DNA from: a virus
Lineage: Duplodnaviria > Caudoviricetes
Length of the DNA: 37,158 bases
IMG/VR virus record: IMGVR_UViG_3300011335_000219
Span: 1 to 37,158 of that record
Direction: 5' to 3' (one strand)
The notes below the pieces were generated by a model. That model did not search any database. It was not told the origin of the DNA and was given only the letters and a program-made list of their open reading frames with translations. A program made the translations under genes and the position numbers. Shown here one piece after another: positions 1-37,158 of the stretch. Within the stretch, counting starts at the first letter, position 1, and every line of letters begins with the position of its first letter.

Positions 1-198
1 CGCGTTGCGTCAATCAACTAAGCGAAGGGTAATCTATGAAAACACTAAAATGTAACGTGGGCGACCGGGTGTCATTTGCGCGCCACGTGGTCAAGCGCTT
101 GGGGCACGATAAGCACGTGGCCGATGCGCGCGGCCACGTAGTGGCCATCGATGGGCCGGTGGTGGCCGTTGATTTTGCGGGCACGTGGGCGCCCCATG
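1..198. repeat. Terminal direct repeat, left copy (circular overlap / terminal redundancy)
   Basis: Identical to 36961-37158 except at positions 22, 52 and 72 (all G/T differences). Confidence 0.97.
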
Positions 199-278
199 AA
201 GACGGTGGCACCGTGCGCCACGTGCCCGGCGCAAACCTTACCAAAATCATGGCCAGCGGGGTGGTGTATGACTATTAA
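36..278 (+). CDS. Early hypothetical protein (80 aa, SH3/KOW-like 'VGDRV' start)
   Basis: ATG preceded by GAAGGG RBS-like motif; overlaps the next ORF; 5' part duplicated at 36996. Confidence 0.75.
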   Translation: MKTLKCNVGDRVSFARHVVKRLGHDKHVADARGHVVAIDGPVVAVDFAGTWAPHEDGGTVRHVPGANLTKIMASGVVYDY

Positions 279-543
279 AACCATGCGTGCCAAATACAAG
301 GGTAAGGATGCGCGCACCGGCGCGCCCATCTACCCGGGAGATGAGATCCAATTCGACACTATCACCCGGCGGGCATGGATAACCGCCGAACCGGGCGACT
401 GTGAATATGAAACCCATGCTGGCCAGTATCTGGCACAGTCCCATGGGGTCTCGCACATATGGAATTCAGGGGGCCGGGAATACTACAGAAATAAAAACGG
501 CCGGTGCGAAGATGCACCATGTTGCGGGTGTTGCAACGCATGA
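268..543 (+). CDS. Early hypothetical protein with C-terminal RCEDAPCCGCC Cys cluster
   Basis: ATG at 268 overlaps the previous gene (alternative ATG at 283); Cys-rich C-terminus of a type recurrent in phage early proteins; ATGA overlap with next gene. Confidence 0.75.
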   Translation: MTIKTMRAKYKGKDARTGAPIYPGDEIQFDTITRRAWITAEPGDCEYETHAGQYLAQSHGVSHIWNSGGREYYRNKNGRCEDAPCCGCCNA

Positions 544-695
544 CGTACTACACCACTAAGGGCGCAGCCCAAGCCCTGGCCGATACGCTGGCCGCTCAGG
601 ATGCGGACGCATGGCTTTACGAAGTGCACGCGAGCCCGCGCGGGTTCTATATTGCAATTTTCGATTTTGATCACTTTTTTTTGGGGAACTTATGA
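540..695 (+). CDS. Early hypothetical protein (51 aa)
   Basis: ATGA overlaps with both neighbours; MTYYTTKGAAQALAD... Confidence 0.7.
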   Translation: MTYYTTKGAAQALADTLAAQDADAWLYEVHASPRGFYIAIFDFDHFFLGNL

Positions 696-775
696 AGGAC
701 ATTTTCGCTGCTCTCACTATCGCGGCCGCGCTCACTGTGTGCGCGCTGGCTTATTTTGACGTTCTAATTAAATAA
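692..775 (+). CDS. Tiny hydrophobic (single-TM) protein MKDIFAALTIAAALTVCALAYFDVLIK
   Basis: Read by hand; ATGA overlap; fills the gap up to the AAGGA RBS of the next gene. Confidence 0.6.
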   Translation: MKDIFAALTIAAALTVCALAYFDVLIK

Positions 776-786
776 AGGAAAACACC

Positions 787-1038
787 ATGCAAACCTATAA
801 GTTAAACACGGGGGTACACGTATTGGCCCGTTTTTTAAAAGACGGTAACTTGTACCCGTACACGTACATAAACCGCACGCAGGCAGAAAACGCAGCCCGT
901 AAACACGGGGGCGAAGTCTACCAAGGGCCAAGTAGCCGGCGGGTATTCTATGTAACTCAAACCCATGATTCTCACTGCCCGGCTAATTATGGCTGCGCGT
1001 GCTACTGCGACCGCATAACCTTGGAGCAAACAACATGA
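787..1038 (+). CDS. Early hypothetical protein with C-terminal H-x2-HC-x5-CxCxC metal-binding-like motif
   Basis: AAGGA RBS; ORF track; ATGA overlap downstream. Confidence 0.7.
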   Translation: MQTYKLNTGVHVLARFLKDGNLYPYTYINRTQAENAARKHGGEVYQGPSSRRVFYVTQTHDSHCPANYGCACYCDRITLEQTT

Positions 1039-1313
1039 TCACAATCGGAAAAACCACATACAAAACCAACCGCGCCGACATTTTCGGGCACCACGACAAG
1101 GCCACGGGCAAGCATAAGCCCGTAAAGTCGAAGGGCGCCGTTAAGCGGTTCTATCCGCCCTTTGGCGCCACCATGTCCACGGCTGAATATGTGGCCGCGT
1201 ATGAGACCCTGAACAAGGGGCTAACCGTTTGGGACTGGCAGCCCTTGAGCACCGCGCCCACCGTGGCCGAAGGGGCCGATAGTGCATGGGAGGTCGAGCA
1301 TGACGCTGATTAA
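1035..1313 (+). CDS. Early hypothetical protein (92 aa)
   Basis: GGAG RBS and ATG at 1035 (ATGA overlap). Confidence 0.7.
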   Translation: MITIGKTTYKTNRADIFGHHDKATGKHKPVKSKGAVKRFYPPFGATMSTAEYVAAYETLNKGLTVWDWQPLSTAPTVAEGADSAWEVEHDAD

Positions 1314-1521
1314 TTTTTGCGAGACACCGCGCACCATGGTGGAGATCGAAGCGGAGGGTTTCACCCGCGATCAAGTTTATGGGGCGGTCAAGCGGGGCGA
1401 ACTGGTGAACCAAAACCGAAAGGATGCCTGGGGGCGCATCAAGCGGGGCGCGGGCCTTTTTACGGTGGCATGCCCGGCCCCTACCTATGACGCCGCGCCA
1501 CTGGTGGCAGCATGGCGCTAA
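1300..1521 (+). CDS. Early hypothetical protein (73 aa), possibly wHTH-like
   Basis: GGAGG RBS before ATG 1300. Confidence 0.7.
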   Translation: MTLINFCETPRTMVEIEAEGFTRDQVYGAVKRGELVNQNRKDAWGRIKRGAGLFTVACPAPTYDAAPLVAAWR

Positions 1522-1571
1522 TTTGCGCGGTCATTTTGGCCGCTATACTGGCACTGCTGCTGGATCTCTAG
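1512..1571 (+). CDS. Possible 19-aa hydrophobic peptide MALICAVILAAILALLLDL
   Basis: Overlaps the previous gene; entirely hydrophobic; ends just before the terminator. Confidence 0.45.
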   Translation: MALICAVILAAILALLLDL

Positions 1572-1588
1572 CAGTTGCCAACCCTCAC

Positions 1589-1613
1589 AGGGCCCCTCGC
1601 GGGGCCCTTTTTT
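1589..1613 (+). terminator. Intrinsic terminator between the convergent early operon and primase
   Basis: AGGGCCCC-TCGC-GGGGCCCT followed by a T run. Confidence 0.85.
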
Positions 1614-3885
1614 ATGTTGACGGCTCAACCATGCGCCGAAGGTCAGAGCGCGAATACTCGCTCAACTCAGGGGCGCAGAAAACGTGCTTTTTGGTGTCAT
1701 GGTCGCGCGACTTGATGCGGCCCATGTCGACCCAGCCCGCTTCCTTGAAGGCATGAAGGAGCGCGGCTTGGACGACCTTAACACCACCGGGGGCGATGCC
1801 CTGCAGGCGGTCGCAAAGCCCGTAGAAGGGGCCACCGCACACGCCACGCGAGAACTCACCCGCACGCCGGCGCATGAGGTCAACCAGAAACGATTCGGCG
1901 CCGCTCATGCCGTGCTCGACCATGATTGACTTGGCCTCAGTCATGGGGGGCGCTGCGTTCGGGTTCCACGCGGACACGTCACGGGCGTGCAAGTAATGGG
2001 CCACGGCCTCGAAACCACCCCGGTGTTGGTACCAATTCCACAAGCTCACCGCTTGAGCTTCTGGGAGCTTGGGGGCATCAGCCCAAAGGACAAACCACCG
2101 GCGGTCTTCGCTGGGGATCGAGATGGCCACGCGCTCATTAGAAAATGCAATCACAAAGACCCGGTTCAAGGCCATGTAGGGGTGGAGCCCCTTGCGATTG
2201 ACCATGAGGAGCTCAGGGGGCGCGGCGATGATGGGCTTCAACGTGTTTTCAAGCGCCCGCCGGTCTTTGGCCTCGGCCTGCCTGAGCTCGGCGATCTCCA
2301 TGACTTCGCATTCAAGCGCGTAGCCCCATTGGCTTGTGAGCTCTTCATTTTTGACCAATGAGCAATTGTGCTTGGACGGGCCACCAATGGCCCAAAAGAA
2401 GGGGGCGAACAGGGTGTCTTTGCCCGACCCGTGATTACCGCCCAAAAGGATAGCGTGATTGATCTTATGGCCTGGGAACTGGACTTTATGGGCCAGCGCA
2501 TTTAGCAGGTGCTCGCGCTCGAAACGCTCGGGCACCATGCGCTCAACGTGCGCCAGCCACAAAGCCGGGTCACCGGCCACCGGCTGCGGACGCGCATCGC
2601 GCCAGCGGTTGCCGTAGACCTGGCCCTCACGGGCCACCAGCACGGACGCCCCGGCGGCGTAGGTGATGCCCACTAGCGACTTGGCGCCCTTGCCCTGGCG
2701 GTTTTCATCAAAGGACGTTGCGGCCTCGATGCGGCGCTTGGCGTTGTGAATCGACTTGCAGTCGATATGCCGGTACAAGGCGTTGAAGGTGTTGCGCGAG
2801 ACTTCGCGGCGGTCGGTCATGTCGAAAAAGGCGTCATCGGTCTGGACATAGGCGAAGCGCTCATACCACTCGTTCTTCTCAACTCGGCCCAGTTCCTTGC
2901 GCTCGACCTCGGCGATGACGCGGGCGGCCTCATCGGGGTAGTCGGCGGTGGGGGCGAGCCTGGAGAGCGCCGACTCCATGGCCTGGGTGAGCAGTTCCTC
3001 ACGCAAGCCGGGGTTGTGGGCGGGGCCCCCTTGGTCGGCCACCCACGTCAAAAAGGCGCGGGAGTCGAAGTCAACGCAATGCGAGTGCAGGCAACAATAG
3101 GCGCGGTTGGCGGGCATGTAGCGGCCCTCTGGGTTGCCATCGGTATGCTCGGCACCATTGGGGCAGATGACGCCCGCCCAACCCTCGCCATTGGGTTTGG
3201 ACAGTAGCAGGCCCTGGCCACTGAGCCACGCCATGACGTCATCCGCGCCATCATCCGACAGTCGGATGGGGCGCAAGGTGAGCGAGTCGGGCTCGACCGG
3301 CGTCACGTCCAAGGTATCGCAAATGTCACCTAGTGTGTACTCGCGCTCTGGGTGAAACTCCACCAGGCGCGCGGCGAAGTTGTCGCGGCCCGGTTTGAGG
3401 TTGACGCTGCCGGGCAAGCGGAAATTACGAACCGGGTTGCAGGCACCGGGGTCGGTGTAACCCGCCTCGGCAATGGCTTTGATGGCCGCGCTGAACTCGG
3501 CCTTGGTCGGCTGATCGCTGAAGGCGTAGCCCCATTGGAATGAACCGGGCGATGTCTCCATAATCCATGTCGGGTCGAGTGGAGGCGTCTTGGACTTGGT
3601 GCCAATGTCGTCCAGCATCATCACCAGGATGTATTCGCAGTTGGCAGCGGACGCTGACACCCGGCCATCGGTGAATCGGTCGATGACAAAGCTGGCGGTG
3701 TTGGCGTACCATGCTTGATCGCCCTTGATGCGCTTGGGGTCGGGCAAGAATGCCGGCCATGTGCATTTGACCGCCCCATCGGCGTGGAGTTGTATCTCGC
3801 CGTCTTTCAACTGTGGTTTTTGCCTGACAATTAACGCTGTCTCGCCACTTGGGGCTAATTTTGTGATAAATTCCAAGAATTCCAA
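1612..3885 (-). CDS. Primase (RepB/AEP-like N-terminus) fused to SF3 helicase (DUF5906-like)
   Basis: LDDIG, ETSPGSFQWGY and RNFRLPGSVN primase motifs; CP..H..CLHSHC Zn motif; Walker A GNHGSGKD; DRRWF; TTG start with AGGAG RBS. Confidence 0.9.
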   Translation of the reverse strand: MEFLEFITKLAPSGETALIVRQKPQLKDGEIQLHADGAVKCTWPAFLPDPKRIKGDQAWYANTASFVIDRFTDGRVSASAANCEYILVMMLDDIGTKSKTPPLDPTWIMETSPGSFQWGYAFSDQPTKAEFSAAIKAIAEAGYTDPGACNPVRNFRLPGSVNLKPGRDNFAARLVEFHPEREYTLGDICDTLDVTPVEPDSLTLRPIRLSDDGADDVMAWLSGQGLLLSKPNGEGWAGVICPNGAEHTDGNPEGRYMPANRAYCCLHSHCVDFDSRAFLTWVADQGGPAHNPGLREELLTQAMESALSRLAPTADYPDEAARVIAEVERKELGRVEKNEWYERFAYVQTDDAFFDMTDRREVSRNTFNALYRHIDCKSIHNAKRRIEAATSFDENRQGKGAKSLVGITYAAGASVLVAREGQVYGNRWRDARPQPVAGDPALWLAHVERMVPERFEREHLLNALAHKVQFPGHKINHAILLGGNHGSGKDTLFAPFFWAIGGPSKHNCSLVKNEELTSQWGYALECEVMEIAELRQAEAKDRRALENTLKPIIAAPPELLMVNRKGLHPYMALNRVFVIAFSNERVAISIPSEDRRWFVLWADAPKLPEAQAVSLWNWYQHRGGFEAVAHYLHARDVSAWNPNAAPPMTEAKSIMVEHGMSGAESFLVDLMRRRAGEFSRGVCGGPFYGLCDRLQGIAPGGVKVVQAALLHAFKEAGWVDMGRIKSRDHDTKKHVFCAPELSEYSRSDLRRMVEPST

Positions 3886-3901
3886 CTTGTTCTCCTTTAA
3901 G

Positions 3902-3928
3902 AGCCCGCCTGCCAGCGGGCTTTTTATT
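3902..3928. terminator. Hairpin upstream of the primase RBS (terminator-like on + strand)
   Basis: AGCCCGC-CTGCCA-GCGGGCT followed by TTTTATT. Confidence 0.6.
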
Positions 3929-4273
3929 TAACTGATTACGCGAAGCTCACGCAAAAGCGCTTCGGTCTTTGCAATATATTGCTCCGATCCCGAATGATGC
4001 TTTTGCGAGCAACCCACGCCTGCCACCCCACTGGTGGTCTGATACTCCCAAAACACCCGCAGGCGCTCCAGGCTTGAATCCAAGTGGCTGTTGACCACTT
4101 CGTTTTCGCTCATCTCGAGCAACGCATGCACATACGCGCAAACCGCAGCCAAGCACGTCACGTCCTTGCCCCGTAACACCATGACGGGCTCGTTTTCGTC
4201 GATGAAGTATTCCCCCCCCCCCCCGGTGATAAAGGCGATCAGTGTCGCCGAATTTGTACTTTGGGTCGTTCAT
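3928..4273 (-). pseudogene. Small phage protein ('ENEPVMVLRGKD' type) frameshifted at a G13 tract
   Basis: ATG overlaps the polymerase stop (ATGA); removing one G from the tract (C13 at 4212-4224 on +) gives one 114-aa ORF MNDPKYKF...HRGGGEYFIDENEPVMVLRGKD...RVIS. Confidence 0.75.
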
Positions 4274-6180
4274 TTTCCATACCTTTCCATTATGTTTACC
4301 TCTGCGTCAAGGGGCAAGCCCTTGGCCCACTCGGGCGGCGTACACATCACCTCTTTCAATCGCACGGCCATCTCTTCTGGCCGGTCGGTCTCAATAACCA
4401 CCTCGTCATGGACGTGGAGCACCACGTCATCAAGCTGGCGCAGGGTATGGCGTAGCAAATCATTGGCGGTGGCTTGTGTGATATTCTCACACGCTAGACC
4501 CTTCCAAAGCCTTGCACGCGGCCATTCTTTTGCATCAGCCGCCGGTTTCCAAGCGGCCTTGGCGTAGGTCACACCATCGGCGTCTAGCTTGGCAAACGGG
4601 TAGCACAGCACCCGCGCGGAGGGCAGAGCGTACCAGAGATGCTGGCCATCGAACATATAGGTGACCCGCCCCGCGCTGAACTCATGGCCTTTGTTGCGCA
4701 TCGCCCTGGTGTAAGCTTCTTCAAGCTGCTGCCAGTAAGGTACAGACCAAGGGTTTGCCCTACGCCATGCGTCAACCATGCGCTTGGATTCAAACTCGGT
4801 GAGTTGCACGCCGTAGGCGCGGCCCATGGCCGCAAAGGCACCCACGCCGCCAGCGAAGCCGCAGGCGAGCTCTTGCACCTTGCCGATCTGGCGCTGGTCT
4901 TTGGTTACATCGGCGACAGCGACGCCAAAGGTGGCGGCGGCGTTGACCTTGTACACATCCTCACCCTTGGCAAAGATGGCCAACTTGTCATCCCCACGGC
5001 CTGAAAGCCACGGATTGGCGCGGGCCTCTATCGCCGCCCAGTCAGCCACGACCAAGGACTTACCCGGCGCTGGTATCAGTGCGGGCCTGAGCATCCCCTT
5101 GAGGACATCAGTAACGCGCTTTCCAAATCGAGGAACAATTGAATGGCCTCTGACCATTGCAGTTCTAACGTCTTCGGGCGATTCGGCGCACTTGCGAGTG
5201 AAATTGTGAACCTGGGCTCCATAGCTACTGGCTCTGCCTGTTGCGCTGCCGCCTGCGAATACAAACGCGCCTCGAACTCGGTTGTCCTCGACATCTGCCA
5301 GGCTTGCAAGGCGGCTGAACTTCGCAACCGACGACGCCCAGAGATCGTCGGCGCATTGAATGACTTCTTGAACATGGGGTGGGACATCCTCACAGTTTAA
5401 TAAATTCGCCCGCACAGTCTTGTCGATGCTGTACTTCATCTCGCCATCTTTGTAGGTCTCCATGAGCTTGAGGGCTTGCGGGCCTACGCGCTCGATCACC
5501 CACTGGCGCATCTTGGGAGAGCGCACGCTGGTGATGGCGCCCTCGGTGACCTCGGCCACGATCTGCTCAATCTCGATGAGCTCGTCGCTGGCGTACTTGA
5601 CAGCGGCTTTGCACAGGGGCACATCGACCAACACGCCCCGGTCGTTGATGCGTTCGTTGATGTGGTAGTCGAGCAGTTCGTCCTCTGACAGTGGCCGCAA
5701 CGCCTTGCTGATCGAGCGCATGGCGCGCACGTCTTGTTCGCAGTAGCGAATCATCTCGGCCATCAGGGCCGGGTCGTCGCGGAATGGCGGTATGCACAAC
5801 AAGCGGATCAACTGCGAGCCGCGATGGTCTTTCTTCATGGATGCGCCGGCGAAGCGCCCCACGTCCTCAAGCGAACCCGGCGCGCAGTTGGCGCGGGCCT
5901 GGGTGGCGGTGCAAACAAACTGTGTTAAGTCAAAGTTGATCTGCAACACGTACCAAAAAATTAAGCGCTCAAACGCAGCGTTGTGGGCGTAGATCAAGCC
6001 CTTGTGGTTGCGCACGCTTTCGGGAAATGGTTGGTCAGGCGTCCATGTCTGGACATCTTCATCATCAAAAGCCCACGACATACACAGCACGTCGGTCGAT
6101 GGATCTTGAGCGTAGTTGTAAACGCCTGCGGCTTTTAGGTCGCAGGCGCTACGGGTTTCAAAGTCAATCCAGAGCGTCAT
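4270..6180 (-). CDS. Family A DNA polymerase with 3'-5' exonuclease
   Basis: DFET and AHNAAFE exonuclease motifs; ATGR; DWAAIEAR (motif A); RQIGKVQELACGF (motif B); HVHDE (motif C). Confidence 0.95.
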   Translation of the reverse strand: MTLWIDFETRSACDLKAAGVYNYAQDPSTDVLCMSWAFDDEDVQTWTPDQPFPESVRNHKGLIYAHNAAFERLIFWYVLQINFDLTQFVCTATQARANCAPGSLEDVGRFAGASMKKDHRGSQLIRLLCIPPFRDDPALMAEMIRYCEQDVRAMRSISKALRPLSEDELLDYHINERINDRGVLVDVPLCKAAVKYASDELIEIEQIVAEVTEGAITSVRSPKMRQWVIERVGPQALKLMETYKDGEMKYSIDKTVRANLLNCEDVPPHVQEVIQCADDLWASSVAKFSRLASLADVEDNRVRGAFVFAGGSATGRASSYGAQVHNFTRKCAESPEDVRTAMVRGHSIVPRFGKRVTDVLKGMLRPALIPAPGKSLVVADWAAIEARANPWLSGRGDDKLAIFAKGEDVYKVNAAATFGVAVADVTKDQRQIGKVQELACGFAGGVGAFAAMGRAYGVQLTEFESKRMVDAWRRANPWSVPYWQQLEEAYTRAMRNKGHEFSAGRVTYMFDGQHLWYALPSARVLCYPFAKLDADGVTYAKAAWKPAADAKEWPRARLWKGLACENITQATANDLLRHTLRQLDDVVLHVHDEVVIETDRPEEMAVRLKEVMCTPPEWAKGLPLDAEVNIMERYGK

Positions 6181-6744
6181 TTTTTAGGGTAGTTTACTGT
6201 TGGGTATTGCAATGAATCGCGCAAACGCGCGACTTCTTTTTTTTGCGCCGATAAAAGTTACATACCGGTGTTTTGCTGAACGATTAACTCGGTTTGTTTT
6301 GTCGCCAGAATGGTGCCTGCTGTGCTTGCCGTCTTTTGCCGCCATGTCAGTCCTGGGCTTTGTAGTGCCAGTAAACAAAAAATTACACGCTTGATAGACA
6401 TACCCAACATGCCCTTGCGCGGTGTCTGCATAAGACACAACCACACGCGGTGTGGGTAGCATAGCCAAAGATCGGCCAACTAAAAAAGACGCCTCGTTTT
6501 TAATGTTGTGAGTCAATACAAGCCTATTTAATTCAAGAACCAAAGCACGGTTTTCAACACCGCAAACACCTTTGCAAAGCCATGGAGATGCAGGCATACC
6601 ATATGTGACAACGCCTACAAGCGCGTCGGACAAAAATAAACCAAACGCAAAACTGATTGACGGCATACGCTTTGCGTAATGCAAATCCAATATAAACGGT
6701 TTGGTATCCGCGTATGAAATTGGTCGAACAGAATATAACTTCAA
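6177..6744 (-). CDS. mom: Mom-family adenine-modification (GNAT) protein; C-terminus frameshifted at an A8 tract
   Basis: HY.K..P, GVVTYG.PAS, LELNRL, SYAD..QGH.G.VYQA.N..F.G and KHRY motifs; TTG start at 6744 with AGGAG RBS. As sequenced it stops at 6184; with A7 it ends ...LQYPTVNYPKK with its TGA overlapping the polymerase ATG. Confidence 0.8.
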
Positions 6745-6762
6745 TGTAGTGTCTCCTTTCCA

Positions 6763-6783
6763 ATGCCGCCTGTCACGCGGCAT
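6763..6783. promoter_or_regulatory. Hairpin between the SSB gene and the mom-like RBS
   Basis: ATGCCGC-CTGTCAC-GCGGCAT. Confidence 0.5.
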
Positions 6784-6795
6784 CAGAAAAGCCGC

Positions 6796-7431
6796 TTAGG
6801 CAGACCGACGACGACGACCAGCGGGCGCAGGCGCGGGCGTTTCGACAGCAACCTCGGGCTCACCGTCCATGCTGACCCACTCTTGCACCTCAAACACGGG
6901 CGTGTAGATTTTGCCGTAGCTTTTGTGGGCGTAGTGATCCTTTTTGAGTTTCACAATCGCCACTGGCTTTGCTTGGTCTTTTTCGACCTGCTCTGCCAAC
7001 GCTACAGCCAAGGTCTGCACAGAACGCTTACCGCCCACTGACGTGGTGGTGTACCGCGCTTCCATGCCCTTGTCTTCACCGCTGATGCACTTGAGGCTCA
7101 TGCCCACTTGTGTCTCCCAACCTTTTTTGGCGCCGGGAGGCGCTTCATCAAGCTCGGGCAGCGGTTGGGACACCGACGCCATCTTCTCGGCCAGCACTTC
7201 ACCATCACCCCAGGCGATGAAGCCGTGGACAAAGCTGAAAGGATTGATGGCCCAGGTGGAGTCGTCTTCCACTTCGGTTTGATCGGCACCGAAGACCCAA
7301 TGGCCAGTCTTGTCCATTTTCAGGATGACTGTACCGGCTGGGCCAACGTCTGCTTGGATCGCGCGCAAAGCGGTTGAGAGGGTGGAGACTGCGGGCAAGC
7401 CCGCTTGAGAGAACGCTACTAAATTGGACAT
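6796..7431 (-). CDS. Putative ssDNA-binding/annealing protein
   Basis: Sits between nuclease and polymerase; HKSYGKIYTPVF motif; acidic/Pro-rich then basic tail. Confidence 0.7.
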   Translation of the reverse strand: MSNLVAFSQAGLPAVSTLSTALRAIQADVGPAGTVILKMDKTGHWVFGADQTEVEDDSTWAINPFSFVHGFIAWGDGEVLAEKMASVSQPLPELDEAPPGAKKGWETQVGMSLKCISGEDKGMEARYTTTSVGGKRSVQTLAVALAEQVEKDQAKPVAIVKLKKDHYAHKSYGKIYTPVFEVQEWVSMDGEPEVAVETPAPAPAGRRRRSA

Positions 7432-7440
7432 TTCTGTTCC

Positions 7441-8568
7441 TTATTGAAGTTTAGAAAGGGCTGCAGTTAACTGCTTCCCGATTTGAATCACCTCGGGGCG
7501 TGGGTCATCCACGCTTGCTAAGGTGTTACCCGAACTGACGGCGACAACCAGATCATCGGGCAGGGCTTGCTTGCGCTTTTTGAGCGCCTTCTCAGCCTTG
7601 GCCGGTGAAATGATTGATGTCTCCATCACCTCAGATTCTGTGAGACCGAACGCAAACAAAGCGACTTTGGCCTTGTCTTCGTCAGTCCATTGGCGGATGG
7701 CACGCTTGGCCACCAACTTGTAATCAGGCAGTTTAGCACCGCTGTCGAGCATCTGAAGGGCCAGCGCGCGCAGGTCAGTGATCCACTGCTCCAGCATGTC
7801 GGCGTTCTTCAGATACGCGCTGATCTGGGGCGCGTCCAAGCTCTCGATAGACGTCTTCAAAGCCCGGTCAACAGCGCCGGTCATCTGTGGGCAGATGGGC
7901 TTGGCTGCGCACCAGCGGCAGTGGTCGCCGGTCTTGAGTTCGGCGTTTGCCCACTGCGCCCGCCTGACGGCCTGCACTAACTGCAATTCAAATTCAGCGA
8001 TGCGCTTTGGCGTGGTCACCCAACGCTTGACTTGGGGCGGCTGCACGATCACGCACTCGATCTCATCGACGCCATCAAACGCCCACTTGGCGGCTTCAGT
8101 GCGCATGGACGCAGCGGCGTAGAACATCAGTTGCGGATTCTCTTCTACTTCCACAGCAACGCCATCGCCAAACTTCCAATCCAGTACCACAGCGCGATTG
8201 CCAACACGGCCAATAAGATCAGTAGACCCAAACACACCAGGAAGCAAGTCACCAAAACCAACACGTGTTTCAGCTTCAATTTCCATCTCCTTGGTTGGGT
8301 CGATCTCGTCAAGCGCGGCCAGCGCGGGCTTCAACTTGTTGTCAATCAACTCTTGCGTGAGCACTTGGTCTTCGTACTTGGTGCCCAAGTAATGCTCGGG
8401 CGGGTTGTCGCTCATCACAATGTCGGCGATGACGTTGTGAAGGAGCGTGCCTTCATCGGCGTATTTGTTGCTGGGCTGGGGCGGCATCTTCTGCACCAAG
8501 GCCACTGAGCCTGGACAGTTGATGACGCGCTTGGCGGTCGAGCCGCCGACGATATTACTGTGGTTCAT
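7441..8568 (-). CDS. DUF2800 / Cas4-like PD-(D/E)XK exonuclease
   Basis: HS..GGSTAKR..NCPGS, EGT.LH, FGSTD, DWKFG, NPQL..YA and HCRWC...PICP motifs. Confidence 0.88.
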   Translation of the reverse strand: MNHSNIVGGSTAKRVINCPGSVALVQKMPPQPSNKYADEGTLLHNVIADIVMSDNPPEHYLGTKYEDQVLTQELIDNKLKPALAALDEIDPTKEMEIEAETRVGFGDLLPGVFGSTDLIGRVGNRAVVLDWKFGDGVAVEVEENPQLMFYAAASMRTEAAKWAFDGVDEIECVIVQPPQVKRWVTTPKRIAEFELQLVQAVRRAQWANAELKTGDHCRWCAAKPICPQMTGAVDRALKTSIESLDAPQISAYLKNADMLEQWITDLRALALQMLDSGAKLPDYKLVAKRAIRQWTDEDKAKVALFAFGLTESEVMETSIISPAKAEKALKKRKQALPDDLVVAVSSGNTLASVDDPRPEVIQIGKQLTAALSKLQ

Positions 8569-8879
8569 ACTTTACCTCCCGCTCTTTTAGCAACTCTTTC
8601 CATTGCGTCGCCGTAACTCATGCCCAATGCTTTATCAATCAACGCCAAAGAGGAATCGATGATTTCATCAAAAGTACCTGGGTCAACTTCTTTGATGACG
8701 TTTAGTGTGATCTTTGCGTCTTCCAACGCTTCGATGTCCGCACTGTTGGCGGTGTACAGCAGATCAATGTCTGCTTGGATAGGGGGCTTAAGCGGCTGTA
8801 TCCGGTCAAACATTTGTTTTCCACGGCTGTAAAAATCTTTGTTTTTACCAGTGCTGTTGTCTTTAGTTTTGTGCTGCAT
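8565..8879 (-). CDS. Hypothetical protein (104 aa, lower GC)
   Basis: GAGG RBS; ATGA overlap with the nuclease gene. Confidence 0.7.
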   Translation of the reverse strand: MQHKTKDNSTGKNKDFYSRGKQMFDRIQPLKPPIQADIDLLYTANSADIEALEDAKITLNVIKEVDPGTFDEIIDSSLALIDKALGMSYGDAMERVAKRAGGKV

Positions 8880-9024
8880 CTTGTATTTCCTCTTTGGTGA
8901 ATTTAATTTCGCCGCTGTAGCTGTAGGTTTTGATCTCTACTGCATTGAAGGCATCTGGGAATCTGGCTTGCGCCCATTCCAAGAGAATTTTCTCTGCTTC
9001 GGTGGTGGTGATTTTCAGTTCCAT
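8863..9024 (-). CDS. Hypothetical protein MELKITTTEAEKILLEWAQ... (53 aa), first gene of the replication operon
   Basis: Read by hand; strong AAAGGAG RBS. Confidence 0.75.
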   Translation of the reverse strand: MELKITTTEAEKILLEWAQARFPDAFNAVEIKTYSYSGEIKFTKEEIQDAAQN

Positions 9025-9054
9025 GTGGACTCTCCTTTAGTTGATGAGGCGTTC

Positions 9055-9087
9055 AGTGTAGCATGAAAAATAAAAGTGTGCTAAACT
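9055..9087. promoter_or_regulatory. Back-to-back divergent extended -10 promoters
   Basis: TGCTACACT on - (9055-9063) and TGCTAAACT on + (9079-9087) around an A-rich spacer between divergent operons. Confidence 0.6.
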
Positions 9088-9094
9088 TTTTGAC

Positions 9095-9382
9095 ATGCTT
9101 GAAAAAGAAATCGAAAAATATTTTGTTTGGACTGTGGAGCGCATGGGCGGCAAGACGTGGAAGTTCACCAGCCCAGGGCGCAAAGGCGTGGCTGACAGGA
9201 TCGCGTGTTTGCCTGATGGCACGACATGGTTCGTAGAGTTGAAAACAAAAGGCGGCAGGCTGAGTGAGTTGCAGAAAATTTTTATGTCGGACATGGCGTT
9301 GCTGAACCAGCGCTATGCGTGTTTGTGGACTAAGGAGCAGATTGATGGTTTCGTTACGACCGTATCAAGAGCAGGCCGCTGA
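9095..9382 (+). CDS. VRR-NUC domain nuclease
   Basis: EKEIE, KFTSPGRKGVADRI and FVELK...G.LS.LQ motifs. Confidence 0.9.
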   Translation: MLEKEIEKYFVWTVERMGGKTWKFTSPGRKGVADRIACLPDGTTWFVELKTKGGRLSELQKIFMSDMALLNQRYACLWTKEQIDGFVTTVSRAGR

Positions 9383-10697
9383 CTTCTTGTACGAGCACGA
9401 CCGCGCCATGGTGCTGGCGCCTGTGGGTGCTGGCAAGACCGCCATCACGCTCACGGCCATGGACGCCATGATCAAAGATGGCCACGTCAAGCGCTGGTTG
9501 GTGGTGGCGCCCAAGCGCGTCTGTACCGACGTGTGGCCCGTTGAAGCGGCCAAGTGGAGCAAACACTTGAAGCTGGCCATCGCGGTCGGCACGCCCAAGC
9601 AGCGCAACGATGCGTTTAACAGCGACGCCAACGTGATCGTGATCAACTACGACAACTTGCAATGGTTAGCCGATGTGTGCGGCGTCACCGGCGACGGCTT
9701 GGCCGTAGACGGCTTGGTGTTTGACGAGCTCACCAAGCTCAAGAACCCATCAGGCGCACGCTTCAAAGCGTTTGACAAGATCATCAAAGGCGTGCCCATT
9801 CGCTGGGGCTTGACCGGCAGCTTCACCAGCAACGGCCTGGAAGATGTCTTCGGCCAGTGCAAGATCATCGACCTGAGCTTGTTGGGCCGCTCCAAGGGTG
9901 CGTTCATGCAGCAATACTTCGTGCTGATCAACAAGGAATTTGGCGAGTGGGCGCCACGGGTTGGGTCGCTTGCCAAGGTCATGGACAAGATCAAACCGGC
10001 GACGTTCGTATTGGAGCCAGGCGAGTACAAGGACAAGCTGCCCCCGCTGCACGTTGTCGAGGTGCGCTGCGACTTGAGCGACCGCAAGCCCTACGAGAAG
10101 ATGAAGGCCGACTTCGTGGTGGAGTTCCCTGACGCTAAGGCGATTGCGGCCAACGGGGGTGTGGTGACCGGCAAGCTGCAACAAATGGCCAGCGGGTTCG
10201 TGTACGACACGCGAAAGCAAGCCTCCGAAACACCCGGCAAGTTTGACTCTACTACAACTGCGGTGTGGTTTAGCCCGCACAAATTTGATCGCTTGGAGGA
10301 GTTGCTCGATGAAAACCAGCACGCAAACACCATCATTGTTTACCAGTACCAAGAGGAGCTTGCCGAGCTCAAGCGCCGCTTCAACCCCACGACTCTTGAC
10401 GACGACCGAGCCATTGAGCGATGGAATGCTGGACAAGTCAGGCTACTGGCCGTCCATCCAAAGTCAGCCGGCCACGGGCTCAACCTCCAGCACGGCGGGT
10501 GTCACATGGTGTTTCTGTCCCTGCCGTGGAGTCTGGAGTTGTACGAACAGACCATTGGTCGTTTGCACCGCTCAGGCCAAGCACACGCTGTGTGGTGCTA
10601 CGTGATGATCACCAACAAGACTATTGACGAGAAAATTTTTGCCGCCTTGCATGACAAGCGGGCGGTGTCGGATATTGCAATGGAGGAACTTAAATGA
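9345..10697 (+). CDS. SNF2-like SF2 DNA helicase
   Basis: LRPYQ, GAGKT, VFDE, LTGS, SAGHGLNLQ and QTIGRLHRSGQ motifs; AAGGAG RBS before ATG 9345. Confidence 0.92.
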   Translation: MVSLRPYQEQAADFLYEHDRAMVLAPVGAGKTAITLTAMDAMIKDGHVKRWLVVAPKRVCTDVWPVEAAKWSKHLKLAIAVGTPKQRNDAFNSDANVIVINYDNLQWLADVCGVTGDGLAVDGLVFDELTKLKNPSGARFKAFDKIIKGVPIRWGLTGSFTSNGLEDVFGQCKIIDLSLLGRSKGAFMQQYFVLINKEFGEWAPRVGSLAKVMDKIKPATFVLEPGEYKDKLPPLHVVEVRCDLSDRKPYEKMKADFVVEFPDAKAIAANGGVVTGKLQQMASGFVYDTRKQASETPGKFDSTTTAVWFSPHKFDRLEELLDENQHANTIIVYQYQEELAELKRRFNPTTLDDDRAIERWNAGQVRLLAVHPKSAGHGLNLQHGGCHMVFLSLPWSLELYEQTIGRLHRSGQAHAVWCYVMITNKTIDEKIFAALHDKRAVSDIAMEELK

Positions 10698-10864
10698 CCA
10701 GACTAGAAGCCTTAAGGAAAGCGCAACTCAAAGCGGCGCGATCCATACTGAAGATTCACCGCAAGGACTTTAACGCTGCCGCGCGGACGTTACGACGCAC
10801 ACTTGACTTGATAGATAAATTGGAGGCAAAAATTGGAAATCACTTGGCGAAAACTGAACGCTGA
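10694..10864 (+). CDS. Hypothetical basic coiled-coil protein (56 aa)
   Basis: Read by hand; GGAGG RBS; ATGA overlap. Confidence 0.7.
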   Translation: MTRLEALRKAQLKAARSILKIHRKDFNAAARTLRRTLDLIDKLEAKIGNHLAKTER

Positions 10865-11024
10865 ACTCAAAACCCTGGATGAGGCCAAGGTGCTTGAGAT
10901 GCTGGCCCATGAACGTGAGTCAGGCAAAAGAGTGTCTGTGCTGGAGCGACTGCACCAGCGCTACACGGCCTTGCGGGCATCCCGCGAGCGTATTGAAATA
11001 CTACAGGAGGCAAGACGACCATGA
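10833..11024 (+). CDS. Hypothetical protein (63 aa)
   Basis: GGAGG RBS and TTG start. Confidence 0.7.
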   Translation: MEITWRKLNAELKTLDEAKVLEMLAHERESGKRVSVLERLHQRYTALRASRERIEILQEARRP

Positions 11025-11221
11025 GCAATTGGACACCCCCACCCGGCACCAAGATCACCAAACCTTGGGTTAACGTTGATCACCCGCGCTACAAGTGGAC
11101 AACCGGCGCTGACGTGCAGGAGACTTGGCGCAAGCAAGGCTGGGTACCGCCCAGCGCGAGCCTGCCCACGCCGCCGCCGGAGAAGTTTATTGAACCCAAA
11201 CCATTGCGCCGGGTGAGGTGA
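11021..11221 (+). CDS. Hypothetical Pro-rich protein (DVQETWRKQGWVPPS motif)
   Basis: GGAGG RBS; ATGA overlap. Confidence 0.7.
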   Translation: MSNWTPPPGTKITKPWVNVDHPRYKWTTGADVQETWRKQGWVPPSASLPTPPPEKFIEPKPLRRVR

Positions 11222-11224
11222 GCC

Positions 11225-11374
11225 ATGCCAGCATTTGACACATGGAGCCAAGAGAACTTGGCCAAGTTTGCTATGGAAGCCTACGCCAAGATGCAAGAGC
11301 AAGACGACCGCATCCAGCAGTTGCAAAACGATTTAAAAACCGCCATCAACGCATACCGGGAGTTGATCAAATGA
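11225..11374 (+). CDS. Hypothetical coiled-coil protein MPAFDTWSQENLAKFA... (49 aa)
   Basis: Read by hand; GAGGTG RBS; ATGA overlap. Confidence 0.7.
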   Translation: MPAFDTWSQENLAKFAMEAYAKMQEQDDRIQQLQNDLKTAINAYRELIK

Positions 11375-11586
11375 AAGACCCACAGGACTGCGCCTACCCA
11401 CAAGAGGCGCTGTGCTTGCACGACTGCAAGCAAGAGTGCCAGAAGCGCTCTGGCTGGCGCAAGAAACAAATCGACGACGCTGAGGAAGAGGCTTGGCGCG
11501 AACTGGAGAAGGCGTCAGTCATGCGTGAAGTGCAAAGGTTGGGCCAAGAGATTGAGGCGACACACGGCATAAAGGAGAACACATGA
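11371..11586 (+). CDS. Hypothetical protein (71 aa), apparently a mosaic of short motifs
   Basis: GGAG RBS; ATGA overlaps at both ends. Confidence 0.65.
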   Translation: MKDPQDCAYPQEALCLHDCKQECQKRSGWRKKQIDDAEEEAWRELEKASVMREVQRLGQEIEATHGIKENT

Positions 11587-11735
11587 AGGCAGAAAAGATG
11601 TTCTTGGCGCTGATGCGTTCCAAGGGGTTCACAGACGAGGACTTCAAGATGAACAAGGGCAGGTATGCCAATCAAGCCATGCAAAGCCGCTGGAGCTATT
11701 TTCTGGCTGGCTGGGAGATGAGGGGCGCGTTGTGA
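11583..11735 (+). CDS. Hypothetical protein MKAEKMFLALMRSKG...RWSYFLAGWEMRG (50 aa)
   Basis: Read by hand; AAGGAG RBS. Confidence 0.7.
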   Translation: MKAEKMFLALMRSKGFTDEDFKMNKGRYANQAMQSRWSYFLAGWEMRGAL

Positions 11736-11836
11736 TTGAAACCATACTTACCATATTTGCGATTGGGTTCCTTGGCATTGCGCTGGCCATCGGCGGCGTC
11801 TGCATCATGGTCTGGTTAGCGCTCAATGAAGACTAA
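11732..11836 (+). CDS. Small single-TM protein (34 aa)
   Basis: GTGA overlap; GAGG RBS; hydrophobic. Confidence 0.6.
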   Translation: MIETILTIFAIGFLGIALAIGGVCIMVWLALNED

Positions 11837-11999
11837 AGGCGGCGCCAGGCCAGGCAGCGGGCGCAAGCCCACACCCATCAGCGAGTCCAGGGCCATAACG
11901 CTGTGGAACGAAGGCGTCACCAAGAAGGAAATTGCCAAGCGCTTTGGCGTGGACTATCAGGTAATCTTGTACTTTTTTAGGCGAAAGTTCAAGAGATAA
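11826..11999 (+). CDS. Small HTH DNA-binding protein with GGARPGSGRK basic N-terminus (57 aa)
   Basis: Read by hand: TKKEIAKRFGVDYQVI HTH pattern. Confidence 0.7.
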   Translation: MKTKGGARPGSGRKPTPISESRAITLWNEGVTKKEIAKRFGVDYQVILYFFRRKFKR

Positions 12000-12465
12000 A
12001 CAGCGCGGCTTCGTCTTTGCGGCGGTTCTCAAGCCCTTTGAGCACCTTGCCGCCGGCTTTGCAGTATTGCAACAGCGACGCTATGGCCGCGTCTTTTTCC
12101 CCGCGAAGAACCTTCTGACGGAAGGTGCTGCGCTGTAGCGTTCCCAGACCAACATTGAAAGCAAAGCTGACGCAAGCATCGAATTGGCCTTGGGTAAGAG
12201 CGACGGGGATAAGCTGGCCCACACCGCGCTCAAAGCGCTGGAGATCGCTTCTGAGAATTCCATCTACTTCATCCTTGGTGAATTGTCTGTTGTCTTCCGG
12301 GCGCAAGGCAAACCCATCCCGGTCTTCAATCTTCAACTTTCCCTGCTCGGGGTACATGACATGGCCCACGCCCACGGTGTGAAGCCGTGCCGGGCACCGA
12401 TATGGCCTGTACCGCACCCCCTCATGGTGCTGGATCATCTTGATCGCATCAGCGCTGACGTTCAT
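11989..12465 (-). CDS. Endolysin, GH24 phage lysozyme
   Basis: HEG..PYRCPA..TVGVGH, QGQFDA.VSFAFNVG and GLENRRKDE motifs; ATGA overlap with holin. Confidence 0.92.
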   Translation of the reverse strand: MNVSADAIKMIQHHEGVRYRPYRCPARLHTVGVGHVMYPEQGKLKIEDRDGFALRPEDNRQFTKDEVDGILRSDLQRFERGVGQLIPVALTQGQFDACVSFAFNVGLGTLQRSTFRQKVLRGEKDAAIASLLQYCKAGGKVLKGLENRRKDEAALFIS

Positions 12466-12965
12466 TTTTTGAAGGCCTGCCCGCCAAACCAGAACGACAC
12501 GATGCAAGCCCAAATGATTTGGGTTTCATCATCCCACAGGTGATTGAGCGCCACATCAAAGGCGACGTCTGTGTGCCAGGCGTAATAAAAACCAAAAATC
12601 TCCACGAACATAAACATGGCAAACATGCCATAGGTGATGACGCTGCGGGTCGCAGCGCGCATGTTGGTCACCCATTGAGCCGCGCCTTGACCCAGCGCAA
12701 TATCGTGCGCATAGAGCGCCTGGCGCTCTTGCATGGCCGTTTGGTTGTTGGTGACCTCGGCGTTGATCTGAATCTGCTCAGTCTGGATGTGCTCAATGCG
12801 CTCTTGCGCTTCCAGGCCCGCTTTCTTTAGTGTGATCTCGCGCTCGGTTTGCATGGCGGCAAGCGCCAACTCATGCTTTTTGTCGGCGCGGTCTTGGAAT
12901 AGCTCAAGGATTTTTGGTAAGCCGCCCATCAGGAAGCTGATTAGGCTGGAGAACAGGGTTAGCAT
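12462..12965 (-). CDS. Putative holin (3TM/GTA-holin-like)
   Basis: DKKHELAL motif; two C-terminal TM segments ending SFWFGG; directly upstream of lysozyme. Confidence 0.7.
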   Translation of the reverse strand: MLTLFSSLISFLMGGLPKILELFQDRADKKHELALAAMQTEREITLKKAGLEAQERIEHIQTEQIQINAEVTNNQTAMQERQALYAHDIALGQGAAQWVTNMRAATRSVITYGMFAMFMFVEIFGFYYAWHTDVAFDVALNHLWDDETQIIWACIVSFWFGGQAFKK

Positions 12966-12967
12966 GT

Positions 12968-13423
12968 TTAGCCTTTCAGGTCAAAACTAAGGTTGGGGTG
13001 GCGTGGATACTGCACAACGCGCTCGCCTTCGGGGCATTTGTATTTGATGGTCGCCAGCAAGGTGGCTTTGCCTTCAGCAATCTTTTCTTTTCTCACCATG
13101 GTGAGTTGATATGTAAACGTGTCGATCTCTGGGCCTGCTGGGCCGCTGAATCTGCTTGCGGTGGTGGTTGCTTCATGCACCATACCATTTGCGTCCCGAA
13201 TGCTTGGGGTGAAACTCTCAACAGAACAGTCGTCGCGCTTCTTGATCCGCGCAACGGTGACGTTGATTGGCTGCCCAGCCTCTGCCACGATCTTGAAATG
13301 CTCTGGTGACCATTCAAGAATGGCCCTATCAAACCAACCAAACTTGTCGGCCAGCGTGTAGCTGCCGCCTAGAGCGGCGACACTGGCCGCAACTGCGCCA
13401 ATGGCCTTGGTGAGGTCAATCAT
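12968..13423 (-). CDS. Membrane-anchored protein in the lysis cassette
   Basis: N-terminal hydrophobic helix plus beta-rich domain with two Cys. Confidence 0.65.
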   Translation of the reverse strand: MIDLTKAIGAVAASVAALGGSYTLADKFGWFDRAILEWSPEHFKIVAEAGQPINVTVARIKKRDDCSVESFTPSIRDANGMVHEATTTASRFSGPAGPEIDTFTYQLTMVRKEKIAEGKATLLATIKYKCPEGERVVQYPRHPNLSFDLKG

Positions 13424-13644
13424 TTGTCGGCTTTGTTGTCGAGCTTGTCGAAAATCTTGCCCAGCAAGTCGCGCATCTCGCGGATGTCGGCCTTGTAGTC
13501 GTCGCGGCTCACGTAGTCGTGGGGCATGCTGCGCACGTCGCTATCCAGCCGGTCGATGGCAATGTAGATGCGGTTGAGCGTCCACCCGCCGAAGAACCCG
13601 GCGATGGCCACGGCAATGTTGAAGAGTACTTGGTAGTCCATCAT
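13420..13644 (-). CDS. Small TM + coiled-coil lysis-associated protein
   Basis: N-terminal TM; YVSRDDY...IFDKLDNKADK C-terminus. Confidence 0.7.
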   Translation of the reverse strand: MMDYQVLFNIAVAIAGFFGGWTLNRIYIAIDRLDSDVRSMPHDYVSRDDYKADIREMRDLLGKIFDKLDNKADK

Positions 13645-16274
13645 TCGGCTAAGTTGTTTTGGTTGTCAGGGGCCAAAGCGTTACGTTTAGCTGCGCGGGT
13701 CTTTGGGCCTTGCTGCTTGCCAGACACGTCAGGACGCGCAGCGCTTAAGCTCTTTTCAAGCATTTCTAACACGTCAAGCATCTGATCGCGCTTAATGGCC
13801 GCATCTCGCTTGGCCTGCTCACCCGCCACACGCTTGGAGATGTCGTCAAACATCGCGGCCTTTTCACGGGTTTTGGTAATCGTGTCTTGAATCCAAGCGC
13901 GATCCATCATCTTCTGGGCGATGGCCTTGTCGGTGAGCGACTTGAAACCTGGGGCCACTTCGGCCAGATCAACGCGGGCTTTGTCCCATGCAATCTTTTC
14001 AGTTGCGGTCAGATCAAACGCGCGAGGCACGCCGCGCTCAAACGTGGTCTCGCCTTCTTTTTTGATGATCCGCGTATATGGCTGCGCGCCCGTTTTGGGC
14101 GAAACAGTCATGGTCTTGTAAGTCGTGCTGGGCTGCTCAATTACTTGGCCCGACAACTTTTGCACCGCGCTTTCCAACGACGTTGGCGCGCCAATAATAT
14201 TTGCTTGGCCTGCTGGCGTTTCTGGCACCAAGTTGCCAGCGGCGTCAAACACCAAGTTTTCACCGCCGCGTGCGGGCCTGCGCGCAGCCGCTTCAGCTGC
14301 TGCTTGTTGAGCTTCAGCTTGCTGGCCCAATGTGCGAGACATACCCGCACGCCTGACGTCTTCCGCACGTAAGGCGTTGATGGTGCCTTCAGGGCTAGGC
14401 GCGGCCAACTGAGGTGGTGTTGGCTGCACACCTGCCCTGACTTCAGGCCCTTGGCGAGGCATTGTAAAGTTGGGGCGGCTAAACGCTTGCGCGGCAGTAA
14501 TTGGTGAACCGTCTTGAGCATAGCCCACAATATCAGTTGGTTGCACCAACGCATTGCGTGGGTCAAACGGCACAACAGCTTGGCTCTGCGGAATAGGCGC
14601 GGCGGCTGCGGCAAGTTGATTGGTAGGAATACGAAAATCTTGCAGTTGTAAACCAGCTTGGTAGCTGGGCGACGCTAATCTGTTAGCGGCAAGTTTTCCG
14701 CTTATCTCACCTAAAAGACTACCTGCCGCCGTGCCTAAAATGTACCCGGGCGTATCAAAAGCTGCACCGCCAATTAACGCGCCCGCAGTGCCGCTAATGC
14801 CAGCGCGGGTAAGGCGAGGCACACTAAAAAACTTAGACTCTGCGCTAGGTGCAAATGCTTCCGGAAAGTTACCCGCAATCCTACCCAGGGATGCGATATC
14901 ACCTGTCAGCGCGTTGTCTTTAGATGTTATCCGCGCCAACTTTGCCACGTCTACCGTGCCGGTGTTGAAATCAGTTGCACCTTCATAAGCGTAAGTACGC
15001 GCCATCTTTTGCCGCGCGTCGCGGTATTGCTCAAGCAATTTTGGGTTAGCAATACTGCCGTCAATCATTGACTCCAGTTCTGCCGCTATCTTAAGATTTG
15101 TGTCCGCAATGTCTATTGCTTCTGTGGTAGCTGATTTATTGTTGTAGGTTTTCTTTGCACGCTCACGCAAAACACTAATGTTCTTAAGCAGTGTTTCGCC
15201 GGTTAACCCCGTTTGCGTTTTTGAAATTGCATCATCAACAATTTTACTGATAGCCGGAGCGTATTCTTTAGCGCCAATAACTTCTAAATCGCTACGAATA
15301 GCTTCTAGCCTTTGAATCATTGCAGCATCAGCTTGTTGTATCGGCAGCTTCTTGACTTCATCATACGGCGCAGCCACATTGGCGCGCGCTTGTTTAAAAG
15401 GCGCAGTGCTAGTCAAGGACGTGGTAGCGTCAAGCCCCAACTCATCTTTTGCAATTTGAGTGACGCGGGGTTTGTTGACCGTAACCATAGCTTCCGGGCC
15501 GCGAGGCCCAGCAGCAAGGGAATAGCCCCGCGCCATAACTGAAGATGGGTCAATTTTTCGCGGGTCGATAACAAGTTTTAACCGCTGCGCTTCCGCAATG
15601 GCGTCTAACTCTGGTGCTCTGGCGTAAGACTCTGCCGAACGACGCTCGCGTCCTTTTTGAAGCATTGGCTCAAACGGCAGTTGCACACCTGCTCTGATGT
15701 CTTGAACTACCGGTGCCACAGCTTCTGTGACAGCCTTAGCTACTGGCGGCACAACTTTTGGCGCAGTTAGCGACAATGTTGCCATGTAACTTTCAACATC
15801 TGCTGCGGGGATACCTGTCTTTTCAGCTATAAACTTTGCGCCTTTTTGAAAGTTTTGGCCAATAAAGTCCATTACTTGACGGCCAGCTTCTTGTTGATAC
15901 TCTGGTGTTTCAGTAACGCCAAACGCTTTGCCAAATGGTTTGTCAATTGCGCCGACAAGATTTTGCGTAATGGCTTGCGCTTCCTCGGGCGACCGTTGTA
16001 AACGGGCGAGAGGATATGCAAGGTACTGCGCAGCGCCGGGAAGAATGCCGCCCAAAGTTACGTCGGCCAACGACGCTGCCGTGCGACCAAACTGTGTAGC
16101 TAGACCAGGCGCGCGTCGTGGGCCAGGAACACCAGTTGATCCGACACCACTAATTTCAAAATAAGGCGGCGCGGGCGTATCTGCACCGCCGTATTGTTTG
16201 GCAAGCGCATCGTAGTTAATGGCAGGCGCAACATCTGAGCCGCCGTATTTTTTGGCAAGAGCGTCGTAGTCCAT
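13641..16274 (-). CDS. Large internal virion / DNA ejection protein (877 aa)
   Basis: Third of three Ala/Gln-rich genes after the tail genes, at the P22 gp16-like position; glycine-zipper segment. Confidence 0.7.
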   Translation of the reverse strand: MDYDALAKKYGGSDVAPAINYDALAKQYGGADTPAPPYFEISGVGSTGVPGPRRAPGLATQFGRTAASLADVTLGGILPGAAQYLAYPLARLQRSPEEAQAITQNLVGAIDKPFGKAFGVTETPEYQQEAGRQVMDFIGQNFQKGAKFIAEKTGIPAADVESYMATLSLTAPKVVPPVAKAVTEAVAPVVQDIRAGVQLPFEPMLQKGRERRSAESYARAPELDAIAEAQRLKLVIDPRKIDPSSVMARGYSLAAGPRGPEAMVTVNKPRVTQIAKDELGLDATTSLTSTAPFKQARANVAAPYDEVKKLPIQQADAAMIQRLEAIRSDLEVIGAKEYAPAISKIVDDAISKTQTGLTGETLLKNISVLRERAKKTYNNKSATTEAIDIADTNLKIAAELESMIDGSIANPKLLEQYRDARQKMARTYAYEGATDFNTGTVDVAKLARITSKDNALTGDIASLGRIAGNFPEAFAPSAESKFFSVPRLTRAGISGTAGALIGGAAFDTPGYILGTAAGSLLGEISGKLAANRLASPSYQAGLQLQDFRIPTNQLAAAAAPIPQSQAVVPFDPRNALVQPTDIVGYAQDGSPITAAQAFSRPNFTMPRQGPEVRAGVQPTPPQLAAPSPEGTINALRAEDVRRAGMSRTLGQQAEAQQAAAEAAARRPARGGENLVFDAAGNLVPETPAGQANIIGAPTSLESAVQKLSGQVIEQPSTTYKTMTVSPKTGAQPYTRIIKKEGETTFERGVPRAFDLTATEKIAWDKARVDLAEVAPGFKSLTDKAIAQKMMDRAWIQDTITKTREKAAMFDDISKRVAGEQAKRDAAIKRDQMLDVLEMLEKSLSAARPDVSGKQQGPKTRAAKRNALAPDNQNNLAE

Positions 16275-17776
16275 TAAAGCCCCGCAGCTCTTTTAAATTG
16301 ATTGGCCGCGTCCGCATTTGGAAATGTTTTGACACGGCCATCAGGTAGCGTAACTGAATTGCTAACCGCCGCAGGCGCTGGGCCTTGGCCGGGGATTTGC
16401 GCAGCGGCAGCGCCGGGGGCAAATTTTGGCGCGGGCAGTTTAATTTGTGGCGTAAAAGGCACTTTAACGCCGCGAGTTTCTGCGTCGGTTACGTCTGTAT
16501 TAAAACGGTCGACGCGGCTCCGAACAGTTTCGCCGATACGGTTAAGAATTTGTTCCAACGCCGCAGGGTCTGTCCCTAAATTACCCAATGCTTCAGATAG
16601 CACGCGTTGCTGTTCTTGCGATGGCTGCGAATCCAACTTTTTCAAATTGTCAAGGATGCCTTCAAACAACCTTGTGCGTAGCACCGTAGCATCAGTAACG
16701 CCTTGCGTGCTAATACCAAACCCAAGTCGGTTGTTTAAGAAACTGGCCGCAGCAAGTAAAGGCTCGCCACCTTTACCCATAAACGTGCTTGCAGTCGGAA
16801 TGAGTTTTATCGCCGCGTCAATGTTTGTCAACGTGTCAGGCGCGTTGCGAAGGACTTTACGTTCGTCAGCCGCTGCTTGCACAAACTGTTTTTGCGCCTC
16901 TACACTGGCGGGCGTAAATGCGTACACATTTTGTTGCGCAGATGGCGTGTGCGTAGTTAATTTGTTAATCAACTTTGTGTACGCCACTACATCAGGATCG
17001 TTAACTGGCCGTCCTAGCGCTATTAATTTGTCCCGATCAGCTAATGCTCTGGTCAATTCAACTGGTTGAGGCGCTGGTTGTTTTAGTGCCGTATATTGTT
17101 TAAACCCTTCGGGCGTAAGGGGGAGACCTAACGCCTGCATTTCTCTTTGCGTGTCTGTTTGTCTAGACGCCAAAGCAATTCTTGCGTCCAAAGCGCGAGC
17201 CATTTCAGGCTTACCCATAGCCATGAATGCGTTTTGCTGGGCAAACAAAGTATTCACATCTAACCCGCCTGGCGTGGCCAAAGCATTTGCAGCAGGCGCC
17301 GCAGCAGGCGCAGGCGCGGCAGGCGCAAGCTGATTGACACGGGGCTCAGGGGCCATGCCAAAGGTACCTGAACCTAACGCGCCAGCTTGCATGGTTGGGG
17401 CCAACGCGTTGGTTGTTGGAGCGGCGGGGGCCGGTGCAGCAGTTGGAGTCTGGCCCATACCCATAATCCTTGCAATTTGGGCGCGCTCATCCAATTTTTG
17501 ACGCAAGCCGACACCAAACTCAACAAACTTGGGGTTGCCTGACTTGAGGTAAGCGTCAGCAATCTGGTTTATATCCGCCGGGCCACCATTTTCCACAGCT
17601 TTGGCTTGAATTTGTTGGAGCGTTGCTTCATCGCGGCGCATCTGATCAAGTTGCATCTGGCTAACTTGATTTTGATTTTGCATCGATTGAATTTGCGCAA
17701 CTTGGGCATACTGGGCCAACGGGTTGGCCACTTCAACGCCTCGGACGCCTAGCGCAATGTTTGGGTCAAGTGCCAT
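16274..17776 (-). CDS. Internal virion / ejection protein (500 aa)
   Basis: Position (gp20-like); Q/A/P-rich. Confidence 0.7.
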   Translation of the reverse strand: MALDPNIALGVRGVEVANPLAQYAQVAQIQSMQNQNQVSQMQLDQMRRDEATLQQIQAKAVENGGPADINQIADAYLKSGNPKFVEFGVGLRQKLDERAQIARIMGMGQTPTAAPAPAAPTTNALAPTMQAGALGSGTFGMAPEPRVNQLAPAAPAPAAAPAANALATPGGLDVNTLFAQQNAFMAMGKPEMARALDARIALASRQTDTQREMQALGLPLTPEGFKQYTALKQPAPQPVELTRALADRDKLIALGRPVNDPDVVAYTKLINKLTTHTPSAQQNVYAFTPASVEAQKQFVQAAADERKVLRNAPDTLTNIDAAIKLIPTASTFMGKGGEPLLAAASFLNNRLGFGISTQGVTDATVLRTRLFEGILDNLKKLDSQPSQEQQRVLSEALGNLGTDPAALEQILNRIGETVRSRVDRFNTDVTDAETRGVKVPFTPQIKLPAPKFAPGAAAAQIPGQGPAPAAVSNSVTLPDGRVKTFPNADAANQFKRAAGL

Positions 17777-17784
17777 GGTTTACC

Positions 17785-18555
17785 TCAAAAAGGTGTGTCA
17801 ATCATTCCAGCGCGGCTGCCAGTGCCATAGTCGCCGCCGCCGTACCCACCGCCACCACCATAGTATGGATTCATACTAACGGGGTTACGGTTGTTTAGCG
17901 CGTTAACCAAATTGTTGCCTTGGTTGTAATTCAAATATGTGCTCAAGCCGCCGGTCAAAGCGTTGGCCGTACCAACTTGGCCTGCTGCGCTTGCGGCTGC
18001 GCCTGATGTCATTAAGTTGCCCATGTTAGGGGCGGCGTTTTGCCCAGCAGCGCCAATTTGACCCGTGGCCGTCTGACCAATGCCCGCAAGAGCCGCCAGA
18101 CGGTTGTAGCCCGTAGCCTCACGCGCCACTTCGGCGTTATAGCCCGTCAGCGCCCGGTTGTAGGCGTTTTGGTATTCTTGGCTACCCAAGTCTTGGCCAA
18201 ACCGTTGCGCGGCCTTCATAGCCCCGCCTGAGATCAAACCACCCCTAGCGGCGGCGCTTCGATCCAACGCCTTTTGGCCTTCTGACAATCGGAACGCATA
18301 GCCAGGGTCTTGCCCCAAGTTAACTTGACCTGTAAACGCTCCCGGCATCATGTTGCGTTGCGCTTCAAGCTGGGGCAACGCACGCACGCCAGCTTGGCGA
18401 AATGGCTCTTGCAACGCCGCTTGTTCTCTGAACATTTGCAATTGCGCATCAGACGCGCGGCTGGCAGCGTCTGCCTGAGTGCTGGCTGCGCTGCGCGATG
18501 CGCTGCCGCCCAATAGTGCGCCACCAAAAATTGCGGCGGGTAACATCCAAGCCAT
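17785..18555 (-). CDS. DNA transfer/pilot protein (P22 gp7-like)
   Basis: Gly/Ala-rich N-terminus; DPGYAFRLSEG..AL.RSAAARGGL.SG motif. Confidence 0.8.
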   Translation of the reverse strand: MAWMLPAAIFGGALLGGSASRSAASTQADAASRASDAQLQMFREQAALQEPFRQAGVRALPQLEAQRNMMPGAFTGQVNLGQDPGYAFRLSEGQKALDRSAAARGGLISGGAMKAAQRFGQDLGSQEYQNAYNRALTGYNAEVAREATGYNRLAALAGIGQTATGQIGAAGQNAAPNMGNLMTSGAAASAAGQVGTANALTGGLSTYLNYNQGNNLVNALNNRNPVSMNPYYGGGGGYGGGDYGTGSRAGMIDTPF

Positions 18556-18556
18556 A

Positions 18557-18919
18557 TCAAACTCCTTCGCTTAAAAGCTGTGCAATCTTATGCACTTGCC
18601 GATTATCCACAGGTGCAATGATTACGTCATCGATCTCATCTTCGTTGGTGCAATCAGTTGCGTGAATGCAGTACCAAACAACATCTGTCAAAGAGCGAAT
18701 GCCGTGGTGTTTGCCCGCCTTAACAGTTATGCACGCCGGGGCGTGCATCACGGTAGAGTCACCATCAACAATCAACTCAACTGAGCCTTTAGCCAGCACA
18801 GACAAATGGTCAAACTTGTGCGTGTGCTGAACCAACCATTTATCGGCGGGAATGAATGTTTCCTTGGCGTAAACGCCGCCACCAAAATGATGTTGGATGT
18901 CAGGCTCAATAAACTTCAT
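18557..18919 (-). CDS. Cupin-fold protein
   Basis: HHFGGGVYAKE...HTHKFDH...HH...CIH cupin metal motif. Confidence 0.75.
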   Translation of the reverse strand: MKFIEPDIQHHFGGGVYAKETFIPADKWLVQHTHKFDHLSVLAKGSVELIVDGDSTVMHAPACITVKAGKHHGIRSLTDVVWYCIHATDCTNEDEIDDVIIAPVDNRQVHKIAQLLSEGV

Positions 18920-19254
18920 TAAGTCACCTCACGGCCACTGACGCGCATGTTGATTGCTGTGGCAGTGCCTGCAATGGTGCTGATGAAGTCGCCCGCACTC
19001 AGCACTTGGCCTACCAACTCAGGGAAAGTATAGACCTCAGACGCTTGGAGCGTCTTGGTCTTGGTGATCAAGTTCAGATTGCCCGCAGACCCAGACACAG
19101 TGACTAAGTTGACGCTAATCGTTGCGGCGCTGCCGCTGTAGTTGGTCGCGGTAAATTTGTCGATGATGGTTGTGACACCAGTAGCTGTGTACTGGGTGAC
19201 TTGGGTATTCTCAACAATCTTGGCAGGGACAAGGACTTTGACGGTGACTGTCAT
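18919..19254 (-). CDS. Small virion structural protein (111 aa)
   Basis: Thr/Val-rich beta protein in the tail cluster. Confidence 0.7.
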   Translation of the reverse strand: MTVTVKVLVPAKIVENTQVTQYTATGVTTIIDKFTATNYSGSAATISVNLVTVSGSAGNLNLITKTKTLQASEVYTFPELVGQVLSAGDFISTIAGTATAINMRVSGREVT

Positions 19255-19257
19255 GGG

Positions 19258-19950
19258 TTACTCCAGTAAAAGGCAATTGTTAGCGGCAGCTTGCATGATG
19301 ACCCAATTGGTGCCGTCAGACACCATTGTCGCCCAATTGCCCGCAACTGCCAAGAGGATTGCGGTGCCTGCCGCCCCACCGGCTTGTGGGACGACATCGC
19401 TTGATGCTGACACAAGCGTTTGGGCTTGATAATTTTGGAAAGTCAAATACCGACCGGGCCAGGTGGATGCCGTTGGCAAGGTCACTGTACAGGTCGATCC
19501 TGACTTATTGTTGATGTACCAGTTGCTGGTGCCTACTGTAAAGTCTGCCGTTACAGTCACCGGCACGCTTGACAGCGCCGCGATAGTTGCACTGACGGCG
19601 CCAACGTCAAAAATGGGCTGCGCTTGCAGCCCTTCAATTTGCTTTTGCATCTCGGCCATCTGAGACACCAAAGCCGAACAACAATCAGTCAATATGTCAG
19701 GAACGGGTAAGGTAACGACAGGCGGCAGCGTTTGCAGTTCTTGATTGACCGCACGAAGCGTAGCGTCATAGGACGCAAGCAGCGACTCGGAACTAAACGT
19801 AAGGCCCGAATCGTCAATGACCCCTGTGGCAACTTGATTGAGCGACAAAAAAAACAAGTACCACGCCCGGTCAATTAACCCGGTGCGCGGGTCGATCAAC
19901 GGCACCCTGGGGGGTGTGATGGGCGTCGGGTTTGCGTTGGGGCTAGGCAT
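19258..19950 (-). CDS. Tail protein (needle/fibre-adaptor-like, 230 aa)
   Basis: PRVPLIDPRTG...WYLFF N-terminus, coiled coil, then TVTLPTA...SDGTNW beta domain. Confidence 0.7.
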   Translation of the reverse strand: MPSPNANPTPITPPRVPLIDPRTGLIDRAWYLFFLSLNQVATGVIDDSGLTFSSESLLASYDATLRAVNQELQTLPPVVTLPVPDILTDCCSALVSQMAEMQKQIEGLQAQPIFDVGAVSATIAALSSVPVTVTADFTVGTSNWYINNKSGSTCTVTLPTASTWPGRYLTFQNYQAQTLVSASSDVVPQAGGAAGTAILLAVAGNWATMVSDGTNWVIMQAAANNCLLLE

Positions 19951-21583
19951 TGGTCGGGCTGATAATCAACTCGGCCCCCATGATGGCCACTTTGACCGGG
20001 TCAGTCATGGACAGCTCATAGACGCGGTCTCGCAGCTTGAGCGTCATGCCCAACCGCCGCCAAAACGTTCGGTGGCCATACGCACCAATTCTGCCAAGTG
20101 GTGACCAATGCTCATTTGACCAAGTGTGGCCGCCGTCATCTGACCAACGCAGCATGGCTTCGGGGTCGTAGCCTGGTGCAGCAGGGTATGAATTGGTGAC
20201 AATTTCATAGCCCGTAATGTCAGTATCTGATAGCTCGTATTGCCCAATCGGTTCACTACCAGCGCCGACTTCAGTAGTTAATATGTCGCCTGATTGAGTA
20301 GCCAAATATGTTTGCACATATTGAGCTACAAGATTTAACCCCGACTCGGTGTCTATGTTTTCGCTGTCGTATGCAGGGTATAGGTTTAACCCAACGCCGG
20401 TCTCACAGTCTAATTGCAAGCTGTGATGGGCCGTGCGTTTGAGGTTATTTTGCCCCGTGGGCAGCGCCCGCCAGGTGCGCAACCATTTCTGAATCTCGCC
20501 GTTGTCGGCGTACACGTCAAGGTCAAAAGCGTAAATGTTGCCATTATCAAAGTCGCCAACAACAATTTTGTTGTTAAACGCCATCTGGCAATTGCTACGG
20601 TGCCGGGTAAATTCACCCTCAGCAAAGCCCGCCCGCTCATGCCAAGCCTGGGTGGCCGCGTCGTACACCCAGGTGGTGTTGGCTGTGGGGAAGATTAGCA
20701 CGTAAAAGCTGTGGCCATCCTGTTGATACGTGTACGCAATGGCGTCCGACATATCGCTGTACTGCTGGATTTGCCATTCAACCGCATGGGTCGAGATGCG
20801 CTGGCCTTGGTATCCGTTGGCTCGGTAGACAATACCCTGGCCCCGACGATCCCGGCCCAGCCAGAACAGACCGTTGTCCATCTTGGCAACCGAATAGGGA
20901 GCAGCGCAACCAAGCTCGTTGAACGCGCCTTGGATGCGTTGCAAGGGGAAGTCTGTGGCGCCTGAGTCGTACCAGACTTCAATGGAGTTTGTGCCAAAGG
21001 CCCAGACCTCACGAAAGTTGGATGCTACGGCCACCAGACCATCGGGCGAGCCCTCAGTGCTGGCAAACTCAAGCGGGTCAATGGACGTGCCGTCTAAAAG
21101 CGCCGTAACCCACAGCTTTTGGCTATTGGGTTCGTTGAACACAAAGTAACCATCTAGATAGCAGACCGTCACCGCGCCGGGAAAATCAGGGTCAGTGATC
21201 TGGCCAAAGGCATTGGTGTTGTTGTTGTATATGTAGCTGGGGCCGTTGGCCGCGATGAACAGTTGCGTGCCGTTGTCGGCCATGCTAACCGGCCCAGTGC
21301 CGGCCACGGTGCCAATCAGTGTGGGTGCGTAGGTGTTGTTAATCTTAAAAAGCTGGGTGCCTGACACCACAAACCCTATCCCGTCATTGGGTGAGAACGC
21401 CCACAACCCACGAACCGGGCCGTCACCCACCGTTGACAAAAGCGCCAACCCTGGGCAGCGCTGCAAGAATGCAGGCTCTTTACCGCCCTCGGGGATGACT
21501 TCTGGAAACAGATTGACCATGCGAGCATCCGCAGCATTGACGCTGCGGGTCACATAAGTCGAACCAAGGATGGGCGTTTTCAT
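19943..21583 (-). CDS. Tail hub / packaged-DNA stabilization protein (P22 gp10-like)
   Basis: beta-propeller-like repeats; DGYFVF, YQQDGHSFYVL, WHER and LRWSDDGGHTWS...WRRLG motifs. Confidence 0.85.
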   Translation of the reverse strand: MKTPILGSTYVTRSVNAADARMVNLFPEVIPEGGKEPAFLQRCPGLALLSTVGDGPVRGLWAFSPNDGIGFVVSGTQLFKINNTYAPTLIGTVAGTGPVSMADNGTQLFIAANGPSYIYNNNTNAFGQITDPDFPGAVTVCYLDGYFVFNEPNSQKLWVTALLDGTSIDPLEFASTEGSPDGLVAVASNFREVWAFGTNSIEVWYDSGATDFPLQRIQGAFNELGCAAPYSVAKMDNGLFWLGRDRRGQGIVYRANGYQGQRISTHAVEWQIQQYSDMSDAIAYTYQQDGHSFYVLIFPTANTTWVYDAATQAWHERAGFAEGEFTRHRSNCQMAFNNKIVVGDFDNGNIYAFDLDVYADNGEIQKWLRTWRALPTGQNNLKRTAHHSLQLDCETGVGLNLYPAYDSENIDTESGLNLVAQYVQTYLATQSGDILTTEVGAGSEPIGQYELSDTDITGYEIVTNSYPAAPGYDPEAMLRWSDDGGHTWSNEHWSPLGRIGAYGHRTFWRRLGMTLKLRDRVYELSMTDPVKVAIMGAELIISPTNA

Positions 21584-21584
21584 G

Positions 21585-22181
21585 TTAAACGTAACTTGGA
21601 TACCATTTGGTTGTTGTAGCGTCGTAAGTCATTGTTAATGCCTTACTAACCACCGCTGTGCCCGCAAGAGCAATATTTCCTGCTGTTGTCCAGGTAAATA
21701 TGCCCGTTGGAATTAACGTAATTGCGCCGCCGCTAGCAGAAATTGGCGCGGCTGCTGTGATAGTCACTACTGCCGTTGTTCCCGAAATAAAAGTAATTTG
21801 TTTGGTTGGCGCAATTGTTGTTGCGCTTGCAATTGTTGGCGCAGCGGCGTTTGTCGCGTTAAAACTGCTTAATACAAGACTTGTGCCTGTAGCGGCGCCA
21901 ATTGCCGGGGTAGTCAATACCATTCCTGTACTGGTACAAGCACTGATGTTGCCGCTGGCAACTGTTCCTAGCACAGGCGCGGTCAACACCATGCCTGTGC
22001 TTGTACAAGCGCTGATGTTGCCGCTGGCAACAGTGCCCAGCGCAGGCGCGACTAGTGTTGCGTTGGTAAACAGCAATGCGTTGGTGACCTGTTTAGTTGT
22101 GCCGCCTTGCACAATTGGCAAGACATCACCAACGGCAGCAGCAGTTGCGACGGGGAGGGAGGTGATTGCAATGGTGGCCAT
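21585..22181 (-). CDS. Short fibre/decoration protein with internal 23-aa repeat
   Basis: N-terminus paralogous to that of the 27973-29127 fibre; Thr/Ala-rich. Confidence 0.7.
   Translation of the reverse strand: MATIAITSLPVATAAAVGDVLPIVQGGTTKQVTNALLFTNATLVAPALGTVASGNISACTSTGMVLTAPVLGTVASGNISACTSTGMVLTTPAIGAATGTSLVLSSFNATNAAAPTIASATTIAPTKQITFISGTTAVVTITAAAPISASGGAITLIPTGIFTWTTAGNIALAGTAVVSKALTMTYDATTTKWYPSYV
21913..22050. repeat. Degenerate 69-bp tandem duplication encoding APxLGTVASGNISACTSTGMVLT x2
   Basis: Near-identical peptide units with synonymous divergence. Confidence 0.8.
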
Positions 22182-22182
22182 G

Positions 22183-22914
22183 TTAGTAGTTTCCTGCGTA
22201 AATGTTAAAACGTTGACGGGTGGCGATTAGCGAATACGGCATTGACATGATGTCATCTGGGTTGTTGATGCGCTTCAAGTTGCGCTTGCTGGTCATGGCA
22301 ATGCGCTGCACCTGGGGGCTGGGCTCGACGCCAAACTCAGGCGCAAATTCCATGGCCAAGTTGTACACAAAAGCCCGTAGATACCCAGGCGGAAACAAAA
22401 TGTCGGTTGCCAAATTGGCAGGCTGACTTAGCTCTTGCACGCTGACAAAGTGGAACTCAAGCAGACGTGTGGGGCGTGGGTAGATGTTGATCGTAACGTT
22501 TGGGTAAGTCATGTTGACGAACATGACTTGGGGGAATGTTGAGGTCACGGTCTTGACCGCGATGCCGTTGTACTGTTGCTGATTGATCAGCTTGAGGCCA
22601 TACGACACCCCCGTGCCGGGGTCTTTGAAGTAGGTGGCGTCGTCCACCAAAATGGGCCGTATAGCGGTGCCGTTTAGGCGCACCAAAGAGCCGGTGGGGC
22701 CAAGGGTCTCTTCAATTGAGCCAACCGGCCAATTGACAATCTGGTCGATGGTACAGAAAACAGACAGACGCTCGGTGTTCCAAGAATCAATCATCTGGTT
22801 GAGCGCCATCAAGGCGTCTTGAGACACCGATGCAGAAGGGGTTTCACCTTCGGCCAGCACACCCAGCAGCCGCAGCGCCCGGTTGATCTGATCGGCAGCG
22901 GTGTAGGTCGCCAT
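22183..22914 (-). CDS. Head-tail adaptor (P22 gp4-like)
   Basis: TAADQINRALRLLGV...ALNQMIDSW; YNLA..APEFG; position. Confidence 0.8.
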   Translation of the reverse strand: MATYTAADQINRALRLLGVLAEGETPSASVSQDALMALNQMIDSWNTERLSVFCTIDQIVNWPVGSIEETLGPTGSLVRLNGTAIRPILVDDATYFKDPGTGVSYGLKLINQQQYNGIAVKTVTSTFPQVMFVNMTYPNVTINIYPRPTRLLEFHFVSVQELSQPANLATDILFPPGYLRAFVYNLAMEFAPEFGVEPSPQVQRIAMTSKRNLKRINNPDDIMSMPYSLIATRQRFNIYAGNY

Positions 22915-22916
22915 AT

Positions 22917-23114
22917 TTACGCTCCTTGTTCGACCGCCTCAACAGCCGGGCGGCCACGTCTACGTTTTACTTCCTGTGGAGCCGCCTCTGCAACAGCATC
23001 AGGCGTGTCAAGAGTATAGCGTGTCCAGCCATTTCTTTCATCGTTCTCGGCTTCAAGTTCCATCGATGCAATCTTTGCGCCGTGGACAGGGTGAGACATG
23101 TAAATGATAGGCAT
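22917..23114 (-). CDS. Small protein with HPVHGAK motif and RRRGRP tail
   Basis: ORF track; TAATG overlap. Confidence 0.7.
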   Translation of the reverse strand: MPIIYMSHPVHGAKIASMELEAENDERNGWTRYTLDTPDAVAEAAPQEVKRRRGRPAVEAVEQGA

Positions 23115-23275
23115 TATTCTTCCGTGGGTGTTGGTTCTGGCTCATCCAATCTACGAGCAAGCATTTGATAGGCGTTCAAAACCGCTTGAGCTTGAGTCAG
23201 AAAAACTTGCGCCTTTCCAATCTCTTGCTCAAGCGATTGAATTTCCCCGATGAGAAACTCTTTGGTAATTACCAT
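23114..23275 (-). CDS. Small coiled-coil protein MVITKEFL... (53 aa)
   Basis: TAATG overlaps at both ends. Confidence 0.65.
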   Translation of the reverse strand: MVITKEFLIGEIQSLEQEIGKAQVFLTQAQAVLNAYQMLARRLDEPEPTPTEE

Positions 23276-23871
23276 TAGGCAACCGTGCTGACCATAATGT
23301 AGTAGGTCGTGCCGCCGCTGACCACAGGGATGCAATGGCTGACCACGGGCGATCCCACCTTAGCGCGGAACACGCCAGTTGCACTGACCGCAGGCATCAG
23401 AGCAAAGTTGCCCACTTCGCCCGTGCCCGAGTTGGTCACGCGCAAAAAGGACGCATTGCTCCAGGTGCCGCCAGAGGCAAAGTCAGAATCCAATTGCAAA
23501 GCCGCCAAGGTGCCGCCGGGGTTGGTAGACGAGCCACCAATGGTTGCACGAATGGCGTTGGCCGCGCCGCTGATAGTGCCGCCAGTGTTGACCGAGGTGC
23601 TGATGTGCGCGCCGTTGATCGTTCCGGCAGTTGCGGCAGCAACGCCAGTTACCACCGAAAACGCACGAAGCGTTTCGCCAGAACCTGTGCTTGTAAAAGT
23701 CAGCTTGTTGTAATTCAAACGGGTGTCACCCGACGTTGCCGAAGTGGTGGCATACGCGCCGTTGAGGACGCCAGCAGAAGTGATTGCAATCGGAGCGTTA
23801 GCTTCGCCAACTTGGAACGAATCCAGTTGGGGGTCGGCGTATGCAACGCCAATAGGTTTGTTATTTGCCAT
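23275..23871 (-). CDS. Virion structural (head fibre/decoration) protein
   Basis: MANNKPIGVAYADP start; AAGGA RBS; Gly/Thr-rich. Confidence 0.7.
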   Translation of the reverse strand: MANNKPIGVAYADPQLDSFQVGEANAPIAITSAGVLNGAYATTSATSGDTRLNYNKLTFTSTGSGETLRAFSVVTGVAAATAGTINGAHISTSVNTGGTISGAANAIRATIGGSSTNPGGTLAALQLDSDFASGGTWSNASFLRVTNSGTGEVGNFALMPAVSATGVFRAKVGSPVVSHCIPVVSGGTTYYIMVSTVA

Positions 23872-23894
23872 GATTAAATTCCTTTATCAGTTCC

Positions 23895-23930
23895 AAAAGG
23901 GAAAAATGGGGGTTGTTTAGACCCCCATTT
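23895..23930 (-). terminator. Intrinsic terminator after the decoration gene
   Basis: AAATGGGGGT-loop-ACCCCCATTT then TTCCCTTTT on -. Confidence 0.7.
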
Positions 23931-23933
23931 AAG

Positions 23934-24338
23934 TTAGCCCGCAATGCGGTACAAAGTCCACGAACCATCACCAGTTTTACGTGCGCGGAACAAGGCGCCG
24001 GTGTTTTCCAACACCACCATGTTACCGAGCAATGTCCAACCAGTGGCGGTAGCCAAGGTGCACTGATAGGCAGTGTCGTCAACGGCGACTGCAAAATCAA
24101 ATGCAGCGTTGACTTTCTGGGCGCTGCTGATTGCGAGCTCCAGATCGGCAACGGTAGGCAGCGTCACAACGGTGTCAGCCGAAGTGTTGCTGGTAATCAA
24201 CCCGACGGCCATTTGAGCGCCGGTCAGGGTTGCGGTTGTTGCGGTAATCGCAGTGGGAGCGCCTTGAACCAACAACAGCGCTTCAGCAATATTGCCTGCG
24301 CCGACTTGATAGCCACTAGTACCATTAGGGAGAGCCAT
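23934..24338 (-). CDS. Putative capsid decoration/cement protein
   Basis: Directly downstream of coat; AAGGA RBS; TLPT and FRARKTG motifs. Confidence 0.7.
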   Translation of the reverse strand: MALPNGTSGYQVGAGNIAEALLLVQGAPTAITATTATLTGAQMAVGLITSNTSADTVVTLPTVADLELAISSAQKVNAAFDFAVAVDDTAYQCTLATATGWTLLGNMVVLENTGALFRARKTGDGSWTLYRIAG

Positions 24339-24366
24339 GATAAATTTCCTTGAAAAAGATGTTACG

Positions 24367-24386
24367 AAGAAAGGGGCCGAAGCCCC
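24367..24386 (-). terminator. Terminator after the coat gene (cUUCGg tetraloop)
   Basis: GGGGC-TTCG-GCCCC-TTTCTT on -. Confidence 0.8.
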
Positions 24387-24394
24387 GTTTCAGA

Positions 24395-25594
24395 TCAACC
24401 CCAAATGCGGCAGGCCATCTGAGGACGAATGGTGGAGAAGCCATACAACACGTCGATACGGCAAGGCATACGGTCGTTGTTGATGTCGTACTGGCGAACC
24501 ACACGCAAGCTGATGCCATTGTGGACGGCACGCGCGGCCATGTCGACGCCCTGGGGCAGCAACAAGTCAGCGGTGGCGAACGTGATGGCGTCCTTGTGGT
24601 ATACCAAGTTCTGGGGGTACTGAGTTGAAGCAGCACCCACAAACACCACGGCCTTAGCGTTAGCTGGCAAAGTCAGCATGGTCGCCAAAGCATGGCTGGC
24701 CGAGTACATCGGCGCCACGGTCACGGTAGCAGTGGTGGTGGCTGTCGTTGACGCCAAAGCCACGAACTGGAACAGCGAGCCGGTGGACTCACGGGTCTGT
24801 GGGTTCACAGCAAAGCAGTCAGCAATCGTGAACACGTCACCAACGGCGATGGTTTCACCAGTACCAACAGTCAGCGTCAGCGTAACAGAACCTTCAGCGG
24901 TCACGGCGGCAGCAGTGACGGTGCCGGTAGCGGCGCGGGTGCCAGTAGAGTGCTGCTTGATCGACTGAGACATGTTGATCTCGTCAAAGCCCAACACGCC
25001 CATGCCCATCATGCCGTTCTTGAATTGGCGGCTGATGGTATCGGTGGGGTTGAACAGACCTTTCATGCCTTCGACCAAACCAGCGTTAGCGGCGGGGTTG
25101 ACGGTGGCATAACGGGGGCTCATCACAGCGGCGTTCTCGTTCAGCTTCTGCTGGGCTTGCAACAGCACCAAAGAAGTCGAAGGAGTGGTGCCAGGAGTGC
25201 CCACGGTGTTACCGATGCTCTTGTAAGCATTGGCAACGTCAGCGTCGATGGAACTGGCCAACTGGCTGATACGAGGCTTCAACACACGCTATGCGAAGTC
25301 ATCCAATTGCCTGGTCAATTCAGCAGATGTGAAGTTGACACCAATGTGCTTTTGGCTGGCCACGGTCAAGGTGGTGAACTGCTCGTTGTCGTCTTGAACT
25401 TGCAAGGCGGCGCCGTCGGTCACCAAAGCGCGATCCGGCAGGCGAATACGCAGGGTCGAACCAATCTTGGCACCTTCAACAGCAAAGCTGTCGTCGTACT
25501 GACGGTTCACGTTACGGGTCAACACAAGGTTGTTTTCGAGAATCTCAAGCGCTTTGCGCGTGATCATGTCGATGGTTAAGATACTGTTAGCCAT
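24395..25594 (-). CDS. Major capsid protein (P22 gp5-like) interrupted by an in-frame TAG at 25289-25291
   Basis: Two ORFs in the same frame: ...QLDDFA*RVLKPRISQLA...; C-terminal CRIDVLYG motif. Confidence 0.9.
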
Positions 25595-25614
25595 GAAAAA
25601 AGTCCTTTAAAAAT

Positions 25615-26400
25615 TTAGCGGGTTGCCTGCATCTTTTTCAACTGTCGGGCTCGTTCGGCATCAATCCACTCTGAGGCGCTCATGGTCTTGGTAGACCGTG
25701 GGTCAGTCGTGTCATAAGCCGGCGCTCCAGAGGAGCGAGCCGTCACAGGCGAAATCGGTGCTGGCGCAGACGTTGTTTTCTTCACTGGTGGATCGCTGGC
25801 CAATTTGGCTTCAATCCGTCCAATTTCCTTGGCTTGCAAGATAGGTGCAAGACGGGAGATTCGATCTGCTTCCTTGGGGTTCGCACCGAGGTAGTAAGCT
25901 ACTTCAGGGCCAACGTCCGAGGCTTGAATCGACTGAGCCATCACGGTCGTGATTGGGAGTTTCGGGTTGTACGCGACTTGTTCAAAATCATCGTATTTGT
26001 TCCGAGCTTCTTCTTCCTTTTCGTGGTAGGTCTCAAGAATTTCAGATTGCTGCCGGGCATGTTCACGCTGGGCAAGCAGCTCTTCAGCCTTTTTGTAAGC
26101 CAATGCGTCTGCATAGGCTTCGGGGCTTTCAAACTGATCAACCGGCGGGATGTCTGCTGGCGCTCTCAATGCCTGCGTTTCCGCTTGCCTTTGAGTCTGC
26201 TCTCTTTCCCACTTACGCTGTTCTCTCGCAAGCCGCTTACCGATGGCTGCATCCAGTTCTTCTTGGGTAAAAACCCTTGAAGGTTCTTTTTGCTCATCAG
26301 CGACTACCGGCGCATTTTCTACAGTCTCAGGAGTGGCCGTCACTTCCGTTGCTGGCGCGGAGTCAACTTCCGCTAGGTTTTGTTGGACTTCTTCAGTCAT
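25615..26400 (-). CDS. Scaffolding protein
   Basis: Acidic N-terminus; FTQEELDAAIGKRLARE coiled coil; APAPISPV; directly upstream of coat. Confidence 0.85.
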   Translation of the reverse strand: MTEEVQQNLAEVDSAPATEVTATPETVENAPVVADEQKEPSRVFTQEELDAAIGKRLAREQRKWEREQTQRQAETQALRAPADIPPVDQFESPEAYADALAYKKAEELLAQREHARQQSEILETYHEKEEEARNKYDDFEQVAYNPKLPITTVMAQSIQASDVGPEVAYYLGANPKEADRISRLAPILQAKEIGRIEAKLASDPPVKKTTSAPAPISPVTARSSGAPAYDTTDPRSTKTMSASEWIDAERARQLKKMQATR

Positions 26401-26406
26401 TTCAAT

Positions 26407-26462
26407 GAATCCTAAGATTCCCCGGTGAACCTCACCGGTAAGGTTTTGTCAGCATTATGCTG
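26407..26462 (-). promoter_or_regulatory. Structured leader / internal promoter of the scaffold-coat unit
   Basis: On -: CATAAT inside palindrome CAGCATAATGCTG; hairpin CCGGTGA-GGT-TCACCGG; hairpin GAATC-TTAG-GATTC covering the AGGA SD. Confidence 0.6.
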
Positions 26463-26475
26463 GAATTCTTTTCAG

Positions 26476-26535
26476 TTAGCAATCTACTGCGTTAGCAAAT
26501 TCTGGCAGCGTTTTTAAATGCGCGTAAACTTGTTT
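26476..26535 (-). pseudogene. 3' relic of a tail-fibre accessory gene (KQVYAHLKTLPEFANAVDC*)
   Basis: Open frame starting at the tailspike stop; resembles the 'QAYxHLKTLPEFxxAxDC' C-terminus of small proteins that follow phage fibres. Confidence 0.55.
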
Positions 26536-27973
26536 ACCCAGAATAATTGCCATGTGATGCACCCAAATAAGTCATAATTCCATAAGCTATTTCATCGCCG
26601 CCACCTGCACCCCAATCTGCCGTTGTGGTCACATTTAAACGAACAAATGCGGGTGGATTAGCTTTGTTTAACGTGCCCCCACCGCTAGAATTCAACACAG
26701 TCACAGAATTGACCGTGAATTGATTTAAGCCGACTAATGTGTTGCTGGTTGCGCCATAGATCACGCCGTAAGTATCAGCGCCAGCAACAAAATAAGTCAA
26801 ATAAATTTCTTGTGTGTATATTTCTTGATTTGTCCCGGCAAATGTAGTGTGAAAAAAATGCAGCTTGTATGCTGACGCAATTGAATTTCTACCAAGTGCT
26901 GGGTTTGAATCCAATCCCGTGCCAAGCCCAAGATCAAAATCGTATGTACTACTAGCTTGTATTGCGGCCTGTCGCCACCCGTTTGGAAATTGCGCTCGGA
27001 ACGTTCCATATTGAATGTCATGGATAACATAGTCTACTAGATTGCGATAACTACCACTTGACCAACCCCCAGGCGTAATATTTTGAATGTTAAATCCGCG
27101 TGCAATGGTTAAATCTTCGGCATAAATTAAACCATCGCGGCGATAATCAGGGCCAGCGCTGGTTGTTTCCCAACCGCCTGTATCAATATGCCAAGATTCA
27201 TAAACGTTAATGGCCCCCGCCGTATATTTTAAAAACATTGGGTTTGGATTGGTGTCAAATCCATTGTTAATGGATTTTTGACGTTGAGAATCAAAATTGC
27301 AATTGGCCCAACGAATGCCAGATATTTTTGACCCTGCGCCGATTCCACCACTAACTGCGTACACCGCTGCGCCATTGTTGCTCAACAAGCTAACGCCACG
27401 ACATTCGCACATTTCAAAAAGTGTTTCGTTGATGAATGACCCGTTTGCACCTGATAATTCAAGATAAAAAGCACTTGCGCCCACATCATCACATTCAATG
27501 GTAAATATTCCGTTTTCTACCCATGCATAATCGCTACAAATGATAGAAAACCCATGTCTACCAGTATTGCGAATAAAAACATTTCTGACAATTGGATGAT
27601 CGCCTATTTGCAAACAAATGCCATCTCTGCCAACGCCATTTAAATTAATGCTTAAATTTTCGACTTGTGTTGGGCGATAACCAGCCCCAACCATTATGAT
27701 TCCATCAGCAGTTGCACCAAGCCCAACAAAATTAAACGTAGGCATTCCAACACCAACAATTCTTGCACCTTTATTTGCAAGACCAAGTAACAATGTGGTT
27801 GTGATTTTGTAAGTACCTGAAGGCACAATTACAACTCCATCGTCTGTAACTGAATCAATAGCCGCTTGTATAGCAGTTGTGCTATCTGCAACGCCTGTTA
27901 GGTCTGCACCAAAGTCTAAAATATTTACGGGCGCACCCGTAATCATGGAATAAGAAACTTTCGTAAGCGACAT
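26534..27973 (-). CDS. Tailspike / receptor-binding protein (pectate-lyase-3-like beta-helix)
   Basis: VNILDFGA...DSTTAIQAAID...VPSGTYKI motif; AT-rich body. Confidence 0.85.
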   Translation of the reverse strand: MSLTKVSYSMITGAPVNILDFGADLTGVADSTTAIQAAIDSVTDDGVVIVPSGTYKITTTLLLGLANKGARIVGVGMPTFNFVGLGATADGIIMVGAGYRPTQVENLSINLNGVGRDGICLQIGDHPIVRNVFIRNTGRHGFSIICSDYAWVENGIFTIECDDVGASAFYLELSGANGSFINETLFEMCECRGVSLLSNNGAAVYAVSGGIGAGSKISGIRWANCNFDSQRQKSINNGFDTNPNPMFLKYTAGAINVYESWHIDTGGWETTSAGPDYRRDGLIYAEDLTIARGFNIQNITPGGWSSGSYRNLVDYVIHDIQYGTFRAQFPNGWRQAAIQASSTYDFDLGLGTGLDSNPALGRNSIASAYKLHFFHTTFAGTNQEIYTQEIYLTYFVAGADTYGVIYGATSNTLVGLNQFTVNSVTVLNSSGGGTLNKANPPAFVRLNVTTTADWGAGGGDEIAYGIMTYLGASHGNYSG

Positions 27974-29127
27974 TATTTATTCTCCAATGCCGTTAGTCGG
28001 GTTGTTAATGATTCTATAAGTGCTTGCTGTTCTTGAATACACTTCATTAGTGCATATTGCAAGTCAGTTTGGTAAATTTCTAAACGCATTTTTGGTTCTT
28101 CTTTAGAACCCCAATTGCCTTCAGTTACTAATTCGGGTGCAACCGCTTGCACATCTTGAGCAACTACACCCAACGTCAAGCCAGCATCTTCTTCAAGGTT
28201 TTGGTCGATGTAATTGAATGTCTGAACAGGTATGGCGCAAATTTTGTCAAGATATGAACCTGCTGGTGCAAAGTTTGTTTTTTCTCTGCGGTCAGAAAGA
28301 ATTACGTTATTTGCAGCGTAATTTGCAATGCCCCCATTGGAACGAACTTCCATTTTTAAGCCAACAGTATCATCACAATAAAGATATTGTGAGGCTGTGT
28401 CATTTGGTGCGCCACCTGTATAGCTTATAGCTATGCCATATGGTGCGTCCCCAAAAGGCACTGGTACAACACTATTTTGCAATACTAAAACCTGTCCAGC
28501 AGTAGATTTCAAAACCCCAACTTTTCCTGAACCTAATAGACTCGTAGTCCCCACGAGCAAGTTACCGCTAACAGCCGCAGTACCAACTACGTCAAGTTTC
28601 ACTGCTGGTGATGCTGTGCCTACCCCAACACGACTATTTGTTGCATCGGTATAAAACAAATTTGCATCTGTATCGCCTTCAATACGCACGTTAAAGACTG
28701 CACCAATCTCGTTAATCACAAGATTGGTCGTGCCAATAATCATCTTTTCAGTCAATGCACCAGCAGTTGCAGTCTCAAAGTGAAGCTGTCCCTGTTCAGC
28801 AGTGGAAGTTGGACTGAGAATAGATGCGTGAATTAAACCATACGCTTGCTTGTTGCCTGCTGAATCTTCACCGTTAAATTCAATTTCGCCAAGGGTATCA
28901 GATGCCGCTGGGCTTGCTGAGTCGCGGTATAACTCAAGTATTGGTGCGGCTGCTGCGCCTGCATCCGTAGATGTCAAGGTCATGGCCAAAGCGTCAAAAG
29001 ATCGACCGGCAGTTAAATTAGCAACTGAAACTTGTTTAGTAGTGCTAGATTGAACAATAGGTAAAACTTCGGTTCCCGCCAGCGGGACGGTGGATGCGGG
29101 TAACGCTGAGATTTTGGTATCGGCCAT
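27973..29127 (-). CDS. Tail fibre with C-terminal peptidase S74-type intramolecular chaperone
   Basis: RVGVGTASP repeat; SDRREKTN...GVVAQDV...KCIQEQQ.. C-terminus. Confidence 0.85.
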   Translation of the reverse strand: MADTKISALPASTVPLAGTEVLPIVQSSTTKQVSVANLTAGRSFDALAMTLTSTDAGAAAAPILELYRDSASPAASDTLGEIEFNGEDSAGNKQAYGLIHASILSPTSTAEQGQLHFETATAGALTEKMIIGTTNLVINEIGAVFNVRIEGDTDANLFYTDATNSRVGVGTASPAVKLDVVGTAAVSGNLLVGTTSLLGSGKVGVLKSTAGQVLVLQNSVVPVPFGDAPYGIAISYTGGAPNDTASQYLYCDDTVGLKMEVRSNGGIANYAANNVILSDRREKTNFAPAGSYLDKICAIPVQTFNYIDQNLEEDAGLTLGVVAQDVQAVAPELVTEGNWGSKEEPKMRLEIYQTDLQYALMKCIQEQQALIESLTTRLTALENK

Positions 29128-29136
29128 GATGATTCC

Positions 29137-29634
29137 TTAATTGAACATAACTTCAATGGATGAAGTATACGGCGGTGCTGTTGAAAATGTTAGCGTTGTG
29201 CCTGAAACGGTATATGTATTCTTTTGCTGATACACACCATTAATGTACACAGATGTAAAATTTTCACCCAAGGATGCGGAACTTAGCGTAAATACAATTT
29301 GTGAGCCTGTGCCAGTAAAGTTTTGAACTTGAAATTCCGCAGCGCCGACGCCAGAAATGTTGTCGTAAGTTGCAATCAATACATTTGCGGATGTATACAA
29401 AGCAAATTTATACGGCGATGCCAACAACCATATTTCGCCGCCGGGCACGCGCCCTGCGGAATCTAAAATAATTGGGTTGGTATGCGCCGTGTTGCCGCTA
29501 GAAGACGTATAACTTGTTTTTGGTGTGGTTGTGCCTGCTGCGTAGGTATACAGCTTGCCACCAGACAAAATTACACCGCTGTTAGTAAAAAACTGGGCCG
29601 CAGCGCCGCCCACAGGGGAGAGAAAGACGGCCAT
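29137..29634 (-). CDS. Tailspike anchor / head-binding-like protein
   Basis: GGKLYTYAAGTTTP...NPIILDSAGR N-domain; VYINGVYQ...FSTAPP..SSIEV C-domain. Confidence 0.75.
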   Translation of the reverse strand: MAVFLSPVGGAAAQFFTNSGVILSGGKLYTYAAGTTTPKTSYTSSSGNTAHTNPIILDSAGRVPGGEIWLLASPYKFALYTSANVLIATYDNISGVGAAEFQVQNFTGTGSQIVFTLSSASLGENFTSVYINGVYQQKNTYTVSGTTLTFSTAPPYTSSIEVMFN

Positions 29635-29639
29635 TTATG

Positions 29640-29801
29640 TCACTCCAAAAGAATTAAGCCACCGTCCTCTTGGACGAGATTGTCATTGTTTTCGCACAAC
29701 AAATTGCCGATAATGATCTCGGCATGCTTTCCAGAAACCAGCGTGGCAATACCGCCAAGACCAATGGCTACTGCGTTGCGAAGAGCGACACCAAAGCTCA
29801 T
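29640..29801 (-). CDS. Small virion protein ending NLLCENNDNLVQEDGGLILLE (53 aa)
   Basis: Read by hand; ATGA overlap. Confidence 0.7.
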   Translation of the reverse strand: MSFGVALRNAVAIGLGGIATLVSGKHAEIIIGNLLCENNDNLVQEDGGLILLE

Positions 29802-30100
29802 TGCTTGTTAATCGGTTTGCAATAGATCGCGCCGTCATCCGCAATGCGAATGGCACTTACGCGGAAAGGCGCGCCGGTGCCCATTGGCAAGTAGAACGGA
29901 ATCGGGGTATACGCAGGGATCGGAGTGCTGCCAGTGGTGGCCACAGCACCAGGGCCAATTTCTACATAGCAAGGGGTCGTAGACCAGACCACCACGCCTT
30001 CAGGGCCAGAACCCCAATCAGCAGTATTGCCCGCAGAACCGCTGTAAGACGCGGTGCGGCCAGGAAAACCAGTTTGTGATAGTGGATTCAGAAGTTCCAT
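29798..30100 (-). CDS. Small virion structural protein (100 aa)
   Basis: AAGGA RBS; beta-rich. Confidence 0.7.
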   Translation of the reverse strand: MELLNPLSQTGFPGRTASYSGSAGNTADWGSGPEGVVVWSTTPCYVEIGPGAVATTGSTPIPAYTPIPFYLPMGTGAPFRVSAIRIADDGAIYCKPINKQ

Positions 30101-30109
30101 GATGCGTCC

Positions 30110-30472
30110 TTATGCCAAAAAGCGGAGTTTGTACAGAGTGCGAAGATAAATCTCAATGATGTTGTCAATGAGCTGCTGCAAAGATGAATCGGATTGGTCA
30201 GCCACTTCATACCGGCAATCTTCAATTTCTTTTAGTGAGTCTTCCAAAAACTCAATGATGTTAGCCGTCTTCTTTGCCGACTGCAAAGTAATTGGCCCCA
30301 TCAAACCATGCCGGCCTTGATAGGCTTCCGCAAAGTCATCAGCCGCGCCAATGATTCGGTCATAGAAGATGTTGAGCGCCACATGTTTGCTGTAACTGCG
30401 GGTGTTCAGATGCACTGAATGCGCTACATCCCGCGCCAAAAACAATAGACCTAGAAAATCGCACGCTTTCAT
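30110..30472 (-). CDS. Ferritin/Dps-like four-helix protein (DUF5856-like)
   Basis: AH.VHL.T.SYSKH.AL..FYD...D.FAEAYQG and LYKLRFL motifs. Confidence 0.75.
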   Translation of the reverse strand: MKACDFLGLLFLARDVAHSVHLNTRSYSKHVALNIFYDRIIGAADDFAEAYQGRHGLMGPITLQSAKKTANIIEFLEDSLKEIEDCRYEVADQSDSSLQQLIDNIIEIYLRTLYKLRFLA

Positions 30473-32643
30473 TGTGGCATCCCTTGTTGTTCAGGCATCA
30501 TCTCAGGCATCATTTCATTCTGTTCCCGGCCAGGCATTTCGCTGACCAGATCGCCAGACGTGATCATGCCATGCACCGTGCCCAAGACTATATCTTGAAT
30601 TTGCTCAGGGCTCATGCTGGCCTGCACTTGGGCCAAACGCTTGGTTTCAGCATCATAGCCTTTGACCATTGCCTCAAAGTCCTTGCGCTCTTGCTCTTGC
30701 ACCTCGATAGACTTGCCCACGTTTCGGATCATCTGGTGCATCTGCTCCATCTCTTGGCCCATGGCCTGCATCTGCTGCTGTGCAGCTTGCAGTGCCGGGT
30801 TGTCATCGCCATCAGACATGAACTTGGGATCAATGGTTTTGGCAAAACGCTTGGACATCTCCTGGGCGCCAGGCCAATCCATGTTCTTGACAAACAGGTC
30901 ACCGGCCACAGCCCACAGTTGAGGGTTCCCTTGCAACAGTTGTGCCATTGCTTCCAGGGCTTCTTGACGTTTGGTCGCGTAGCCTGGGCCAGTGATTGCC
31001 ACCACGTCGTACTTGCCGACTCCTGGGTTGTAGATTTTTTCAATCACAATTCCACGCTCATCCATAATCTTGTTGACCGGCTGCTGTTGTTCCGGGTTGA
31101 TCTTGATCATCTTGGTCTCGCCATCTTCACCGATGATGCGAGCGATGCGCTGGGTGTCGTAAATCTTGGGGATCAAGTCCACCAGTTGGCGGGCCACATG
31201 GCGCACGCCACGGGCCAGGTTGTCGCCGTAGTGATATGTGCCCACATCGCCTTCGCGCTGGCGCGCAAGAATGGCTTTGCCGCTGCGTTCGTTGGAGCCC
31301 ATGCCCAAAGATGCGTTGTACTGACCTGTGGTGCTCTTGATGTCTTCAGACGCCCCTGCCTTGGCTTGCAAAAGACCGCTGGAAGCCATTGGCGGCTGGG
31401 CCCGCTGGGGTAATGGCAAAATAGCGCCTTGGCCGTCTGTGACGTCTGGATTGACCTCTAAATACGGCCAGTTCTGGGTATTGGCGGTCTTCCATTGCTG
31501 TTCGTAGCCTTCAAACTGGCCACCGTAGCCAATAAACGGGGCTTTGGGCGCCAAAGCAAGCATCTCGGCCTCTTGTGACACCCAGTAGTTGTACATGCGC
31601 TGGGCATCTTTGGCGTTGCGCACCAAACCCGACACATACAAACGACCGTCAACTTCAAATTCGTTGCCCACAATGCGAATCACGGGGATGTACTTGCCCG
31701 CCCACTCGCGTTCTTCAAGGATTTCGTACCCGTTGATTTTGCAATATTTGACCTTTGGACGGTCAGACTCGCGTGACTTCTTGGGCTTGCCGTAGATCGC
31801 CCGCAGTTGCTTGTCTTCGGGCGTACCCTCAAACGCTGTGGCGTTGCCGGGGTACAGGTTCAGTGTCGTGCGGTCAAAGTCGATGTAGTAGTAATCCGCA
31901 ATGCGGATCGTGTCTTCATTGAGCCAGTTGCTGATCGACTGATCGCCCACACCCAGCGATTGCAAGGTGGTGATGGGCGAGGCGTCTGGGTACATCCGCT
32001 CAAACTCGGCTTTGGTTACATCTTCAGTGACAAAGCACCATTTAGCGTCCGCGCCGGTTGGGTCTTGAATGGTTGGATCCATGTAGACCGAAAAAGAATT
32101 GCGAACACGGCCAATCTTAATATCTTGGTCAAACGTGTTGTCTTCGCAGTACTCGGTCAGCAGGCGAAGGTAACCTTCGCCGTAAGAAACTTGGTTTTCG
32201 CAGGCAGTGTCATAGGCCACATCGGCGTCGCTGATGTACTCAATGTGCCGAATCATGCCATTGAAAATGTCGGCCACTTCCACGTCGGCGTTGTCGTCCA
32301 CCGGGATGACCTTGGCCCCAGGCCGGTTCTGGCGCTGGTCGTTGGTGACCTGGCGCACATGCTGGGGCAGCTTGTTGATCGTCAGACACGGGCGGGCGTT
32401 GATCGTTTGACCTTGCACCGCGCCACGGGTGGCCAGCACATCGGCGGGCCACTGCCAGTGGTTGTCAGGCGAACCGGCATAACAGCGCAGGTCGTCGATC
32501 TCATCTTCGCGGCTTTCGGCAAGCGCGGACACCGCCAGATCAAGCCTGGCACGGGCTGTGGCCAAGATGTCAGACGCGCTTTTCTTTGGTTTACCGCCTT
32601 CGGCCACTGCGCCAGCAGCCGCAATGCCTGTGAAGTCTGCCAT
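30469..32643 (-). CDS. Portal protein (P22-like)
   Basis: 724 aa; RPCLTINKL, KDAQRMYNYW, SG.AI.ARQ and GKYDV...GP.Y.TKRQEA motifs; Gln-rich barrel. Confidence 0.92.
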   Translation of the reverse strand: MADFTGIAAAGAVAEGGKPKKSASDILATARARLDLAVSALAESREDEIDDLRCYAGSPDNHWQWPADVLATRGAVQGQTINARPCLTINKLPQHVRQVTNDQRQNRPGAKVIPVDDNADVEVADIFNGMIRHIEYISDADVAYDTACENQVSYGEGYLRLLTEYCEDNTFDQDIKIGRVRNSFSVYMDPTIQDPTGADAKWCFVTEDVTKAEFERMYPDASPITTLQSLGVGDQSISNWLNEDTIRIADYYYIDFDRTTLNLYPGNATAFEGTPEDKQLRAIYGKPKKSRESDRPKVKYCKINGYEILEEREWAGKYIPVIRIVGNEFEVDGRLYVSGLVRNAKDAQRMYNYWVSQEAEMLALAPKAPFIGYGGQFEGYEQQWKTANTQNWPYLEVNPDVTDGQGAILPLPQRAQPPMASSGLLQAKAGASEDIKSTTGQYNASLGMGSNERSGKAILARQREGDVGTYHYGDNLARGVRHVARQLVDLIPKIYDTQRIARIIGEDGETKMIKINPEQQQPVNKIMDERGIVIEKIYNPGVGKYDVVAITGPGYATKRQEALEAMAQLLQGNPQLWAVAGDLFVKNMDWPGAQEMSKRFAKTIDPKFMSDGDDNPALQAAQQQMQAMGQEMEQMHQMIRNVGKSIEVQEQERKDFEAMVKGYDAETKRLAQVQASMSPEQIQDIVLGTVHGMITSGDLVSEMPGREQNEMMPEMMPEQQGMPQ

Positions 32644-32819
32644 TATTTGATCTTGCTAAGGACTTTGTTCACCGTCGCCTTGACATTGTTGCCCGATGGA
32701 ATCGTGGCATGGCAGTTGGCAGTGGGTGAATAAGTCTCTTTGTTGCGTGCTGGCATGCCAGCGCCCGACATTTTGGGTTCGCGGCTGTTCAGTTTGGCAA
32801 TGGGGGCAAGCGTCTTCAT
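32643..32819 (-). CDS. Small basic protein (58 aa)
   Basis: Read by hand; AAGGA RBS; ATGA and TAATG overlaps. Confidence 0.65.
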   Translation of the reverse strand: MKTLAPIAKLNSREPKMSGAGMPARNKETYSPTANCHATIPSGNNVKATVNKVLSKIK

Positions 32820-32953
32820 TTCTTTCCTTTCGGGGCTGCACGTTTGACTGCATACGCAATGGCCACGGCCTGCTTGACGGGCTTGCCCGCCTTGACCTCG
32901 GCCTTGACGTTTTTGCGGAATGCTTCGGGGGATTTGGATTTGACAAGCGGCAT
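32816..32953 (-). CDS. Small basic protein MPLVKS...GKPVKQAVAIAY (45 aa)
   Basis: KQAVAIA motif typical of terminase/portal-adjacent small proteins. Confidence 0.75.
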   Translation of the reverse strand: MPLVKSKSPEAFRKNVKAEVKAGKPVKQAVAIAYAVKRAAPKGKK

Positions 32954-32954
32954 G

Positions 32955-33107
32955 TTACTTCTTCTTTGCAGTTTTGGCCGATTCTTTGAAAGCCTTGGCA
33001 GTTGGGGCACCAGGCGAGCCAGGTTTCCTCATCTTCTCTTTAGAGCCAGCGGCGATACGTGCCTGTTTTGCGTGAATGTTGGCATACAAGCCGGGTTTAG
33101 TAGCCAT
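32955..33107 (-). CDS. Small basic protein MATKPGLYANIHAKQ... (50 aa)
   Basis: GLYANIHAK..RI..GS.EKMRKPG motif; Lys-rich. Confidence 0.75.
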   Translation of the reverse strand: MATKPGLYANIHAKQARIAAGSKEKMRKPGSPGAPTAKAFKESAKTAKKK

Positions 33108-33108
33108 A

Positions 33109-33363
33109 TTAACACTTCCATCGTTTGAGTGACGCCTTGGCGCGTTCAGCATCGCCTTTGGCATGCTTGACTACGCCTTCCATGCGGGCGCAAAAACTGG
33201 CTTTGCGGCCAGCATCTGCTTTGGTCTTGGGGCTGGGCGCTGGCGCCTTGAGGTTAGAGCCTGTAGCGGCGTTGTACTTAGCGCGGCCCTTCTCAGTCAG
33301 ACCAGCGCCTTTAGACACCGGCAACTTTTCGCCGCGACCGACACTGAGGGATACCTTCTTCAT
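33109..33363 (-). CDS. Small basic protein (DUF6321-like, RKASFCARM)
   Basis: GLT.KGR.KYN, SFCARM and LKRWKC motifs; ATGA overlap with terL. Confidence 0.75.
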   Translation of the reverse strand: MKKVSLSVGRGEKLPVSKGAGLTEKGRAKYNAATGSNLKAPAPSPKTKADAGRKASFCARMEGVVKHAKGDAERAKASLKRWKC

Positions 33364-34883
33364 GCGCCCATCCATCCTGTAGATACTGCGCTACCGTAGC
33401 TTCTGGCGGTGCGCTTGGGTTCGACATATTCACGATGTGCTACTGGAAAGGCAAACGTGACGCAGATGGCGTCAGCAGCGTCGGGTGAGGCAAGACCGCG
33501 AGCTTTCATTTCCTTTTTGCTTTCCAAGAAGATTGTTCCCCGTGAATCAGGCTTCATCATAGGCGAAATCAAGTCCGTCTTCAAGAACCTGTCGCTAGGG
33601 ATACTAGCAGATTTCAGCCATTCTCGCATATCTCCCCACATCTGCGCGCGCATATTACCGTACATGATCGGGTTTTTGGCCTTATTTCCAAAGTTTATGC
33701 CCTTGACCTTGTACCGCTGCTCTTTTAATCGATCGACAATACCCGCGCCCAGCCCGCCTTCGTCAATCACAACCAGCGCCGGCTTGAATTCTTCAATTGC
33801 TTCGATCACATACCCCACCACCGTCATGGTGTCGTCGCCCCTGTGGCGCATGATCTTGACAATATCCCGCCCTTGACGCACGGCAATCACCGTGGCGTCC
33901 GCTCCAAACCGCGCCGGGTCTACGCCGATCACGATTGGGGCGCTGGCGTCCTTGTACTTGGGCCGGGCCATGGCGTCGTCCACAATATCAGCCCCGATGA
34001 ACTGGTCATCCCCCGCACTGGGGAACATGCCGTAGACCTCAACGTGCGCCTGGGATGAGTCAGGCCCATATTCGTCAATAATTCGGTTGTAGACCGCCTT
34101 GTCGGTGCCCTCGACCGTTCTGGCGTCCACAATTCGGGTGCGCCAAAACGCCCGTTTGGAGTTAAAAGCCTCGTAAAAGTACCCGGTGTTGCGTCGTGGG
34201 TTACTGAAGGCCAACCAAAAGCGGTTTGGCGTGTTTTCTGTGAAAAAACCGCCGGTCACCGCCCAGATCGAGTCGTCAATACCTGACGCTTCGTCAAAAA
34301 CCACCAGCACACCATCAAAGTTGTGCACGCCAGCGTAGGCGTCGGGGTTCTCCGCTGACCACAACCGCCCTTCCACGCCCCAGTACCGGGTGCCTTTCTT
34401 CAAATCCCGCTCAACCAGTTCAGTTAACCACTTGGCCGGCATGACGCGGGTCGCCGACACTTCAAACCAGTGCGAGTTGATGGCCATCGCCAGCCATTTG
34501 GTGATCTCGGCCCAAGTGATTGAGCGGAGTTGGCTCTCGGAGTTGGCCGATATGATGGTCGTAGATCCAATCCTGGTGGCCAGCATCCAAATCGTGATCC
34601 AACTGACCAACGCCGACTTGCCAATACCCCGGCCAGATGAGATGGCTTCTTGCAGCACATCAAAGTCTGCTTTGCCTTGGTTCAGTTTGATGTGCTCGGC
34701 AATGTCTAGCAGCACCTCGCGCTGCCATTTACGCGGGCCAGTGAAGTGTTCCAGCGGCGTGCCCTTAACGCCCCAGGGAAAAGCAAACATCACAAACGCT
34801 AAAGGGTTGTCCTTGATCGCCGGGCTCCACAGCCGGGCCATCAGCTCTTGTTCGTCTTCAGCGCTGTACTTGGTGCTCTGCAT
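33360..34883 (-). CDS. terL: Terminase large subunit
   Basis: SGRGIGKS Walker A; VFDEASG Walker B; SNP coupling motif; GVDPARFG.D and SPDAADA nuclease motifs. Confidence 0.95.
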   Translation of the reverse strand: MQSTKYSAEDEQELMARLWSPAIKDNPLAFVMFAFPWGVKGTPLEHFTGPRKWQREVLLDIAEHIKLNQGKADFDVLQEAISSGRGIGKSALVSWITIWMLATRIGSTTIISANSESQLRSITWAEITKWLAMAINSHWFEVSATRVMPAKWLTELVERDLKKGTRYWGVEGRLWSAENPDAYAGVHNFDGVLVVFDEASGIDDSIWAVTGGFFTENTPNRFWLAFSNPRRNTGYFYEAFNSKRAFWRTRIVDARTVEGTDKAVYNRIIDEYGPDSSQAHVEVYGMFPSAGDDQFIGADIVDDAMARPKYKDASAPIVIGVDPARFGADATVIAVRQGRDIVKIMRHRGDDTMTVVGYVIEAIEEFKPALVVIDEGGLGAGIVDRLKEQRYKVKGINFGNKAKNPIMYGNMRAQMWGDMREWLKSASIPSDRFLKTDLISPMMKPDSRGTIFLESKKEMKARGLASPDAADAICVTFAFPVAHREYVEPKRTARSYGSAVSTGWMGA

Positions 34884-35304
34884 GCGTGGGTAACTCTAAT
34901 TTAGGGCTGGGTGCGTGGGCGATAACGTCGATGACTCTGGACTCAGCGTCGCGCAGCGCCTGGGTGACTGAGATGCGCTGATCGACATCAATAGTGATAG
35001 ATTGCTTGGCCACCCAACCGTGGACGTTCTGGAGTATGGCCAACGCCGCTTTGGAGTCGCCTTCGCGCGCTGCCTTGTGCAGGCACTGAGACATTTCCAT
35101 CTCAGCGTCTGCTTTGCCTTTTTGCGCGGCCATCTCCGCGATGGGGTCAAGCTGCACCAGTTGCCGGTACTCGGCGGGCAGCATGCCGGAGGCCAACGCC
35201 AACGAGTCGCCTTTCAGCCCCAGCTTGGCAGCTTCGTAGATGCGGGTTAAGCGCGCCTCAGTCGCTTCGACCTTGCGCGGTGCAAAAGGTAGGCTTTCAA
35301 ACAT
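34858..35304 (-). CDS. terS: Terminase small subunit (probable)
   Basis: Helical 148-aa ORF overlapping the terL start; GDSKAALAILQNVHGW motif. Confidence 0.75.
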   Translation of the reverse strand: MFESLPFAPRKVEATEARLTRIYEAAKLGLKGDSLALASGMLPAEYRQLVQLDPIAEMAAQKGKADAEMEMSQCLHKAAREGDSKAALAILQNVHGWVAKQSITIDVDQRISVTQALRDAESRVIDVIAHAPSPKLELPTHAEHQVQR

Positions 35305-35310
35305 GGGCTG

Positions 35311-35319
35311 AATATAACA
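35311..35319 (-). promoter_or_regulatory. Extended -10 late promoter (TGTTATATT) 7 nt from the terS ATG
   Basis: TGn-TATATT; no SD before the ATG. Confidence 0.5.
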
Positions 35320-35340
35320 AAAATTTTTAAAAATGAACGG

Positions 35341-35885
35341 TGTGGGCAATGTGGGCAATAAAAAATTTTGTTTGTGGCCCCTCCGCTGCCGTGACCTTCG
35401 GCGCTCGGCCCTACCCGGGGGCCCTCAAGCAAACGGCAAACGGCCACCGGCCATGAAGCTTACAAACCTTACAATACTTACAGTGTAGTACTTTGGTGGG
35501 GGGCAATGTGGGCAGTGCCCACACTACCCGCAGGCTCGCTGGCCGGTGCCATCGCGCACCAGGTAGCGCACCAGGTAGCGCACCAGGTAGCGCACCAGGT
35601 GGGCATTTGTGGACAATGTGGACAATGTACCCACGCATTTTTAATCGCTGCCCAAACGGGGGGTTGTGAGCATTCGTGAGCCATACACCTACTGTATAGC
35701 TATATAGTATTACAAAAATAAGTATCATCTAGCGTATCATTTAAAGTAGTCCACATTGTCCACAATTACCGGTTTTCACTCTCAACCCCGGTCGATCGCA
35801 CGTTGTCCACAATGAGCCCAAACGCGCCCACAATCGCGCCCACACCAATAACCCCACACAATTGAAGGTCTAAAAATGTGGGCAA
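35341..35885. other. Putative replication origin with oriented TGTGG(A/G)CAA iterons and an AT-rich core
   Basis: About a dozen exact or near copies, mostly forward on the left and reverse on the right of AT-rich 35690-35746. Confidence 0.65.
35554..35600. repeat. Tandem repeat (GCGCACCAGGTA) x ~4
   Basis: Three perfect 12-bp units plus an 11-bp unit. Confidence 0.95.
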
Positions 35886-35914
35886 TTGACAAGTGCAAGG
35901 CAATGCCTTACACT
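35886..35914 (+). promoter_or_regulatory. Sigma70 early promoter with overlapping palindromic operator
   Basis: TTGACA-N17-TACACT; TGCAAGG-N5-CCTTACA at 35894-35912. Confidence 0.8.
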
Positions 35915-35967
35915 ATCTTCACTGGCTTGATTTTGAGCCAGCAACTACAGTACAGAAAGCCCGCAAA

Positions 35968-36201
35968 ATGAAGTTCACACACAATGAGTTTGCCCACATT
36001 GAGCGCACCGTCAGCAAGTTTGACACTATCGCCCGCGTCATGCTCGCATCTGATTCCACCGTTGTCGCTGACGTGCGCGCGCTGGCTTACATCGTGGCTG
36101 AGCTGCGCACCATCGCCGGGCTGATGGCCGACGAAGACCGATCGACGCAGCAAGCTGGCGTTGGCCGCATGTTCAATCTTTTTGCCAACATGCCAAAGTA
36201 A
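35968..36201 (+). CDS. First early protein (77 aa), hypothetical
   Basis: ATG downstream of the early promoter; AGAAAG RBS-like motif. Confidence 0.7.
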   Translation: MKFTHNEFAHIERTVSKFDTIARVMLASDSTVVADVRALAYIVAELRTIAGLMADEDRSTQQAGVGRMFNLFANMPK

Positions 36202-36264
36202 ATTCAACCGCGCGGCCATTGGCCGCGCTCAATTCAATCAAGTCAACTAAACGAAGGGTTCACC

Positions 36265-36927
36265 ATGCAAGTTCACATCACAATGAAGTCCGCCAACGCT
36301 AAAACCGGGCCGATCCCGGTATCCACCACTGAGCGCGCCAGCTGCCCGCCAGACTGCGCGATGCGCGCTGAATGCTACGCGGCCAGCGGGCCGCTGGCGC
36401 TGCATTGGGCAGCTGTGAGCGCGGGCACGCGTGGCACGTCATGGGGTGAATTTTGCGAAACCATCAGCGCGCTGCCTGACGGCCAGCTCTGGCGCCACAA
36501 TCAAGCTGGTGATCTACCCACGGCCGATGGCACGGTTGACGCAGTTAAGCTTGGTCAGCTGGTGGCCGCCAACGCGGGCAAACGCGGTTTTACGTATTCG
36601 CACCATCGCGATGCGGCCAGCATCGCATGGATACGCCACGCCAACGCGTGGGGTTTCACTGTCAATCTGAGCGCGAATGATCTTGCTGACGCTGACGCGC
36701 TGGCCGATCATCAAGCCGGGCCGGTGGTGGTGGTTTTACCATCAACGCAAACCACTAACACCACCACGCCAGCGGGCCGGCCGGTGGTTATCTGCCCGGC
36801 CACACAGCGCGATGATGTGAGCTGTGCCACGTGCCAGCTGTGCCAGCGCCAGCGCGCGGCCATTGTGGGTTTCCCGGCCCATGGCTCGCGCCACCGGGTG
36901 ATTAATCTGCGTCTGGCCAGCGTTTGA
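36265..36927 (+). CDS. Cys-rich early enzyme (DUF7227/Gp88-like, radical-SAM-like motif)
   Basis: NAKTG, SCPPDC..CYA, RHNQAGD, FTYSH, NLSA and CPA...CATCQLC motifs. Confidence 0.75.
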   Translation: MQVHITMKSANAKTGPIPVSTTERASCPPDCAMRAECYAASGPLALHWAAVSAGTRGTSWGEFCETISALPDGQLWRHNQAGDLPTADGTVDAVKLGQLVAANAGKRGFTYSHHRDAASIAWIRHANAWGFTVNLSANDLADADALADHQAGPVVVVLPSTQTTNTTTPAGRPVVICPATQRDDVSCATCQLCQRQRAAIVGFPAHGSRHRVINLRLASV

Positions 36928-36960
36928 CCTAATGCGGCCGTCACTGGCCGCATTGGGGCG

Positions 36961-37158
36961 CGCGTTGCGTCAATCAACTAATCGAAGGGTAATCTATGAA
37001 AACACTAAAATTTAACGTGGGCGACCGGGTGGCATTTGCGCGCCACGTGGTCAAGCGCTTGGGGCACGATAAGCACGTGGCCGATGCGCGCGGCCACGTA
37101 GTGGCCATCGATGGGCCGGTGGTGGCCGTTGATTTTGCGGGCACGTGGGCGCCCCATG
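36961..37158. repeat. Terminal direct repeat, right copy (contains the 5' part of the 36-278 gene from 36996)
   Basis: Matches 1-198 with 3 mismatches. Confidence 0.97.

Follow-up and report, generated by a model that had tools for sequence, protein, structure and literature searches.

A conserved, length-variable poly-G run as a likely ON/OFF switch of a small phage gene beside polA, with a mom-like gene as a separate cassette

Introduction

Contingency loci in phages have been described only recently, mostly as mutable runs in laboratory phages. One such account describes poly-G tracts of G7-G11 in the receptor-binding protein genes of Campylobacter Fletchervirus phages, as well as poly-G tracts in the BPP-1 methylase gene and in a baseplate gene of PB1-like phages (PMC12633550). 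The same account covers contingency loci in T2 agt and T4 rIIA and gives, for the A run of T2 agt, a reversion about 1000-fold faster than point mutation (Gomez, Barrick, Waters 2025, PMC12633550). Mu Mom (PF25680, PDB 8BV8), the closest described relative of a second gene considered here, is presented in two sources as a Gly-tRNA-dependent adenine hypermodifier (PMC13219725; PMC7261163), the activity of which needs R151 and an HTH-like insertion at residues 175-209 (PMC13219725). Lastly, phage sponges and other small anti-defence proteins, together with the Panoptes and PARIS systems that detect them, are treated in two further texts (10.1101/2025.07.12.664507; PMC13712596).

The locus compared with these systems lies in a phage genome of 37,158 bases (the window, meaning the whole stretch of DNA that was analysed), which is near-complete (99% by CheckV) and encodes a P22-like portal and coat, a family A polymerase, a primase, an exonuclease and an SNF2 helicase. 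Parts of it are held by sequencing runs with labels including freshwater, lake, wetland and marine; runs X10-X24, with small word shares, were left out of the comparison. Its nearest match in the phage collection, at 60% polA identity, comes from an uncultured spring phage, and the cultured phages reach at most 34%. A sequence-only reading of this DNA had proposed that a mom-like gene and a small ORF, one on either side of polA, form one translationally coupled, jointly phase-variable modification module. That reading correctly described polA as intact between two frameshifted genes; the polymerase is open from 6180 to 4270 on the minus strand.

4270..6180, minus strand: family A DNA polymerase gene polA, intact core gene, 636 aa (PF00476, E 5.6e-16; phrog_17, E 8.5e-94)
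3928..4273, minus strand: small accessory gene of a phage family without a name, OFF in the assembly (by homologue comparison)
4212..4224, minus strand: poly-G tract, likely phase-variable switch, starting in codon 17 over Arg-Gly-Gly codons; G13 here, G10 in contigs of two runs, and from G8 to G12 in the remaining alleles
3903..3925, plus strand: terminator-like G+C hairpin with a T5 tail in the interval from the small ORF to the primase gene, facing antisense to the operon (consensus match alone; seven sites of this type found vs 4.3 expected in shuffles)

The poly-G tract of the small gene

One extra G within G13, already pointed out from the letters and read directly here, puts the small ORF out of frame. 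With one G fewer, it runs from the ATG at 4273 to the TAA at 3928 in the frame of its natural homologues, which measure 112-114 aa in frame and share the motif DPKY..H....Y.....EP.M.LRGKD. The ATGA that joins it to polA (4273-4270) is present at any tract length. On the strand as given, the tract (C13) is the window's only G/C run longer than 6, about 0.002 runs of 13 or more being expected by chance in 37,158 bases, and G/C runs of at least 8 in related loci number 3 in 572 kb.

Small-gene alleles were retrieved with sequence patterns lying outside the tract, and removal of duplicate contigs reduced 50 rows to 24 distinct alleles, including the window; three fragments without one side of the tract (L181, L206 and L210) were left out of the count, and all tract lengths are those of assembled contigs. 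In this comparison with related phages, which the sequence-only reading had recommended, a run of G8-G13 occupies the same codon in 21 of the 24 alleles. Eleven of the tract alleles are in frame, six are at -1 and four are at +1, and the three tract-free alleles are all in frame. The run is uninterrupted in all 21 despite saturated synonymous sites: mean pS is 0.74-0.81 and pN is 0.06-0.07 across ON-ON, ON-OFF and OFF-OFF allele pairs, all 32 other fourfold-degenerate sites vary among the tract alleles, and GGG accounts for only 9 of the 126 Gly codons outside the tract. The Arg codon at the tract start is CGG or AGG, either of which keeps the G's. In the predicted protein model the tract codes for the turn after the second strand, a position at which 22 different four-residue strings occur among 36 homologues; the protein thus has no need of Gly-Gly there.

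Tract length also changes over very short distances. Among near-identical genomes it is G8 (L161), G9 (L162), G8 (L209), G13 (window) and G10 (X1 and X5), with a further near-identical pair at G9 (L169) and G10 (L211), and the frame differs within the pairs L161/L162, L169/L211 and L168/L176. ON and OFF states are interleaved on the allele tree, where strong branches force at least five changes. OFF alleles are constrained like ON alleles (pN 0.058 vs 0.069; OFF-OFF pS 0.74), and no second lesion was found in them across the 91 codons after the tract. The shifted frames after the tract are not conserved (6-87 and 8-88 codons). Dual coding of the gene was considered and rejected, a 108-aa +1 ORF being open in the window only. 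Among distant relatives, G8-G10 runs elsewhere in the gene (L244-L246, one of three frameshifted; L252, in frame) are suggestive of further switches.

The conservation of the tract, the mixed frames, the interleaving on the tree and a methyltransferase control together support the earlier proposal of a slipped-strand contingency switch. The first alternative accepts the tract and its conservation but puts the out-of-frame lengths down to errors of sequencing or assembly, the gene being nearly always ON; it is unlikely, although several observations lend it some substance. The contigs of runs X1 and X5 over the small ORF are identical to the window except for G10 (three C missing at 4212), which is also +1, and the exact G length in the window is therefore unsure; X1 and X5 belong to one study, and X1 may be the window's own sample. 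The letters directly after the run are altered in three of the 21 alleles (L067, L167 and L168), a possible trace of base-call smear, and a part of the OFF calls may therefore be artefactual. Likewise, the window's major capsid gene has TAG where four of four relatives have GAG, pointing to at least one probable base error in the window, and the unclustered frame states on the tree are what error would also produce. In the window's other core genes, compared with G001 and G002, no frameshift was seen.

The control tells against error: none of nine methyltransferase copies with a G/C run of 8-9 in the same collection is frameshifted, vs 10 of the 21 small-gene tract alleles (Fisher p 0.012, an optimistic value given a small set, near-identical copies (L264-L266) and a choice of the best 80 of 591 matches). 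Moreover, G10 recurs in two runs, a refetched contig or allele keeps its length, gene calls from a separate source start out of frame upstream of the run (P0013, P0016 and P0030), and error leaves the survival of the tract through saturated synonymous change unexplained. Core genes were uninformative as a control, having no G/C run of 7 or more, and the comparison of tract-bearing with tract-free alleles (10 of 21 vs 0 of 3 out of frame, p 0.18) was not significant.

The run might alternatively be a recoding signal, with slippage of the ribosome or RNA polymerase giving some full protein at every length and the run tuning its dose. On a run of GGG codons a tRNA can re-pair in any frame, and recoding would account for the purifying selection on OFF alleles; recoded genes, however, usually hold one fixed frame offset, whereas all three frames occur among the tract alleles, and no conserved RNA structure was found within 60 nt of the tract, one predicted hairpin lying about 65-85 nt downstream. 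A recoding signal is considered unlikely. Less probable again, the run could be a neutral microsatellite, its purity maintained by slippage, in a gene of little importance whose OFF alleles are short-lived knock-outs. Slippage can purge interruptions from a repeat and could keep this run pure, and the gene is dispensed with by 73 of the 74 polA loci that have both flanks, as well as by close phages in X7 and X8. Against neutrality, pN/pS is about 0.08, indicating a protein under strong constraint, in which a synonymous change that stabilised the run would be favoured; such an interruption is absent from all 21 alleles at saturated divergence, and the 91 codons behind the tract are free of a second lesion in every OFF allele.

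With the run read as a slipped-strand switch, replication slippage would add or remove one G at a time, so that 9 or 12 G would yield the full protein and other lengths a short unrelated tail, and a phage population would consequently hold both states.

The mom-like gene and its A run

6177..6744, minus strand: mom-like GNAT gene (PF25680, E 3.1e-33; phrog_1384, E 3.7e-50)
6237..6244, minus strand: A run over Ala-Lys-Lys codons, from codon 167; A8 here
6753..6783, minus strand: hairpin (6783-6763) and AAGGAG putative ribosome-binding site (6758-6753) ahead of the inferred mom-like TTG start (read from the sequence)

The mom-like protein scores 115.6 bits against PF25680 (cut-off 27.1), and a comparison of the intact homologue L085 with Mu Mom 8bv8 gives E 5.2e-9. 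As had been noted, one extra A in the A8 at 6237-6244 sets the gene off frame, and this too is read directly. The assembled ORF is open from 6744 to 6184 (186 aa), and its last ~19 residues alone are replaced; at A7, the gene would be in the homologue frame and its TGA at 6179-6177 would overlap the polA ATG (ATGA, 6180-6177). The exact ATGA stop/start junctions claimed on both sides of polA are accordingly present, the mom-like/polA one at A7 only.

On the strand as given, the run is a T8 and one of three A/T runs of 8 in the window; some 0.45 such runs are expected, and A8 is unremarkable on its own. A8 recurs in run X1, and A7 is found in X7 and X8, from two other studies, with one further substitution. 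With A8 in an independently assembled contig and A7 in contigs of two other studies, the A tract is not a mere assembly error, the alternative that had been raised for it. The A8 form lacks the C-terminal Y..YPK that 57 of 57 distinct homologues keep, and it is likely inactive for want of these residues.

The notion of this run as a switch survives in part: the A7 and A8 alleles are real, but the run is A6 in all six of the closest homologues, and none of 76 homologues is frameshifted (four contig-truncated loci having been dropped before the count). These features fit an incidental mutable run and not a selected long tract, and the loss of the gene here is probably a one-base slip unrelated to the poly-G. 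By analogy with T2 agt, the A8 form could revert by slippage. No phase-variable mom was found in the literature (open texts without supplements).

Two slots beside polA

Whether the two flanking genes belong together can be judged from their occurrence elsewhere. The small gene lies within 4 kb of mom in none of 80 mom loci, and mom lies near the small gene in none of 21 small-gene loci. A polA scan, covering 33 of the 64 parts of the collection with the best 80 matches kept, gave 74 loci with both flanks. Of these, 72 lack both genes in the vicinity, another carries the small gene, and the last has a distant mom match that is on the other strand and outside the slot; the absence of the two-gene arrangement applies to the fetched loci. 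Separate carriage is also seen close to home, in that runs X7 and X8 hold close phages with a direct polA-primase junction and no small gene, X8 combining this junction with a mom allele, and X3, X5 and X7 hold phages without mom. Phages with different gene layouts carry the small gene too.

Upstream of polA, 46 of 89 loci have more than 150 extra bases in the gap, and downstream 18 of 90 do; 14 of the loci entered had been selected as carriers of mom or the small gene. Among the inserts in these slots are C5 methyltransferases, PAPS-reductase-like genes and NUMOD4-HNH nucleases, and an overlap of the same ATGA type is frequent. Each of the two genes fills a separate, swappable slot beside polA, and the lack of co-occurrence together with the varied slot inserts indicates that two cassettes have come together by chance in the window.

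The coupled two-gene module is consequently largely refuted and has only the faintest prospect of being right: both ATGA junctions and both +1 slips are indeed in the window, A7 and A8 alleles exist, and the slot upstream of polA often holds modification genes, but the two genes never co-occur in the 80 mom and 21 small-gene loci, X8 has one without the other, unrelated inserts overlap polA through ATGA as well, the A run is A6 in six of six closest homologues, and the small protein is unlike any modification enzyme. A role for the locus in DNA modification, as originally suggested, therefore holds for the upstream slot and does not extend to the small ORF, for which no modification link was found.

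The small protein and its possible role

The small-gene family comprises 41 near homologues, or 115 representatives at E 0.001 or better. In most annotated loci its neighbours are primase, helicase, exonuclease, Erf/Sak, SSB and Nin genes, and such replication and recombination surroundings, seen in several types of phage, suggest that the gene is an early or middle one. The protein carries a negative net charge, and its structure model (pLDDT 90.8) has a small beta-hairpin region followed by three helices. Its invariant residues include H16, E27, R33, D36, H62, C87 and H92. Some relatives contain two tandem copies of the domain, which hint at oligomers, and longer relatives include a KTSC fusion, a DNA-ligase-N fusion and the unnamed PF26207.

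Searches for a described counterpart gave no family match in Pfam, PHROGs or NCBIfam, nothing usable among PDB sequences (best E 0.1), no Foldseek hit of the model at E 0.001 or better in the PDB and viral models, and nothing usable in VIA-align, where the best scores (Z 8.4 and 7.6) were to generic three-helix bundles. An Atlas cluster automatically named 'Aspartate decarboxylase' scored 0.87, below the 0.9 lead threshold, and was rejected; the other Atlas matches are hypothetical viral proteins. Neither cultured phages nor GTDB genomes contain a match. Tad1, Tad2, Acb2, Acb4, Sequestin, Lockin and TadIV-1 are not among the family and fold matches listed, and no sponge domain or fusion to a known anti-defence domain was found among the relatives. 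The literature (open texts without supplements) yielded no paper on the family, which, being nameless, cannot be searched for by name.

Taken as a whole, the data are best explained if the conserved, length-variable G run acts as a slipped-strand switch that reversibly turns a small early protein ON and OFF, a protein that probably helps in some hosts and does harm in others, with the mom-like gene as a separately acquired cassette that has likely lost function through an incidental A7-to-A8 slip; this explanation is considered likely. Strong constraint, absence from most relatives and an OFF state in half of the alleles lead one to expect a host-dependent benefit and cost, for which anti-defence proteins that are themselves detected, as by Panoptes and PARIS, are the best-known case. 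By this analogy, the protein could quite possibly be a factor in host interaction or anti-defence, made alongside the replication genes, that pays off against one defence but is recognised by another, a role that is put forward tentatively. The broader proposition is doubtful, namely that the gene represents a new and widespread phage anti-defence family with an uncatalogued fold, the action of which is detected by another host defence, and that it forms a switchable cassette moving between lineages, with poly-G switches that have arisen more than once.

To the phage contingency loci described so far, these alleles add comparative evidence from wild phages, in which a run is kept by selection amid saturated synonymous sites and about half of the alleles are OFF. 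A selected tract with so many alleles OFF marks the 113-aa protein as carrying a host-dependent cost and benefit, and hence as well worth including in anti-defence screens. By the same token, a frameshift in a small gene of a viral assembly is not always an error. If the anti-defence family reading were true, a conserved homopolymer in a phage gene from a metagenome would serve generally to flag double-edged counter-defence genes.

Comparison with known systems

The mom-like gene is close to Mu Mom in six of seven active-site positions, H58, Y59, R111, S124, D149 and Y159 of Mu Mom corresponding to H22, Y23, R74, S86, D107 and Y117. In the pairwise alignment, R151 of Mu Mom aligns with Ala109, and the HTH-like insertion (175-209) is outside the aligned stretch, which ends at residue 140. 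The mom-like gene is situated in a replication operon, whereas Mu mom is in the late com-mom operon. The product associated with the Mom family is N6-carbamoylmethyl-adenine, formed with Gly-tRNA.

As in T2 agt, an A run slips within a DNA-modification gene, and the A7 and A8 forms would act in the same way; the trade-off, by analogy, would be between restriction and modification-dependent defence, making the mom-like slip an ordinary case of a known one. For T2 agt and T4 rIIA, reversion rates and opposing defences have been measured, whereas the mom-like gene offers two allele states from contigs. Its A run sits close to the 3' end, and homologues do not conserve it.

Sponges and other small anti-defence proteins provide a looser analogy, the small gene also being small, phage-only and endowed with tandem two-domain relatives; the trade-off established for such proteins would make a switch advantageous. 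Its protein differs from sponges, which form homo-oligomers with positively charged pockets between the subunits, in its negative net charge and in the lack of a sequence or fold match or of a sponge-domain fusion.

The closest parallels are the poly-G tracts of Fletchervirus, BPP-1 and PB1-like phages, in which, as in the small gene, an intragenic G run of similar length sets the frame. Here, by contrast, the target is a small non-structural gene of a nameless family in a replication module, and the tract moves with its gene across phage layouts and has been kept over saturated synonymous divergence. As judged by comparison of sequences, the mechanism is likely that of the known phage homopolymer switches (the Fletchervirus poly-G, the BPP-1 methylase and T2 agt); the novelty lies in the target, a family of small genes that is uncharacterised, and in the comparative evidence that the tract is conserved.

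Exchangeable genes and G runs around the polymerase gene

Directly upstream of the family A DNA polymerase gene (polA) lies a slot whose contents differ among related phages:

6796-7431, SSB-like gene
between the SSB-like gene and polA (4270-6180, minus strand), swappable cassette slot

Depending on the relative, this slot holds C5 methyltransferases, PAPS-reductase-like genes, HNH nucleases or the mom-like gene, as compared across nine fetched loci (L007, L008, L031, L036, L039, L048, L078, L080 and L162). Within a short C5-methyltransferase-like family (L162:1408-2025, L264-L267, L309, L311 and L312), several alleles contain a G8-G9 run at codons 17-20; each of these is in frame, and the run may represent a second contingency tract. 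In distant relatives of the small accessory gene beside polA, G8-G10 runs lie at other positions (L244, L245 and L246, at about 4276/3979; L252 and L253), with a frameshift at the run in L246.

A 124-aa ORF of the related genome G001 matches the window in two frames near 35453 (window 35247-35728, minus strand), where two G6 runs lie near the alignment; the matched stretch could represent a small gene that has diverged or been disrupted, or else a shadow ORF.

Elsewhere, a terminator-like hairpin (3903-3925, plus strand), oriented against the operon, is located just upstream of the primase start.

Capsid gene and tail block

25594-24395, minus strand, major capsid gene
26534-29127, tail spike and tail fibre block, including an endosialidase-type chaperone

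The capsid gene contains an in-frame TAG at 25289-25291 (codon 102; Glu in 4/4 relatives) and, seven codons 5' of it, a Met-to-Arg change (Met in 4/4 relatives); both changes are probably base errors at a low-coverage spot, or else signs of a defective genome. The tail block, which is low in GC (41-47%) and absent from the blastn matches of the window to the related genomes G001 and G002, is a variable host-range island.
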